From positions 908,414 through 972,413 of the forward strand of contig CAVVAV010000002.1 in assembly GCA_963746405.1 (NCBI GenBank): a stretch of 64,000 bases of DNA, written 5' to 3'. This document shows positions 1 through 64,000 of this stretch, piece by piece. The notes beneath the pieces were generated by a model. That model did no database searches and was not told where the DNA came from. It worked only from the letters and a program-made list of their open reading frames with translations. Position numbers and translations under genes: made by a program. Source of the DNA: an uncultured Chloroflexia bacterium. GTDB lineage: Bacteria > Chloroflexota > Limnocylindria > Limnocylindrales > CSP1-4. Positions within the stretch are counted from its first letter, which is position 1; every line of letters starts with the position of its first letter.

Positions 1-1
1 C

Positions 2-532
2 ACGGAGCTGCTCGCTGCTCTCGCCGACGCCGGCCACCGGATGGGGATGCGTGTCTGGCTGGCGCAGAAGGAGCAGGCTCGGCGGCATGGCACCGCCACG
101 CTCGCGAGTCTGCTGAGCGAGCGCGAGCAGACCATCGGCCTGGGCGGGATCGCCCGGCCCGTCCCCGAGCTCGCCGACGTCGATGCGATCTGGTACATCC
201 GGAGCAAGGTCGCGTTGCTGTTCGAGGTGGAGTGGACGGCCGTCCTGGGCGAGCCGTTGCTGCGCCGGCACCCCCGGATCGGGACCGACGAGCGGCTCAT
301 CCGGTTCCTGGCCGTCGCCCCGGAGCGGACGGACCTCGTCCGCCACAAGCTGGAGCGCTCGCCGCTGCTGCGCGCCGCCATGGACGAGTACGGCTGGCAC
401 GTCATCAAGTGGGATCACCTCCGGGCATTCCTCGCGACGGACCAGCCCGATCTCGACGACCTGGAGCCGCTCCTGGGTCTGGACCCGGTCGTCGAGCGCG
501 GCGGCGAACAGATGCCGCTCTTCGATGGCTGA
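2..532 (+). CDS. hypothetical protein, 5'-truncated at window edge
   Basis: ORF 41..532 has no in-frame stop back to position 2, so the gene most likely begins outside the window. No recognisable motif. Confidence 0.35.
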   Translation, partial: TELLAALADAGHRMGMRVWLAQKEQARRHGTATLASLLSEREQTIGLGGIARPVPELADVDAIWYIRSKVALLFEVEWTAVLGEPLLRRHPRIGTDERLIRFLAVAPERTDLVRHKLERSPLLRAAMDEYGWHVIKWDHLRAFLATDQPDLDDLEPLLGLDPVVERGGEQMPLFDG

Positions 533-591
533 GGCGTCCTGCACGCTACCCTAGGCTCCGACAGTCCGCGGCCGTCGAAGCCGGCCGCGCG

Positions 592-2301
592 ATGGAGCGC
601 GCAGGGGGAGGCACGAGACCCGAGATGACCCAAGAACGTTCTGCCGTGGACGCCTTGTCCGACCGGTACTGGGAAAGCGTCCTCGAGCTCGATCCGACGA
701 CCGCCACGTTCTACGGCGACGAGCGGTATGCCGACCGCCTCGAGGACCCATCGCCGGCCGGCCGATCGAAGGTCCGCGCGCTCATGGAACGGACGGCGAC
801 GGAGGCGGCGGCCATCCCCGTCGACGGCCTTTCGACCGAAGAGCGCATCACCCGCGACATGCTCCAGGTCATCGGGGAGCTGCGTATCGAGGAGGACGAC
901 CAGGGCCTCCACCAGTTGCGGGTCGTCGACCAGATGGGCGGGCCCCAGCAGCTGCTGCCCCAGCTGACACAGTTCCAGCCCGTCGACACGAGGGAACGCC
1001 TCGACGCATTCATCGCGCGGCTGCACGCCTACCCGGCGTTCATGGCCGCCAACGCCGACATCCTGCGCGAGGCGCTCGGTACCGGTCTGACGGCGCCTTC
1101 GATCGTGACGGAGCGGACGATCGCGCAGATCGAGCGGATGCTGGCGATCCCGATCGAGGACGCGATCATCCCCTCGAGCGTACAGGGCGCCTCGGACACG
1201 GATCGCGAGCGCATCCGGGACATCGTCCGCGATGTCGTCTATCCGGCGGACGCCGCCTTCCTCGAGGCGCTGAGCGGCGAGTACCGTCATGCCAGCCGGG
1301 AGGAGCCGGGGATCTGGTCGGCACCCAACGGGGATGCCATCTACCGCACGGCGATCCGCAGCTGGACGACCCTGGACATGGACCCGCGCGAGATCCATCA
1401 GATCGGCCTTGACGAGCTTGAGACGATCGAGGACCAGCGTCGCGAGATCTCGCGGGCGGCGGGTTTCGGCGACGACACCGCGGCGTATCGCACCAGCCTC
1501 GGGGAGGACGCGGCCAACACGCCGCGGACGAAGGACGAGCTGGTACAGCGCGCGACGGAGGACATCGATCGGGCGATGGCCGCGGCTCCGGGCTACTTCG
1601 GCACGCTCCCCAAGGCCGGACTCGACGTCCGCCCGGTCGAGGAATACAAGGAACGGGACGCGCCCTTCGCCTACTACTACCCGCCGGCAGCCGACGGCTC
1701 CCGCGACGGCATCTACTACGCCAACGGCTTCGATCTCCAGTCGCGCAAGTACACGAAGCTCGCGTCGACGACGTACCACGAGGCGGCGCCAGGCCACCAC
1801 TTCCAGATCGCCCTCGAGATGGAGAATCCGCGCCTCAACACGTTCCGGCGTCTCGGCGCGCGGCAGGTCGGCGGCGCCTACGTCGAGGGCTGGGGGCTAT
1901 ACAGCGAGCGCCTGGCCGACGAGATGGGCCTCTACCGGTCCGAGGGCGAGCGGTTCGGCATGCTCGATGCGCAGGCATGGCGAGCCGCCCGACTGGTCGT
2001 CGATACCGGCCTGCATGCGCTGCGCTGGGAGCGTCAGCGCTCGATCGACTTCCTGCGCGACGTGGGCCTGTCCGAGACGGACGCCGTGATCGAGACCGAC
2101 CGCTACATCTGCTGGCCGGGGCAGGCCCTGACGTACAAGCTGGGGCAGCGCCAGATCGAGCAGCTGCGACGGGAGATCTCGGAGCGCGACGGCGGGCGGT
2201 TCGACCTGCGCGAGTTCCACGACCAGGTGCTGGGACACGGGTCGCTGCCGCTCACCACGCTCGCTCGCGAGCTGCCGAGCTGGGTCGCCACACCGGCCTG
2301 A
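592..2301 (+). CDS. DUF885 family protein (putative metallopeptidase-like)
   Basis: The N-terminus after ATG 592 (alternative ATG 625) reads LSDRYWESVLELDPTTATFYGDERY, and the protein carries a HEAAPGHHFQ motif. Both are characteristic of DUF885 as I remember it. The longer upstream extension of ORF 232..2301 looks non-coding. Confidence 0.6.
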   Translation: MERAGGGTRPEMTQERSAVDALSDRYWESVLELDPTTATFYGDERYADRLEDPSPAGRSKVRALMERTATEAAAIPVDGLSTEERITRDMLQVIGELRIEEDDQGLHQLRVVDQMGGPQQLLPQLTQFQPVDTRERLDAFIARLHAYPAFMAANADILREALGTGLTAPSIVTERTIAQIERMLAIPIEDAIIPSSVQGASDTDRERIRDIVRDVVYPADAAFLEALSGEYRHASREEPGIWSAPNGDAIYRTAIRSWTTLDMDPREIHQIGLDELETIEDQRREISRAAGFGDDTAAYRTSLGEDAANTPRTKDELVQRATEDIDRAMAAAPGYFGTLPKAGLDVRPVEEYKERDAPFAYYYPPAADGSRDGIYYANGFDLQSRKYTKLASTTYHEAAPGHHFQIALEMENPRLNTFRRLGARQVGGAYVEGWGLYSERLADEMGLYRSEGERFGMLDAQAWRAARLVVDTGLHALRWERQRSIDFLRDVGLSETDAVIETDRYICWPGQALTYKLGQRQIEQLRREISERDGGRFDLREFHDQVLGHGSLPLTTLARELPSWVATPA

Positions 2302-2471
2302 TCGATCGGCCCCCGCCGCGGCCACCGGCCGCCGCGAGCCGGTGCCGACGCGCACCGGCAGTTCGCGGGCCCAGCTCCGTGGTGCGGCCCGTTTCACTTG
2401 CCGTTGACGCGCGGGTGGGGGACCATAACGGACCCCACCGAACGCCCCTGCAGTGCACCCAGGAGGTCTCG

Positions 2472-4244
2472 ATGCACCGTCCACGGCTCGTGCCCCACCG
2501 TCGCCGGCTCCAGCTCACCGCCCTGCTCGTCATCGCCGCGCTCACCGTCGGCGTGGTGCCCACCATGGCCGCGGGCGGGGGCACGAAGACGAGCCAGGCT
2601 GCCATGCTGACCCCGGTCGGTGCCGGAGTCACCGTCACGCCCCTCATCACGGTCGGCGAGACCGCCGGGGATGACGGCTACATCTTCGAGTCGGTGCCGG
2701 ACGGCATCGCGGTGAAGGTGCGCAACAACGCGATCGCCGAGGTGTACGTCAATCACGAGACCTCGCGCGTCCCCTTCCCGTACACCCCGTCCGCGCCGAC
2801 CGAGCTCAACTCGCAGAACGACTTCGACAACGCGCAGGTCAGCAAGCTGTCGCTGCACCGCAAGAGCGCCGGGGTGCTGAGCGGCACCATGGTCATCACC
2901 AGCGACAGCAACTACCAGCGCTTCTGCTCCAGCTACCTGGCGACGGCGGCGGAGGGTTTCGACCGCGAGATCCTCTTCACGAACGAGGAGAGCATCGACT
3001 GGGTCAACCGCAGCGGCAACGCCTGGCCGGCGGTCATCGGGGCTGATGAGGCGCGGCAGTCCGGCGTCGTGGTGGCCTTCGACGTGAAGAGCCGCGCGCA
3101 GCGGCCGATCTGGGGCATGGGTCGCCACAACCACGAGAATTCCGTGCCGATCCCCGGGTACGACGATGTGGTGCTGCTGTCGGGCGACGACACCTTCACC
3201 AACAATCCGTCGCAATCGCAGCTCTACTCGTATATCGCGCCGGATGCCGACGCGGTATGGAACGATCAGGGTTCGCTCTGGGCATTCCAGGCGAACGGGC
3301 CGAAGCAGAAGTACGAGGACTTCGTGCCGGGTGACGCGAGCCCGGTCAGCGGCCAGTTCATCCCGGTCCCGCGCCTCATCGCCACGGGCCGCAACCCCGA
3401 CGGCACCGACCTGATGGCAGCCGACGTGCCGCCCGAGCTCGGCGGCCCATACCCGCCACCACCCAACAACAGCACGTGGCAGCGCGACCCGAACGGCATC
3501 GGCATCGACGGACCCCAGTGGGTCCTCGATTACTGGTCGCGGCTGCCGGAGAACCATGTCTTCGGCTTCGTCCGGGTCGAGGACATCGCGTACGACAAGC
3601 GCGCGGGCATGGACAACGTCGTCTACATCGTCGATTCCGGGCGCGGCACTGTGCCGACCCAACCCGCGCCGCCCGCCCCACCCGTGCCGACGTTCGGTCC
3701 GGGGCTCTCGACGAATGGCCGGGTCTGGAAGATGGTGCTCGACCCGAACGACCCCAAGAAGGTCACCGCGATGTCGATCCTCATCGAGGGGGACGACGCC
3801 CCGGTCAAGGCCGTCAACGAGGTCCATCAGCCCGACAACATCGAGACGACCGTGAACGGCATCTACCTCACCGAGGATCCCGGTTCGAGCCAGCAGTTCC
3901 CCGTCGGGTCCACGGATCCGGCGGCCACCACGGCTCGCGTCTGGCGATACGACCTCGCGTCGGGTCAGACGCGGGTCGTGCTCAAGGTCGACCAGTCGGC
4001 CGACGAGGGCCCGACCGATGTCGACGCCACGACCGCACGTGGCAACCTTGGCGCCTGGGAATCGAGCGGCATCGTGGACGCCTCGGCGGCCTTCGGGCCG
4101 GGCGCGTTCCTGATCGACGTGCAGGCCGGCACGCTGTGGGTCGAGAAGGCTCCGGGTGACGACAACGTTCCGCCGCCTGGCCCCGACTTCACCGACAAGC
4201 GGGCCGGTGGGCAGCTGCTGCTCGTTCGCATCCAGGGCGCCTGA
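2472..4244 (+). CDS. secreted protein, PhoX/DUF839-like (putative phosphatase; family call tentative)
   Basis: ATG 2472 is preceded by AGGAGG. There is an N-terminal signal peptide (LQLTALLVIAALTVGVVPTMAAGG). The body is about 590 aa of Gly/Asp/Asn-rich, beta-rich sequence. The PhoX/DUF839 resemblance is from memory only. Confidence 0.4.
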   Translation: MHRPRLVPHRRRLQLTALLVIAALTVGVVPTMAAGGGTKTSQAAMLTPVGAGVTVTPLITVGETAGDDGYIFESVPDGIAVKVRNNAIAEVYVNHETSRVPFPYTPSAPTELNSQNDFDNAQVSKLSLHRKSAGVLSGTMVITSDSNYQRFCSSYLATAAEGFDREILFTNEESIDWVNRSGNAWPAVIGADEARQSGVVVAFDVKSRAQRPIWGMGRHNHENSVPIPGYDDVVLLSGDDTFTNNPSQSQLYSYIAPDADAVWNDQGSLWAFQANGPKQKYEDFVPGDASPVSGQFIPVPRLIATGRNPDGTDLMAADVPPELGGPYPPPPNNSTWQRDPNGIGIDGPQWVLDYWSRLPENHVFGFVRVEDIAYDKRAGMDNVVYIVDSGRGTVPTQPAPPAPPVPTFGPGLSTNGRVWKMVLDPNDPKKVTAMSILIEGDDAPVKAVNEVHQPDNIETTVNGIYLTEDPGSSQQFPVGSTDPAATTARVWRYDLASGQTRVVLKVDQSADEGPTDVDATTARGNLGAWESSGIVDASAAFGPGAFLIDVQAGTLWVEKAPGDDNVPPPGPDFTDKRAGGQLLLVRIQGA

Positions 4245-4309
4245 CGTCCGGCCGTGATCGCGGCCCACATCGACGACGAAGCCCGCCGGCCCGGCGGGCT
4301 TCGTCGTGT

Positions 4310-5704
4310 CTATGAGTCGAAGCCGATCCCCAGGGCGTCGAGCGTCCTGAGGAGGACCCCACGGCGTCCCTCGCTTCGATCCGCGCGGTCGAGCTCGTGG
4401 CGGACGATGTCGATGGTCAGGGAGCGGAGCGGCTCGGGCGGGAAGGGCACGGGCGGCGAGGTCACGATCCGCAACCGCAGGCGGTCCTCGTCCGGTCGAA
4501 GGATGAAGTCGCGAACCACGCCGGCGGCCCATCGGCTGGCCCCGACGCCCAGGCCGGTGTAGCCCAGCGCGTAGGTTACCCGGCCGCCCATCGTCTGACC
4601 GAAGGTCACGGTGAACCGCGACGTCGTGTCGATCGCGCCGCCCCAGCGGTACGAGAACGCGAGACCCTCGAGCTGCGGGAAGGCCCGGAAGAATTGCGCC
4701 TCGAGCCGTTCGAAGCTGGCCGGGCGTGTATCGAGCTCCGCCGCCACTCGGCTGCCGAAATGATGGATCGCGTCGTACCCGCCCCACAGGATACGGTCGT
4801 CGGCCGTCAACCGGAAGTAGTGGAACTGGTTGTTGCCGGCGCTGAGACCCTGACGCCGTTCCCAGCCGATCGCGGCCCGTTGCGGTGGCGTCAGGGGTTC
4901 CGACACGAGGGCATAGTCGTAGACCGGCACGAAGAGCGGAGCGAGGCGGCGCAGCCAGCCGGAATAGGCCGACGTGGCGACGACCACGTGGCCTGCCCGG
5001 ACAGTCGCACCGCCGGCCGTCGTCAGCGCGACGCCGCCCGCCCGCCGGGCGAGGCGGGTCACCCGTGTGCCCTCGTGGACGCCGACGCCCCGCTCCCGCA
5101 CCACCCGCGCGAGTCCCCGACACAGCTTTGCGGGATCCAGCAGGACGTCGCGCCCGGGGGGCCGGTACAGGCCGGCCTGCCACAACGGGGAGTGGACCTC
5201 GGCCTGTGCCGCATCGCGGTCCAGGAACTCCAGGTGCTCGCCGTGTTCGGCAGCCTCGTCGACCCATGACCGGAACTCGTCGACCTGGTACGGCTGGTCG
5301 GCCAGGGCGAGGGTGCCGGTCTCCTCCAGGTCGCAGTCGATCGCGTGCTCGCGTGTGAACGCGATCAGGGCGCGCAGGTTCTCGATCCCCTCCTGTTCGA
5401 GCCGGGGCAACTCAGCGGGGAAATGCTTGATGCCGTTCGCGAGGCCGTGGGTGAGGCTGGCCTCGCAGAAGCCGCCGTTGCGACCGCTGGCCCCGAACGC
5501 GACGGTCTCGGCCTCCAGCACGGCGATCCGGAGCGATGGGTCGGTGTCGGTCAAGGCGATGGCGGTCCACAGCCCAGTGAAGCCCGCGCCGACGACCGCG
5601 ATGTCGACGACGAGGTCTCCCCCGGCCGCCAGCGGCGGATCGGCGGGCGCACCCGGATCGCGCAGCCAGTACCCCACCGGGATGTGCGGGCCGGGTCGTT
5701 GCAT
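4310..5704 (-). CDS. FAD-dependent oxidoreductase (DAO family, gamma-glutamylputrescine oxidase-like)
   Basis: Rossmann dinucleotide motif DIAVVGAGFTGLWTA near the N-terminus. The ATG at 5704 lies inside the longer GTG ORF that runs to 5710. Confidence 0.65.
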   Translation of the reverse strand: MQRPGPHIPVGYWLRDPGAPADPPLAAGGDLVVDIAVVGAGFTGLWTAIALTDTDPSLRIAVLEAETVAFGASGRNGGFCEASLTHGLANGIKHFPAELPRLEQEGIENLRALIAFTREHAIDCDLEETGTLALADQPYQVDEFRSWVDEAAEHGEHLEFLDRDAAQAEVHSPLWQAGLYRPPGRDVLLDPAKLCRGLARVVRERGVGVHEGTRVTRLARRAGGVALTTAGGATVRAGHVVVATSAYSGWLRRLAPLFVPVYDYALVSEPLTPPQRAAIGWERRQGLSAGNNQFHYFRLTADDRILWGGYDAIHHFGSRVAAELDTRPASFERLEAQFFRAFPQLEGLAFSYRWGGAIDTTSRFTVTFGQTMGGRVTYALGYTGLGVGASRWAAGVVRDFILRPDEDRLRLRIVTSPPVPFPPEPLRSLTIDIVRHELDRADRSEGRRGVLLRTLDALGIGFDS

Positions 5705-5799
5705 GAGCACGAAGTCTAGCCACGCGGGTCGCCCCGCGACTACGCTCGTCGCGGGGTCTTGGACGGCGGTCGGACCGATCGCACCGAAGGGAGGGCGAG

Positions 5800-6228
5800 A
5801 TGAGCCTTGATCTGCTGGATCAACTCAACTGGGTGGCGGTGCTGGTGGGCGCCGTGATCTACTTCGCGATCGGGGCGGTGTGGTTCGCGCCGCCGCTGTT
5901 TGGGCGGCCATGGATGGCGTCGATCGGCTGGGACGAGTCGCGCCCGCGGCCGGAGATGAACCCCGTGAGCTATGCCGGACCGGCGCTCTTCTATCTCGTG
6001 TCGGCGATCGCTACCGGCCTCCTGGCCGTGGCCACCGCCAGTGATACGCTCGCGGAGGGCATGATCCTGGGCCTGGTCGTGGGCGTCGGCTACGCGCTCA
6101 CCGTGACCGCGACGGACGCCGTATTCGACCCCAACAAGCCCCGGCCGTGGACCTGGTTCGCGATCAGCGGCGCCTACCATGTGGTGTCCCTGCTCATCGT
6201 CGCAGTGTTGGTCGCGATCTGGAGGTGA
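5800..6228 (+). CDS. DUF1761 family membrane protein
   Basis: 142 aa with three or four predicted TM helices. The N-terminus VLVGAVIYFAIGAVWFAPPLFGRPW is typical of DUF1761. Confidence 0.5.
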   Translation: MSLDLLDQLNWVAVLVGAVIYFAIGAVWFAPPLFGRPWMASIGWDESRPRPEMNPVSYAGPALFYLVSAIATGLLAVATASDTLAEGMILGLVVGVGYALTVTATDAVFDPNKPRPWTWFAISGAYHVVSLLIVAVLVAIWR

Positions 6229-6375
6229 CGCCCGTCGCCCCGCGCGTCCCACCGGATAGGGCCCGCAGGCTCACGCCATTCGTCGGGTATCGACCATCGG
6301 GACACGAATCTCGCATTGACGCCGCAAATGGGCCTATGGCACGATGGCGGGACTGCCGTCCCGCATCGCGCAACG

Positions 6376-6393
6376 CGCGTCCCATGGGACGCG
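6376..6393. promoter_or_regulatory. perfect 18-bp palindrome CGCGTCCCATGGGACGCG, candidate operator
   Basis: Seen directly in the sequence. It sits about 45 nt upstream of the class-III aminotransferase start, and an IclR regulator gene follows that aminotransferase. Confidence 0.4.
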
Positions 6394-6437
6394 TCTCCGC
6401 GCTCGTCGACCGGACCGCCCGCAGATAGAGGACCTTG

Positions 6438-7835
6438 ATGGCCACGGAACCCGCCGCCCGGACCACGCCCACGCTCCGTCGCGACGCCCAGTCCGCGCTG
6501 TATCGGCGCGCCCTCGAAACGCTGCCCGGCGGCACCGATTCCAACTTCCGGGCGTGGGGCGAGAGCACGATCTACGTGGACCGCGGCAAGGGCGGCAAGG
6601 TGTGGGACGTCGACGGCAACGAGTACGTCGACCTGCGGATGGGCTACGGGCCGGTGATCCTTGGGCACGCCGACGAGCGCGTCGACGACTACGTCAACGA
6701 GCGCATGCGGCAGGGCGTCAGCTTCAGCCTGACGAGCGAGGACGAGGTCCGCGCGATGGAGCTCGTCAAGGAGCTCACGGGCTGGGTCGATATGGCCCGC
6801 ATGACCGTGTCCGGGACCGAGGCGACGATGCACGCGATGCGCATCGCTCGCGCCTACACGGGCCGCGAGAAGATCGTGAAGTTCGAGGGCCAGTACCACG
6901 GCGTCCACGACTACGCGCTGATCAGCGTCGGTCCGGACGACATGTCGGAGCTCGGCGATGCCGACGCGCCGGTCGCACTGGCGTGGGGCCGCGGCATCCC
7001 CGGCGCGGTCGCCGACACGATCATCCCCGCGCGCTACAACAACATCGGTGCGCTGCGCACCATCTTCGAGCGCCACGGCGAGGAGATCGCCGCGATCATC
7101 GTGGAGCCGGTCCTCGGCAACGCCCAGGGGATCATGCCGCAGGAAGGCTTCCACAAGGAGATGCGCGCCCTGACCGAGGAGTTCGGGATCCTCCTGATCT
7201 TCGACGAGGTCAAGACGGGGTTCCGGCTCGCCCGGGGCGGGGCCGCGGAATTCTTCGGGATCAAGCCCGATCTCGGCACATTCGCCAAGGCGATGGGCAA
7301 CGGCTATCCGGCCGCGGCGTTCGGTGGCCGGCGCGAGGTCATGGACATGCTGCCCGACAAGGTCAGCCACGGCGGCACATATGCGGGGAACCGCGTCGCG
7401 GCGGCGGCGGCTGTCAAGACACTCGAGATCATCCGCGACACGAACGCGCTCGAGACGATCCACGCGACGGGCCGGACGATCCAGGACGGCCTGCGCGAGA
7501 TCCTCGACCCGGTCGGCATCCCGTACCACTTCACGGGCCACCCCTCGATGTTCGGGATCATGTTCCGCGAGGAGGTCGCGACCGAATACCGCGACTGGGC
7601 GACGACCGACCACGAGCTGTACGACGCGATCGCCATCGGCATGCACGCCCGTGGCGCCATGCCCGAGCCCGACTCGCGCGAGCCGTGGTTCCTCTGCGAG
7701 GCGCACGCCGACGCCGACATCATCGACCGGGTGTTGACGGCGTTCTCCGACTCGCTCGACGCGGCGCTCGAAGACCGGGCGCACGGCGGCCACGCCGATC
7801 CCACGGGTGCGATGGCGCATCCGTCGGGCGGCTGA
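6438..7835 (+). CDS. class III (PLP-dependent) aminotransferase, glutamate-1-semialdehyde aminomutase-like
   Basis: Motifs TDSNFRAWGE, YVDLRMGYGPVILGHAD and the FDEVKTGFR lysine motif. The ATG at 6438 immediately follows a TTG at 6435. Confidence 0.7.
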   Translation: MATEPAARTTPTLRRDAQSALYRRALETLPGGTDSNFRAWGESTIYVDRGKGGKVWDVDGNEYVDLRMGYGPVILGHADERVDDYVNERMRQGVSFSLTSEDEVRAMELVKELTGWVDMARMTVSGTEATMHAMRIARAYTGREKIVKFEGQYHGVHDYALISVGPDDMSELGDADAPVALAWGRGIPGAVADTIIPARYNNIGALRTIFERHGEEIAAIIVEPVLGNAQGIMPQEGFHKEMRALTEEFGILLIFDEVKTGFRLARGGAAEFFGIKPDLGTFAKAMGNGYPAAAFGGRREVMDMLPDKVSHGGTYAGNRVAAAAAVKTLEIIRDTNALETIHATGRTIQDGLREILDPVGIPYHFTGHPSMFGIMFREEVATEYRDWATTDHELYDAIAIGMHARGAMPEPDSREPWFLCEAHADADIIDRVLTAFSDSLDAALEDRAHGGHADPTGAMAHPSGG

Positions 7836-7852
7836 TCGAAAGGGGCGGCTGG

Positions 7853-8656
7853 ATGGTGCTCGACGGCAACGCGGTCCGCTCCGTCGATCGCGCGGCCGCC
7901 CTCCTCCTGGCGCTCGGCGAATCACAGGGCGAGGCCGGCGTGACCGAGCTCGCCCGGCGGCTGGGCCTGCACAAGTCGACGGCATCCCGCCTGCTGGCCA
8001 CCCTCCAGAAGCGGGGCCTCGTCGAACAGGACGATGAGACCGGGAAGTACCGGCTCGGCCTGGTGGTCATCCGGCTCGCCGAGCGCGCCGAGCGCACGCT
8101 CGACCTCCGCGGGATCGCCTCGCCGGAGCTGGATCGACTCGCGCGCCTCACCCATGAGACGACGGGGATCGGGATCCTCGACGGCAATTCGCTGCTGACC
8201 GTGGCCCAGGCGGACGGACCGAACCTCATCGCCGTCGGCGACTGGACGGGGCGTGCCACGCCATTGCATTGCGTGGCGTCGGGCAAGGTGCTGATGTCCG
8301 CCCTGGCCGAACGGGACGTCCTGCGCATCGTCCGGCGGGGGCTCGTGAGCTACACCGAGCGGACGATCGTGGAGCTCGAGCCACTCCTCGAGGAGCTGGC
8401 GCGGATCCGGCGCCGCGGGTATGCCACGGCCATCGGCGAGTTCGAGCTGGGACTCAACGCGGTGGCGGCGCCCATCCACGACGCCCGCGGCAACGTGATC
8501 GCCGCCGTCGACGTCTGGGGGCCGGCGTTCCGGCTGACCCCGCGACGGATCCCGGAGCTCGCCGCCCAGGCCCGCGAGGCAGCGGCCGCCATCTCGGTCC
8601 GCCTAGGCGGCACGCCCCCCACCCGCCAACCCGCGCCGGTGACCGCCACGGCCTGA
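7853..8656 (+). CDS. IclR family transcriptional regulator
   Basis: N-terminal wHTH (VTELARRLGLHKSTASRLLATL) followed by an IclR-type effector domain. ATG at 7853. Confidence 0.75.
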   Translation: MVLDGNAVRSVDRAAALLLALGESQGEAGVTELARRLGLHKSTASRLLATLQKRGLVEQDDETGKYRLGLVVIRLAERAERTLDLRGIASPELDRLARLTHETTGIGILDGNSLLTVAQADGPNLIAVGDWTGRATPLHCVASGKVLMSALAERDVLRIVRRGLVSYTERTIVELEPLLEELARIRRRGYATAIGEFELGLNAVAAPIHDARGNVIAAVDVWGPAFRLTPRRIPELAAQAREAAAAISVRLGGTPPTRQPAPVTATA

Positions 8657-8704
8657 CCGGTCCCGCCCACGCGGACCGACCCTGCGACTCGCTACCCTTA
8701 AGCC

Positions 8705-9661
8705 ATGCCCGATTTCAGCGAGGCGCCCTGGAGCGACGTCGCGGCGTTCGCCCGTGAATCCCTGGTCCCCCTGGGCCTGATCCTCATCGTGGCCATCATC
8801 GCGCTGCGTCTCGCGAGCCTGTTCGTCCATGGCATCGTCAAGGCGCTGCTCGACCGCGAGGCGACCGAGGGCACGGCCCAGGAACTGAGCGCTGTCGAGC
8901 TGAAGAAGCGCATGGACACGCTCGACGGCCTCGGCGCGCACGCGATCCAGTTCTTCATCGTCGTCATCGCCGCGCTGATGGTGCTCGGGCAGCTGGGTCT
9001 GGATATCGGGCCGGCCGTCGCGGGGCTCGGGGTCATCGGGATCGCCGTCGGGTTCGGCGCGCAGACGCTCGTCCGTGACTACCTGAACGGGGCGCTGATC
9101 CTGCTCGAGAACCAGTTCTCGAAGGGTGACGTCGTGCGCCTGGCCGGGATCGACGGCACGGTCGAGGACTTCAACCTGCGGCGCACCACCGTGCGCGATC
9201 TCGACGGGGTCGTCCATACGGTGCCCAACGGGGAGATCAAGGTCGCCTCGAACCTCACCCGGGTTTGGGCCCGCATCAACGAGGACATCACCCTTGCCTA
9301 CGGCACGGATCTCGAAAAGGCCACTGAGATCGTCGACCAGGTCGGGCAGGAGCTCGCGGAGGATCCGGTCTGGAAGCGGCGGATCCTCGAACGGCCGCGG
9401 GTCGAGCGGATCGAGGCCCTCGGCGAGTACGGCGTCACCCTCAAGATCCTCGGCTCGGTCCGCGCGCCGGAGCAGTGGGCCGCCGGCGGTGAGTTCCGCA
9501 AGCGGCTCCTCACGGCCCTCGAGGCGAACGGGATCGAGATCCCGCGGCCCCAGCGCGTGGTCCTGTCCCGCGACCCGTCCGCCCTGGCCGCGGCCGGCCT
9601 CGCCGCCACTGGTCGCGCGGACGGAGCCGGGGACGAGGACCTCGTCACCGACTCCGACTGA
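8705..9661 (+). CDS. mechanosensitive ion channel family protein (MscS-like)
   Basis: TM helices followed by the MscS beta-domain motif GDVVRLAGIDGTVEDFNLRRTTVRDLDGVVHTVPNGEI. Confidence 0.7.
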   Translation: MPDFSEAPWSDVAAFARESLVPLGLILIVAIIALRLASLFVHGIVKALLDREATEGTAQELSAVELKKRMDTLDGLGAHAIQFFIVVIAALMVLGQLGLDIGPAVAGLGVIGIAVGFGAQTLVRDYLNGALILLENQFSKGDVVRLAGIDGTVEDFNLRRTTVRDLDGVVHTVPNGEIKVASNLTRVWARINEDITLAYGTDLEKATEIVDQVGQELAEDPVWKRRILERPRVERIEALGEYGVTLKILGSVRAPEQWAAGGEFRKRLLTALEANGIEIPRPQRVVLSRDPSALAAAGLAATGRADGAGDEDLVTDSD

Positions 9662-9721
9662 ACGACCGGCCCGCGGTACGATGGCCGGGCCACAGACGAC
9701 CACTCGAGTGGGGTACCTCCC

Positions 9722-11701
9722 GTGAGCATCGACCCGTCCCCGTCGACGTCGCCCGAGATCGAGAACCTCCTCGCCGAGGACCGCAAGTTCCCGCCCGACC
9801 CGGCGTTCACGGCGCAGGCCAATGCCACGGCCGACCTGTATGTCGAAGCCGAGGCCGACTTCGAGGCGTTCTGGGCGCGTCTGGCGCGCGAGCGGATCGA
9901 TTGGTTCGAGGACTTCCACACCACCCTGGAGTGGGACCTGCCGTTCGCCAAGTGGTTCGTCGGCGGCAAGCTCAACCTCGCCTACAACTGCATCGACCGG
10001 CACGTGGAGCGCGGGCTCGGGGACAAGGTCGCCTATCACTGGATCGGCGAGCCCGGCGACACGCGAACGATCACGTTCGCCGAGCTGCAGCGTGAGGTCA
10101 GCAAGACCGCCAACGCCCTGCTGGAGCTCGGCGTGGTGACCGGCGACCGGGTGGCGATCTACATGCCGATGATCCCGGAGCTGCCCATCGCGATGCTGGC
10201 CTGCGCCCGCATCGGGGCACCGCACACGGTCGTCTTCGGGGGCTTCTCGGCCGAGGCCCTGAGTGGGCGCATGAACGATGCCCAGGCCAAGCTCGTCATC
10301 ACCGCCGACGGTGGCTGGCGACGCGGCAAGCCGGCGGCCCTCAAGCCGGCCGTCGATGAGGCACTCGAATCCTCGCCCACCGTGGAGCACGCGCTGGTGG
10401 TCCGCCGGCTCGGTGACGCCCTCGAGGGTGGCACCGCGATGCAGGACGGGCGCGACGTCTGGTGGCACGACGTCGTGGGCCGCCAGTCCGACGAGCACGC
10501 CCCGGTCGCGCTCGACAGCGAGCACATGCTCTACCTGCTCTACACCTCTGGCACGACCGCCAAGCCCAAGGGCATCGTCCACACCAGCGCGGGCTATCTC
10601 CTCGGGGCGAGCTTCACCCACGAGATGGTGTTCGACGTCAAATCCGACGACGTCTACTGGTGCGCGGCGGACGTCGGCTGGGTGACCGGACACAGCTACA
10701 TCGTCTACGGGCCGCTCGCCAATGCGACGACCAGCGTGCTGTATGAGGGCACGCCGGACACGCCGGACTGGAGCCGCTGGTGGCAGATCATCGAGGACTA
10801 CAAGGTCAACATCCTCTACTGCGCCCCGACGGCGATCCGCGCTCACATGAAGCAGGGGGCGAAGCACGCGGAGGCGCACGACCTCAGCAGCCTCCGGGTC
10901 CTGGGCTCGGTCGGGGAGCCGATCAACCCCGAGGCCTGGCTCTGGTACCACGAGCACATCGGCGGTGGCACGCGGCCGATCGTCGACACGTGGTGGCAGA
11001 CCGAGACCGGCATGATCATGATCACGCCGCTCCCCGGGGTGACGACCACGAAACCCGGGAGCGCGACGTTCCCGTTCCCGGGCGTCGAAGCCGACGTCAT
11101 CGACAGCGCCGGGAACTCGGTCCCCCTCGGTGGGGGCGGGCTGCTGGTCCTCAAGCGTCCGTGGCCGGCGATGCTGCGCGGCATCTACGGCGACCCGGAG
11201 CGCTATCGGGAGACCTACTGGAGCCGGTTTCCCGGGATGTACTTCGCCGGGGACGGCGCGAAGCGCGACAGCGAGGGCTACCTCTGGCTGCTCGGCCGCG
11301 TCGACGACGTCATGAACGTGTCGGGCCACCGGCTGTCCACGACCGAGATCGAGAGCGCGCTGGTCTCGCATCCGGCGGTGGCGGAGGCAGCGGTCGTGGG
11401 TGGGCCGGATCCGGTCACGGGCGAGGCGATCAACGCGTTCGTGATCCTGCGGCTCGGTACGGAGGCCTCCCCGGAGCTGGGCGAGGAGCTTCGCCGCCAC
11501 GTGGCCGCCAAGATCAGCCCGATCGCCAAGCCGAAGGGCCTGATGTTCGTGCCCGACCTGCCCAAGACCCGATCCGGCAAGATCATGCGCCGCTTGCTCC
11601 GCGACATCGCCGGGGGCCGCGTCCTGGGCGACACCACCACCCTCGCCGACGCCGGCGTGGTCGACCTGATCCGCTCGAACAGCGGCGCGGCGGAGGACTG
11701 A
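9722..11701 (+). CDS. acs: acetyl-coenzyme A synthetase (acetate--CoA ligase)
   Basis: 659 aa with the AMP-binding motif [18 protein letters not shown] and the C-terminal [11 protein letters not shown] typical of Acs. GTG start. Confidence 0.85.
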
Positions 11702-11702
11702 G

Positions 11703-12347
11703 GTGCCGTTCGACTTCCTCAGGCGGAGGAAGGGATCGACCGATGCAGAGACGCCCGGCGGGGGCGGCGGTGGGCCCGGCGGGCGAGGCGTGCCGTTCGA
11801 CGGCCTCACCGACGAATGGCGGATCGTCGGCGAGATGCACATCGCGGCCCGGTTGTCCGACGCCCTCAACAAGCGCGAGGCGGTCACCATCTCGGACGTG
11901 CGGTGGGCGCCGGTGGATGGATCGGAGGAGCTGTCTCCCGCGTCCGGCCTCAAGGCGGTCGACCCGTACGACCTCATCCTCGTGCTGGCCGGCGCCGCCA
12001 CGCTGCCGCCGCTGACCGACGCAGAGCGGACCGCGTACAAGGTCCACAAGATCCCCTACGACGTGGCCCTCGAAGTGCCGCCCTTTCGGGTGATCGGCAC
12101 GGTCTACATGCACCCTGGCTCGGAGCCGGACCGGCTCCTGGACCGTGCGACCGAGATGTTCTTCCCGGTCGTGGCTGCGACGGCGTACCTCGGCGAGCAG
12201 CAGCTCGGGCCCGAGATGGATGCCATCCTCGTCAATCGTTTCTACCTGCGCGGTCTCGAGCAGGTCGACCGGCGCACCGGACTGCGGGCGGAGCCGCTCC
12301 CCGGTCAGCCGCTCGGCGGCATCAGCTGGCGCGACAGGTCTCGTTGA
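11703..12347 (+). CDS. hypothetical protein
   Basis: 214-aa ORF starting 2 nt after the acs stop. Gly-rich N-terminus. No recognisable domain. Confidence 0.45.
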   Translation: MPFDFLRRRKGSTDAETPGGGGGGPGGRGVPFDGLTDEWRIVGEMHIAARLSDALNKREAVTISDVRWAPVDGSEELSPASGLKAVDPYDLILVLAGAATLPPLTDAERTAYKVHKIPYDVALEVPPFRVIGTVYMHPGSEPDRLLDRATEMFFPVVAATAYLGEQQLGPEMDAILVNRFYLRGLEQVDRRTGLRAEPLPGQPLGGISWRDRSR

Positions 12348-12423
12348 CGTGGGCATCCGGAGGTAGTGAAACGGGCCGCGGCCAAAGCCACGACCCGTCG
12401 GTCCGAAGGGGAAGCGCGCGAGG

Positions 12424-13650
12424 CTACGCCCGGGCGGCGACCTTCTGGCGGTTGAACAGCCCGAATGCGGGCTTGGGGTTCGGCGAGGAGACCGGGGTCC
12501 CCATGATCCGGTCGGCGAGGGCGTCGAAGTCCTCGCTGATCTTCTCGCGCGGGAACATCTCGATCACCGTCCGCCCCTCGTTCGCGGCGCGGACGAAGAG
12601 CAGCCCACCCGATCGGAGGAGCGCGAGTGACGGCATGCCGACGGTCCGCTCCATGTCGGCGACGGACACGCCGCTATTCGCCCGGTTGACGACGAGGGCG
12701 AGGCGATCCCGGATCCCGAGCTCGGTCGCGAGGTCGGCCAGCTGGACGGCCGCCCGGATGGCGGGCACGTCCGGGGTCACGGGCACCAGGATGCGGTCGG
12801 CGACCTCGAAGATCGCCTGATTGAGCGGGCTGTACGAGGGGTGGAGGTCGATGACCACATAGTCGAACCCACGGCGGGAGGCCTGGATGAGGGCGCCCAC
12901 CCGGGCCGGGTCCAGGATCTCGGTGCCGAGCGGGGACGACGTCAGCGACACGACGCGCAGGCCCGACGGATGCGCCGCGGCCAGGTCGGCCAGGGTCTCG
13001 ACGGGTCCGCCGTCGGGCTCGTCAGTCCAGCTGTCGAGGACGGTCCGGACCTCGTTCATGCCCAGCGACGTCGTCACGTGCCCGGTCACCGTGTCGGCGT
13101 CGAGCAGGAGGACGCTCTGGCCCTTGCGGATCTGAAGCGTCGAGGCGAGGTTCGTCGCGATGGTCGTCTTGCCGACCCCACCCTTGGGGTTGAACACGGC
13201 GATGACCGTTGCCGGGTGGATCCAGCCGTCCGCCTCGATCGGGCCGCTCTGCAGGATCGGGCCGGAGCCGTCATCGACGGTCTGGCTTCGGATGCACATC
13301 GCCTCGACCCGCCAGCGCAGGGACTCGGCGGAGTACGGGCGTGTGAAGTATTCGTCCTCGACGCTGCCGCCACGCGAGCCGAGCCCCTCGAGGGTTCGTG
13401 GTGAGACGACCATCAGGGCCGGGATTGCCCGGCCGCCGTCGCGGAGCATCCCGTAGAACTCGAGGGACGTATCGAAGTCGGTCTCGCCGTCGAGGATCGC
13501 GACCGCCACATTGCGGTCACTCCCGAGCAACGCCTCGAGCTCGTCGGGGTGGCCGACGGAGATGACCGTGAAGCCCGCCTCCTTGAGCTCGGCCGCGACC
13601 GGGACGGACTCCTCGGTCGGCAGCGCGATGGCGACGCTCGGTCGAGCCAC
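12424..13650 (-). CDS. ParA/MinD-type P-loop ATPase with N-terminal receiver-like domain (CpaE/TadZ-like)
   Basis: The N-terminal ~120 aa have a CheY-like fold pattern. This is followed by a deviant Walker A (FNPKGGVGKTTIATNLAS) and LLLDADTVTGHV. Confidence 0.65.
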   Translation of the reverse strand: MARPSVAIALPTEESVPVAAELKEAGFTVISVGHPDELEALLGSDRNVAVAILDGETDFDTSLEFYGMLRDGGRAIPALMVVSPRTLEGLGSRGGSVEDEYFTRPYSAESLRWRVEAMCIRSQTVDDGSGPILQSGPIEADGWIHPATVIAVFNPKGGVGKTTIATNLASTLQIRKGQSVLLLDADTVTGHVTTSLGMNEVRTVLDSWTDEPDGGPVETLADLAAAHPSGLRVVSLTSSPLGTEILDPARVGALIQASRRGFDYVVIDLHPSYSPLNQAIFEVADRILVPVTPDVPAIRAAVQLADLATELGIRDRLALVVNRANSGVSVADMERTVGMPSLALLRSGGLLFVRAANEGRTVIEMFPREKISEDFDALADRIMGTPVSSPNPKPAFGLFNRQKVAARA

Positions 13651-13652
13651 GG

Positions 13653-15122
<1,470 letters not shown>

Positions 15123-15297
15123 GCGATGAGATCCTCGGTCTTGTTTGGGCTGGGGCGGTTCTGGGTGTGTCGGCATGGTGCCAGCGAGGTCTGGTGTGGT
15201 GGAGTCCGCTAGAGGTACCAGCGGCGTGCGCCGGTCGTACCGTTGGCTGCCGACCCACGAACGGCGTTGTGGGGCCGCAACAGCCATCGCGAGTACG

Positions 15298-16341
15298 ATG
15301 GCGGGGATGGAGCCACTCGACACGCTCGGACGGCCGCTGCGTGATCTGCGCATCTCGGTCACCGACCGGTGCAACTTCCGGTGCACGTATTGCATGCCCA
15401 AGGAAGTGTTCGGTCGCGACTACGAATTCCTGCCCAAGGACCAGGTCCTGAGCTTCGAGGAGATCGAGCGCGCCGCACGCGCCTTCGTCGCCCTCGGAGT
15501 CGAGAAGCTGCGGATCACCGGGGGCGAGCCGCTGGTCCGCCGCGACCTGCCGACCCTCATCGCCCACCTGGCGGCGCTGCGAACGTCCGACGGCCGGGCA
15601 CTGGACCTGACCCTCACGACCAACGGGGCCGCGCTCGCGGCACTCGCGCGGCCGCTGGCCGAGGCCGGCCTGGGTCGGGTGACGGTGAGCCTCGATTCGC
15701 TCGACGACGCCGTGTTCGGTGCGATGAACGGGGTCGACTTCCCGGTGGCGCGGGTCCTCGATGGCGTTGACGCTGCGCTGGCGGCCGGCCTGGCCCCAGT
15801 AAAGGTGAACATGGTCGTCCGGCGCGGCGTGAACGAGTCGTCCGTCGTGCCGATGGCGCGGTGGGCCCGCGAGACCGGCGTGACCCTGCGTTTCATCGAG
15901 TACATGGACGTCGGGCACTCAAACGGCTGGCGTCTCGACGAGGTCGTTCCGGCCCAAGAGCTGATCGACGCCGTCGGCGCGGTCTGGCCGGCGACACCGG
16001 CTGACGCGAACTACCGGGGCGAGGTCGCCGGTCGATGGCGCTACCTGGACGGCCGGGGGGAGTTCGGGATCATCTCGTCGGTCACGCGGCCGTTCTGCCG
16101 GGACTGCAGCAGGGCCCGTCTTTCGGCGGACGGCCAGCTGTACACGTGTCTCTTCGCGGTCGCCGGCCGCGACGTGCGGGCCGTGCTGCGCGATGGGTCG
16201 AGCGACGAGGATCTCGTGGCATTCCTGGCCGACACGTGGCGCGCCCGGGACGATCGCTATTCCGAGTTGCGCGCCCTGGCGACGGCGGACGGGCAGCGGT
16301 CCGACCTGCCCAAGATCGAGATGTTCGCGATCGGCGGCTGA
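15298..16341 (+). CDS. moaA: GTP 3',8-cyclase (molybdenum cofactor biosynthesis protein A)
   Basis: Radical-SAM motif [10 protein letters not shown] and the MoaA C-terminal Cys cluster ([20 protein letters not shown]). Start chosen at ATG 15298 ([10 protein letters not shown]). Confidence 0.85.
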
Positions 16342-16378
16342 CCCGAGCAGATGGCCGGGGAACGGGCCTCGTCCACAG

Positions 16379-16411
16379 CCTGTCCACAGCGCGACGGGGT
16401 TCGTGGACAGG
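16379..16411 (+). other. hairpin CCTGTCCAC...GTGGACAGG within a 378-nt non-coding leader
   Basis: Perfect 9-bp inverted repeat seen directly. See the finding on region 16342..16719. Confidence 0.3.
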
Positions 16412-16719
16412 CGTCGGGCGTCCTCGGCAGGTTCGTGGATAAGCGCGTTGACCCGGGTCCCAGGGGCCACCTACCGTAGGTCTTGCCCGAAGGGGCCGAC
16501 CAGGGGCGCAGGAACCCGAGATCACATCAAGGACCTACGTTCTGCCGTTCGGTCGCTTCGGGCGCTTCGTTGCCCGAACGCTCGGTCCGTCTCACCACGG
16601 CCCGGGCCGCAGGGACGCCCGACGGGACGCGATCGGCATCCCGGTGTCGATACTTCCGTCGGGCGGACGGAGTCCCCTCGCCTCGGGCGTCCTATGCTGG
16701 ATGCGACCCTGGAGGCAAG

Positions 16720-17595
16720 ATGTCCGACCCCACCCCGGCCGTCGATCCGACACGTCCCATCCCGCCCGTGGAGCAGCCCGCCCGGATCAAGGCACTCGTC
16801 GCGGCCGTCCGCCAGCACACGGCGATCGTGCCGGAGGTGGGGATCGTCCTCGGGTCCGGACTGGGTGGGCTCGCCGATGACCTCGAGGACGCGGTCGCGA
16901 TCCCGTTCGCCGAGCTGCCTGGCTGGCCGCCGGCGACTGCACCGGGGCACGCCGGGCGTCTGTTGCTCGGCCGGCTTGGCGGCCGGCCGGTGGTGATGCT
17001 GCAAGGGCGATTTCACCTCTACGAGGGCAACGACCCGGGACTGGTCATCCAGCCCGTCCTGCTGTTCGGCGCCCTTGGGGCACGGATCGTCGTCCTGACG
17101 AACGCCGCCGGGGGCCTGGACCCGTCGTTCGGACCGGGCACGCTCATGGTCATGACCGACCACATCAACCTGACCGCTCGATCGCCGCTGATCGGCCCGA
17201 ACGCAGATGAGCTCGGGCCGCGCTTCGCGGACCTGACCGACGCGTGGAGCCCGCGCCTGCGCCGGCGCCTGCATGCGGCAGCGATCGCCGAGGAGGTCGA
17301 GGTCCGAGAGGGTGTCTATGTCGGACTGACGGGGCCGACGTACGAGACGCCTGCCGAGGTCCGGATGCTCGCCGCTCTCGGTGGCGACGCGGTCGGGATG
17401 TCGACGGTGCTCGAATGCATCGCGGCTCGCTGGATCGGCCTGGAGGTGTGCGGCGTCTCGCTCGTCACGAACGCCGGGGCCGGCTACACGGGGGCACCGC
17501 TGACCCACGAGGAGGTCCTCGAGTCCGGAGCCGAGGCCGGCCCGCGGCTGGCACGGGTGATCCGTCGCTTCCTGACGGACCTTGCCGACGATTGA
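16720..17595 (+). CDS. punA: purine nucleoside phosphorylase (PNP family I, PunA-type)
   Basis: ATG 16720 is preceded by GGAGG. Motifs VLGSGLGGLAD, GRFHLYEG and LGADAVGMSTV match PNP-I. Confidence 0.8.
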   Translation: MSDPTPAVDPTRPIPPVEQPARIKALVAAVRQHTAIVPEVGIVLGSGLGGLADDLEDAVAIPFAELPGWPPATAPGHAGRLLLGRLGGRPVVMLQGRFHLYEGNDPGLVIQPVLLFGALGARIVVLTNAAGGLDPSFGPGTLMVMTDHINLTARSPLIGPNADELGPRFADLTDAWSPRLRRRLHAAAIAEEVEVREGVYVGLTGPTYETPAEVRMLAALGGDAVGMSTVLECIAARWIGLEVCGVSLVTNAGAGYTGAPLTHEEVLESGAEAGPRLARVIRRFLTDLADD

Positions 17596-18130
17596 GTTGG
17601 CGACCATCCGTCTGCTGCAGGGCGACATCACCCAGGTCCGGGTCGACGCGATGGTCAACGCGGCGAACGAGCGGCTCGCGGGCGGCGGCGGCGTCGACGG
17701 CGCGATCCACCGTGCCGGCGGCCCGGCGGTCTTGGCGGACCTCGAACGGCGTTACGGCCGCGGCCGTTTCTGTCCGACGGGGAGTGCGGTGGTGGGTGCC
17801 GCGGGGAACCTGCCCGCGACGGTGGTCATCCACGCGGTCGGCCCGGTGTGGCAGGGCGGCGATCGCGGGGAGCCGGAGTCGCTCGCCTCGGCCTACCGAA
17901 CCGCGCTCGACCTGGCCGCGGCGGAGGGCGCTCGGACGGTCTCGTTCCCGTCCATCTCGACCGGCGTCTACGGCTACCCGGTCGACCAAGCCGCGCCGGT
18001 CGCGCTCGGCACGGTGCGCGATTGGCTCGCGGCGCACCCGGACGCCCTCGACATGGTCACGTTCGTCCTGTTCTCGAGCGATTCGCTAGCGGCCTTCGAG
18101 CGCGCCGAGGCCGCGCGGGCGGCCGGCTGA
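17582..18130 (+). CDS. macro domain protein (O-acetyl-ADP-ribose deacetylase-like)
   Basis: Motifs VDAMVNAANERLAGGGGVDGAIHRAGG and SIAFPSISTGVYGYP. TTG or GTG start that overlaps the punA 3' end. Confidence 0.7.
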   Translation: MPTIELATIRLLQGDITQVRVDAMVNAANERLAGGGGVDGAIHRAGGPAVLADLERRYGRGRFCPTGSAVVGAAGNLPATVVIHAVGPVWQGGDRGEPESLASAYRTALDLAAAEGARTVSFPSISTGVYGYPVDQAAPVALGTVRDWLAAHPDALDMVTFVLFSSDSLAAFERAEAARAAG

Positions 18131-18133
18131 TCG

Positions 18134-19258
18134 ATGGCCGCGAGGTCGACGGCACCGCTGCTGTCGCGACGCGCCCTCAATCGGACGCTGCTGGGCCGCC
18201 AGCTCCTGCTCGAGCGCGTTGACCGCCCGGCCGAGGATGTCATCGAGCATCTCGTCGGGATGCAGGCCCAGGAGCCACCCGATCCGTACCTGGCGCTGTG
18301 GAGCCGGATCCAAGGCTTCGACCCAGAGGAACTGAGCGCGCTCATCGAGGAACGGCGCGCGGTCCGCATGGGCCTCATGCGCACGACCCTACACCTGGTG
18401 ACCGCCCGCGACGCCAAGGCGCTCTATCCGGTCATGGCGGACGTGCTCCATCGAGCCTTCCGCAGCAGCCCGTTCGCGAAGCAGCTCGTCGGGGTCGACA
18501 TCGACGCGGTGCTCGACCTGGCCCGCGCCACGCTCGAGGAGCGGCCCCGCACGCCGGCCGAGCTCGGGAAGCTGCTCGCCCCGACCTGGCCCGACCGGGA
18601 CGCGCCGTCGCTGGCGTACGCCGCCCGGTTCCTGCTGCCATTGGTGCAGGTGCCGCCGAGGGGCCTGTGGGGCAAGACCGGCGGCGCGACGAACACGACC
18701 GCCGAGGCGTGGCTGGGTGGCCCCCTGGCCCCGTCGACGGCCGCGGACGAGGCGGTCCTGCGCTATCTCGGCGCGTTCGGGCCCGCGACGGTGTCCGACA
18801 TGCGGATCTGGTCGTGGCTCACCGGGCTGCGCGAGGTCGTGGAGCGGTTACGCCCACGCCTCCGCGTGTTCCGCGACGAGGCCGGTCGCGAGCTGTTCGA
18901 TGTCGAGGATGGGTTGTTCGTGGACGCCGACGCGCCGGCCCCGATCCGCTTCCTGCCGACATACGACAACATCTTCCTGTCGCACGACGACCGATCGCGG
19001 ATCCTCATCGAACGGATCGCCGTGCCCGACCTGATCTGGCGCGGCGGCGTCCTCGTCGACGGCTTCATCTCGGGCGCCTGGCGGATCCGCCGGGAGAAGC
19101 GGGAAGCGACGATGACGATCGAGCTGGTCACCCCGGTGCGAGGCGCCCAACGGGTCGAGCTCGAGGAGGAGGCGTCGCGCGCGTTCGCGTTCGTGGCGCC
19201 GGAGGCCGAGACGCGCGAGGTCGAGATCGTTCCCGCCAGCTGGCTCGGCGGGACCTAG
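18134..19258 (+). CDS. winged-helix DNA-binding domain protein, YcaQ/AlkZ-like DNA glycosylase family
   Basis: The N-terminal pattern LLGRQLLLERV....LVGMQAQEPPDPYLALWSR...MRTTLHLV resembles crosslink-repair glycosylases of the YcaQ family. Assignment is from memory. Confidence 0.5.
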   Translation: MAARSTAPLLSRRALNRTLLGRQLLLERVDRPAEDVIEHLVGMQAQEPPDPYLALWSRIQGFDPEELSALIEERRAVRMGLMRTTLHLVTARDAKALYPVMADVLHRAFRSSPFAKQLVGVDIDAVLDLARATLEERPRTPAELGKLLAPTWPDRDAPSLAYAARFLLPLVQVPPRGLWGKTGGATNTTAEAWLGGPLAPSTAADEAVLRYLGAFGPATVSDMRIWSWLTGLREVVERLRPRLRVFRDEAGRELFDVEDGLFVDADAPAPIRFLPTYDNIFLSHDDRSRILIERIAVPDLIWRGGVLVDGFISGAWRIRREKREATMTIELVTPVRGAQRVELEEEASRAFAFVAPEAETREVEIVPASWLGGT

Positions 19259-19300
19259 GCGCTTCGGGATCCAGGCGTCCGCGCTCCAGGCGTCCGAGAC

Positions 19301-19978
19301 TTAGGCGTCCAGGGTGCGCGGCGGCGCCTCGGCAGGTTCTCGGTCCTCCAGCGGGTCCGTGCCCGGCGATGAGCAGACGTAGTAGCGCAGCGGCAGGCGG
19401 CCGGTGTTCTCGACACGGTGGGTGAGCCCGGGCTCCACCCGGATCCCGGTCAGCGGCTCGAGGGTCTCGGTCGTCTCGTCGACCGTCACCAGGCCGCGTC
19501 CCTCGAAGACGACGAGGGCGTGCTCGGCGGCCGGATGGCGGTGCCAGGCATCGGCCGTGCCGGGGGCGACGACGACCTCGCTGATCGTGAACGTCGCTGT
19601 GCCGAAGTCGCCGGGCCGCACGATGAGCCGCCGCGAGATGCCGGCGTCGTCGATCACCACGGCGTCACCACCACGCCGGACAGGCTCGTCCTCGGCCTCC
19701 CACCGGCGGAAGAGCAGCCCGGGCCGGCGCGCGTCAGGCTCGACGGACGCGAGGAGGGCGAGGACGTCGACCGATCCCTCGTTTCGGACGAGGTGGTGCT
19801 CGGCCGGCGCCTCGTACAGCACGTCGCCAGCCCGGACCACGGCCCGGCGCTCGAGCTCCTCCCCATGCTCGAAGAGGAGCTCGCCCGCAGCGAGGTACAC
19901 GATGGTCTCGAGCCCGTGCCGGTGCGGGCCGATCTCGACGCCGGGTGGGATCCGGTCGAACTGGAGCCGGATCGTCAC
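19301..19978 (-). CDS. bicupin (two cupin_2 domains)
   Basis: Two cupin motifs: GPHRHGLETIVYLAAGE and AWHRHPAAEHALVVFEGRG. The GTG start at 19978 overlaps the thyX stop by 4 nt (GTGA). Confidence 0.6.
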   Translation of the reverse strand: MTIRLQFDRIPPGVEIGPHRHGLETIVYLAAGELLFEHGEELERRAVVRAGDVLYEAPAEHHLVRNEGSVDVLALLASVEPDARRPGLLFRRWEAEDEPVRRGGDAVVIDDAGISRRLIVRPGDFGTATFTISEVVVAPGTADAWHRHPAAEHALVVFEGRGLVTVDETTETLEPLTGIRVEPGLTHRVENTGRLPLRYYVCSSPGTDPLEDREPAEAPPRTLDA

Positions 19979-20859
19979 GCCTGCGGCAGTTCCCGGCCGG
20001 TCGCTCGAGCTGCGGCGGCCTTCTCGGCCCAGGCGCCCAGGACGTTGTCCTTGTGGGGTCGGATCGGACAGTGCTCGTCGCGGTTCTTGAACTCGTCGCA
20101 GTACCCGAGGGGCACGCACTTTGGCGCCAGGAACGAGCCGAGGAATGGCGACACGCCGAAGATCTCGTGGCGTACCAGTTGGAACAGCCGTCGGATCTCC
20201 CACTGGGCCATCGTGCACAGGCGCAACCCGGACATGTGGATCAGCGCCCGCAGGTTGGTCGTCATGACCAGGTTCGTCCGGGCCGCGTTCGGGAAGACGA
20301 AGCGCGCGTCCTCGCCCGGGACGCCTGCCTCGAGCATCTCGCCGTACAGCCCGAGCGCGCCATCGATCTGCGCCTCGTAGCGGTCGCGCAGCTCGGCATC
20401 GCCCTCGGCGATCGAGTGCGGCAGCATCGTGGCCGCGCCCTTGAACTTCACGTAGCGCTGGCTCTGCTGATCGAATGCGACACCGGCACGATGGCGGACG
20501 AGCTGGTGCGACAGCGTCCTCGACACCCCGGTGATCGCGAACGTGAAGACGACGTGCTCGATGGTCGAGCCGTGGCCCGATTCGATCACCGACGAGATGA
20601 GCTTCTGCATCTTGGCCGGGTCGTAGCCGCCGCCGACCGCCTTCTCGAAGATCTCCTCGGGGACCTCCTCCGAGTAGCACGTCCGGCACGCGGTGTAGAT
20701 GACCGGGACGTAGAACTTCTCGACGATGTCCCGGTCGGGGAACAGCAGGGAGACTTTCATCCCGAGGTCGCGTCGGCCCGGATTCTTGGGGATGCCGGTC
20801 TTGTCGCGGGCCGGCGGCTGGCCAGGCGGGACGGGATCGGGGAGGGGCTGGGCGGTCAT
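19975..20859 (-). CDS. thyX: FAD-dependent thymidylate synthase
   Basis: ThyX signature HQLVRHRAGVAFDQQSQRY (RHRxxxxxxxS) and VSRTLSHQL. The alternative start ATG 20760 (MKVSLLF) is plausible. Confidence 0.8.
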   Translation of the reverse strand: MTAQPLPDPVPPGQPPARDKTGIPKNPGRRDLGMKVSLLFPDRDIVEKFYVPVIYTACRTCYSEEVPEEIFEKAVGGGYDPAKMQKLISSVIESGHGSTIEHVVFTFAITGVSRTLSHQLVRHRAGVAFDQQSQRYVKFKGAATMLPHSIAEGDAELRDRYEAQIDGALGLYGEMLEAGVPGEDARFVFPNAARTNLVMTTNLRALIHMSGLRLCTMAQWEIRRLFQLVRHEIFGVSPFLGSFLAPKCVPLGYCDEFKNRDEHCPIRPHKDNVLGAWAEKAAAARATGRELPQA

Positions 20860-20909
20860 CGGAGCGCCAGTCTAGCCGAGGCGACCCGCAGGGGCGCGAG
20901 CCGAGCCGA

Positions 20910-21125
20910 TCAGTAGTAGTCCGAGCAGGACAGGAAGTAGCCGCAGCGACAGATGAGCTTGCACTTGCGCTCGTCCATCGCCGCACCGCAGTTGGCGCAG
21001 GTCATCATCACGAGGCCGGGGTCGACGGCGCCCGACGGCTCGTCGGGGTCCTCAAGGAACCGGATGGGTTGCACCGCCGAAAGCGCCGCGGGTCGCGTCG
21101 GGTCGTCGAGCATCGCGCGGCTCAT
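20910..21125 (-). CDS. small Zn-ribbon protein (CxxC..CxxC), uncharacterised
   Basis: 71 aa ending MMTCANCGAAMDERKCKLICRCGYFLSCSDYY. Its ATG overlaps the stop of the upstream AC-STAND gene (ATGA), and its own stop is 50 nt upstream of thyX. Confidence 0.5.
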   Translation of the reverse strand: MSRAMLDDPTRPAALSAVQPIRFLEDPDEPSGAVDPGLVMMTCANCGAAMDERKCKLICRCGYFLSCSDYY

Positions 21126-23870
21126 GGTACCGAGGCTGGATCCTCCAGCGCGTACGCGACGATCTCGTCGAGGCCCATCGCGGCGCCCTCGGCGACGTAC
21201 CGCTCGAAGTCCTCGGGGCTGAGCACCGATCGCGGCGACGGGGCGTTGAACTGCAAGTAGGTCTCCTCGACATACATCGCGAGGGTCGTCCCGCTGGTCG
21301 CCTGGAGGTGCCGCGCCGCCCCGAACAGTCGCCCGGCGCGGGGCGGGTCCCCGGCGCTGACGGCGATCGACGCGAGGTCGTCGAGGATCAGCGTGATTCC
21401 CGCGACATCACCGGCGTCTCGGAAATGTCCAAGGGCGGCGCGGGCGTTGGCGCGCGCGTCGTCGAACTTCGCCATGCCGATCTGGACGAGGGCGAGCATG
21501 TGCAGCGACCACGCCTCCATCGTGCGGTGGCCCGCCGAGCGATGCAGTTTCAGCGACTCGGTGTACCAATGCTCGGCAGGCGCGGAATCGGACGTGAAGT
21601 AGTGGTAGCTCCCGAGTGCCCAGAGGATGTTCCCTTCGCCGGCCTGGTCGCCGGCCTCGCGATACAGCGCGAGTGCCTCCTCGAGCTTGTGCAGGCCAAC
21701 GACGTACTTCGGTGCCTTCTGCGCCTCCGTCAGAGCCTCTCCGGTCAGACCCATGAGCGGCAGGATGTCTGCGTAGGCGTCGTTGTAGAGCGCGTTCGCG
21801 ATCTCGCGCTTGTCTCCCTGCTCGCGCCAGATCCGGAGCGCTTCGTGGTACCAGCGCTCGGCCGCCGGATGGTCCGCCTGCCAATAGGCGACGCCACCGA
21901 ATGCCTCGGCGAAATGCGCCGCGCAGGTGGGCTCGAGCGACCAGTCCTGGGCCGCCATCGCCTCGAACCGCATCCGCGCCTCGTTCAGGTAGCCGCGCTG
22001 CTGCCAGAAGCGCCATAGCGCGAACCCCATGCGCGCCCCCACGTCCGGGTCTGGCCGGGCCGTCGCCCATTCGAGGGCCGCACGCAGGTTGTCGTGGTCG
22101 CGCTCCAGCCGGTCCAGCCACTCGCGCTGGTCGATGCCCGTCAGGTGCGGCGCCGCCCGTTCGGCCAGGTCGAGCATGGCGTGGGCATGCCGTTCGGCGA
22201 TCGCGTCGGCCTCGCCGCGCGCGACCAGCATCTCGGCCGCGTACTCACGGATGGTCTCGAGCATCGTGAACCGCGGCGGCCCGTCGCCCGTGCCGTCGTC
22301 GATCCGCACAAGGCTCTGGTCGACGAGCGCGCCGAGGCCGTCGAAGACATCGATCCCGAGCTCGTCCGGGGGGCCGCAGACGGTCTCGGCCATCTCGAGC
22401 TCCCAGCCACCACGGAACACCGACAGGCGGTCGACGAGCCGCTTCGCGCCATCGTCGAGCAGGTCGTAGCTCCAGGCGATCGCGCCGCGCAGGGTCTGCT
22501 GCCGCTCCGGCAGGTCGCGGGAACCGGCGGTCAGGAGCCCGAGGTGGTGTTCGAGGCGGGCGAGGATCTGGTCCGGCGTGAGCAGCTTGAGACGCGCCGC
22601 GGCGAGCTCGATGGCCAGCGGCATGCCGTGGAGCCGGGCGGAGATGCCGGCCACGGCCGGTGCGTTCGCATTCGTGACCGTGAACCCGGGCTTGACCGCG
22701 GAACCGCGCGCGATGAACAGGCGGACCGCCTCGAACTGGTTCAGGGCATCGAGGTCGTACTCGCGCAGCTCGCGTGGCAGGTTCAGCCGATCGACCTCCG
22801 AAAGCCGGCTCGCATCCGGCGGCGCGGGGAGACCCGGCACGGGGTACTCCTGCTCACCCGAGACACGCAGCGCGATGCGTGTCGTGACGAGGCAGGCCAG
22901 GTTCGCGCACCGCCGAAGGAGGTCGGCCACGACCGGTCCGGCGCTGACGACCTGCTCGAAGTTGTCGAGGACGACGAGCATCCGCTGCTCCCCGATGTGG
23001 TCGGCAAGTGTGTCGATCGCGGGGCGATTGCGGCTGTCGGCCACACCGAGGGCCCGGCCGATCGTCGCCACCACCAGCTCCGGCGCTCGGACGGGCTCGA
23101 GCGCCACGAACCAGATCCCGTCCGGGAACTCGTCGGCCGCCGCCGCCGCGACCTGCAATGAGAGCCGCGTCTTGCCGGTCCCGCCCGGCCCGGTCAGGCT
23201 CAGCAGGCGGGTCCCACCCAGGAGCTGGACGGCCTCCGCGAGCTCCTTGTCGCGGCCGACGAAGGTCGTGAGCTGGGTGGGCAGGTTGTTCGGCCGCGCA
23301 TCCAGCGAACGCGGCGCGGGGAAGTCGGCAGGCAGGTCATCGATGACCAGCTGGGTGAGACGTTCCGGTGCGAGCAGGTCCTTGAGGCGGTGCTCCCCGA
23401 GGTCGCGGAGGCCGATGCCGTCGGGCAGCGTCGCGGCGACGAGGGTCCGCGTCGTGTCACTCAGCAGCACCTGGCCGCCGTGCGCGACGGCCGCGATGCG
23501 GGCTGTCCGATTGATGGCGTATCCGACGACATCGGCCCCGGTGCTCTCGATCTCGCCGGTGTGCAGCCCCATTCGGACGCGCAGCGCCGACCCCTTCCGG
23601 CCACGGCTCGGCCGCCACGGCCCGTTGCGCTGCGGCCGCCGCCGCGATCGCGTCGGTGGCGCCCGCGAAGATGACGAAGAACGAATCGCCTTCGGTGCTC
23701 TGCTCGTACCCGTCGTGCGCCGCGAAGGCCGCCCGAAGCAGCTCGCGGTGACGGTCGCGGACGTCGCGATACGGACCTGTGCCCAGGTCAAGCTCGAGGC
23801 GTGTCGAGCCCTCGATATCGCTGAACAGGCAAGTGACGGTCCCGGTCGGCGGACCGGATGCAGTGGACAT
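21122..23870 (-). CDS. class III adenylate/guanylate cyclase domain - NB-ARC/AAA ATPase - TPR (STAND) signalling protein; cyclase domain split by a 1-nt frameshift
   Basis: The N-terminal cyclase motifs TVTCLFSDIEGST...EGDSFFVIFAG are in one frame (start 23870). The continuation LRVRMGLHTGEIESTGADVVGYAINRTARI, the P-loop LTGPGGTGKTRL and the long TPR region are in the frame of ORF 21122..23791. The junction is near 23590..23600 (GGCGCTGCG). Confidence 0.6.
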
Positions 23871-23893
23871 GACGACGGCGCGCGGTATCCGGA

Positions 23894-24322
23894 TCAGTGC
23901 CGGCCGGCTTCGGTCAGCGTCCGAAGTCGCCCGGCCAGCCCGCGGAGCAGCGCGAGGGCGACGGTCGGCTGCTCGTTGATCACGGCCTCCAGATCCCACG
24001 TCGCGAGCGCCAGGCAGATGGTCTCGCCGTCTGCGATGACCTGCGCGATGCGCGGCTGGCCGTCGAGGACCGAGAGCTCACCGAAGAAGTCCCCCGGGCC
24101 GAGCGTCGCGATCGTCTCGCCATCGCGGACGACGCGGGTCCCGCCGCTCGCGATCATGAAGAACCCGGTCCCCACCTCGCCCTGACGGGCGATGACGTGA
24201 CCGTCCGTGAAGGCGACCTCGACCGTCCGATCGGCGATCCGCTCGAGGCCGGCGGCATCGACACCGGACAGCAGGGGCGCGGCCGCGAGCAGCTCGGTCC
24301 GGCGGTCGCGCGTCAGCGTCAT
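23894..24322 (-). CDS. cyclic nucleotide-binding domain protein (CNB only)
   Basis: Motif FFGELSVLDGQPRIAQVIA. ATG 24322 gives MTLTRDRRTELLAAAPLL. The stop is 23 nt upstream of the AC-STAND start. Confidence 0.65.
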   Translation of the reverse strand: MTLTRDRRTELLAAAPLLSGVDAAGLERIADRTVEVAFTDGHVIARQGEVGTGFFMIASGGTRVVRDGETIATLGPGDFFGELSVLDGQPRIAQVIADGETICLALATWDLEAVINEQPTVALALLRGLAGRLRTLTEAGRH

Positions 24323-24507
24323 CGGATCCCTCCTGCGAGCGGTGTCGTGACGAGTGTGCCCAATGGTTCGTCCCCCTCGGTCGAGATGCTGCGCCGCCCG
24401 GAGGCGGAGCGTCAAGGTCGGCCGGGCACCACGAGGCGTGCCGATCCGTGCCGCGGGCCGCGGCCTATGGCTTCACGTGGCGACCCGCGCATGGCACCAT
24501 GCGCCCG

Positions 24508-24930
24508 ATGGCCGGCCGGGACGAACTCATGGACGCGATCGCCGGTTTCGGGCTGTTCGCGGACCTGTCGTCGCCGCAGCTCGAGGGGGTGGTCCACACC
24601 TTCGAGGAGGTGGCCTACGCGGAGGGCCAGAAGGTCCTCCATCAGGGTCTCACCGGAGCGGGGTTCCACGTCATCCTCGACGGGGAGGCCGCCGTCCTCG
24701 TCGACGGGGAAGAGCGCGCCCGGCTGGGACGTGGCGACTTCTTCGGAGAGGTCTCGATATTCCTCGGCGAGGCGCCCATCGCCGACGTCGTGGCCACTCG
24801 GTCACTGCGCTGTCTGGTCCTGGCCGGGCCAGGTGTGGAGCCGTTCCTGATCGCCCATCCGCGGGTCATGTACCGGATGCTCCAGGCGCAGGCGCGCCGG
24901 CTGCGGGCGGCGAATCGATGGCGGAGCTGA
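24508..24930 (+). CDS. cyclic nucleotide-binding domain protein (CNB only)
   Basis: Motifs GFGLFADLSSPQLEGVV..GDFFGEVSIFLGEAPIADVVA. It is transcribed divergently from the other CNB gene. Its 3' end overlaps the next gene by 13 nt. Confidence 0.65.
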   Translation: MAGRDELMDAIAGFGLFADLSSPQLEGVVHTFEEVAYAEGQKVLHQGLTGAGFHVILDGEAAVLVDGEERARLGRGDFFGEVSIFLGEAPIADVVATRSLRCLVLAGPGVEPFLIAHPRVMYRMLQAQARRLRAANRWRS

Positions 24931-26468
24931 CGGGGACGGCCGCGGACGACCGCCCGTATCCACCCGGCGACTACCAGGTGGTCGTGATCGGCTCTGGACC
25001 CGGCGGGATTCAGGCCGCGTATTCGCTCGAGCGGCTCGGCCTTCGCCACGCGGCGATCTCCGCGGATCCCGGGCCTGGCGGCATGTTCCGGCGCTGGCCG
25101 TTCTTCCAGCGGCTCCTGTCGTGGACGAAGCCACACGCACCCGCCGAGCGCGGGTCGCGCGCCTACGAACGCTACGACTGGAACAGTCTGCTCGGCGAGG
25201 AGCCTTCGACGCGTGCCCTCCAGCCCGAATTCATGGACGGCACGTCCTACTTCCCGTCACGTCCGGAGATGGAGGCCAACCTGGCCGCGTTCGCGGATCG
25301 GGCCGGCGTCGCGTTCCGCTACGGCTGTCGATGGACCGGGACGTCGCTGGACGATGGGCCGGACGGACGCCGTTTCCTCGTGGAGACCACCGACGGGACG
25401 TATCGGGCCGAGGCGCTCGTCGTCGCCGTGGGCGTCGCCGAGCCGTATACGCCATCGGGGCCTGCGAGCGAGCACGCCCGCCACTATGCGGACGTGCGGC
25501 CTGCCGAGACGTACGCCGGCAAGCGCGTGTTCATCATCGGCAAGCAGAACTCCGGGTTCGAGCTCGCGAACGGCCTGCTGCCGTGGGCACGGCAGCTGGT
25601 GTTGGCGTCGCCGTCGACCGCCCGTCTGTCCGTGGACACACGCTCGCTCCTCGGGGTCCGGGCCCGGTACGTCCAGCCGTACGAGGACCACGTGCTGGGC
25701 GGGGGTGTGGCCATCCTCGATGCCGCGATCGAGCGGATCGAACGGGTGCCGGGTGGCGATGGGGCGTTGACCGTCCACGTCCGGCGGACCGACGGGGGCG
25801 GCGACCTCGTGCTCGAGGTGGACGAGGTCATCTCGGCGACCGGGTTCGTCTGCCCGCTCCAGGACCTTCCCGACCTGGGCGTGACGACGGTCGGTGCCAG
25901 CCGTCTTCCGGCGCAGACCGCCTGGTGGGAGAGCGCGAACGTGCCCGGGATCCATTTCGCCGGCACCATCGGCCAGGGCGCCAAGGGCCTGCAGCGCCAC
26001 GGGCAGCCGAGCAACTCGGGGGCCGTCCACGGAGCCCGGTACAACGCCCGGTTGCTCGCTGCTCGGCTTGCGGCGACGCGCTTCGGGGTCATGCCTGCTC
26101 GACCTCCGGTGGACGCGGCCGATCTGGTCGACCTCGTGACGAGCGAGCTGGCCGACGCGCCCGAGCTGTGGCACCAGCGTGGCTACCTCGCCCGGGTCTT
26201 CACCGCCGACCCTGATGCCGGACTCGTCGATGACGGCGTCCAGCCCCTCAGCCACGTCCTCGATTCGGGTGGGCCGGATGCGCTGGCGGTCACGCTCGAG
26301 GCAGACGGCACCGGCGCCATCTATCCGGTGCTCTACACGCGGATCCGGGGGACGACCGCGGAGCGGGCGCTCGATCCCGATCCGTTGCTGCGCTACGACG
26401 GCCAGGACGCGCGGCGCGCCATCGAGTCGGTCACGCGGACCGTGGCCGCGGACGCCGTCGCGCGATAG
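24918..26468 (+). CDS. FAD/NAD(P)-binding oxidoreductase (flavin monooxygenase/CzcO-like)
   Basis: Two dinucleotide-binding motifs: VVVIGSGPGGIQAAY and KRVFIIGKQNSGFELA. The true start is ATG 24918 inside the long ORF 24354..26468. Confidence 0.6.
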   Translation: MAELTGTAADDRPYPPGDYQVVVIGSGPGGIQAAYSLERLGLRHAAISADPGPGGMFRRWPFFQRLLSWTKPHAPAERGSRAYERYDWNSLLGEEPSTRALQPEFMDGTSYFPSRPEMEANLAAFADRAGVAFRYGCRWTGTSLDDGPDGRRFLVETTDGTYRAEALVVAVGVAEPYTPSGPASEHARHYADVRPAETYAGKRVFIIGKQNSGFELANGLLPWARQLVLASPSTARLSVDTRSLLGVRARYVQPYEDHVLGGGVAILDAAIERIERVPGGDGALTVHVRRTDGGGDLVLEVDEVISATGFVCPLQDLPDLGVTTVGASRLPAQTAWWESANVPGIHFAGTIGQGAKGLQRHGQPSNSGAVHGARYNARLLAARLAATRFGVMPARPPVDAADLVDLVTSELADAPELWHQRGYLARVFTADPDAGLVDDGVQPLSHVLDSGGPDALAVTLEADGTGAIYPVLYTRIRGTTAERALDPDPLLRYDGQDARRAIESVTRTVAADAVAR

Positions 26469-26510
26469 CGCCGTCGCGCGATAGCGCCGTCGCGCGATAG
26501 CGCCGTCGCC
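26454..26510. repeat. perfect tandem repeat (GCCGTCGCGCGATAGC) x3 plus a partial copy
   Basis: Seen directly. The 16-nt unit contains TAG. The first copy provides the stop codon of the oxidoreductase gene. Confidence 0.9.
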
Positions 26511-26527
26511 GGCGCCCTCTTCAGTGG

Positions 26528-27697
26528 CTAGTTCGGCGCCAGGCGGGCGAGCCGCTCGGCGGCGGCCATGAGCGTCTCGAGCCGCTTGGGAAACGCGAAC
26601 CGGACCTTCGTCCGTCCGAGCTCCGGGCGGGAGAAGAACGACGAGCCGGGGACCGCTGCGACCCCCGGGTCCCGGATCAGGCGATGGGCAAAGGCGACGT
26701 CGTCCTCTTCGGTGAGGTCGCGGATGTCGGTCATCACGTAGTACGCGCCCGCCGGCCGATGGACCCGGAACCCGGCGGCCTCGAGCGCAGGCACGAGGAC
26801 CTCGCGCCGTTCGCGGTAGCCCGCCAGCAGGTCGGCGTAGTAAGCGGCCGGGAACCCGAGTGCCGTCACGGCCGCGGCCTGGAGCGGAGCGGCCGCCCCG
26901 ACGGTCAGGAAGTCGTGGACCCGCCTGATGCCGATCGACATGTCGGCCGGTGCGATCGCCCAGCCGATCCGCCAGCCCGTCACGGAGTACGTCTTCGACA
27001 TCGAATGGATCGACACCGTCCGTTCCGCCATCCCGGGGAGCGCCGCCAGCGGGATGTGCTCGCCCTCGAACACAAGATGCTCGTAGATGTCGTCCGTGAA
27101 CGCGATGACATCGAATTCCCGGCACAGGCCGGCGACCAGCTCGAGCTCGTCGCGCGTGAAGACCTTGCCCGTCGGGTTGTGGGGCGAGTTGAGGACGATG
27201 CCGCGCGTCTTCGAGTTGAACGCCCGCCGCAGCTCGTCTGGATCGATCGACCAGTCCGGCTCGTGCAGCGTCACATAGCGTGGCGTCGCGTCGCTGAGGA
27301 TCGCGTCGGGGCCGTAGTTCTCGTAGTACGGCTCGAAGACGATCACCTCGTCGCCGGGATCGAGCAGGCCGAGCATGGCCGCGATCATCGCCTCGGTCGC
27401 GCCGCAGGTGACGGTGATCTGCGTCTCGGGGTCGATGTCGCCCCAGCCCGGGAAATGGCGTGGGGTGGTCTCGGCGATCGCGTCGCGCAGGGGCTTGGAG
27501 CCCCAGGTGATCGCGTACTGGTTGAGATCGGCGTCGACGGCGTCGGCGACGGCGCGCTTGAGCTCGGGCGGGCAGGCGAAGTCGGGAAATCCCTGGGCGA
27601 GGCTGACCGCACCGTGCGCGACCGCCAGTCGATTCATCTCGCGGATGACCGATTCGGTGAAGCGTTCCGCCTTGGCCGAGATCCTCGATGGTCGCAT
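26528..27697 (-). CDS. class I/II (fold-type I) PLP-dependent aminotransferase
   Basis: Motifs NSPHNPTGKVF and SMSKTYSVTGWRIGWAIA (PLP lysine). Start at ATG 27697 (MRPSRISAKAERF). Confidence 0.75.
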   Translation of the reverse strand: MRPSRISAKAERFTESVIREMNRLAVAHGAVSLAQGFPDFACPPELKRAVADAVDADLNQYAITWGSKPLRDAIAETTPRHFPGWGDIDPETQITVTCGATEAMIAAMLGLLDPGDEVIVFEPYYENYGPDAILSDATPRYVTLHEPDWSIDPDELRRAFNSKTRGIVLNSPHNPTGKVFTRDELELVAGLCREFDVIAFTDDIYEHLVFEGEHIPLAALPGMAERTVSIHSMSKTYSVTGWRIGWAIAPADMSIGIRRVHDFLTVGAAAPLQAAAVTALGFPAAYYADLLAGYRERREVLVPALEAAGFRVHRPAGAYYVMTDIRDLTEEDDVAFAHRLIRDPGVAAVPGSSFFSRPELGRTKVRFAFPKRLETLMAAAERLARLAPN

Positions 27698-27910
27698 CGT
27701 CCCGAAGTCTAGGGGGGTTCCGTGGCAGGGAGTGGCGTGGCCTGGTGATGCACATGTTCGTGGCAGGAAGTCGCATCGTCGGGCGATGCAGCTCTGCTGC
27801 ATCACCAAGCCGGCCGGCTGGCTTGCCGAGCCCCAGGACGTTCCGACCGAGCGGCCTGATGCCGCCGAGGTGCATCGCCCAGCGATGACGTGTCCGGCGA
27901 GGCGCGTGCA

Positions 27911-30064
27911 TCAGACCAGGTGGCGCGGGATCCGCTCGCTCCAGTCGCGCTCGAAGAAGCGGGCGCCGTCCACGTCGACCTCGAGCCGCACCGCCAGGTC
28001 GAAGTCGGAGGCGGTGCTCGTCTGGCGGGCATCGGCGCGGATCTCGATGTGGGTCAGCGCTCCGTCCCGTGCCGTCGTGCCGTCCCGACCCGCTTCTCGC
28101 TCCTGCCATCGATAGACGACGTGCGCGTCGAGCTCGGCCCGGGCCGGGTCGTTGTCCCAGGCGGTCATGCGAAGCGTCTCCGCCGCGTACAGACGGCGGC
28201 CATCGGGGACGATCGTCTCAGCGCCGTCGTGGACGTGGACCGTGACGGATCCGGCGATCACATCCTCGTCGATGCGCCAGACCGGCGGGTCCGCGCCGGC
28301 CGGCCCGGCCCCGTCCAGGGCCTCGGCGACGGGCCAGTGCACGTCCGGCGGCTCCGTCCGGAACGCGGGCACGGCCGCGTCGCCCGGGCCGCCGGCGGGC
28401 GGGATCACCGGCAACTCCAGCCTCGACGGGGTGGCGGGCCCACGATGCACCCCGAGAGTGGCGGGGAACGGCGATGGCCACAGTACCGGCCAGAGCGACG
28501 ACGCCAAAGCGACCCGGATCCGATGACCGGGGAGCCATCGATACCCCGCGGTCCGAAGCGGCACCCTGACCTCCTCGACGCGCCCGGGTCGCATCGGCTC
28601 CGGCTGCGCGTGCGACGCACGATGGGTCAGGTTCAGGACCCCGGCGCTTACCAAAGCTACGGTCCCGTCGGGTGACACATCCGCCAGGCGGACGGACAGC
28701 GTGGCGACGGGGGCGTCGACCTCCAAATGGACGACGACCTCGGGCACGCCGAGGATCTCGATCGCCTCGTTGAGGGGTCCGGACGTGTAGGTCGGGCCGG
28801 CATCCTCGTCTCGGCGCAGGTCGCGGGCGAGACCGTTCGGGGCGCCGCCGGCGCCCCATGACAACGCCCCGCGCGTGCCGGCGGTCGGTCGGTGCCGGAA
28901 GCGGTCGACCCCGTCGTCGGCCGATGCGGCGGCGGGCCTCGGAGCCGCCCCGTCCAGGTCGGCGAGACGGCCGACCAGCGGCGCGGCACCCCCGTCGAAG
29001 GCGAGGGCTCGCACGGTCACCTCGGGATGCGGACAGGCCGTGGCGGCCCGCCAGCGGCCAGCCGACGGGCCGGGGAACGCGGCTGGCGGCGTGAACTCGC
29101 GTTCGAACCACACGACCGGCGGCTCGGCATCCCATCCGTTGTCGATCTCGCGCAGATGGCGATCGAAGAAGCGCGCGATCTCATGCAGCTCGTCGATGTT
29201 CGGGCCGGGGCCGGCGTCATGCGGCCAGGAGTGGAACCAGTTGCCGATGAGCGCGTGCGACGGCGCCGGGCAGCGAGCCTGCATCCGGTATGCCGGGTCG
29301 ACGTAGCTGTCGTGCCAACCCCCGATGTTGAAGATCGCCGCCTCGATCGCGCCGTAGTCGGGCGCCAGCGACCCCTGGCGGTAATACGGCCCGTCCGTCT
29401 GATGCCGCAGCCAGGCGAACAGCCAGGGCGGTGTCGCATCGAGCCGTGCGCGCCACTCGTCGCGCCAGGCCGCGCCGCGAAACCCCGCGTCGGGTGGCAT
29501 CGCGTTCATCGCCACCTGGCTCACGGCGTACTGCGACAGCTCGCTGACCGTGACGCACCCGCCGCGGTAGTGGACGTCGTCGAGGTATCGATCATCGGTG
29601 GCCATCACGGGCACGATCGCACGCAGGTGTGGGGGTCGAAGGGCTGCAACCTGGATGGCGGTGAAGCCGCCATAGGAGATCCCCCACATCCCGACCCTGC
29701 CATCGCACCACGGTTGCAAGGCAAGCCACTCGACGACCTCGTAGCCGTCCTGCGTCTCGTCGGCCGTGTACTCATCGAGGGCGACGCCACGGGACGAACC
29801 GGTACCACGGACATCGATGCGACAGAGCGCGAAGCCCCGTGCCGCGAACCATTCGCCGCGGGTCACATCGGAGGCCCGACGCCAGTTGTCCTTGCCGTAC
29901 GGGATCATCTCGAGGATCGCCGGGACGGGGCCACCGACGGGCCGCCAGATGTTGGCCGAGAGCTCGACGCCGTCTCGGACGGCGATGCGCACGTCCCAGT
30001 CGACCACGACCTCGAAGCGGGGCTGCGGGGCCGGTCGGGTGGTCCGGGTGGGCTGCGTGGTCAC
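27911..30064 (-). CDS. CocE/NonD family hydrolase (X-Pro dipeptidyl-peptidase S15-like)
   Basis: Motifs WRPVGGPVPAILEMIPYGKDN and GMWGISYGGFT (Ser nucleophile elbow). Large C-terminal beta-sandwich region. GTG start. Confidence 0.75.
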   Translation of the reverse strand: MTTQPTRTTRPAPQPRFEVVVDWDVRIAVRDGVELSANIWRPVGGPVPAILEMIPYGKDNWRRASDVTRGEWFAARGFALCRIDVRGTGSSRGVALDEYTADETQDGYEVVEWLALQPWCDGRVGMWGISYGGFTAIQVAALRPPHLRAIVPVMATDDRYLDDVHYRGGCVTVSELSQYAVSQVAMNAMPPDAGFRGAAWRDEWRARLDATPPWLFAWLRHQTDGPYYRQGSLAPDYGAIEAAIFNIGGWHDSYVDPAYRMQARCPAPSHALIGNWFHSWPHDAGPGPNIDELHEIARFFDRHLREIDNGWDAEPPVVWFEREFTPPAAFPGPSAGRWRAATACPHPEVTVRALAFDGGAAPLVGRLADLDGAAPRPAAASADDGVDRFRHRPTAGTRGALSWGAGGAPNGLARDLRRDEDAGPTYTSGPLNEAIEILGVPEVVVHLEVDAPVATLSVRLADVSPDGTVALVSAGVLNLTHRASHAQPEPMRPGRVEEVRVPLRTAGYRWLPGHRIRVALASSLWPVLWPSPFPATLGVHRGPATPSRLELPVIPPAGGPGDAAVPAFRTEPPDVHWPVAEALDGAGPAGADPPVWRIDEDVIAGSVTVHVHDGAETIVPDGRRLYAAETLRMTAWDNDPARAELDAHVVYRWQEREAGRDGTTARDGALTHIEIRADARQTSTASDFDLAVRLEVDVDGARFFERDWSERIPRHLV

Positions 30065-30129
30065 GTGCGGAGCATAGGCGGCCCTTGACGCCCGCCACGA
30101 GCGAGTCCACGCCGTGCGACGATGCGGCG

Positions 30130-30684
30130 ATGGAGGGTCGCTTCACCCGGCACACGCGTCGAGTCGCCTACGAGAACGCCTGGATCACGGTCTGGCACGA
30201 CGAGGTGACCCGACCGGACGGGAATCCCGGGATCTATGGCGTCGTGCATTTCGCGAACGTGGCCGTGGGCGTGGTGGCGATCGACGACGAGGATCGGATC
30301 GTGCTGGTCGGGCAACACCGCTACACGCTCGACCAGGGATCGTGGGAGATCCCCGAAGGAGGCGTCCCGAGCGACGAGTCGCCGCTGTTCGGTGCGGAAC
30401 GTGAGCTGCGCGAGGAGACCGGCCTGACCGCGACGACCTGGACGGAGCTGTGCCGGATCGACCTCTCGAACTCGGTCACCGACGAGACCGCGATCCTCTT
30501 CGTCGCGAGGGGCCTGACCCAGGGCGAGCCGGCACCCGAGCCGACCGAATCCCTCGAGGTCCGTTGGGTGCCATTCGACGAGGCGCTCGCGATGACGCAC
30601 GACGGACGCATCACCGACGCGATGAGCGTCGTCGCGATCCAGCGCGTGGCCCTGGAACGGATCGCCGGTGGCGGAGTGGCGTGA
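30130..30684 (+). CDS. NUDIX hydrolase
   Basis: Nudix box GGVPSDESPLFGAERELREETGL. Confidence 0.7.
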   Translation: MEGRFTRHTRRVAYENAWITVWHDEVTRPDGNPGIYGVVHFANVAVGVVAIDDEDRIVLVGQHRYTLDQGSWEIPEGGVPSDESPLFGAERELREETGLTATTWTELCRIDLSNSVTDETAILFVARGLTQGEPAPEPTESLEVRWVPFDEALAMTHDGRITDAMSVVAIQRVALERIAGGGVA

Positions 30685-31883
30685 ACGTCGTGGAGGGGAA
30701 CGCGAACGTCGACCGGCGCGAATGGGATGTCATCGTCGTCGGGCTCGGGGCCATCGGATCGGCTGCCGCCTACTGGGCGTCGACCCGGGACGGGCTGCGA
30801 GTGCTGGGCCTGGAACGGTTCGAGCTGGGTCACGCGAACGGCGCATCCGCGGACCACAGCCGGATCATCCGTCTGTCCTACCACCGGCCCGACTACGTCC
30901 GGCTCGCGAAGCGCGCGTACGAGACGTGGGCCGCGGTCGAGGCGGAAGCCGATGAGCCGATCGTGACGACGACCGGCGGTCTGGACCTCTGGCCGGCGGA
31001 CCCCGGCATCCCGATGGTCGATTACACCGAGAGCCTCGCCGCTGAAGCCGTCCCGTACGAGATCCTCGACGCCGCCGAGGTCATGCGCCGCTGGCCGCAG
31101 TGGCACCTCCCCGACGACGTGACCGCGATGTGGCAGTCGCGCGGAGGCCTCGCCGACCCGTACAAGGGCAACGCCGCACATCGCCGGTTGGCCGCGAACC
31201 GCGGCGCGTTGCTCCTCGAGCGAACGCCCGTGACCGCGATCCGGGCCGTAGGCGGGGGCTACGAGGTTGACGCGGCGGGCACGACCCATGTCGCAGACCG
31301 GGTCATCCTCGCCGCCGACGCGTGGACCAACGAGCTCCTCGCGCCGTTCGAGCGGCGCCTGCCGCTCACCGTCACGAAGGAACAGGTGACGTACTTCGCC
31401 GCGCCCGATCCGGCGGCCTTCGCACCGGAGCGGTTCCCGGTGTGGATCTGGATGGACGAGCCATCGTTCTACGGCATCCCGACCTACGGCGAGGCGGGCC
31501 CCAAGGTCGCCCAGGACGCCGGCGGCTGGCCCACGACGCCCGAGACCCGGACGTTCGAGCGCGATGACGATATGTACGAGCGTGTACGCGGCTTCGTCGA
31601 GAGGTACCTCCCCGACGCGGCGGGTCCGGAGCTGCTGACGAAGACCTGTCTGTACACACTGACCCCGGACCGGGACTTCGTGGTCGATCGCGTGCCGGAG
31701 GCGCCGGGCGTCGTCGTCGGTCTCGGCGCGGGCCACGGCTTCAAGTTCGCATCGGTCCTCGGCCGTGCCCTCGTCGAGACCGCGATCGATGGCCGGTCAC
31801 CGTCCGACGGCGAGCTCGGCGCCTTCCGCATCGATCGCCCGATCCTGCTCGAGCCCGACCCGCCGACGAGCTGGCTCGTCTGA
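30681..31883 (+). CDS. monomeric sarcosine oxidase / N-methyl-L-tryptophan oxidase-like FAD oxidoreductase
   Basis: Motif DVIVVGLGAIGSAAAYW and a C-terminal HGFKF motif typical of the MSOX family. The GTG start overlaps the NUDIX stop (GTGA). Confidence 0.65.
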   Translation: MNVVEGNANVDRREWDVIVVGLGAIGSAAAYWASTRDGLRVLGLERFELGHANGASADHSRIIRLSYHRPDYVRLAKRAYETWAAVEAEADEPIVTTTGGLDLWPADPGIPMVDYTESLAAEAVPYEILDAAEVMRRWPQWHLPDDVTAMWQSRGGLADPYKGNAAHRRLAANRGALLLERTPVTAIRAVGGGYEVDAAGTTHVADRVILAADAWTNELLAPFERRLPLTVTKEQVTYFAAPDPAAFAPERFPVWIWMDEPSFYGIPTYGEAGPKVAQDAGGWPTTPETRTFERDDDMYERVRGFVERYLPDAAGPELLTKTCLYTLTPDRDFVVDRVPEAPGVVVGLGAGHGFKFASVLGRALVETAIDGRSPSDGELGAFRIDRPILLEPDPPTSWLV

Positions 31884-32002
31884 GACGCACGGGGCGGACC
31901 GATTTCTTGCGCGGCCCGGCGGCGTGTGCCACCGTACGGCCACTCGGCGGGGGAACCCGAGGAGCGATCCGAGGATCTCGGGTCGGCAGGAGGAGGCTTC
32001 GA

Positions 32003-33931
32003 ATGCGTCAGTCCTTGCGCACCCGGACGGTCCGCGTGCTTGCCGCGGCCGGTCTGGTGGCGACCCTCGTGCTGCCGGCCGCCGGCCTGACCAGCGCCCA
32101 GGCGCAGAACGTGCTCCGCGTGGGCACCTCGCAGGACCTCGACGCCATGAATCCGTATCAGACGGCACTCGTCGTCGGATTCGAAGTCTTCACGCTCAAC
32201 TACGAGCTCCTGGTCGGGTTCGGCCAGCAGCTGGAACCCGTCCCCGGCTTCGCCGAGTCGTGGACCGTCAACGATGCCGGGACCGAATACACGTTCAAGA
32301 TCCCGGCCGGCAAGCTCTGGTCGGACGGCCAGCCGGCGACGTCGGAGGACGTCCGGTTCTCGTTGCAGATGCTGCTGGATGCGGTCGCCTCCGATGCCGA
32401 GGCGATGTGCCTCGGCTACCTGGACCCCTACCTCACGAATGCCGCCGTGACCGGCGTCGCGGCACCCGACCCGCAGACCGTGGTCGTCACGCTTGAACGA
32501 GCCAACGACCGGATCCTCAAGACGTACGTGCCCATCGTGCCGGCGCACATCTGGTCGTCGAAGGCCGAGACGATCTGCGACGACCAGTTCGATCCGCCGA
32601 TCGTCGGCTCGGGCCCGTATCAGGCCCAGGAGTGGCAGACGGGGCAGTTCGTCCGCTTCACGAAGAACCCGGAATGGACAGCAGGCGAACTCGCGGCCGA
32701 CGAGGTCGTGATCCAGTTCTTCGAGACCGAGGACACGATGGCGCAGGCACTGCGCAGCGGCGAGCTCGATTACGCCCAGAACGTGCTGTCCGACCAGTTC
32801 GACCAACTGACGGGCGTCGAAGACATCGTCACCGTCCAGGGCACGGCCAACGGATTCACCGAGCTCGGGTTCAACACATATGGCACGGGCACCGGGAAGT
32901 CGATCGAGGGTGGCGGCCCCTCGACGAAGGCACTGCTCGACCCGGCCTTCCGTGATGCCCTCGGCTACGCCGTCGACAAGGAGGAGCTGGTCGAGCGAGT
33001 GCTCGGCGGTTACGGCGAACCGGGCACGACCCAGGTGCCGCCGTTCCAGACGGCATGGCACAAGGAGCCGGACACGGTCCGGACGTTCGACCTCGCGATG
33101 GCGGGGCAGAAGCTCGAGGCGGCAGGCTACCTGCTCGACAGCCAGGATCGCCGGCTCGACAAGGAGGGCAACCCCATCGCCCTCGACCTCGTGTTCCCGG
33201 ATTCCGACACGACATACGCGACCACCGCCGAGTTCATCCAGACCTGGTGGGGCGAGCTCGGGATCGCGGTCAATCCATCGCAGTACGACTCGGACACGCT
33301 CGTCGACCTGATGCTGCCGCCGGAAGCCGACCCGGCGGCCGACTACAAGGCCGACTACGACCTCTTCATCTGGGGCTGGGGCGGGGACGTCGACCCGAAC
33401 TCGCTTCTCGAGATCTTCACCTGCGAGCAGATCGGCACGTCCAGCGACAGCATGTACTGCAACCCGGCATACGACGAGCTCTTCACCCAGCAGAACGAGG
33501 CCGCGGATCCGGCCCAGCGCAAGACGTACATGGACCAGATGCAGGAGATCATGTACAACGAGGCGCCGTATCACATCCTGTACTACGACTCGGCCCTGCA
33601 TGCCTACCGTACGGACCGCTTCAGCGGCTGGGTGAACCAACCGGACAACGGGACGCCGTTCTTCGGCTACGGGCCGTACGGCTACACGCAGCTGAAGCTC
33701 GGTGCCGCGGAGCCGAGCGTCGCCCCAACCGCCAGTGGTGGCGCCGCAGCGACCGACACCGCGGCGCCCTCCCCCGGAGGCGGCACGACCGCGCCCTCGA
33801 ATCCGCTGGCCGCGAACACCCCGTTGCTGGCCGCCGTCCTCGCCCTGGTGGCGATCGCGGTCGTCGCGCTCCTCCTGGTCCGACGTCGCCGTCCGACGAC
33901 CGTGACGACCACGACGACGGAGGACGAGTGA
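32003..33931 (+). CDS. ABC transporter substrate-binding protein (family 5, peptide/nickel) with C-terminal membrane anchor
   Basis: ATG 32003 is preceded by AGGAGG. There is an N-terminal signal peptide. An SBP_bac_5-like body is followed by an Ala/Pro/Gly/Thr-rich linker, a hydrophobic helix (LLAAVLALVAIAVVALLLV) and RRRR. Confidence 0.7.
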   Translation: MRQSLRTRTVRVLAAAGLVATLVLPAAGLTSAQAQNVLRVGTSQDLDAMNPYQTALVVGFEVFTLNYELLVGFGQQLEPVPGFAESWTVNDAGTEYTFKIPAGKLWSDGQPATSEDVRFSLQMLLDAVASDAEAMCLGYLDPYLTNAAVTGVAAPDPQTVVVTLERANDRILKTYVPIVPAHIWSSKAETICDDQFDPPIVGSGPYQAQEWQTGQFVRFTKNPEWTAGELAADEVVIQFFETEDTMAQALRSGELDYAQNVLSDQFDQLTGVEDIVTVQGTANGFTELGFNTYGTGTGKSIEGGGPSTKALLDPAFRDALGYAVDKEELVERVLGGYGEPGTTQVPPFQTAWHKEPDTVRTFDLAMAGQKLEAAGYLLDSQDRRLDKEGNPIALDLVFPDSDTTYATTAEFIQTWWGELGIAVNPSQYDSDTLVDLMLPPEADPAADYKADYDLFIWGWGGDVDPNSLLEIFTCEQIGTSSDSMYCNPAYDELFTQQNEAADPAQRKTYMDQMQEIMYNEAPYHILYYDSALHAYRTDRFSGWVNQPDNGTPFFGYGPYGYTQLKLGAAEPSVAPTASGGAAATDTAAPSPGGGTTAPSNPLAANTPLLAAVLALVAIAVVALLLVRRRRPTTVTTTTTEDE

Positions 33932-34015
33932 TCGAGCGGGCTCACGCCCGCTGGCCGCTGATGCACCGCCGGAGCCGCGTTCGCGCGGCCCCGGCGGTCT
34001 AGATCCCGGGTCCTC

Positions 34016-34990
34016 GTGGGCTCGCGGTTCCTCGCCAGGCGAGTCATCCAGGCGCTGCTGACGATCCTGTTCATCGTCCTGCTCAACTTCATCCTGTTCC
34101 GGATGATGCCCGGCTCACCGGAGCGGGTCCTGACGCGAAACCCGAACATCTCGGCCGAGGTCAAGACGCAGCTCCGGGCGAAGTGGGGCCTCGACAAGCC
34201 CCTCATCCCGGATCAGTTCGTCTCATTCATCGCGTCGACCGCGCAGGGCGACTTCGGGCTGTCGTACAAGTACCGCGGCCAGCCGGTCACCGAGGTGCTG
34301 GGCAGCCGCATCTGGCCGACGGTCATCCTGTTCGGCCTCGGCGAGATCATCGCCATCGTCGTGGGCATGGGTCTCGGCGCCTACGCCGGCTGGAAACGCG
34401 GCGGCACCGTGGATTACGTGGGGAACGGCGTCTCGCTGGTCCTGTACGCCACGCCCTATTTCGTGCTGGGCATGTTCCTGCTGGTGATCTTCGCCTCGAG
34501 CCTGGGCTGGTTCCCGACGAACGGCATGCTGTCGGCGGGCGCCCGGTTCGACTCGTTCGTCGATCAGCTCCTGGACTTCGGGCACCACCTCGTGCTGCCG
34601 CTCGCGACGGTCTCGCTCGGGCTGATCGGGCTGTACTCGATCCTGATGCGCTCATCGATCATCGCGACCCTGTCGGAGGATTACGTCCAGACCGCGCGGG
34701 CCAAGGGACTCCCGGACGGACATGTCCTGCGGGCGCACGCCCTGCCGAACGCGCTGCTGCCGGCCGTGACGATCGTGGCCATCCAGTTCGGCTACGTCAT
34801 CGCGGGCGCCATCACGGCCGAGGTCGTCTTCAACTGGCCGGGGATCGGGACCCTCACGGTCGACGCGCTCTCCGCCCGTGATTACCCCGTACTGCAGGGC
34901 ATCTTCCTGCTCCTCGCGGTGTCTGTCGTCGTCGCGAACCTCATCGCCGACCTCGTGTACGGCCTGCTCGATCCTCGGGTGCGGACGTGA
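34016..34990 (+). CDS. ABC transporter permease (DppB/OppB-like)
   Basis: Six TM helices and the EAA-like loop SEDYVQTARAKGL. Confidence 0.75.
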   Translation: MGSRFLARRVIQALLTILFIVLLNFILFRMMPGSPERVLTRNPNISAEVKTQLRAKWGLDKPLIPDQFVSFIASTAQGDFGLSYKYRGQPVTEVLGSRIWPTVILFGLGEIIAIVVGMGLGAYAGWKRGGTVDYVGNGVSLVLYATPYFVLGMFLLVIFASSLGWFPTNGMLSAGARFDSFVDQLLDFGHHLVLPLATVSLGLIGLYSILMRSSIIATLSEDYVQTARAKGLPDGHVLRAHALPNALLPAVTIVAIQFGYVIAGAITAEVVFNWPGIGTLTVDALSARDYPVLQGIFLLLAVSVVVANLIADLVYGLLDPRVRT

Positions 34991-35940
34991 CCGCGGACGT
35001 CGGCGCCCTCGCCGAGGATGTCCGGCGAGCCCGGCTGCGGTTGCAGCTCCAGCGCCTGGGCGCGTTCGCCCGGCGGTTCATCGGCCGGCGCGATGGGGTC
35101 GTGGGCGGCGCGATCCTGCTGGTCTTCGCGCTCCTCGCGATCGCGCCGGACCTGCTGGTCGGGCCACTCGAGAGCGTCGTGACGGCCACGGGCGAGCGGT
35201 TCGACGCCCCGAGCGCGGCGCACCTGTTCGGCACGGACCGCCAGGGCCGCGACATGATCAACCTGACGGTCCACGGCACGCGCGTCTCGATGGTGATCGG
35301 GTTGCTGGCGACCGTGATCACCGTGTTCATCGGGGCCCTGATCGGGATCATCAGCGGCTTCATCGGCGGGAGGACCGACACGGTCCTGATGCGCATCACG
35401 GACTTCTTCCTGGTCCTGCCGACGTTCGTGCTGGCGCTGATCCTCGCGCCGATCCTGCTCGAGCTCATCGGCACGCAGGCGGAGTTGTTCGGCATGCGGA
35501 TGACCCTCGTGGTGATCGTCGTCGTCATCGGCATCACGTCGTGGGCATCGACGGCCCGCATCATCCGCAGCCAGACGCTGTCGCTGCGCGAGCGTGCCTT
35601 CGTGGACCGGGCCCGGGTCATCGGCGCCGGCTCGGGCTGGATCATGCAACGCCACATCCTGCCCAACGTCATCAACCTGATCGTCGCGAACACGGTGCTC
35701 ACGTTCGCGGGCGCCGTCCTGACCGAGACGACCCTGTCGTTCATCGGCCTGGGCGATCCATTCCAGCCGTCGTGGGGTCAGCTCCTCAACCAGGCCCAGG
35801 CCGACGGCGCGGCGGGACTTGGCGCCTGGTGGGTGATCGCCCCGCCCGGCATCGCGATCATCCTGGTCGTGCTCGCCTTCACGCTGGTCGGTGGCGCCCT
35901 CGACGACATCCTCAATCCCAGGCTGCGGGGTCGTCGGTGA
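34987..35940 (+). CDS. ABC transporter permease (DppC/OppC-like)
   Basis: TM helices and the motif RERAFVDRARVIGAG. The GTG start overlaps the upstream stop (GTGA). Confidence 0.75.
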   Translation: MTADVGALAEDVRRARLRLQLQRLGAFARRFIGRRDGVVGGAILLVFALLAIAPDLLVGPLESVVTATGERFDAPSAAHLFGTDRQGRDMINLTVHGTRVSMVIGLLATVITVFIGALIGIISGFIGGRTDTVLMRITDFFLVLPTFVLALILAPILLELIGTQAELFGMRMTLVVIVVVIGITSWASTARIIRSQTLSLRERAFVDRARVIGAGSGWIMQRHILPNVINLIVANTVLTFAGAVLTETTLSFIGLGDPFQPSWGQLLNQAQADGAAGLGAWWVIAPPGIAIILVVLAFTLVGGALDDILNPRLRGRR

Positions 35941-37175
35941 CGGCGGAGCGGGCGCCCGCGTCGCCGTCCGCGTCTCCGTCCGCGCCGCTTGCGTCACCGG
36001 GCGACCGGGCGTCCGGCGACCGAGCGGCCATCCGAGGCCGGCGCCTGTGGCCATTGCCCAAGCAGGCCGACCCCGCCGCGCCGCTGCTCGAGGTGCAGGA
36101 CCTGACCGTCCATTTCGCCCTGCCGCACGGTCGCGTGGAGGCGGTCCGCGGCGTGAGCTTCGGGCTGGACGACGGTGAGGCACTCGGCATCGCCGGCGAG
36201 TCCGGCTGCGGCAAGACCACGACGGCCCTGTCCCTGGTCCGCCTCCTGCCGTCGAACGGGCGCATCGTCGACGGCAGCGTGAAGCTGTTCGGCATCGACC
36301 TCGTCCAGAAGACCGATCGCCAGCTTCAGCGCTATCGATGGCGGGAGATCGCGATCGTGTTCCAGGGCGCGATGAACGCCCTGAACCCGGTCATCCGCGT
36401 ACGGGACCAGATCGGCGAACCGATCGAGCTGCGCCTGGGCCTCACCCGCGACGCCGCCCGGACCCGAGCGAGTGAGCTGCTCGAGCTCGTGGGTATCCCG
36501 CGTAAGCGCGGCGGGGCGTACCCGCACGAGCTGTCGGGCGGCATGCGCCAGCGCGCGATGATCGCGATGGCGCTCGCCTGCGACCCGGCACTCGTCCTGG
36601 GGGACGAACCCACGACCGCACTCGACGTCATGGTCCAGGCCCAGATCCTGGAATTGCTCGAGAACCTCCGCCACGAGCTCGGGTTGTCGCTCGTGCTCAT
36701 CACGCACGACCTCTCGGTCATCGCGGAGACCTGCGATCGCGTGCTGGTGATGTACGCGGGCAAGGTCGCCGAGGAAGGCCCCGTGCATCGGGTCTTCACG
36801 GCACCACGGCACCCGTACACCCAGAAGCTGCTGTCGTCCTTCCCCAACATCCGCGCCGACCGACGGACCCTGGACGTCATCCCGGGCACGCCGCCGGACC
36901 TCCGCCACCCGCCGGTCGGCTGCCCGTTCGCGCCGCGCTGTCCCGCCGTGATGGCGATCTGCACCGAGGTCATGCCGTCGGAGGTCCACTTCGCCGATGG
37001 CGCGCGGGTGGCCTGTCACCTCTATCCGCCCGAGGCCGAGGGGCAGTTCGTCGCGCCGGTCCCCGTGGCCGAGCCGTTGCCGCTCGACGCCGCCCCGGTG
37101 CCCGAGGCCGGGCCGCCGGCCGGCGCCGGATCGAGCCCCGAGGACCCGGCTGCCCTCGAAGGGGGAGCGGCGTGA
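35937..37175 (+). CDS. ABC transporter ATP-binding protein (DppD/OppD-like)
   Basis: Walker A GESGCGKTT and signature LSGGMRQR. Putative GTG start overlaps the upstream stop. The C-terminal oligopeptide-transporter extension has Cys residues. Confidence 0.7.
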   Translation: MTAERAPASPSASPSAPLASPGDRASGDRAAIRGRRLWPLPKQADPAAPLLEVQDLTVHFALPHGRVEAVRGVSFGLDDGEALGIAGESGCGKTTTALSLVRLLPSNGRIVDGSVKLFGIDLVQKTDRQLQRYRWREIAIVFQGAMNALNPVIRVRDQIGEPIELRLGLTRDAARTRASELLELVGIPRKRGGAYPHELSGGMRQRAMIAMALACDPALVLGDEPTTALDVMVQAQILELLENLRHELGLSLVLITHDLSVIAETCDRVLVMYAGKVAEEGPVHRVFTAPRHPYTQKLLSSFPNIRADRRTLDVIPGTPPDLRHPPVGCPFAPRCPAVMAICTEVMPSEVHFADGARVACHLYPPEAEGQFVAPVPVAEPLPLDAAPVPEAGPPAGAGSSPEDPAALEGGAA

Positions 37176-38242
37176 CCGAGATGCTGCGGCTCGAGGGGCT
37201 CGAGGTGCATTTCCCGGTGCGTGGCGGCCTGCTCGATACGATCGCCCGGCGGCCGGCGGGTGTCGTGCGGGCCGTGGACGGCATCGATCTCACCCTCGAG
37301 AAGGGCGAGGTCCTCGCCCTGGTGGGCGAGTCGGGCAGCGGCAAGACGACGACCGGGCGGGTCATCGTGAAGCTCACGCCGCAGACGGCGGGGCGGGTGA
37401 CGTTCGACGGGCAGGATGTCAGCGGGCTGTGGGGGACGCGGGCGCTGCGCGCCTACCGACGGCGCGTCCAGCCGATCTTCCAGGATCCGTACGAGACGCT
37501 GAATCCGCGCCAGACGATCTTCGACTTCGTGGACGAGCCGCTCGCCATCAACGAGCCGGGGCTCGGTCGTGCCGAGCGTGACCGTCGGGTGTTCGCGGCG
37601 CTCGATGCGGCGGGGCTGCGACCGGCGGCCGACTACGCGCTCCGCTACCCGCACGAACTGTCCGGCGGCCAGCGCCAGCGCGTCGTGATCGCCGGGGCCC
37701 TCGTCATCGGGCCGGAGCTCATCGTCGCCGACGAGCCCGTGTCGATGCTGGACGTCTCGATCCGGACGGAGCTGCTCCGTCTGATGCTGGAACTGCGTCG
37801 CGAGCGCGGGCTGACCTACCTGTTCATCACGCACGACCTTTCGCTCGCGTGGGTGATCGCCGACCGCATCGCGGTGATGTATCTCGGCAAGATCATGGAG
37901 ATCGGGCCGGCCGAATCGGTCATCCGGAACCCACGGAACCCGTACACGCAGGCGCTCGTGTCGGTATCGCCGTCACCCGACCCACCGTCCGCGGGCGAGC
38001 GTGCCCGCCGCACGATCCTCAAGGGTGAGACGCCCGACGCTGCGCACATCCCGACCGGCTGCCGGTTCAACCCGCGCTGCCCGAAGGTGTTCGACCGCTG
38101 CCTCGTCGAAGAGCCGCCGCTGATCGATGTCGGCGGCGGTCAGGCGGCCGCCTGCTGGCTGGCCGAGCCGGCGATGGCCGATGGCGGACGCGGCCTGCCG
38201 ATGGCCGAGACGATGCGACCCACCAAGGAGCCCACCGCATGA
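37172..38242 (+). CDS. ABC transporter ATP-binding protein (DppF/OppF-like)
   Basis: Walker A GESGSGKTT and signature LSGGQRQR. The GTG start overlaps the upstream stop. Confidence 0.75.
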   Translation: MTEMLRLEGLEVHFPVRGGLLDTIARRPAGVVRAVDGIDLTLEKGEVLALVGESGSGKTTTGRVIVKLTPQTAGRVTFDGQDVSGLWGTRALRAYRRRVQPIFQDPYETLNPRQTIFDFVDEPLAINEPGLGRAERDRRVFAALDAAGLRPAADYALRYPHELSGGQRQRVVIAGALVIGPELIVADEPVSMLDVSIRTELLRLMLELRRERGLTYLFITHDLSLAWVIADRIAVMYLGKIMEIGPAESVIRNPRNPYTQALVSVSPSPDPPSAGERARRTILKGETPDAAHIPTGCRFNPRCPKVFDRCLVEEPPLIDVGGGQAAACWLAEPAMADGGRGLPMAETMRPTKEPTA

Positions 38243-38811
38243 CCGACCCGTTCGCCGCCGATGCCGATGCCCTCACCGCCCTGGATCTCTCGACGATCGC
38301 CGGACTGCTGACGGCGAGTTCGACGATCGTCTCGGGCGAGATCGCCGGCCTGGGGAGCGCGGCCGGCTGGCGGCCGGCGCCGGGGGAGTGGAGCGCCAAT
38401 GAGTGCGTCGGGCATCTCATCGAGGCCGAGCGTCGGGGCTTCGCTGGACGGATCCGGCGGATCGTCGAGGCGGCGCACGGGGATCGGCCGGACCTTCCGC
38501 CCGACCTGGAATCGTGGGATCCGCCGGCCGTCGCGGAAGCGCGCCAGGACCACCTGCGCGAGCCGGCGGAGCTGGTCGACGAGTTCGTGGCGCTCCGGTC
38601 GGACGGGGTCGCGCTCGTCCGGAGCCTGGCGGTCGGTGACCTTTCCCGGTCCGGCGTCCATCCGGATGTCGGGCCGCTTCGCGTCGACGAGCTGCTTGGC
38701 GAGTGGGTCCATCACGACCGGAACCACATCCGCCAGCTGCTCGCCGTGACGCAGGCCCGGGTCTGGGGTCAGATGGGCAACGCCCGACGGTTCAGCCTCG
38801 ATGAGGCCTGA
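38239..38811 (+). CDS. DinB/YfiT-like (DinB_2) family protein
   Basis: His-containing motifs ECVGHLIEAER and WVHHDRNHIRQL. The ATG overlaps the upstream stop (ATGA). Confidence 0.55.
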   Translation: MTDPFAADADALTALDLSTIAGLLTASSTIVSGEIAGLGSAAGWRPAPGEWSANECVGHLIEAERRGFAGRIRRIVEAAHGDRPDLPPDLESWDPPAVAEARQDHLREPAELVDEFVALRSDGVALVRSLAVGDLSRSGVHPDVGPLRVDELLGEWVHHDRNHIRQLLAVTQARVWGQMGNARRFSLDEA

Positions 38812-38814
38812 CCC

Positions 38815-39480
38815 CTAGCCGAGCGCCTCCTCGCCACCACCATCGACGACGCGGAACACCGCCCAGCCGACGACCGCCCCGACGATCGGCGCCACGATGT
38901 AGATCCACAGCCCTGCGAGGTCGCCGCCGACGAGCGCCGACCCGAGCGAGCGGACCGGATTGACCGACGCGCCCGACAACGGGGCGGACGCGAAGTGGAT
39001 CGCCACCAGGGTCAGCGGGATCGCCAGTGGTGCCAGCAGCGGGGCGCGCTTCGTGGACGCCAGGATCACGGCGACGAACCCGGCGGTCAGCACGATCTCG
39101 AGGATCAGCGCACCGATCTCGGTGACCCCGCCGCCGGGCTTCGTCACGCCGGCGGTGACCGACGCCTGCCCCGCGACGACCAGGACGAGCGCGGCCGCGC
39201 CGATCGCGCCGATGGCCTGGGCGACGATGTAGCCCACGGCGTCCATCGGCAGCGTCCGCTTGTCGAGGACCATCGCAACGGTCACGGCCGGATTGAAGTG
39301 ACCGCCCGAGATGTGGCCCACCGCAAAGATCGCCGCCAGCAGGCCGAGGCTGAACGAGAACGGCACGACGAGCAGGCCGCTCGCCTCGGCGGCACCGAAC
39401 GCCGCCACCGATGCGTACCCGATCGTGAGGAACAGGAACGTGCCGAGCAACTCGGCCAGGTACTTGCGGGTCGACATCAT
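38815..39480 (-). CDS. aquaporin (MIP family channel)
   Basis: Two NPA boxes (GGHFNPAVT and ASVNPVRS) and six TM helices. Confidence 0.8.
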   Translation of the reverse strand: MMSTRKYLAELLGTFLFLTIGYASVAAFGAAEASGLLVVPFSFSLGLLAAIFAVGHISGGHFNPAVTVAMVLDKRTLPMDAVGYIVAQAIGAIGAAALVLVVAGQASVTAGVTKPGGGVTEIGALILEIVLTAGFVAVILASTKRAPLLAPLAIPLTLVAIHFASAPLSGASVNPVRSLGSALVGGDLAGLWIYIVAPIVGAVVGWAVFRVVDGGGEEALG

Positions 39481-40160
39481 CCCTCCTGTGGTCCGACGCC
39501 CTCGCGGCGACGGTCTGGGCCCGCCTCGATGCTACTCGCTCCGTCGAGCGCGGCGCGCGCCGCCCGCAGCAGGAGCGCGTCCCGCCACGCCCGAGAGAGG
39601 ACCTCGATGAGCTCGAGTCGGTCGACGGCCGCGTCGAGGTCCGCGCCGACGGCGACCGCGCCGTGGCGCTCGAGGAGGACGGCGTGCGGGAGCCCCTCGG
39701 AACCCTGGGTCAGGGCGGCGACGATCCGGCCCGCGAGTTCCGTGCTGCCCATCTCGCCGTAGGCGACGAACGGTAGCCGCGGCAGCAGGAGCGCCGTCTC
39801 AGGCAGTGCCGATGGGTCGGGCACCTCGCCCGCGAGCGTCAACCCCATCGCGGCGGGCAGATGCGCGTGCGCCACCGCATCGATGTCCGGACGGGCGGTG
39901 TGCACAGCAAGGTGGATGGCCAGGTCCGAGGACGGCGCGAGCCCCGATCCGGATGGCGACGCTCGGGCGGCGGGCTCGAACAGCACCACGACGAGGTCGC
40001 GGGGCTCGAGCTCGTCCTTGCGGCGACCCGTCGGGGTGATCAACAGACGCTCCGCGTCCAGGCGGATCGACAGGTTGCCCTCGGCGGCCGAGATCAGGCC
40101 ACGAGCCCCGAGCCGGCGACCCGCGCCAAGGATCGCCGCGGTCGCTCGCGTCTGGTCCAC
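39477..40160 (-). CDS. class II aldolase/adducin family protein
   Basis: Motifs EGNLSIR, LITPTG and the metal-binding His cluster (HLAVHTARPDIDAVAHAH). The stop overlaps the aquaporin start. Confidence 0.65.
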   Translation of the reverse strand: MDQTRATAAILGAGRRLGARGLISAAEGNLSIRLDAERLLITPTGRRKDELEPRDLVVVLFEPAARASPSGSGLAPSSDLAIHLAVHTARPDIDAVAHAHLPAAMGLTLAGEVPDPSALPETALLLPRLPFVAYGEMGSTELAGRIVAALTQGSEGLPHAVLLERHGAVAVGADLDAAVDRLELIEVLSRAWRDALLLRAARAALDGASSIEAGPDRRREGVGPQEG

Positions 40161-40216
40161 GTCACGATGCTACGGCAGCCGCACCCGGTCCGCGACGCCT
40201 CCCGTACCATCCGCCG

Positions 40217-41476
40217 GTGACCGCCGGCGAACCGCCCGAGTCCCCCGCGACGCCCCGTGACGAGCCCCTCGCCGCGAACCGCGACTTCCGGGTGTTGCTC
40301 GGATCGCAGGGTGTCTCGGCGCTCGGCGATGCCGTCAGTTTCACGGCCCTGCCGTTGCTCGTCCTGGCCCTGACCGGATCGGGTCTTGCCATGGGCATCG
40401 TCGGCGCGCTGCAGACGCTGCCGGACCTCGTCTTCGGGATGGTGGCGGGGGCCCTCGCCGACCGGAGCGACCGCAAGCGGATGATGTTCCTGGCCGATCT
40501 CGGGCGGGCAGTCCTGACCGCATCGATCCCGATCAGCGTGTTCCTGAACGGCCCCACGATGGTCGTGATCCTGATCGTCGCCGCACCCATGAGCATCCTG
40601 CGCGCCCTGTTCCTGGCCGGCTACACGTCGTCGGTGCCAGCGCTCGTGGGCCGGTCCCAGATCGCCCGGGCGAACTCCTATTTCGAGGCGATCTATTCGG
40701 TCGGGTACATCGTGGGGCCGGCGATCGCGGGCGTGCTGTCATCGACGATCGGTCCCGGTCCGACGCTCGCGATCGACGCCGTCTCGTTCGCGCTGTCGGG
40801 TCTGGCGCTCGCGTTCGTGCGGCGTGACCTTCGGGCCCCGGTCGACCGCCCGCGGGCAAGCCTTGCGACCGAGATCCGCGAAGGCATCGATTTCGTCGTG
40901 GGCCATCCGATGCTTCGAACGCTCATCGCCTTCTGGGGTCTCGTCGCGATCTCGACGGCGCCGCTCGTGTCGGCGTTGGCCGTCCACGTCACTCGCGACC
41001 TTGGCCAGGAGGACGCGATCCTTGGTCTGATCCTGACGGCCTATGGCGTGGGCACGGTGGTCGGCTCGCTGCTGACATCACGGGCCGGCCGACGGCCCGT
41101 GGCGCCGATCCTGCTTGGTGGCACCTTCGTGACGGGCTGCTGTCTCGTGGTCGTGGCCCTGGTCGACCAGGTGCCGGTGCTCCTGGCGGTGGCGCTCGCA
41201 TCGGGCGTGGCCCAGTCGATGGTCCTCGTGACGTACATCACCGTGCGCACCGCGTACTCGCCCGACGCCATGCTCGGCCGAATCGGCAGCACGGCCCGGA
41301 CGATCTCGCTCGGGTTGCAGCCGATCGGCCTGCTCGTCGGCGGTGCGCTCATCGACCTGACGAACGGCTCGACGACCATCGCCGTCATGGGCATCGGCCT
41401 CGTTGGCCTGAGCCTCTTGTTCGCACCGGTGCGTGCGCTTCGGACAGCGACGCTGCAGCCGCGGGTGTCCGGCTAG
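40217..41476 (+). CDS. MFS transporter
   Basis: About 12 TM helices. GTG start. Confidence 0.7.
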   Translation: MTAGEPPESPATPRDEPLAANRDFRVLLGSQGVSALGDAVSFTALPLLVLALTGSGLAMGIVGALQTLPDLVFGMVAGALADRSDRKRMMFLADLGRAVLTASIPISVFLNGPTMVVILIVAAPMSILRALFLAGYTSSVPALVGRSQIARANSYFEAIYSVGYIVGPAIAGVLSSTIGPGPTLAIDAVSFALSGLALAFVRRDLRAPVDRPRASLATEIREGIDFVVGHPMLRTLIAFWGLVAISTAPLVSALAVHVTRDLGQEDAILGLILTAYGVGTVVGSLLTSRAGRRPVAPILLGGTFVTGCCLVVVALVDQVPVLLAVALASGVAQSMVLVTYITVRTAYSPDAMLGRIGSTARTISLGLQPIGLLVGGALIDLTNGSTTIAVMGIGLVGLSLLFAPVRALRTATLQPRVSG

Positions 41477-41610
41477 GCGACGGCGTCGAGCGCGACGACC
41501 GGATCCGGCGCGATCTCGGCGGCTGCCGCGCAGCCGTCGCACGTGACGAGCGTCAGGGCCTCGTCCGCAGTGGCCTCGCCCGCGCAGAGCGGGCAATCGA
41601 CGGTGAACAT
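41473..41610 (-). CDS. small CxxC...CxxC protein (45 aa), not in supplied ORF track
   Basis: Translated by hand as MFTVDCPLCAGEATADEALTLVTCDGCAAAAEIAPDPVVALDAVA. ATG at 41610. Its stop CTA at 41473..41475 overlaps the MFS stop. It lies downstream of tag on the same strand. Confidence 0.4.
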   Translation of the reverse strand: MFTVDCPLCAGEATADEALTLVTCDGCAAAAEIAPDPVVALDAVA

Positions 41611-41686
41611 CGGGGTGACTCCTTGCTGCCGGCCGGGGTGCTCGCCGGCTGGTCCTGGCCCGGAGTCTCGATGGCGTCCGTGACAG

Positions 41687-42277
41687 CTAGCGTGTCACGC
41701 CGTAGCGAAAACAACCCGGAACGTGGTCGTCGACGAGGCCAACGCTCTGCATGAAGGCGTAGACGATCGTCGAGCCGACGAACCGAAAGCCCCGCCGGCG
41801 CAGGTCCGTGGACAGGGCGTCCGAGGCCGGCGTGGTAGCGGGCACGTCGGCGCTCGTCGCCGAGGCCGGCAACCGAGCCGGCGGCGGGGGCACCATGCTC
41901 GCGAGGTACGCGTCGAACGAGCCGAACGCCTCGGCGGTCGCCAGGAACGCGGTGGCGTTCCCGATCGTGGCGTCGATCTTTGCCCGGTTGCGGACGATGC
42001 CGGCATCCGCCATCAGGCGCGCACGGTCGCCGTCGTCGAACCCCGCCACGACGCGCGGGACGAACCCGCGGAACGCCTCCCGGAACGCGCCGCGCTTGTT
42101 GAGGATCGTCGACCACGACAGGCCGGCCTGGAAGGACTCGAGCGCGAGCCGTTCGAACAGCTCCACGTCGTCGTGGCACGGCACGCCCCACTCGTCGTCG
42201 TGGTAGGCGACCATCCGTGGGTCGACTTGCGCGCCGGCAGGGCCGGACCACCAGCACCGAGCGAGCTCGTCGGTCAT
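41687..42277 (-). CDS. tag: DNA-3-methyladenine glycosylase I
   Basis: Motifs YHDDEWGVP, ESFQAGLSWSTIL and a C-terminal Cys/His Zn site. Confidence 0.8.
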   Translation of the reverse strand: MTDELARCWWSGPAGAQVDPRMVAYHDDEWGVPCHDDVELFERLALESFQAGLSWSTILNKRGAFREAFRGFVPRVVAGFDDGDRARLMADAGIVRNRAKIDATIGNATAFLATAEAFGSFDAYLASMVPPPPARLPASATSADVPATTPASDALSTDLRRRGFRFVGSTIVYAFMQSVGLVDDHVPGCFRYGVTR

Positions 42278-42287
42278 GCGCTGCCGA

Positions 42288-43637
42288 CTACGGCACGGGC
42301 TTGAGGGCGAAGAGCGTGCTGCGCATCGACGGGTCGCCGGCCGGTCGGTTGGCGTTGAACACGGAGCGGAACACCTCGCCCGAGACCTTCTTCGTCCCTG
42401 CCGAGCCGATCAACGTCACGCTGATGAGCCGCCCCGAGACGCCGCGGTCGCGCAGGTCCAGGGCCGTGATCGTGCCGACCCGGGTCCGGCTGTCGCGCCC
42501 GAACCACGTCGAGAGCTGGGCGCGCGTGTAGGTCGCCGTCTTCCAGATCGCGTACGGCGACGACGAGTCGAAGGCCGTCCCGTCGGGTCGCCGGTCGCGC
42601 GAGCCGCGCAGGTAGCTGACGGGGCTCGCCACCTTCGTCCCCGCGGCGCTCACGTACACGTTCTCGTTGTGCTCGGTCGCGCCGCCGCCGGCCGAGTGGA
42701 ACAGGGTGTTGGCGAAGGCGGAACCGCTCTTCAGCACGACACCGGCCGTGGCGCGGATCGCGGCCGTCGCCGCCGCCTTCTCGCCCTCGAGCCCGAGGTA
42801 GACCTGGCTGCTCGAGTCGTCCAGCACGTCGTAGTAGGACACCCCGGGTCGCAGGCGACGAGCGGCATACGAGCGTGCAGCGATCGACTGCGCCTTGAGC
42901 GCCTCGGTCGGCCAGGTCGACGGCATCTCGGCCGGCACGACGCCCCGCAGGTAGCGCTCGAGCGACAGCTCGTTGGTCACGCTGGCCTTCGGGGCGCCGC
43001 CCTGCAGGCCCACCCGCAGCACGCCCCGATACGTGTCATACGACGAGGTCCGCGAATCGACCTGGAAGACCGTCGATGCGCTGACGCCCCGAAGGCGGAA
43101 CGTTTCGATGTTTCCGGCGCGGAGGCTCGCCCCGGTCGGACCGATGACCTTGACCCGCCACGTGACCTTGCTCCCGCTGCTCGTCGAGACGACCGTCGGC
43201 CGGACCTCGATCCGCGTGTCGCGGGGGTAAACCGTCTCGCTGCCGTCGAACCGCCATCCGTCGCGCCGGCCGATCAGGACGAGCGGGCGCGTCGCTGATG
43301 CCCGGAAATCGCCGAGCACACGCACGCGGATCGGCGTGTCCAGCGCGATCGACCCGAGCGTGGCGCCGCGGTAGTAGTGGGCCAGGATCGCGCTCGACGA
43401 CGCCCCGGCCATGGCGCGGCCCCGCGCGCCATGCTGGCTCATGCCGACGCCGTGACCGTAGCCGCGGCCGTGGATCGTGACGGTCGCCCCGACCGGGGTC
43501 GCGCCTGCCGGCACCGGGTCTGCTGCACCAGCCGTGGCCGGTCGGGCCGCGGCAACCCCAGCGACGATCACCAGGGTCGCGACGAGGCCGACGAGCGCCC
43601 TCGGACGAACGGGTGAACGGCTCGGCACGAGTGTCAT
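42288..43637 (-). CDS. SpoIID/LytB domain-containing protein
   Basis: Signal peptide. Motifs HGRGYGHGVGMSQHGA and the C-terminal SpoIID-like region. Confidence 0.7.
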   Translation of the reverse strand: MTLVPSRSPVRPRALVGLVATLVIVAGVAAARPATAGAADPVPAGATPVGATVTIHGRGYGHGVGMSQHGARGRAMAGASSSAILAHYYRGATLGSIALDTPIRVRVLGDFRASATRPLVLIGRRDGWRFDGSETVYPRDTRIEVRPTVVSTSSGSKVTWRVKVIGPTGASLRAGNIETFRLRGVSASTVFQVDSRTSSYDTYRGVLRVGLQGGAPKASVTNELSLERYLRGVVPAEMPSTWPTEALKAQSIAARSYAARRLRPGVSYYDVLDDSSSQVYLGLEGEKAAATAAIRATAGVVLKSGSAFANTLFHSAGGGATEHNENVYVSAAGTKVASPVSYLRGSRDRRPDGTAFDSSSPYAIWKTATYTRAQLSTWFGRDSRTRVGTITALDLRDRGVSGRLISVTLIGSAGTKKVSGEVFRSVFNANRPAGDPSMRSTLFALKPVP

Positions 43638-43674
43638 GCGGTCCTTCAGCTACGGGCTGGCGTCGTGCCGCCCG

Positions 43675-44301
43675 ATGCGTGTGTCATCGACCCGCACCAA
43701 CCGGCTCCGGCTCGGTAAGCACCCGGCCCACCAGGAGGGCTACGCTGTCGCGGTGGAACTCCGCTGTTTCCTGGGGCACGGGGCGTCTGGGTCGGCCGCC
43801 AGCATGACACCGTACGTCAACGGGCTCCAGTCCAGGGGGATCGTCGCGACCGCCATCGACCTGCCCAAGCGGCGCGCCGAGGATGCGGTCCCGGCCTTCC
43901 ACGGGGTCGTGCCGCGCGAGCCGTGGGCCGTCGTCGGCGGGCAGTCCTACGGCGGCCGGGTCGCCAGTCTCGCGGCCGCCGAACCCGGCGCGCCATACGC
44001 GGCCCTGGTGCTCTTCTGCTACCCGCTGCATCCACCGGGGTCGCCGGACAAGGCGGATGCAAGGACCGCCCATTGGCCCCGGATCCGTTGTCCGGTCCTG
44101 CTCCTGTCCGGCGAGGCCGACCCATTCGCCAAGATCGACCTCCTGCGAGCGGCCGTCCAGCGGCTCGGCGGTGAGGCGGAGCTCGTGACGTACCCGAGGG
44201 TCGGACACGGGCTCCTGCCGGTGCTCGATGACGCCCTCGACCGGGTCGCTGCGTTCCTCGCGACCCACGCGACCGACACGACCAAAGTCCCCTTGCCCTG
44301 A
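43675..44301 (+). CDS. alpha/beta hydrolase (dienelactone-hydrolase-like)
   Basis: Motifs FLGHGASGS and GQSYGGRVAS (nucleophile elbow), plus a C-terminal His. The start is uncertain (ATG 43675 or GTG near 43747). Confidence 0.55.
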   Translation: MRVSSTRTNRLRLGKHPAHQEGYAVAVELRCFLGHGASGSAASMTPYVNGLQSRGIVATAIDLPKRRAEDAVPAFHGVVPREPWAVVGGQSYGGRVASLAAAEPGAPYAALVLFCYPLHPPGSPDKADARTAHWPRIRCPVLLLSGEADPFAKIDLLRAAVQRLGGEAELVTYPRVGHGLLPVLDDALDRVAAFLATHATDTTKVPLP

Positions 44302-44486
44302 GCGCCGTCTGGCCCTATCGTGGGCCGCCCCGGGAGGCCGGCGACCGACGGTCGCCAGCCCGGCCCGAAGCCCAGTCGCTGCCGGACGTCCCAGCCCGCG
44401 CGCCCCCAAGCACGCGGTGTCATCCGGCCCCGACCGAGCCGATGTTCGATGCGCTCACCGCCTCGACCCGGTAGGAAGGAGCCACA

Positions 44487-45329
44487 TTGCGAGTTCTGTC
44501 AGGCCGCCGGAGCGCGGTCCTCGTCGCCGCACTCGGGGCGATCCTCGTCCTCACCGCGACGGGCTCGGCGGCATTCGCCGCCAAGGCACCGCCCGGTCTG
44601 TCCAAGTTCAAGGCCGCCATCGGCCGGATCGAGTCCGGCGGGAACTACACCGCCCACAACAAGACGTCGGGTGCCTACGGCAAGTACCAGATCATGCCGT
44701 CCAACTGGCCGGCGTGGGCGCGCCAGTACCTCGGGACCGCCAGTGCCCGCCAGACCCCGAAGAACCAGGAGAAGGTCGCGTCGGGCAAGATGTCCTCGCT
44801 CTATCGCTGGCTCGGCAGCTGGAAGCGCGTCGCCTACTGGTGGCTGACCGGCTCCTCGCGAACCTCGGGCTGGTCGAGCTACGCGAAGCGCTATGTCGCC
44901 AGGGTCATGCGCTACTACCGCGCGGCGGGCGGCAGCACCGCGAGCCCGAAGGCGGAGGCCCGCAGGACCGCCAGCGAACGCTCGAAGGCGATCGAATACA
45001 CCGGACGCTGGCGGAGCGCCAAGCATCCGGGCTACGGCGGCGACCGCGTCGTCTACGCGAAGTCGGCGGGCGCCAGCGCGACGTTCACGTTCAGCGGGCG
45101 CAAGGTCTGGTGGAACGGCCCGACGGGCCCGACACGCGGCAGGGCCAAGGTCTACGTCGACGGGAAGTTCGTGCGGACCGTGAACCTGCACAACCGCTCG
45201 TTCGATGCGCGAGCGACGCTCTTCAAGATCGGCTGGAAGTCGGCCGGTGAGCACACGCTGCGGATCGTCGTCGTCGGGACCAGGGGCCACCCGATGGTTG
45301 CGATCGACGACTTCGTCGTCCTGAAGTAA
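44487..45329 (+). CDS. secreted protein with lytic-transglycosylase-like domain
   Basis: TTG start 6 nt after GGAAGGAG. Signal peptide. Motif IESGGNYTAHNKTSGAYGKYQIMPSNW typical of lysozyme-like transglycosylase domains. Confidence 0.55.
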   Translation: MRVLSGRRSAVLVAALGAILVLTATGSAAFAAKAPPGLSKFKAAIGRIESGGNYTAHNKTSGAYGKYQIMPSNWPAWARQYLGTASARQTPKNQEKVASGKMSSLYRWLGSWKRVAYWWLTGSSRTSGWSSYAKRYVARVMRYYRAAGGSTASPKAEARRTASERSKAIEYTGRWRSAKHPGYGGDRVVYAKSAGASATFTFSGRKVWWNGPTGPTRGRAKVYVDGKFVRTVNLHNRSFDARATLFKIGWKSAGEHTLRIVVVGTRGHPMVAIDDFVVLK

Positions 45330-45345
45330 CCCCCCGCGGCGCGCG

Positions 45346-45726
45346 TCAGCGGGTGGCCAGGACCTCGATCTCGATGCGGTAGTCGGCGGCCAGGGCGGTG
45401 ACACCCACCGTCGCGCGGGTCGGTGGCTCGCTCGGGAAGTACTCGCGGTAGACCGCGTTCATGGCCGCGTACTCGCTGAAGTCGCGCAGGTACACGGTGC
45501 ACTTGACGACGTCCGCGAACCCGAGGCCGGCGGCCGACAGCAGGCGGCCGACGTTGTCCAGCATCGCCCGCGTCTCGGCCTCGATACCGCCCGCGACCGC
45601 GCCGTGGCGCCCGGGCTCGTCACCGACCTGCCCCGCGAGGAAGACGAACCCATTCGCCTCGACGATCTGGGAGAACGGATAGTCGCTCGGCGGGACGCCG
45701 GGAAGCTGGGGAACCTTCTTGGGCAT
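45346..45726 (-). CDS. RidA/YjgF family reactive-intermediate deaminase
   Basis: 126 aa with motifs VKCTVYL and ATVGVTALAADYRIEIEV. Confidence 0.7.
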   Translation of the reverse strand: MPKKVPQLPGVPPSDYPFSQIVEANGFVFLAGQVGDEPGRHGAVAGGIEAETRAMLDNVGRLLSAAGLGFADVVKCTVYLRDFSEYAAMNAVYREYFPSEPPTRATVGVTALAADYRIEIEVLATR

Positions 45727-45773
45727 GGGGGCACCTCCTTCGGTCGGAGTGTGGCGCACGGCGTGCCGCCCCG

Positions 45774-46886
45774 TCACAGTCGCCGCCCGGCCGCCTCCAC
45801 CGCATGCGCGGACCACCAGGCCAGGTCGTCGGCCGCCGAGACCCGCGAGGGGAGCGTGACCCCGGCGTCCGCGTCGAGACCCTTGCGCCAGCCCCGTAGC
45901 AGCAGCCCGACGATCCAGGTCAGGTCCAGCTGGGCGTCCCAGTCGCCCGCGAGACCGGCGAAGTCGTGGGCGTCGCCCCCGAACCCCCACCGTCCGCTGT
46001 CCCACTCGAGCGCCTGGCGGTACTCGGCGACGATCGTGTCCGGTGTCGCGGGCAATGAACCACTGTTGGACACGAGGAACCAGCCGAGGTCGACGGCGAC
46101 CGGCGCCTGCAAGGTCATCTGCCAGTCGATGAAGCCGACCCGGTCGTCCGGCAGGATAGCGACGTTGGCCAGCTTCAGGTCGCCGTGGAGCCCCACCGAG
46201 GGCAGGTGCGCGAGGGCCGAGACCAACGGGGCCGGGTTCGCGCCAAGGCCGTCGACCAGTGCTCGCGCGTCCGCCGGCGCTCGCCGATCGAACGCGTCCC
46301 AGCCCGCCAAGAATCGCTGCCCGACCGGGTTGCCATCGTCGGCGTATGCCGTGGCCGACGGCCGCGCGAGGAGCGTCAGCCGCTCCGCCAGCGGACACCA
46401 CGGCGGTGGCGCCTCCCCCTCACGCTCCGCCGCGGCCTCGAGGACCCGGCTCCAGGGCATCGCGTGCAGGCGGGCGACGGCCTCGATCACCCGGCGGAAC
46501 GTCGGGTCGTCGATCACCGGATCGTGGCCCGGTCGCTCCCAGGCGATCAGCTCGGTCGAGAGATCCGGCATGAGGATCGCGACCCCGTCGCCATCCGCCG
46601 CGGCGCCAAGGTACGCGATGGACGTGCGCGGCAGCCAGGCCAGCGCCCCGCTTGGCCGGGCGGCCAGCCAGCCCTCGCGCAGGTCGTCGTCCCGGGTGGC
46701 GCGGGCGATCCAGTCGGCGGCGATCGACGTCCGCTTCAGCACATAGCGACGACCCAGCGGATCGACGAGGCTCGTGAAGGTCGCCCCGGACCAGCCGTCC
46801 GTGGGGAACGCGTGCTCGGGGCTCAGCTCGAGGCCGTGCTCGGTGAGCAGCTCCAGCAGGGTCCGATCGCGCCAGCCGTCGGTCAT
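45774..46886 (-). CDS. phosphotransferase (APH/choline-kinase-like) family protein
   Basis: Brenner motif HGDLKLANVAI and DWQ. Confidence 0.6.
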   Translation of the reverse strand: MTDGWRDRTLLELLTEHGLELSPEHAFPTDGWSGATFTSLVDPLGRRYVLKRTSIAADWIARATRDDDLREGWLAARPSGALAWLPRTSIAYLGAAADGDGVAILMPDLSTELIAWERPGHDPVIDDPTFRRVIEAVARLHAMPWSRVLEAAAEREGEAPPPWCPLAERLTLLARPSATAYADDGNPVGQRFLAGWDAFDRRAPADARALVDGLGANPAPLVSALAHLPSVGLHGDLKLANVAILPDDRVGFIDWQMTLQAPVAVDLGWFLVSNSGSLPATPDTIVAEYRQALEWDSGRWGFGGDAHDFAGLAGDWDAQLDLTWIVGLLLRGWRKGLDADAGVTLPSRVSAADDLAWWSAHAVEAAGRRL

Positions 46887-46890
46887 GCGG

Positions 46891-47307
46891 TCAGCAGGGC
46901 GCCGGGACGTCGTCGCGGCCGTCCGGCCCGCCGTCGACGTAGACGACATGCGAATCGGGGCAGTTGCGGCTCAGCAGGACGACGAGCGGGTCGCTCGTGG
47001 AGGCGTTCTCCTCGACATGGATCTCGCCCGCCGGGATGTACACGACGTCGCCGGCGCCGGCCGTCATCTCGTGCTCGAGACCGGTCGGGCCCCAGGTGTA
47101 GCGCGCCGCCCCCGACACGATGTAGATCGACGTCTCGCAGTCTCCGTGGTGATGGATCCGCGTCCGATCGCCGGGGGCCGTCGAGACGATCGCCGTGTAG
47201 AGCCGGTCCGCCCCGACCGTCGGGCCGGAGATGGCGATCGATCGTTCCATGCCGGCGTGCTGGCCGACGGTGGTGTGGCGATCGACGGGGCTGATGCGGG
47301 TGGCCAT
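46891..47307 (-). CDS. cupin domain protein
   Basis: Motif RIHHHGDCETSIYIVSGAARY. Confidence 0.55.
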   Translation of the reverse strand: MATRISPVDRHTTVGQHAGMERSIAISGPTVGADRLYTAIVSTAPGDRTRIHHHGDCETSIYIVSGAARYTWGPTGLEHEMTAGAGDVVYIPAGEIHVEENASTSDPLVVLLSRNCPDSHVVYVDGGPDGRDDVPAPC

Positions 47308-47338
47308 CGGCCGATGATAGGCCGCTACCATCGGCTCC

Positions 47339-48355
47339 ATGTCCCCGACTGCGCCGGATCTCCCGCGCTTCCGCCTGTTCGCCGAACCGTCCCCGTTCCA
47401 CCCGCTGCCACGCCTCTCCGCCGCGCTGGGCGGTCGCGCAGAGATCTGGGTCAAACGCGAGGACCTCCTGCCGCTGGCATTCGGGGGGAACAAGCTGCGC
47501 AACCTCGAGTTCCTCGTGGGCGCGGCGCTCGCAGAGGGTGCGGACACGCTGGTCACGAGCGGACGGCGCTGGTCGAACCACTGTCGATTGACGGCGGTGG
47601 CCGGGGCACAGGCAGGGCTGGCCGTGGAGCTCGTGCTGTCGGGGCCCCCGGCGTCACCACCTGGACCCGGGGTGCGGCTGATGACGGCGTTCGGGGCGAT
47701 CGTCCATCAGCTCCCGACGGCCGACCGTGCGGCCCGCGAGACCGAGGTCGAGCAGGTCACGGCCGCGATCGCCGCGCGCGGCGGGCGCCCGTACGTGATC
47801 GGGGTCGGTGGATCGGGTGCCGTCGGCGCGTGGGGCCAGGTGCTCGCCGGCAACGAAACCTTCGACCAGGCCGAGACCGAGGGCGTCACCATCGACGCGA
47901 TCGTCGTGCCGTCGGCGACGGGCGGGACCCAGGCCGGGCTGATCTGCGCGGCCACGACTCGCTCGCCCCGGACGCGCGTCGTGGGCGTGGTCGTGGCCCG
48001 ACCTGCGCCGGAGCTTCGGCCGGCGATCGCGGCGATGGTCGGTGGCCTCGGGGCGATCCGGGACAGCGCCCGCGGCGCCGGCCGCGCCGGCCGTGGTGCC
48101 GCCGGACCAGCGACGGTCGCGCCGGTGGAGCTCGACGAGACCCAGCTCGGCGACGGCTACGGTCGCCCGACCGAGGCGGCCACCGACGCGGCGACCATGC
48201 TGGCCCGCAGCGAGGCGATCCTGGTCGACCCCATCTACACCGCCAAGGCGCTGGCCTCGCTCGTCGCGGGCGTGCGGGCGGGCGCGTGGGACGGTCAGAG
48301 GGTCGTCTTCTGGCACGCCGGCGGCCTGCCGGGCATCTTCGAACCGCTCGACTGA
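47339..48355 (+). CDS. PLP-dependent D-cysteine desulfhydrase / ACC deaminase family protein
   Basis: Motif LYVKREDLLPLAFGGNKLRNLEFL (PLP lysine), typical of the family. Confidence 0.65.
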   Translation: MSPTAPDLPRFRLFAEPSPFHPLPRLSAALGGRAEIWVKREDLLPLAFGGNKLRNLEFLVGAALAEGADTLVTSGRRWSNHCRLTAVAGAQAGLAVELVLSGPPASPPGPGVRLMTAFGAIVHQLPTADRAARETEVEQVTAAIAARGGRPYVIGVGGSGAVGAWGQVLAGNETFDQAETEGVTIDAIVVPSATGGTQAGLICAATTRSPRTRVVGVVVARPAPELRPAIAAMVGGLGAIRDSARGAGRAGRGAAGPATVAPVELDETQLGDGYGRPTEAATDAATMLARSEAILVDPIYTAKALASLVAGVRAGAWDGQRVVFWHAGGLPGIFEPLD

Positions 48356-48378
48356 GGGACCCGTCAGGAACGGGTCCC
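48356..48378 (+). terminator. GC-rich hairpin (GGGACCCGT-cagga-ACGGGTCCC) directly after the stop at 48355
   Basis: Seen directly. There is no U-tract, as is usual for high-GC actinobacteria. Confidence 0.35.
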
Positions 48379-48400
48379 CCGAGCATTCCGGGACGAGAAG

Positions 48401-48431
48401 GGACCCCGGTCTGTGCAGCAGGCCGGGGTCC
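48401..48431 (-). terminator. hairpin GGACCCCGG...CCGGGGTCC between convergent genes
   Basis: Seen directly as a 9-bp inverted repeat, downstream of the cupredoxin gene end. Confidence 0.3.
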
Positions 48432-48455
48432 AGGCGGCGGTCGAAGGAAACGGTG

Positions 48456-48848
48456 CTATCCGGCGGTCAGCGTGCCCGTCATCTCAGGATGGACTTCGCA
48501 CCAGAACGTGTATGCGCCGGCTGCGAGGGCCGGGACGTCGTACGTGATCTTGGTCTGGGTGACGATCTCACCCTTGAACTTCTCGGCGCCGGCAGCGTCC
48601 TTGATGGCGATGTTGTGCGGCGCCGACTCCTGGTTGTCGAGGGTGATCTGGAACGCCTCGTCCGCGGTTGCCGTGATCGACGTCGGCGAGAACGCGAGGT
48701 CCTTTGCGACGATGACGGTGCCGTCGCCGGCACCGGCGGACGCCGGGGGAGCGGACGCGGCGGGGCTGGACGTCGTGCCGCCCCCGGAACAGGCGGCGGC
48801 GATGACGGCGAGGGCCACGAGGCCCAGGCCAAGGACGAGGCGCTTCAT
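48456..48848 (-). CDS. cupredoxin-like lipoprotein (plastocyanin/azurin family)
   Basis: Lipobox LAVIAAAC. Type-1 copper ligand pattern H(NIAI)...C-EVHPEM. Confidence 0.6.
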   Translation of the reverse strand: MKRLVLGLGLVALAVIAAACSGGGTTSSPAASAPPASAGAGDGTVIVAKDLAFSPTSITATADEAFQITLDNQESAPHNIAIKDAAGAEKFKGEIVTQTKITYDVPALAAGAYTFWCEVHPEMTGTLTAG

Positions 48849-48909
48849 CTGATCGGACTCCTTGTCGCGGTGTCGCGCGGCCGGGAAGGATCCCGGCCGC
48901 GTCTTGGCG

Positions 48910-49338
48910 TCAGGCGCCGGCACCCGCGGCGCGGCGGCCGGTGACGAGGGCGGCGAAGCTCGCCAGCTCACGCTTGACCACGGCGATCGGATTGCCGTCC
49001 ATCCGGGCGAAGTCGACGGCGACCAGGACGATCAGCGCGACCTCGATGGCCTTGGCGATGTAGGCCGTCTGATAGTACGGACCCTGGATCGCCCAGCCGA
49101 TGATGGTCGTCAAAGCGTAGCCGATGAGGCCGAGACGCACCACCCAGCGGAAGCGGACCGCCAGGGCGAGCGGGACGATCATCGCGATAGCGGCGACGAC
49201 GTAGCCGACCGCGTTCAGGGTGAACAGCAGACCGCCCAGCGTCGAGTGGATGTAGCCGGTCGCCAGGGCCAGGCCGACGATCGCGGCGCGGATGACGATG
49301 TCGGAGGCGCGGAGCGGCGTTCGGGAAGCGAACATCAC
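48910..49338 (-). CDS. small integral membrane protein
   Basis: 142 aa with 4 predicted TM helices, upstream of the cupredoxin gene on the same strand. Confidence 0.45.
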   Translation of the reverse strand: MMFASRTPLRASDIVIRAAIVGLALATGYIHSTLGGLLFTLNAVGYVVAAIAMIVPLALAVRFRWVVRLGLIGYALTTIIGWAIQGPYYQTAYIAKAIEVALIVLVAVDFARMDGNPIAVVKRELASFAALVTGRRAAGAGA

Positions 49339-49566
49339 GGTGTCGGGACCTCTCTCTGCAGGGACCGGTCAGGTGTGCCGGTGTCTGTGCAGCCATGGTC
49401 CCGCCGGGTACCCGGGGAGCGCGCCCGTCAAGGGACGCCGATGCACCCGGACGCTCGCCAGCGCCCGGCTGCCGACGATCGTCGACCCCGTCTCGGCCGG
49501 ATGACGTAGGTCCCGTGGGCAACGGGCGATGCCCATGCTGGGCGGACCCGTCGTATCCTCGCGCGG

Positions 49567-52500
49567 ATGACCGCCACGACCCGACCGCACGCGCCGACCC
49601 CGCCCGATCCCGATGGCGGCACGGGGCGGGTCCACGAGCTACTCAAAGTCGCCGTTGAGGAGGCGGCGCGGCTGCTCGATGCGGACGGCGCGATGGTCTA
49701 CCTGGTCGACCCGGCGACCGGCAACCTCCGGTTCGCCCACGACGCCGGGATCCGCAGCGACCGCAGTCGCGAATGGGTCCGGGGGCTGGAGCTCGCGCCG
49801 GGGACGGGGATGTTCGGTCGGGCGCTGGTCGAGCGCGCCGTCGTCGTCACCGACGACTACCAGAACGACCCGTCGTTCCGGCACGCCCCCCAGACGGACC
49901 GTGTCGTCGCCGACATCGGCATCTGCTCGATGGTCGTCGCGCCGCTCGTCGCCGGCGACCAGGTATTCGGTGCCCTGGGGACGTTCTCCACGCGCGCGAG
50001 CGCGTTCGACCAGGCCCAGATCGCGCTCGTGCGGGCGCTGGCGGATCACGCGGCCGCGGCCATGGCGAACACGCGCCTCGTCGAGGAGCTCGACCGCTCG
50101 CGCGTGGCGCTCGCGCGGCGGGCCGACGCGGAACAGGCCCTGCGCGAGATCGCTGCGCGCATCACCGCGCTGCGCGACCCGTCCGAGATCCTGCAACAGG
50201 TCGTCGAGCACGCCAGCCGGCTCGTGCACGCGGAGGGCGCGATCCTCGACATCCTCGAACCGGGCACAGGCAACCTGCGCTGGGCCTTCGACGACGGTCT
50301 GCGCCGGCTGTTCACCGAGGAAGAGCGGGCCCAGCTGTGGATCTCGGTCGGGGTCGGGGCGACCGGGACGGCGGTGGCCGAGGCTCAGGTCGTCGTCGCC
50401 GGGGACGACCTCGCCGAGCTGTTCCCGCCGAGCCCGGAATCGACCGAGTTCTACGAGCGGACCGGCTTCCGGTCCATGATCGCGGCGCCCATCACCGGCG
50501 AGGACGGTCCGCTCGGCGTCATCGAGGTCTACTCGGCCGCGCCGCATGCCTTCGATGACGAGGATGCGGGGCTCATCCGGGCACTCGCCGGCCAGGCGGC
50601 CATCGCGATCACGAACGCGCGCCTGATCGACGAGCTCGCGACCTCCAGGACCGCCCTGGCCCGGACGGCCGACGCCGAACGCACGCTCCGCGAGATCGCG
50701 ACGCGGGTCAGCGCGATGCACGACAAGGAAGAGATCCTGCAGGCGGTGGTCGAGGCGGCCAGCCGGCTGTTGCGCGGGACCGGCGCCATGATCGACCTGC
50801 TGGACATGACCGCGACGAGCGGCGACTGGACCTACCGCCAGACCGACGACGCGATCATGTCGAATACGGCGCTGCTCGACGAGGTCGACCTCGAGCCCAA
50901 CGCCGGCGTGTCGGGGACGGCCCTCGCCAGCCGCAGGGTCGAATGGACCGGCGACTACCTCGAGGACGCTCGCTTCGACCACAGCCCCGAACGGGATGCT
51001 TTCGTCCGCGCCGGTGGGATCCATTCGGTCATCGCCGCGCCGGTGCTCCAGCGTGGCGAGGTGCTGGGGGCGATCACCGTCTACTCGGACCGTCGTGACG
51101 CATTCGACGAGCAGGACGGGGCGGTCCTCGCCGGCCTCGCCGCCCAGGCCTCTGTCGCGATCGCCAACGTCCAGTTGATCGGCGAGCTGGAACGCTCGCG
51201 CGAGGAGAACGCCCAGCGGGCCGACGCGGAGCGGACATTGCGCGAGATCGCGGTCCGCGTCTCGTCGATCCTGGATCCGGCCACCGTGCTGACCCGCATC
51301 GTCGCGGAGTCGGCCCGGCTGCTCGGGTCGGACGGCGCCCGGATCGACCTCTGGGATGAGGACCTCGGCGCCCTGCGCTGGGCGTATTCCGCGGGCGAGG
51401 CGATGGCCGATGTCCCGGATTGGGGCCGGACTGGCGGACTGAAGCCGCGCCAGGCGGTGGCCGGCCTGGCCTACGCCGAGCAGCGGCCGATCATGACCGA
51501 GGATTTCCTCCAGGACGAACGATTCGAGACCACGCCCGAGATCGAGGCGTTCGTCCGCAAGGCCGGCATCCGCGCCGTCATCTCGGCACCGCTGACCGGC
51601 GAGGGCGACGCGCCCCTCGGCGTGCTCTCGGTCGTCTCACGCGAGCCGGGCGCCTACACCGACACGGAGCTCGAGGTGCTGACCGCCCTCGCGACCCACG
51701 CGTCGATCGCGATCACCAACGCCAACCTCATGGAGCAGCTCGCTCGCTCGCGGGAGGACATCGAACGGCGGGCCGACGCCGAGGCCAGCCTTCGCCAGAT
51801 CGCGGCCCGGATCACGGCCCTGCGCGAGCCCGACGAGGTGCTCCAGCACGTCGTCGACGAGGCGCGGCGGCTGCTGCGCGCCGACGGCGCGCTCATCGAC
51901 CAGTACGACGTCGAGAGTGGGACCCTCCAGTGGGCCTACGACGCCGGGCTGGAGGGCGACCAGCGTGAGGCGGTCAAGATGACCAACCTGCGGCTTGGTG
52001 AGGGCGTGTCGGGCAAGGCCGTGGCGGAGGAGCGGGTCATCCACGTCGGGGACTACCTATCGGCCGAGTTCCGGCACGACGCGCTGGCGGACTCACTGGT
52101 CGAGCGGGCAGGGGTCCGCGACCTGATCGCCGCACCGATCATCGGCGAATCGGGCCCGCTCGGGGCCATCGAGGTCATGAGCCGGCGACCCCACGCGTTC
52201 GACGAGTTCGACGCGACGGTGCTCGGCGGCCTGGCCGAGCAGGCCGCCATCGCGATCACGAACGCCCGCCTGATCGACGAGCTGGAACGCTCGCGCCTGG
52301 CCCTCGCGCGACGGGCCGAGACCGAACGCTCCCTGCGCGACATCACCGCCCGGATCGCGGCACTGACCGACCCGGACGAGGTGCTGTCGCGCGTCGTCGA
52401 GGACGCGAAGCGGCTCCTGGCCACGGACGGCGCGCACCTGACCCGGATGGGCCCGACCGGCACGTATCTCGTCCCGGTCGTCGTCGCCGGGACCGGCGAT

Positions 52501-55071
52501 GACGTCGCCAGCCACGACTGGCTGTTGGGCAAGCAGTTCCCGCTTGGCGCGGGGATCAACGGCCTCGCGGCACAGGAGCGTGCCGCGGTCTGGACGTTCG
52601 ACTACCTCGTCGATCCCCGCATCCCGCACGAGCCGGACGACCAGGCGGTCGCTGACCGGCTCGGGTTGCGTGGCATGGCGGCCGCCCCGCTGCGAGCGCC
52701 CGGTGGCGAGGTCATCGGCACGCTGGCCATCTCCAGCGCCGAGCCGCGCATCTTCGAGGCGGACGACCTGGACCTCCTGCAGGGGCTCGCCGACCAGGCC
52801 GCCATCGCGCTGACCAACTCGCGCCTCCTCTCGCGGGTGACCCGCGAGGAGGCCCGCTTCCGCGGCCTCGTGCAGACCACCCCGGACGTCATCTGGCGTG
52901 CCGACGCGGATGGGGTGTTCACGTTCATGGCCGACACCGGCGAGGCGTTGTTCGGATGGCCGATCGCCGACATCATCGGCAAGCAGTTCGGGTTCCTGAC
53001 GGACCCGGGATCCATGCCACTGGCCCTCGAGAAGTTCCAGGGCGTGGGCGCGGACCCGGATCTCGTCGAGCGGGTACCCCTCCTCCTGGTCCGGCGCGAC
53101 GGCTCGACGTTCGCCGCCGAGGTCACCACGACCGGCGTCTTCGAGGACGGGGCGTGGGTCGGGGCGCAGGGGACCGTCCGCGACGTCAGTGAGCGCGAAC
53201 GTCTCGAGCTGGAGCTGCGCCTGTCGGAGGAGCGTTACCGGTTCCTCGTGCAGAACGCGCCCGACCTCGTCTGGTCGATCGGCCCGGACGCGCGCATCAC
53301 GTTCCTGTCGGACGCCGTGGAGCGGTTGACGGGGTTCCATCCCGACGAGCTGATCGGCCAGCACTTCGGGGCGATCGTCCATGCGTCCTCGCGCGACGTC
53401 GCCGAGATCGACTGGACGGCCGCCATGAACGCGCCCTCGCAGGAAGTGCGAGGGCGAATCAACCTCCAGCATCGCGACGGGTCGGCGGTCCCGGCCGAGT
53501 TCATCGCCGTGGCGACGCTCGGTGACGACGGCATGTTCGCTGGCGCGAACGGCTCGGTCCGCGACATGCGCGAACGCGAACGGCTCGAGCGCGAGCTGCG
53601 CGCATCGGAGGACCGTTACCGGACCCTGGCCTCCTCGTCCCCGGACCTCGTCTTCGCCACGGACGCCGAGGGCCGTTACACGTTCCTGTCGGACCGGGCG
53701 CAGACAGTCCTCGGGTGGGACCGTGACGCCTCGCTTGGCCGCTCCTTCATGGACTTCGTGGCGCCCGGATTCGAGGACGCCGCCGGGGCGAGTTACGCGG
53801 CGGTCGTGGCGGACCCTGAGCGTGTCCATTCGAGCCGGATGGACTTCCTCGATGGGTCCGGCCAGCCGATCCAGCTCGAGATCAACGTCGTCGGCAAGGT
53901 CGAGGATGGCCAGCTGGTCGGCATCAATGGCGTCGCCCGCGACGTGTCCGAACGGGAACGCCTCGAACGCGAGCTGATGCGCTCCGAGGAGCGCTACCGC
54001 TTCCTCGTCCAGAACTCACCGGACGTCGTCTTCTCGACCGACGCCGCGGGCGCCTTCACGTTCATCTCGGTGGCGATCGAGCGCCTCACCGGGATCCCCG
54101 CGAGCGAGCTCATCGGCAAACATTTCGGGACGATCGTCGAATTGGAGGACATCCAGGTGGCGGGCGGCCGCTGGGAGACCCTCTCGACCGAGCCGGACCA
54201 GGAGGTCCAGGCTGCGCAGGTCCTGGGTGGTCGCGATGGTCGCCGGACCCCGGTCGACGTCCGCGCGGTCGGGGTCTGGGTGGATGGCGAGTTCGCGGGC
54301 ATGCAGGGCGCCGCCCGCGATGTGAGCGACCAGGTCCGTCTCGAGCGCGAGCTGCGGCGCCAGGCGGGCGAACTGGCGGCCGGCGAGGAGCGGGCCCACC
54401 TCGCCCGCGAGCTGCACGACTCGGTCACCCAGGCGCTATTCTCCATGACGCTCGTGGCGCGCTCGGTCGAGATGCTGTTGGAGTCGGACCCGGACGCCGC
54501 ACGGACCCACCTCACGCAGCTTCGCGAGCTCCAGCGCGAGGCGCTCGCCGAGATGCGGGCGCTCATCTTCGAGTTGCGTCCCGGCAACCTCGAGCAGGAC
54601 GGCCTCGTGCGCGCGGTGAAGACCCACAGCGCCGCCCTGCAGGGCCGACTGGGCCTGCCCGTCGTGGTGGAGAGTGACCTCGCCGACCGCTTGCCGCTGG
54701 CCGCGGAAGAGGTCCTCTATCGGATCGCCCAGGAGGCGCTCCATAACGTCGTGAAGCATGCCGCCGCCCGGCAAGTCCGGGTCGACATCCGGCAGCATGA
54801 GGGCGGCGTCCGCTTGCGCGTCGAGGACGACGGCAAGGGGTTCGACCCGGCGAGCGTGCCGGACGGACACCTCGGGCTGGCCGGGATGCGGGCGCGTGCC
54901 GACCGGGTCGGCGCCACCTTCGTGTGCCAGAGCCGACCGGCGGCCGGGACCTCCATCGAGGTCACGCTCGGGCCCCTCGCGCTCGACGAGTTGCGGGCTG
55001 CCGCGGCGGCGGGCGATGCCGCGGCGCGGGCGGCGACCCCGTTGGAGACGCCGTCGATCCGCGACGGATGA
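49567..55071 (+). CDS. multi-GAF / multi-PAS sensor histidine kinase (HisKA_3 + HATPase_c)
   Basis: 1834 aa. About six GAF modules are separated by a recurring linker (ELxRSRxALARRADAExxLRxIAxRI). Four PAS modules follow (RYRFLVQNxPD...). Then comes an HisKA_3 H-box (EERAHLARELHDSVTQ) and an ATPase domain. Confidence 0.8.
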   Translation: MTATTRPHAPTPPDPDGGTGRVHELLKVAVEEAARLLDADGAMVYLVDPATGNLRFAHDAGIRSDRSREWVRGLELAPGTGMFGRALVERAVVVTDDYQNDPSFRHAPQTDRVVADIGICSMVVAPLVAGDQVFGALGTFSTRASAFDQAQIALVRALADHAAAAMANTRLVEELDRSRVALARRADAEQALREIAARITALRDPSEILQQVVEHASRLVHAEGAILDILEPGTGNLRWAFDDGLRRLFTEEERAQLWISVGVGATGTAVAEAQVVVAGDDLAELFPPSPESTEFYERTGFRSMIAAPITGEDGPLGVIEVYSAAPHAFDDEDAGLIRALAGQAAIAITNARLIDELATSRTALARTADAERTLREIATRVSAMHDKEEILQAVVEAASRLLRGTGAMIDLLDMTATSGDWTYRQTDDAIMSNTALLDEVDLEPNAGVSGTALASRRVEWTGDYLEDARFDHSPERDAFVRAGGIHSVIAAPVLQRGEVLGAITVYSDRRDAFDEQDGAVLAGLAAQASVAIANVQLIGELERSREENAQRADAERTLREIAVRVSSILDPATVLTRIVAESARLLGSDGARIDLWDEDLGALRWAYSAGEAMADVPDWGRTGGLKPRQAVAGLAYAEQRPIMTEDFLQDERFETTPEIEAFVRKAGIRAVISAPLTGEGDAPLGVLSVVSREPGAYTDTELEVLTALATHASIAITNANLMEQLARSREDIERRADAEASLRQIAARITALREPDEVLQHVVDEARRLLRADGALIDQYDVESGTLQWAYDAGLEGDQREAVKMTNLRLGEGVSGKAVAEERVIHVGDYLSAEFRHDALADSLVERAGVRDLIAAPIIGESGPLGAIEVMSRRPHAFDEFDATVLGGLAEQAAIAITNARLIDELERSRLALARRAETERSLRDITARIAALTDPDEVLSRVVEDAKRLLATDGAHLTRMGPTGTYLVPVVVAGTGDDVASHDWLLGKQFPLGAGINGLAAQERAAVWTFDYLVDPRIPHEPDDQAVADRLGLRGMAAAPLRAPGGEVIGTLAISSAEPRIFEADDLDLLQGLADQAAIALTNSRLLSRVTREEARFRGLVQTTPDVIWRADADGVFTFMADTGEALFGWPIADIIGKQFGFLTDPGSMPLALEKFQGVGADPDLVERVPLLLVRRDGSTFAAEVTTTGVFEDGAWVGAQGTVRDVSERERLELELRLSEERYRFLVQNAPDLVWSIGPDARITFLSDAVERLTGFHPDELIGQHFGAIVHASSRDVAEIDWTAAMNAPSQEVRGRINLQHRDGSAVPAEFIAVATLGDDGMFAGANGSVRDMRERERLERELRASEDRYRTLASSSPDLVFATDAEGRYTFLSDRAQTVLGWDRDASLGRSFMDFVAPGFEDAAGASYAAVVADPERVHSSRMDFLDGSGQPIQLEINVVGKVEDGQLVGINGVARDVSERERLERELMRSEERYRFLVQNSPDVVFSTDAAGAFTFISVAIERLTGIPASELIGKHFGTIVELEDIQVAGGRWETLSTEPDQEVQAAQVLGGRDGRRTPVDVRAVGVWVDGEFAGMQGAARDVSDQVRLERELRRQAGELAAGEERAHLARELHDSVTQALFSMTLVARSVEMLLESDPDAARTHLTQLRELQREALAEMRALIFELRPGNLEQDGLVRAVKTHSAALQGRLGLPVVVESDLADRLPLAAEEVLYRIAQEALHNVVKHAAARQVRVDIRQHEGGVRLRVEDDGKGFDPASVPDGHLGLAGMRARADRVGATFVCQSRPAAGTSIEVTLGPLALDELRAAAAAGDAAARAATPLETPSIRDG

Positions 55072-55156
55072 CGTAGCGAGGGTCGGTCGTTCGGCCGGTC
55101 CACCCTCGGTCGAAGGTCCCTTTCGTCTCGCCCGGTTCGGGCCGCATCCTGCCCAT

Positions 55157-55555
55157 ATGCCCCAAACATCAGCCCGGACCGACGGGCCCCTCCGCATCCT
55201 GATCGTCGATGCCGACGACCGGGTGCGCGAGAGCCTGACCGGGCTGCTGGCCATCGGCGAGCGGGTGCTCGTCGTCGGTACGGCGGGGGGGGCCGAAGCC
55301 GCACTCGCCCTCGCCACCGAACATCGACCCGACGTCATCGTCCTGGACCCGCGACTGCCTGAGGTCGACGGCGGCCTGGCGTTCATCACCCGCGTCGGTG
55401 CCTGCTGTCCCGACGTCCGGATCCTGGCGATGAGCTGGTCGGACGCCCTGGAACGCCCGGCGTTGGAGGGCGGAGCCCACGGCTTCGTGCGCAAGACCTT
55501 CCGACCCGGCGACCTGATCGCCGCGATCGTCGCGACGGCCCGACCCGCTGCCTGA
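55157..55555 (+). CDS. stand-alone response regulator receiver domain protein
   Basis: REC motifs LIVDAD..R, VIVLDPRLPEVDG and ILAMS. No output domain. Confidence 0.65.
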   Translation: MPQTSARTDGPLRILIVDADDRVRESLTGLLAIGERVLVVGTAGGAEAALALATEHRPDVIVLDPRLPEVDGGLAFITRVGACCPDVRILAMSWSDALERPALEGGAHGFVRKTFRPGDLIAAIVATARPAA

Positions 55556-55633
55556 GCGGCCCGCTTTGCTAGACTCGACGACGCCTCCCACGACTTCCCG
55601 ACCACCCATGGCGCGAACGCGCCAGGAGTTGAC

Positions 55634-56299
55634 GTGAACGAGACAGCCCCGATCCGCGTGCTCATCGTTGACGACCACTCCGTCGTGCGGACCGGTCTGA
55701 AGGTGTTCCTCGACCTGCAGTCCGACATGGAGGTCGTGGGCGAGGCCGCCGACGGGTCCGAGGGCGTCGCGATGGCGCGCCGCCTCGAGCCCGATGTGGT
55801 GCTCATGGACCTGCTCATGCCGAACATGGACGGCGTCACGGCGATCGGCCGGATCAAAGCCGAGCTGCCCGAGATCGAGATCGTCACGATGACCTCGTTC
55901 ATCGAGGAGGAGAAGGTGACGTCGGCCCTCGAGGCCGGGGCGTCGGGCTACGTGCTCAAGGACGCCGACGCGGAGGAGGTGGCGGCCGCCGTCCGTGCCG
56001 CGTACGCCGGCGAGGTCCACCTCGACCCGGCGGTCGCCCGTCTGCTGGCCCAGCGCATGCGCGACCGCAAGTCGCCCAAGGACGAGCTGGCCGAGCCGCT
56101 GACCGAACGCGAGAAGGACGTGCTCCGCCTGCTGGGGCAGGGGATGAGCAACAAGGAGATCGGGGCCACGCTCTTCATCACGGAACGAACCGCCCGGACG
56201 TACGTCTCGAACATCCTGGGCAAGCTCGGGCTGGCGTCGCGGACCCAGGCCGCGCTCTATGCGGTGGAGCACAAGCTGGTCGACGCCACCGGCGGCTGA
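55634..56299 (+). CDS. NarL/FixJ (LuxR-type HTH) two-component response regulator
   Basis: REC domain (VLIVDDH, VLMDLLMPNMDG) and LuxR HTH (LTEREKDVLRLLGQGMSNKEIG). Confidence 0.8.
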   Translation: MNETAPIRVLIVDDHSVVRTGLKVFLDLQSDMEVVGEAADGSEGVAMARRLEPDVVLMDLLMPNMDGVTAIGRIKAELPEIEIVTMTSFIEEEKVTSALEAGASGYVLKDADAEEVAAAVRAAYAGEVHLDPAVARLLAQRMRDRKSPKDELAEPLTEREKDVLRLLGQGMSNKEIGATLFITERTARTYVSNILGKLGLASRTQAALYAVEHKLVDATGG

Positions 56300-56322
56300 C
56301 CCGACCGCGACCCAGTCCGTCG

Positions 56323-56766
56323 TTAGTCGACCGACATCACCCGGTAGGTCACTGCACCGCGCGGCGTCGTGACCGCGACCTCGTCGCCCGCAACGGCTCC
56401 GAGCAACGCACGACCGACCGGCGACGCGACGGACAGGCGTCCCGAGGAGGGATCCGCCTCGGCCGTGCCCACGAGCGTATAGGTGTCGGTCGTGCCGTCG
56501 ACGGCCACCACGATCCGCGATCCCAGGTCGGCACCCGCACCCGCCTTGGGGACGACGGCGATGACCGCGTCACGTAGCCGCGCCTCGAGCGCCTGGACAC
56601 GGCCCTCGAGGAACGACTGCTCCTCCCGAGCGGAGCTGTAGTCGGCATTCTCCTTGAGGTCGCCGAGCTCCTTGGCGGCACGGATCCGGCCGATGACCTC
56701 AGGGCGGCGCACCCCGGTCAACTCGGCCAGCTCGGCCCGCAGGCGTTCGGCGCCCTCGGCCGTCAA
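56323..56766 (-). CDS. greA: transcription elongation factor GreA (minimal call; the ORF stays open upstream to 57594)
   Basis: GreA coiled-coil N-terminus (LTAEGAERLRAELAELTG..DLKENADY) and C-terminal FKBP-like domain. The putative TTG at 56766 is preceded by an in-frame open sequence. See finding. Confidence 0.65.
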   Translation of the reverse strand: MTAEGAERLRAELAELTGVRRPEVIGRIRAAKELGDLKENADYSSAREEQSFLEGRVQALEARLRDAVIAVVPKAGAGADLGSRIVVAVDGTTDTYTLVGTAEADPSSGRLSVASPVGRALLGAVAGDEVAVTTPRGAVTYRVMSVD

Positions 56767-57640
56767 CGTCGCGGCGGGGCCGCCGAGGGTGGCCGTCGGT
56801 GGCGCCGTCGCTCGTCGCGCCGACCCCGGCGCAGGGCTGCCTCCACCACCGGCGAGCGAGGACGTCGGGGAAGGGGAGGACGATGTCGTCCGGGCCGTGC
56901 GCCGCCGCGGGACGGGCGGTTCGCCTCGGGCGCCATCGGCATCGCCGTCGGGGATGTCGACCACGCGCGTCGGCGGCGGGGCGGGCTCGACGGCATCGGC
57001 CAGGAGGGTGCCGGTCAGCCCGGTCGCCTTGCGCTCCCCGGTCGGGCGTCGCAGGTTGGCGAAGGGGAGGACCACGACGGGGTCGCGGAGCCCAGCACGG
57101 TCGGCCTCGGGCACGGCGGCCGCAAAGGCGGCCAGGAGGGCGTCCTCGTATTCCTCCACGGCCTCGGTCGCGGTCCACCACACACGCGTCGAGGGCAACG
57201 TCCGCAGGGTCATCAGCCAGTGCCCGCCGGACTGCGGGCGTCGGTCTCCGAGCGTCGTCCGGCCCATGGCGGCGAGCCGGCCGCTGATCGTCGCCTCGGT
57301 CGCGCCGATGTACAGGACGGTCTGGGACGGTAGCCAGAAGGCCCCGATCCGCGCGGCCAGCGCGCGCGATGTGGGCCGGGCGCCGTCCAGCAGCAGCCCC
57401 GGGACATGCTCGAGCCACTTGCCCACCCGGGTCAGCTCGATCGGTGCGGTCGGCGCGGGCTCCGGGAGCTCCACCACGAACACGCCCGGGGACCGCCCGG
57501 GGATCGGGCGCCCCCACGGCAGCGGCCCGTCCGGCAGGAGCCCGACCTCGCGCAGGAGACCCGGGGCGGAGAGCGGCGTAGCGGTGTCGCGCATCCGGGG
57601 GATGGTACCCGGGACGGACTCGGGGTACCGTGCACTGCGC

Positions 57641-59038
57641 ATGGCCACTGTTCGGCCGCGTCGGACGCGGGTCCGGCAGGCCCTCCTGATCCTCGCCTGC
57701 GTCGTCGCCACGAGCATCGGTTCGGTGGCGCTCGGGCCGCTGGTCGGTGCGCCGCGGATCGCTGACCCGATCGCCGCGGCGCGGCCGACCGACACCCCGG
57801 AGCCGATCGTCGAGGAAGGGATCGAAGGGGTCGGGACCGGTCTCGGGCCGGCGAGCCCGGCGCCCGCCAGTCCGCTGCCGGCGCCCCCGGTCGTGGTGCG
57901 CCCGTTGGTCGCCACGATCGCCGTGCGACCGGCGCAGCGAGGCGGCCTCACCGCGACGGCTGCGACTCGCAGCTCGCTGCAGGCACGCCTCGACCGACTC
58001 CGCGAGCGGTATGGCGTGCCGGGCATCGCGGTGACGATCCTGTTCCCCGACGGGAGCTCGTGGGTCGGGGTCAGCGGCGTCGCCGACGTGGCGGCCAAGA
58101 CCCCGGTGACCACATCGACGTCCTTCGCGATCGCCAGTGTCAGCAAGACGTTCACGGCGGCGCTCGTGCTTGCGCTCGCGCAGGAGGGAGCCATCGAGCT
58201 GGACGAGCCGGTCCGCACGTACCTGCCGGACCTGCGCGTCAACGCCCGGATCACGGTACGCCAGCTCCTCGACCACACGAGCGGGCTGCGTGACTACTTC
58301 TTCCATCCTGCGATCGACCGCAAGCTGCTGAGCGAACCCGGGCGGCGCTGGAGCACGGCCGACGCGCTCAAGCATGTCGGGAAGGCCTACTTCAAGCCCG
58401 GGACGGGCTGGCACTACTCGAACACGAACTACCTCGTCCTTGGGATGCTCGCCGAGCGCGTCGGGGAGGCGCCGCTTGCCCAGCAGATCCGGGATCGATT
58501 CCTGGGGCCGCTCGGGCTGCGCCACACCTGGTACCAGCCCACCGAGGATGCGCCCGCCGACCGCGCCCGGGGCTACCGCTTTGCGTCTGCGGGGAAGAAC
58601 GCGCCGGCCATCGACCTCTCGGACGGCAGCCCCTTCATGCCGTTCACGTCCGTCGTCACGGCCGCCGCGGCTGCTGGCGGGCTCGCCTCCAACTCGACCG
58701 ACCTCGCCCGTTGGGTCCGCGCCCTGTATGCCGGTGTGGTGCTGGCCCCGGAGTCGGTCGATGCGATGCTCGGGGACATCAGCCGTACCGAGCCGTACAA
58801 GCCACGGGTGCCCTACGGGCTCGGGGTCCAGCGCCTCGAGATCGACGGCGCGCCCTCGCTCGGTCATTCAGGACGGCTGCTCGGGTTCCGCTCGGCGGTG
58901 CGCTGGCTGCCCGACGAGGACATCGCGATCGCGGTCCTGACCAACCAGAGCCGGACCGACCCGGGCATCTTCGTCCGGGCCCTGCTCAAGACCGCGCGCG
59001 CCCAGGCGGCGTGCGTGCATTGCACGAGCCAGCGCTGA
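57641..59038 (+). CDS. serine hydrolase (beta-lactamase / D-Ala-D-Ala carboxypeptidase family)
   Basis: Motifs SVSKTF (SxxK), YSNTNY and HSG. N-terminal TM/signal segment. Confidence 0.7.
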   Translation: MATVRPRRTRVRQALLILACVVATSIGSVALGPLVGAPRIADPIAAARPTDTPEPIVEEGIEGVGTGLGPASPAPASPLPAPPVVVRPLVATIAVRPAQRGGLTATAATRSSLQARLDRLRERYGVPGIAVTILFPDGSSWVGVSGVADVAAKTPVTTSTSFAIASVSKTFTAALVLALAQEGAIELDEPVRTYLPDLRVNARITVRQLLDHTSGLRDYFFHPAIDRKLLSEPGRRWSTADALKHVGKAYFKPGTGWHYSNTNYLVLGMLAERVGEAPLAQQIRDRFLGPLGLRHTWYQPTEDAPADRARGYRFASAGKNAPAIDLSDGSPFMPFTSVVTAAAAAGGLASNSTDLARWVRALYAGVVLAPESVDAMLGDISRTEPYKPRVPYGLGVQRLEIDGAPSLGHSGRLLGFRSAVRWLPDEDIAIAVLTNQSRTDPGIFVRALLKTARAQAACVHCTSQR

Positions 59039-59155
59039 CGCGCCCCAGGATGGGCCCTGGGACCATCGCACCAGCGGGCGACGGTACACATGGCTGTTGA
59101 CCTCTGACACGGAGTGGCGCAGCCTGTCGCCACGCTCGCGGGGGCAGGTTTGTCC

Positions 59156-59737
59156 ATGCACGTTGACGCATATACGGTCGGGGGGAAGGCAACCGGCATC
59201 CTCACGCGCCCAGGACACCTGCGCGAGACCCTGGAGCAGACCGGTGAGCTGGCCCTCCACGAGGTCCGCTGGCAACCACTCGGCTCGTTCCAGGCAGGCC
59301 CGGCCGCCGACCTCACGATCGCCATCGACGACGTCCTGGTGGCCGTCGCCGACGGCGAGTCCGCGATCCCGGTCCACGCCAGCTGGCACGCCCTCCGGAT
59401 CGAAGTCGGGCCCTACGTGGTCGAGGGCGAGCTGCCCACGCTCCCCGGCTACGACCCGGACCGGGCACTGGCCCGTCCGAACGGCGAGTTCGTCCTCCTG
59501 CGCGACCCCCGCCTCGGGCTGCTGGAGGGGACCCTCGCCACGATCGGCACGGAGGCCCTCGTGAATCGCTACGCGGTCGAGCGGGTCGAGGCCGACATCA
59601 TGCTCGGCTTCTTCTTCCCGGGTGCCACGATGCCCGACGCCGCGGAGACCGATGCGCTGGAGCGGCAGCCACCGCCCGTGTCCGATCCAGAGCCCGTCGC
59701 CGTGCCGATGACCGAGCCCGAGACGAGCGCAACCTAG
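59156..59737 (+). CDS. hypothetical protein
   Basis: ORF 59114..59737 with no recognisable domain. ATG 59156 (MHVDAYTVGG) is an alternative start to 59114. Confidence 0.4.
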   Translation: MHVDAYTVGGKATGILTRPGHLRETLEQTGELALHEVRWQPLGSFQAGPAADLTIAIDDVLVAVADGESAIPVHASWHALRIEVGPYVVEGELPTLPGYDPDRALARPNGEFVLLRDPRLGLLEGTLATIGTEALVNRYAVERVEADIMLGFFFPGATMPDAAETDALERQPPPVSDPEPVAVPMTEPETSAT

Positions 59738-59742
59738 AACGC

Positions 59743-59782
59743 GTCGTCTATCGGGCGCCCCGGTCGTCTATCGGGCGCCCCG
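59743..59782. repeat. perfect 20-bp tandem duplication (GTCGTCTATCGGGCGCCCCG) x2
   Basis: Seen directly. It lies in the 30-nt gap between convergent genes. The second copy contains the helicase stop codon (CTA 59768..59770). Confidence 0.9.
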
Positions 59783-61033
59783 GCTGCCCGCGCCCGTGCG
59801 GCGCCGGACGGGCTTGCGATGGGCGTGATGCTCCTGGCTGACACGGGCGTGGCCGCTGCGCATCCCGAGCGGACGCGGTTCCGCCTCGCGGTCGGGCACG
59901 AACCCCTCCGCGACGGTCCACGGGATGGCGTGCTTGAGCATGCGCTGGACGCCGCGCAACAGGTCCACCTCGTCGATGCAGACGAGGCTGAGTGCCTCGC
60001 CCGATGCCCCGGCTCGGCCGGTCCGGCCGATGCGGTGGATGTAGTCCTGCGGGTTCCACGGCAGCTCGAAGTTCACGACGACCGGCAGGTCCTCGATGTC
60101 GAGGCCGCGGGCGGCCACGTCTGTCGCGACGAGTACCCGGATGTCCCCGGTCTTGAAGCCCTCGAGGGCGCGGGTTCGCTCCGGTTGCGACCGATCGCTG
60201 TGGATGGCGACCGCGTCGATTCCGTCCCGGTCGAGACGCGACGCGAGTCGCGACGCGGCGAGCTTGGTGCGGGTGAACACCAGGACCTGGTGCAGGTCGC
60301 TTGACCGGATCAGATGGGCGAGCAGGGCCTCTTTGCGGTCGCGGTCGACCGGATACACCAGCTGGCGGATGCCCTCGACGGTCGTGTTGCGCGGCGCGAC
60401 CTCGACCGTCTCAGGATCACGCAGGATCGTCCCGGACAGGCGCCGGATGTCGTCGGAGAAGGTGGCCGAGAACATGAGGTTCTGGCGGCGCTTCGGCAGC
60501 AGTTCGATGATCCGCTGGATGTCCGGCAGGAAGCCCATGTCGAGCATCCGGTCGGCCTCGTCGAGCACGAGGATCTCGACCTGCCCGAGGTTCGCGACCT
60601 TCTGGCCGACGAGATCGAGCAGCCGGCCCGGGGTGGCGACGAGGATCTCGACCCCGGCGCGCAGCGCCCTGATCTGGGGGTCCATCGGGATGCCGCCGTA
60701 AACCACGGTCGATCGGAGCGGGACGGTCCGGCCGTAGGTGCGGACGCTCTCGTCGACCTGCATCGCGAGCTCGCGGGTGGGGACGAGGATCAGGGAGCGT
60801 ACGGGGTGGCGCGCCGGCGAGAAGGACGTGTTCGCATGCGGGCGAAGGCGGTCCAGGATCGGCAGGGTGAAGGCCGCGGTCTTGCCGGTGCCCGTTTGCG
60901 CGGCGGCGAGCACGTCACGCCCGGCGAGCACGAGGGGGATGGCGGCTGCCTGGACGGGTGTGGGCTCTGTGTAACCCTCCTCGATGACGGTCTTGAGGAG
61001 ATCGGCCGACAGGCCGAGCGTGTCGAAGGTCAA
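59768..61033 (-). CDS. DEAD-box ATP-dependent RNA helicase
   Basis: Q motif PTPVQ, motif I AQTGTGKT, DEAD, SAT and HRIGRTGR. The TTG start at 61033 is 8 nt after AGGAG. Basic C-terminal tail. Confidence 0.8.
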   Translation of the reverse strand: MTFDTLGLSADLLKTVIEEGYTEPTPVQAAAIPLVLAGRDVLAAAQTGTGKTAAFTLPILDRLRPHANTSFSPARHPVRSLILVPTRELAMQVDESVRTYGRTVPLRSTVVYGGIPMDPQIRALRAGVEILVATPGRLLDLVGQKVANLGQVEILVLDEADRMLDMGFLPDIQRIIELLPKRRQNLMFSATFSDDIRRLSGTILRDPETVEVAPRNTTVEGIRQLVYPVDRDRKEALLAHLIRSSDLHQVLVFTRTKLAASRLASRLDRDGIDAVAIHSDRSQPERTRALEGFKTGDIRVLVATDVAARGLDIEDLPVVVNFELPWNPQDYIHRIGRTGRAGASGEALSLVCIDEVDLLRGVQRMLKHAIPWTVAEGFVPDREAEPRPLGMRSGHARVSQEHHAHRKPVRRRTGAGSRGAR

Positions 61034-61513
61034 GCGTGGCTCCTGCAGGGACCCTGGCCGTCGCGGACGGGTGTCCGTGGGCGCGCGACGGTGGCGTCGG
61101 TCGGCGCGTTGGGTGCAGCCGTCCATGGGCCGCCCGGAGCATAGCCGAAATCGGCTGGTTTGGAGCCCGGATGCACCGGCCCTAAGGACGAGTCGGCGCC
61201 CGTACATATGGCGCACTGACAGGTGTTGTGTCGCGCTGCCATACTGGCGCCAGCCCCCCAGGCTTGCAGATACCCGACAGACAGGCACAACCAAAGACTC
61301 GCCGCCCCAACGGCAGGACCCTGTCGATCTCGTTGGGTGTCCCCTCACCCGACGGCCACGGTTCGGCTCACCCGGACCGCGTCACCCCTTCGTTCGCGCT
61401 CACCGCGAATGGATGGTCGTCCGTCGTGCGTGCCTACGCTCCTGCCCCGTGGCGGCTCCACCACCGTCGTCGCGCCTCACGGCGCGATGTTCCGGAAGAA
61501 GGAGGCAAGGATC

Positions 61514-62362
61514 TTGCCGGTACCCACGAACGGCGTCCAGCGGGCGTCCAGCCACCGGTCACTTCGCCTGGCCGCACTCGCCCTGATGGCCGCGCTGGTC
61601 GTGAGCCTCGGCGCGATGGCGAACCCCCAGCAGTCCAACGCCGCGACCATCAAGGTCGTCGTCGTCGTCGGACCGGTCGGGTCCAGTACGGCGGACTACC
61701 GCAGCAGTGCCAAGTCGTACGCGGCGATCGCCCGGTCGTATGGGGCTTCGGTGAAGGAGATCTACAGCCCCTACGCGACGTGGTCCAGGGTCAAGGCAGC
61801 CGCCCAGGGCGCCAACCTCCTGATCTACCTCGGCCACGGCAACGGCTATCCCAGCCCGTACGGCGCCTTCCAGCGCTACACGAAGGACGGGATGGGACTG
61901 AACGCGACGTATGGCAACGGCAACTCCAACGTCAAGTACTTCGGCGAGTACTACATCGACCGCGACATCCAGATGGCGAAGAACGCGGTGGTGATCCTGA
62001 ACCGACTCTGCTACGCCTCGGGCAACTCGGAATGGGGCAGCGCCAATCCGACGAAGTCGACGGCGATGAAGCGGGTCGACAACTACGGTGCGGGGTTCCT
62101 GCGAGCCGGCGCCAAGGCCGTGTTCGCCGAGGCGATCTCGAGCGTGTCGTTCACGATCCGATCCCTGTTCAAGTCCTCACGGACGATGAACTCCATCTTC
62201 ACGAACCATCCGTCCGCGAGCGGCGCCCGCGACTTCTACTTCACGTCGAGCCGGACCAGCTGGGCACGTGTCCACATGGATCCACCGAGGGCCGGCAAGT
62301 ACTGGCGATCGCTGATCGGCAGCCTGACCCTGACCTCCGCACAGTGGCGCGCCGGCGGCTGA
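61514..62362 (+). CDS. secreted hypothetical protein
   Basis: The TTG at 61514 is 8 nt after GAAGGAGG (alternative ATG 61487). Signal peptide LRLAALALMAALVVSLGAMA. Asn/Gly/Tyr-rich mature region. Confidence 0.5.
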   Translation: MPVPTNGVQRASSHRSLRLAALALMAALVVSLGAMANPQQSNAATIKVVVVVGPVGSSTADYRSSAKSYAAIARSYGASVKEIYSPYATWSRVKAAAQGANLLIYLGHGNGYPSPYGAFQRYTKDGMGLNATYGNGNSNVKYFGEYYIDRDIQMAKNAVVILNRLCYASGNSEWGSANPTKSTAMKRVDNYGAGFLRAGAKAVFAEAISSVSFTIRSLFKSSRTMNSIFTNHPSASGARDFYFTSSRTSWARVHMDPPRAGKYWRSLIGSLTLTSAQWRAGG

Positions 62363-62468
62363 GCCGCCCCGCTCCGACCCAGATCGAGGCCCGGCGTCGA
62401 GCCGGGCCTCGGCATGTCAGGCACCTGGTGCCGTCGCCCGGGGGGGCCGGCCGCCGTACCATGGCGCG

Positions 62469-63041
62469 ATGACCACGACGACCGACCGACTCCCGTTCAC
62501 CGGCGACGACGAGGCCGACCGGCTGCTCGTCTCGGAGCCCCTGGCGCTGCTCATCGGGTTCGCCCTCGACCAGCAGGTCACCGTGCAGAAGGCGTTCAGC
62601 GGACCGCTCGAGCTGCAGCGCCGCGTCGGCCACCTCGATGCCGCGAAGCTGGCGGCGACCGATTCCGCCGAGCTGGACGCCGTTTTCCGCAAGCCACCGG
62701 CCCTCCACCGGTTTCCGGGCTCCATGGCCGGCAAGGTCCAGCAGCTCGCCGCCGCGATCGCGACCACCTACGACAACGATCCCGCCAGGATCTGGACGGA
62801 GGCGACCGACGGCGCCGACCTCAAGCGGCGGCTGCTCGCCCTGCCTGGCATCGGGGAGATGAAGGCCGCCGCGATCGTCGCGATCCTCGGCAAGCGCCTG
62901 GGCCTCGAACTCCCGGGGCTCGATGCGGCCATGCCCACGCACCCCACACTCGGGGATGTCGACTCGCCTGAGGCGCTTGCGTCCTATCAGGCGGGCAAGC
63001 GCGCGATGAAGGCGGAGCAGCGGGCGGCCGCCAAGAGCTGA
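62469..63041 (+). CDS. HhH-GPD family base-excision repair protein (endonuclease-III-like domain, no Fe-S cluster)
   Basis: Helix-hairpin-helix LLALPGIGEMKAAAIVAIL. Confidence 0.5.
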   Translation: MTTTTDRLPFTGDDEADRLLVSEPLALLIGFALDQQVTVQKAFSGPLELQRRVGHLDAAKLAATDSAELDAVFRKPPALHRFPGSMAGKVQQLAAAIATTYDNDPARIWTEATDGADLKRRLLALPGIGEMKAAAIVAILGKRLGLELPGLDAAMPTHPTLGDVDSPEALASYQAGKRAMKAEQRAAAKS

Positions 63042-63103
63042 CCTCGGCCGCCGCGGGTGCGCATCCGGTGCCCGGCTTCGGCGCGACCCAGCCGGACACG
63101 AAA

Positions 63104-63130
63104 CGACCCCGGCACCCGAAGCCGGGGTCG
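63104..63130 (+). terminator. perfect 10-bp stem hairpin CGACCCCGGC-acccgaa-GCCGGGGTCG
   Basis: Seen directly. It lies 60 nt after the stop at 63041 and may serve both convergent genes. Confidence 0.4.
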
Positions 63131-63153
63131 TCCGTCTGCGCGGGGTAGCTACC

Positions 63154-63309
63154 TCAGCGGCTCGGTACGAGCCAGGGACGCCGATCCGGGTCGTCGATGC
63201 CGGGACGGGAGTCGACGCCGAAACGGAACGCCGCGACCGCAAACGCCACGAGCAGTGCGATGAACAAGGCGGCCACAGCGACGGCGGCCACGACCTGATC
63301 GAGCATCAT
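63154..63309 (-). CDS. small membrane protein (51 aa)
   Basis: MMLDQVVAAVAVAALFIALLVAFAVAAFRF... One TM helix. Weak call. Confidence 0.3.
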   Translation of the reverse strand: MMLDQVVAAVAVAALFIALLVAFAVAAFRFGVDSRPGIDDPDRRPWLVPSR

Positions 63310-63328
63310 GTCTTTCGCCGTTCCTTTC

Positions 63329-63439
63329 CAGTCCAATGGCGTCAGTTGAGATTCGGCGCCTTGACATTGGACTGTTGACTCCCGCATGATGCGCCGCATG
63401 GAAGACCAGTCCAATAGCCAATCCATCGCAAGTGGACTG
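63329..63439. promoter_or_regulatory. low-GC island with four copies of the CAGTCCAAT motif (two direct, two inverted): candidate MocR operator/promoter
   Basis: Motif copies at 63329 (direct), 63365 (inverted), 63407 (direct) and 63429 (inverted, CAAGTGGACTG). Local GC is about 52% against about 72% elsewhere. There is also a TTGACA-like element at 63361. Confidence 0.45.
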
Positions 63440-63472
63440 AAAAGGCAATCGACAGTCTCTGCGGCCAGCCTC

Positions 63473-64000
63473 GTGGACCTCATCGGCCCGTGGGCGGATG
63501 GGGCCGACCCGCTGAACGAGCAGCTGGCGGAGGCCCTCGCCCGCGCGATCGATCTGGGTCTGCTCCCACCCGGGACCCGCTTGCCGGCGGAGCGCGAGCT
63601 CGCTCGCGAACTCGCCCTGAGCCGCACGACGATCGTTGCCGCCTACGACCGTCTCCGCCTTGCCGGTCTCGCTCGCAGCCGCCAGGGCAGCGGCACGCGT
63701 GTGGCCGCCCGACGGCCCGGCCTGACACAGGCCTATCTCGCGCCGCTGGACGCCACGGATTCGGACGCGGTCCTCATGCCGACGGCCACGGCCGCCCCCG
63801 CTGTCGGGCTGCTGACCCCGCTCGTCGACGACGCGATCGAGCTGACCGTCGGCGCACTCCCCGCGGGATCGATCGTGGCGGACGCGATGGCCGCGGCCGT
63901 GCGTGACGACCTGCCGGCCCTGCTGCTCGACACCGGCTACGACCCGTTCGGCCTGCCGGCCCTGCGCGATCGCATCGCCGGCTATCTCACGCGCCTCGGC
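63473..64000 (+). CDS. GntR-family (MocR-type, PLP aminotransferase-like) transcriptional regulator, 3'-truncated at window edge
   Basis: GntR HTH (LPAERELARELALSRTTIVAAYDRL) followed by the start of an aminotransferase-like domain. The ORF is open to the end of the window. GTG 63473 was preferred over ATG 63386 so that the motif island stays non-coding. Confidence 0.55.
   Translation, partial: MDLIGPWADGADPLNEQLAEALARAIDLGLLPPGTRLPAERELARELALSRTTIVAAYDRLRLAGLARSRQGSGTRVAARRPGLTQAYLAPLDATDSDAVLMPTATAAPAVGLLTPLVDDAIELTVGALPAGSIVADAMAAAVRDDLPALLLDTGYDPFGLPALRDRIAGYLTRLG

Follow-up and report, generated by a model that had tools for sequence, protein, structure and literature searches.

In the 64,000-nt stretch of Candidatus Limnocylindria (Chloroflexota) DNA analyzed here, hereafter the window, a class III nucleotide cyclase that continues into a P-loop NTPase and TPR repeats adjoins two proteins consisting only of a cyclic-nucleotide-binding (CNB) domain and a flavoprotein, as a first, sequence-only reading of this DNA had recognized. 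We put the chances at about even that the functional unit is a vertically inherited, Limnocylindria-specific block of four and sometimes five genes arranged in two back-to-back operons. The first would comprise CNB1 followed by the STAND-type cyclase (AC-STAND) and, in approximately 40% of the genomes, a tiny Cys-rich protein; the second would comprise CNB2 and, in translational coupling with it, an FMO/YpdA-like flavoprotein. It is plausible that the cyclase, the two CNB-type proteins, and the flavin enzyme form an uncharacterized signaling unit of one soil Chloroflexota class, and we read the block as a form of STAND-cyclase plus CNB-receptor signaling particular to this lineage. The sequence-only reading, which took the host for a member of the Actinobacteria, recognized no described module of such composition, and none was found in the literature searched.

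Gene layout and protein domains

The positions and domains that had been proposed for seven genes are borne out by frame plot, translations, and Pfam/NCBIfam models, and the spacing claimed for them matches the measured gaps and overlaps. The models assign domains to all proteins but the Zn-ribbon-like one, with scores far above chance—that of the cyclase being reached only after repair of a frameshift. Five of the genes lie on the minus strand: CNB1 is followed after 23 nt by AC-STAND, the stop of which overlaps the ATG of the Zn-ribbon gene by 4 nt; thyX follows after 50 nt and overlaps the bicupin gene by 4 nt. The starts of CNB1 and the divergent CNB2 are 176 to 185 nt apart, and CNB2 and the flavoprotein gene share 13 nt where the former stops and the latter starts, an overlap that is kept in most loci.

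CNB1 (23,894–24,322, minus strand) is a single-domain protein of 142 aa that matches Pfam cNMP_binding at 66 bits. Its phosphate-binding cassette, FGELSVLDGQPRIA, is canonical, with the Glu and Arg residues kept across 63 orthologues, and its closest PDB matches are the CNB domains of PKG/PKA-R and CRP. CNB2 (24,499 or 24,508 to 24,930, plus strand) has approximately 140 aa, matches the same family at 45.9 bits, and is a paralogue of CNB1 with 37% identity. Its cassette, FGEVSIFLGEAPIA, is degenerate: the Arg is replaced by Pro, a change kept across 66 orthologues. The earlier description of both proteins as CNB readers is hence not supported for CNB2. CNB-homology domains without cyclic-nucleotide binding occur in KCNH channels (CNBHD) and in many CRP/FNR sensors; CNB2 likewise retains the signature of the fold without the phosphate-binding Arg but, unlike these, is a free-standing protein. 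CNB2 is more likely a noncanonical regulatory subunit of the flavoenzyme.

The flavoprotein (24,918–26,468, plus strand; 516 aa; Pfam Pyr_redox_3) features two dinucleotide-binding domains of the FMO/YpdA-like type. It is 18 to 24% identical to Class B-type flavoproteins: type II FMO (4a9w); the bacillithiol-disulfide reductase YpdA/Bdr (7a76); and the N-hydroxylating monooxygenases DesB and SidA. Two features set it apart from these proteins: an extra C-terminal domain of approximately 130 aa and the coupling of its gene to a CNB-fold gene. Relatives with approximately 30 to 35% identity are enzymes of NRPS clusters that have no CNB gene, which weighs against the proposed unit.

The Zn-ribbon-like, Cys-rich protein (20,910–21,125, minus strand; 71 aa) has no match in Pfam or in the PDB. 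Its last 30 residues are unchanged across 49 homologues; besides 2286 unnamed homologues there are named ones, which belong to Limnocylindria. The gene occurs in 32 of 80 loci and belongs to the CNB1-AC operon as an optional gene. ThyX (19,975–20,859, minus strand; 294 aa; Thy1 E = 4e-56; TIGR02170 160 bits) has homologues of 79 to 97% identity across the class; it is a housekeeping flavin-dependent thymidylate synthase and a neighbor outside the module. The bicupin (19,301–19,978, minus strand; 225 aa) features two Cupin_2 domains and a GTG start that overlaps the thyX stop. It is found in 10 of the 66 loci with enough downstream flank and is an optional passenger downstream of thyX.

The cyclase and its frameshift

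AC-STAND (21,122–23,870, minus strand; Pfam Guanylate_cyc, AAA_22/NB-ARC, and TPR_12) is composed of an N-terminal class III cyclase, a P-loop NB-ARC/AAA NTPase, and a C-terminal TPR region. The gene itself had been correctly recognized; it was, however, taken for a single open frame, and a +1 frameshift was overlooked, after repair of which the protein has a length of approximately 915 aa. DNA alignment places a one-base insertion between 23,580 and 23,592, near 23,585, that splits the cyclase domain: the N-terminal half (FSDIEGST...GDSFF) lies in the frame of the ORF 23,457–23,999, and the remainder in that of the ORF 21,122–23,791. If the shift were real, the cyclase would be a recent pseudogene and the module dead in this genome. 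That four intact relatives lack the extra base speaks for this reading, which we nevertheless regard as unlikely: beyond the shift, 824 codons stay open with normal codon-position GC; sister long-read assemblies of a related species have AC or FAD broken at different, nonshared places; and several MFD MAGs carry many such breaks, the last two patterns being typical of indel errors. Since the gene is intact—one frame—in most relatives, the frameshift in the window is likely an assembly error.

The best PDB sequence matches of AC-STAND are the mycobacterial cyclases Rv1900c (1ybt, E = 4.5e-17) and Ma1120. All 49 orthologues compared retain both metal-binding Asp residues, the transition-state Arg, and the Walker-A Lys; at the position of the transition-state Asn, N occurs in 39 and H in 11. 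The purine-specifying pair is not Lys/Asp, and therefore no nucleotide specificity is read from the sequence. The substrate-specifying residues vary among the 49 orthologues (S/G/Q and D/S/G/A/N), which could mean relaxed or weak catalysis. Identity to the window amounts to 66% in the cyclase domain, 65% in the NTPase, and 54% in the TPR sensor, the least conserved part.

Conservation, promoter-like elements, and extent of the proposed unit

The arrangement FAD(−) CNB2(−) <> CNB1(+) AC(+) upstream of thyX is found in the same order and orientation in 56 of 68 informative species-level related genomes. The comparison of gene neighborhoods upholds a four-gene core, but not the Zn-ribbon or the bicupin, as regular members. 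Conservation is not supported as evidence of function, however: co-occurrence in the block is no stronger than the background, since the unrelated neighbor MoaA is linked to thyX in 66 of 66 loci, because of which conserved colocalization has no power to separate function from synteny. An S15 peptidase is likewise retained at the region in 59 of 68 genomes. The high synteny of this chromosomal region also accounts for the presence of thyX and the bicupin beside the block. The block has been passed on vertically without changing place: it occupies the same chromosomal position in most species of the class, and its divergence follows that of the neighboring housekeeping genes.

The CNB1-AC and CNB2-FAD operons are separable: CNB2-FAD occurs alone in three genomes, CNB2-FAD with CNB1 and without AC in four, and CNB1-AC alone in one. 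AC and CNB1 (rho 0.86), as well as CNB2 and FAD (rho 0.80), rank with the pairs that covary most closely. It is possible, if doubtful, that these are two unrelated neighboring modules, placed head to head by inherited synteny. CNB1 would then buffer or feed back on the cyclase within a self-contained cNMP unit as a second-messenger sponge, and CNB2-FAD would be an enzyme with a CNB-fold subunit sensing another ligand. The genomes with separated pairs, the lack of the phosphate-binding Arg in CNB2, and the equally strong background synteny argue for such a division, and a sponge has a precedent in Rv1636 of mycobacteria, a small cAMP-binding protein of the USP fold (PMC11107214). As a small single-domain messenger binder, Rv1636 illustrates a role that CNB1 may have by analogy; it differs from CNB1 in its fold and in lacking genetic linkage to a cyclase. 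Against two unrelated modules stand the paralogy of CNB1 and CNB2, their head-to-head position with closely spaced conserved promoters, the absence of the entire four-gene block from three genomes, and the co-occurrence in 56 of 68.

The promoter-like element of the CNB1-AC operon (24,386–24,415, minus strand) reads TTGACGC-N17-GGCGCAGCAT; it is kept in a 62-locus intergenic alignment and occurs once in the window, with zero occurrences expected by chance. That of the CNB2-flavoprotein operon (24,472–24,500, plus strand) reads TTCACG-N17-CACCAT with TGG in front and, as read from the sequence, ends 7 nt before the ATG at 24,508; its GTGGCAC(G/C)AT block is kept in the 62-locus alignment. ThyX has a −10 box of its own, TAGACT (20,869–20,874, minus strand), 9 nt upstream of its ATG. 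TAGA(C/T)T, replaced by TAGGAT in a single locus, lies 6 to 10 nt before the thyX start in 80 of 80 loci, whatever gene is upstream and also in genomes without the block, and thyX is thus predicted to be transcribed from its own near-leaderless promoter. In many genomes, only 22 to 50 nt separate the AC stop from this box. Between AC and thyX, no terminator can be discerned; transcription from AC may therefore run into thyX.

The sequence-only reading had joined the five minus-strand genes in one chain. That all seven genes form one cAMP-type cluster tying cyclic-nucleotide signaling to thyX and the bicupin is very improbable, despite the tight packing in the window, the fact that thyX follows AC in the same orientation in 56 of 68 genomes, and the short, apparently terminator-free distance between them. 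The invariant −10 box, the housekeeping character and high conservation of thyX, its even tighter linkage to MoaA, and the scarcity of the bicupin oppose it, as does the separation of AC from thyX in some genomes by an MFS transporter gene, the Zn-ribbon gene, or a second AC paralogue. Given the optional bicupin and Zn-ribbon, these insertions, and the separate thyX −10 box, the core is therefore delimited to two back-to-back operons.

Proposed signaling path and related systems

In the proposed four-gene unit, the TPR sensor would bind a ligand or partner protein, upon which the NTPase would switch its state and oligomerize. Oligomerization would allow the N-terminal cyclase domains to dimerize, as class III catalysis needs, and the putative cyclic nucleotide produced by AC-STAND would be bound by CNB1 through its canonical Glu/Arg cassette. 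The most economical output would be protein-level control of the flavoenzyme through contacts between CNB1 and CNB2, a reading suggested by their paralogy and their CRP-like C-helix. Because none of the four core proteins carries a recognized output domain, the path from CNB1 to its target is a conjecture.

STAND NTPases are common in defense systems, and a cyclase adjoining a CNB protein is also the arrangement of Pycsar, in which the pyrimidine cyclase PycC is paired with a CNB-TIR or CNB-TM effector. Of the PycTIR models, only the CNB part is matched by CNB1 and CNB2 (53 and 34 bits). An antiphage function, either Pycsar-like, as had been loosely suggested, or of an Avs-like STAND, is nonetheless extremely improbable: the cyclase matches the PycC models only at E = 0.003 (15 bits); a TIR or TM effector domain and an Avs match are absent; and the block, which shows no composition anomaly, is inherited vertically at its fixed locus and not located in a defense island.

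In Xanthomonas campestris, the class III cyclase XC_0250, which produces cGMP, has a linked receptor, XC_0249, of CNB-GGDEF architecture (PMC3770947). Both systems place a class III cyclase gene next to a gene for a CNB-domain protein; XC_0249, however, features an enzymatic GGDEF output, whereas CNB1 and CNB2 lack any output domain. The cyclase of the window is, unlike XC_0250, a STAND protein.

The mycobacterial proteins Rv0386, Rv1358, and Rv2488c consist of a class III AC, a MalT/NB-ARC-type ATPase, TPR repeats, and a LuxR HTH. They share with AC-STAND the N-terminal cyclase, the STAND-type NTPase, the TPR region, and a noncanonical purine-specifying pair. A mycobacterial multidomain cyclase group has been described with a Gln-Asn pair and dual AC/GC activity (bioRxiv survey 10.1101/2024.03.06.583649). 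AC-STAND differs from the three proteins in lacking the C-terminal HTH, which rules out direct DNA binding as its output. The dual-activity cyclase with the Gln-Asn pair we take to be Rv0386. A further difference from the three mycobacterial proteins lies in lineage and gene context: AC-STAND belongs to Chloroflexota, and a CNB-only gene always lies ahead of its own gene.

Gene content and the reading frame of the cyclase gene

The window has a G+C content of approximately 70%, so raw ORF lists are crowded; genes were called from third-position GC and translations. The minus strand carries five genes: a bicupin of 225 aa with two Cupin_2 domains (19301–19978); ThyX with 294 aa (19975–20859; Thy1 E=4e-56); a 71-aa Cys-rich protein without a family match, named Zn-ribbon here (20910–21125); the cyclase–NTPase–TPR protein AC-STAND, which was assigned by profile matches (21122–23870); and CNB1, a 142-aa protein consisting only of a cyclic-nucleotide-binding (CNB) domain (23894–24322). 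This chain features gaps of 23 and 50 nt and two 4-nt overlaps. Divergent from CNB1 and separated from it by approximately 180 nt, the second CNB-only protein, CNB2, is encoded on the plus strand (24499/24508–24930) and overlaps by 13 nt with the gene of a 516-aa flavoprotein (FAD, 24918–26468, plus strand). A sequence-only reading had taken these seven genes as one cAMP-type signalling cluster. The genes and their spacing are confirmed by translations and profiles; the single open frame assigned to AC is not, since a frameshift had been overlooked. As a whole, the earlier interpretation is partly supported; corrections made here concern the CNB2 cassette, the source lineage (taxonomy) and the frameshift.

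One flank (window 15145–19258) carries MoaA, a PNP_UDP_1 phosphorylase, a Macro-domain protein and an AlkZ-like DNA glycosylase, and the other (window 26528–30064) a class I/II aminotransferase and an S15 X-Pro dipeptidyl-peptidase; these genes are ordinary and unrelated to the block formed by FAD, CNB2, CNB1 and AC. An Rfam search of window 19000–27000 returned no RNA family.

Residues 1–95 of AC (FSDIEGST...GDSFF...PWPEGV) lie in one frame and the remaining approximately 820 in another. Alignment with four intact relatives places this +1 frameshift, one extra base, near 23585. In most relatives, residues 1–915 lie in a single frame, and several long-read MAGs feature many frame changes within AC. 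In a related species with three sister assemblies, AC or the flavoprotein gene is broken at different, non-shared places, and one of the three carries an intact 932-aa AC. In the window, the reading frame stays open for the 824 codons past the shift, and codon-position GC is normal there. This pattern is more readily explained by an assembly indel; that the shift is real, and the window cyclase hence a very recent pseudogene, is less likely. For genome scans, it follows that indel errors in long-read MAGs yield false pseudogenes as well as false domain fusions.

The Guanylate_cyc profile is matched solely by the frameshift-repaired protein (31.4 bits, cut-off 21.9), which aligns end to end with Rv1900c (1ybt, E=4.5e-17) and Ma1120. 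Across 50 sequences, 49 orthologues and the window, the metal-binding Asp residues D18 and D62 and the transition-state R124 are invariant, and at position 120 the transition-state Asn is found in 39, with His in its place in 11. Judged by these residues, the catalytic core of the cyclase is complete. The purine-specifying Lys position is occupied by S, G or Q and never by K in the same 50 sequences, and the purine-specifying Asp position by D in 26, S in 17, G in 4, A in 2 and N in 1. Neither the canonical adenine pair Lys...Asp nor the guanine pair Glu...Cys/Ser is present, and because this substrate-specifying pair is non-canonical, the product nucleotide is not predictable.

AC features a STAND layout: a Walker A P-loop NTPase flanked by the effector domain at the N terminus and a repeat sensor at the C terminus. 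The Walker A motif GPGGTGKT has an invariant Lys in the 49 orthologues and the window. AAA_22 (28.9 bits, cut-off 27) and TPR_12 (47.5 bits, cut-off 30.1) are matched, while NB-ARC (22.9 versus 23.5) and nSTAND1 (20.7 versus 27.1) fall below their cut-offs. Identity to the window protein is 66% in the cyclase domain, 65% in the NTPase and 54% in the TPR region, the most variable part, as is to be expected for a sensor. AC belongs with the mycobacterial AC-ATPase-TPR proteins (Rv0386 and relatives); unlike these, it lacks an HTH, for which the profile search gave no match. In a sub-clade of five loci (L022, L040, L063, L067 and L077), AC-STAND occurs as a tandem duplicate (approximately 2.4–8.2 kb in locus coordinates), the identity of the second copy to the window protein ranging from 38 to 55% across individual HSPs.

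Conservation of the neighbourhood and predicted transcription units

The closest ThyX homologues are 85–96% identical and, like the 80 related loci recovered with ThyX, stem from soil and water MAGs. Those relatives that bear finer names belong nearly all to Candidatus Limnocylindria or Limnocylindrales of the phylum Chloroflexota, so the actinobacterial frame of reference proposed earlier does not apply. All window proteins were searched against the 80 loci by tblastn, with counts limited to loci with enough flank; for the block, these are the 68 loci whose flank upstream of thyX measures 8 kb or more. The arrangement FAD(−) CNB2(−) <> CNB1(+) AC(+) is found in identical order and orientation in 56/68 loci. 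AC alone is missing in 4 of the 68, only CNB2–FAD is present in 3, all four genes are absent in 3, only CNB1–AC is present in 1, and in one further locus (L065) CNB1 is diverged or broken. As far as sampled, the block is confined to this one uncultured class.

The co-localisation is thus conserved, as the sequence-only reading would have it. However, the unrelated MoaA, downstream of thyX in 66/66 loci, and the upstream S15 peptidase (59/68) are kept equally, which makes the test non-discriminating: the whole region is syntenic across the class, and the conserved neighbourhood does not count as evidence of function. The divergence of the block genes correlates with that of flanking housekeeping genes, which is the expectation under vertical descent. 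In strongly syntenic clades, genome scans should hence not equate kept co-localisation with functional evidence.

A protein of approximately 235 aa, absent from the window, occurs at L039 (4988–5713, minus strand), at L016 (8580–9272, minus strand) and at 13 other loci. Its N-terminal VLFGDVVDSR resembles the beginning of a class III cyclase, its C terminus carries a sigma70_r4/LuxR-like HTH, and one clade has its gene immediately downstream of the one for the flavoprotein. It was considered as a stand-in for the missing cyclase and rejected since it is also present in AC-bearing genomes; occurring alongside AC and in one block-less genome, it is a backbone gene of the clade.

The five-gene chain does not hold as one operon. 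The bicupin is found in 10/66 loci and the Zn-ribbon gene, despite 2286 unnamed homologues, at this locus in 32/80; one clade carries an MFS transporter gene between AC (or CNB1) and thyX, and five loci carry a second AC-STAND paralogue between AC and thyX. Synteny is the best explanation for the suggested tie to thymidylate synthesis and the bicupin, and that all seven genes form one integrated cluster is very improbable.

Neither promoters nor terminators turned up in a scan with simple consensus motifs, and phylogenetic footprinting took its place; the footprinted promoters are accordingly predictions. With the start codon matching window 20859, the box TAGA(C/T)T (TAGGAT in one locus) lies 6–10 nt before the thyX ATG in 80/80 loci; in the window, it is TAGACT at 20869–20874 on the minus strand, 9 nt before the ATG. 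The box is kept whether AC, the Zn-ribbon gene or the MFS gene lies upstream, even where the AC stop is 22–50 nt away or overlapping. It looks like the −10 box of a near-leaderless transcript, and its conservation in all 80 loci gives thyX a predicted promoter of its own. A single promoter for the five-gene chain is, in silico, incompatible with this internal −10 box, though read-through from AC into thyX may occur. Further copies of TAGACT are located at 27706–27711 and 5713–5718 on the minus strand and at 55570–55575 on the plus strand. One copy lies just upstream of the window aminotransferase gene, and TAGACT may, as its placement suggests, be a −10 box in general use in this lineage, driving mRNAs that are leaderless or nearly so.

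The CNB1/CNB2 spacer features two conserved blocks in a 62-locus alignment. The CNB1-side block, TTGACGC-N17-GGCGCAGCAT, is followed by a variable leader and GGAGG before CNB1, and occurs once in the window with 0 occurrences expected by chance. The CNB2-side block on the other strand, TGGCAC(G/C)AT after a TTC(A/C)CG-like hexamer, ends 7 nt before the ATG at 24508. By these predicted promoters, CNB1–AC and CNB2–flavoprotein are two conserved back-to-back operons.

The CNB proteins, the flavoprotein and a putative circuit

Both small proteins exceed the cNMP_binding cut-off of 27.5 bits: CNB1 with 66 bits and its paralogue CNB2, which is 37% identical, with 45.9 bits. The phosphate-binding cassette of CNB1, FGELSVLDGQPRIA, contains Gly-Glu and the phosphate-contacting Arg, both of which (Glu and Arg) reach a conservation of 95% or more across 63 orthologues. 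Its consensus FGELSVLDGxPR(I/V)A aligns with the PKG/PKA cassettes, and the nearest sequence matches are the CNB domains of PKG, PKA-R, CRP and MlotiK1; judged from sequence, it is a textbook cassette. In CNB2, Pro replaces the cyclic-phosphate-binding Arg (FGEVSIFLGEAPIA; consensus FGEVSI(L/F)LGE(P/A)PIA, with GEPPIAD at the Pro site), an exchange conserved in 66 orthologues, so CNB2 is not to be assumed a cyclic-nucleotide reader. Of the two readers proposed earlier, CNB1 thus remains a candidate and CNB2, with its degenerate cassette, does not.

The flavoprotein matches the Pyr_redox_3 profile and a fold of FMO/YpdA/NMO type. No equivalog model fits, the best NCBIfam match being ArsO with 52 bits versus a cut-off of 425. 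Fusions of CNB and Pyr_redox_3 in three public database proteins (P0216, P0202 and P0146), would-be Rosetta-stone evidence, were discarded as frameshift mosaics, in which the CNB C terminus is swapped for an out-of-frame read-through of the FAD frame. A link between CNB and flavoprotein beyond the class was likewise rejected: flavoprotein homologues with 30–35% identity (hosts Kitasatospora, Methylocystis and Pyrinomonadaceae) are encoded in NRPS clusters that contain no CNB gene.

STAND proteins oligomerise when a signal binds, and the active sites of class III cyclases form at the dimer interface. On this basis, sensing by the TPR region would lead to NTP-dependent oligomerisation of AC-STAND, which would dimerise and thereby activate the cyclase domains; the product would then be bound by CNB1. 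Conjecturally, CNB1 would relay the signal to the CNB2–flavoprotein pair, for example through a CNB1/CNB2 heterodimer. It is plausible that the cyclase/CNB/flavoprotein core is a lineage-specific signalling unit, and chances are about even that the four genes form a linked circuit. The main alternative, possible but unlikely, is that the two operons, conserved back to back in a region of general synteny, are functionally independent; CNB1 could then be a buffer or feedback element by analogy with Rv1636, which has been proposed as a cAMP sponge (PMC11107214). The linked circuit in its most specific form is rather improbable: an undescribed non-transcriptional circuit in which CNB1 reads a possibly non-canonical cNMP of the STAND-activated cyclase, and CNB1 and CNB2 together switch a dedicated flavin monooxygenase on or off. 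In an uncultured class of Chloroflexota, single-domain CNB proteins would then make up a PKA-like regulatory-subunit-plus-enzyme logic.

Limnocylindria are an abundant, uncultured lineage of soil and freshwater, for which we know of no experimental signalling data. If the core reading is true, the block offers a testable entry into their cyclic-nucleotide signalling and features CNB domains that relay a signal without a fused output, possibly to an enzyme and not to DNA.

Relation to known systems and the remaining proteins

The literature search found no description of a module combining a CNB-only pair, a STAND cyclase and a flavoenzyme, in agreement with the sequence-only reading, which had not recognised a described one. 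Adjacent genes of a cyclase and a CNB receptor have a precedent in XC_0250/XC_0249 (PMC3770947); there, the receptor carries an output domain, whereas CNB1 and CNB2 have none. The suggested Pycsar-like logic fails in all three features tested: the best PycC model reaches only E=0.003 and 15 bits for the cyclase; CNB1 and CNB2, with 140–143 aa, lack a TIR or transmembrane killing domain and match the 288-position PycTIR model solely at profile positions 10–140 and 32–143, respectively; and the block occupies a fixed locus in 56/68 species in place of a patchy, mobile, defence-island spread. On the PADLOC scores, membership in Pycsar or other defence systems is rejected, and a defence role of the block is extremely improbable.

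The last 30 residues of the 71-aa Cys-rich protein are invariant, TCANCGxxMDERKCKLICRCGYFLSCSDYY with six Cys and a terminal YY, while the N terminus drifts. It has no match in Pfam, NCBIfam, PADLOC or the PDB, and its AF2 model is unusable (pLDDT 60). A Zn-ribbon and a peptide-precursor-like product are both conceivable; no gene for a maturase lies close by. ThyX matches the TIGR02170 equivalog with 160.3 bits (cut-off 87.9) and carries the RHR-x7-8-S motif as RHRAGVAFDQQS, read directly from the sequence. Outside the Pfam Thy1 core (residues 53–238 of 294), the ThyX proteins of the clade feature a conserved N-terminal extension with KTGIPKNPGRRDLGM and, at the C terminus, a tail rich in Cys and His, CVPLGYCDEFKNRDEHCPIRPH.
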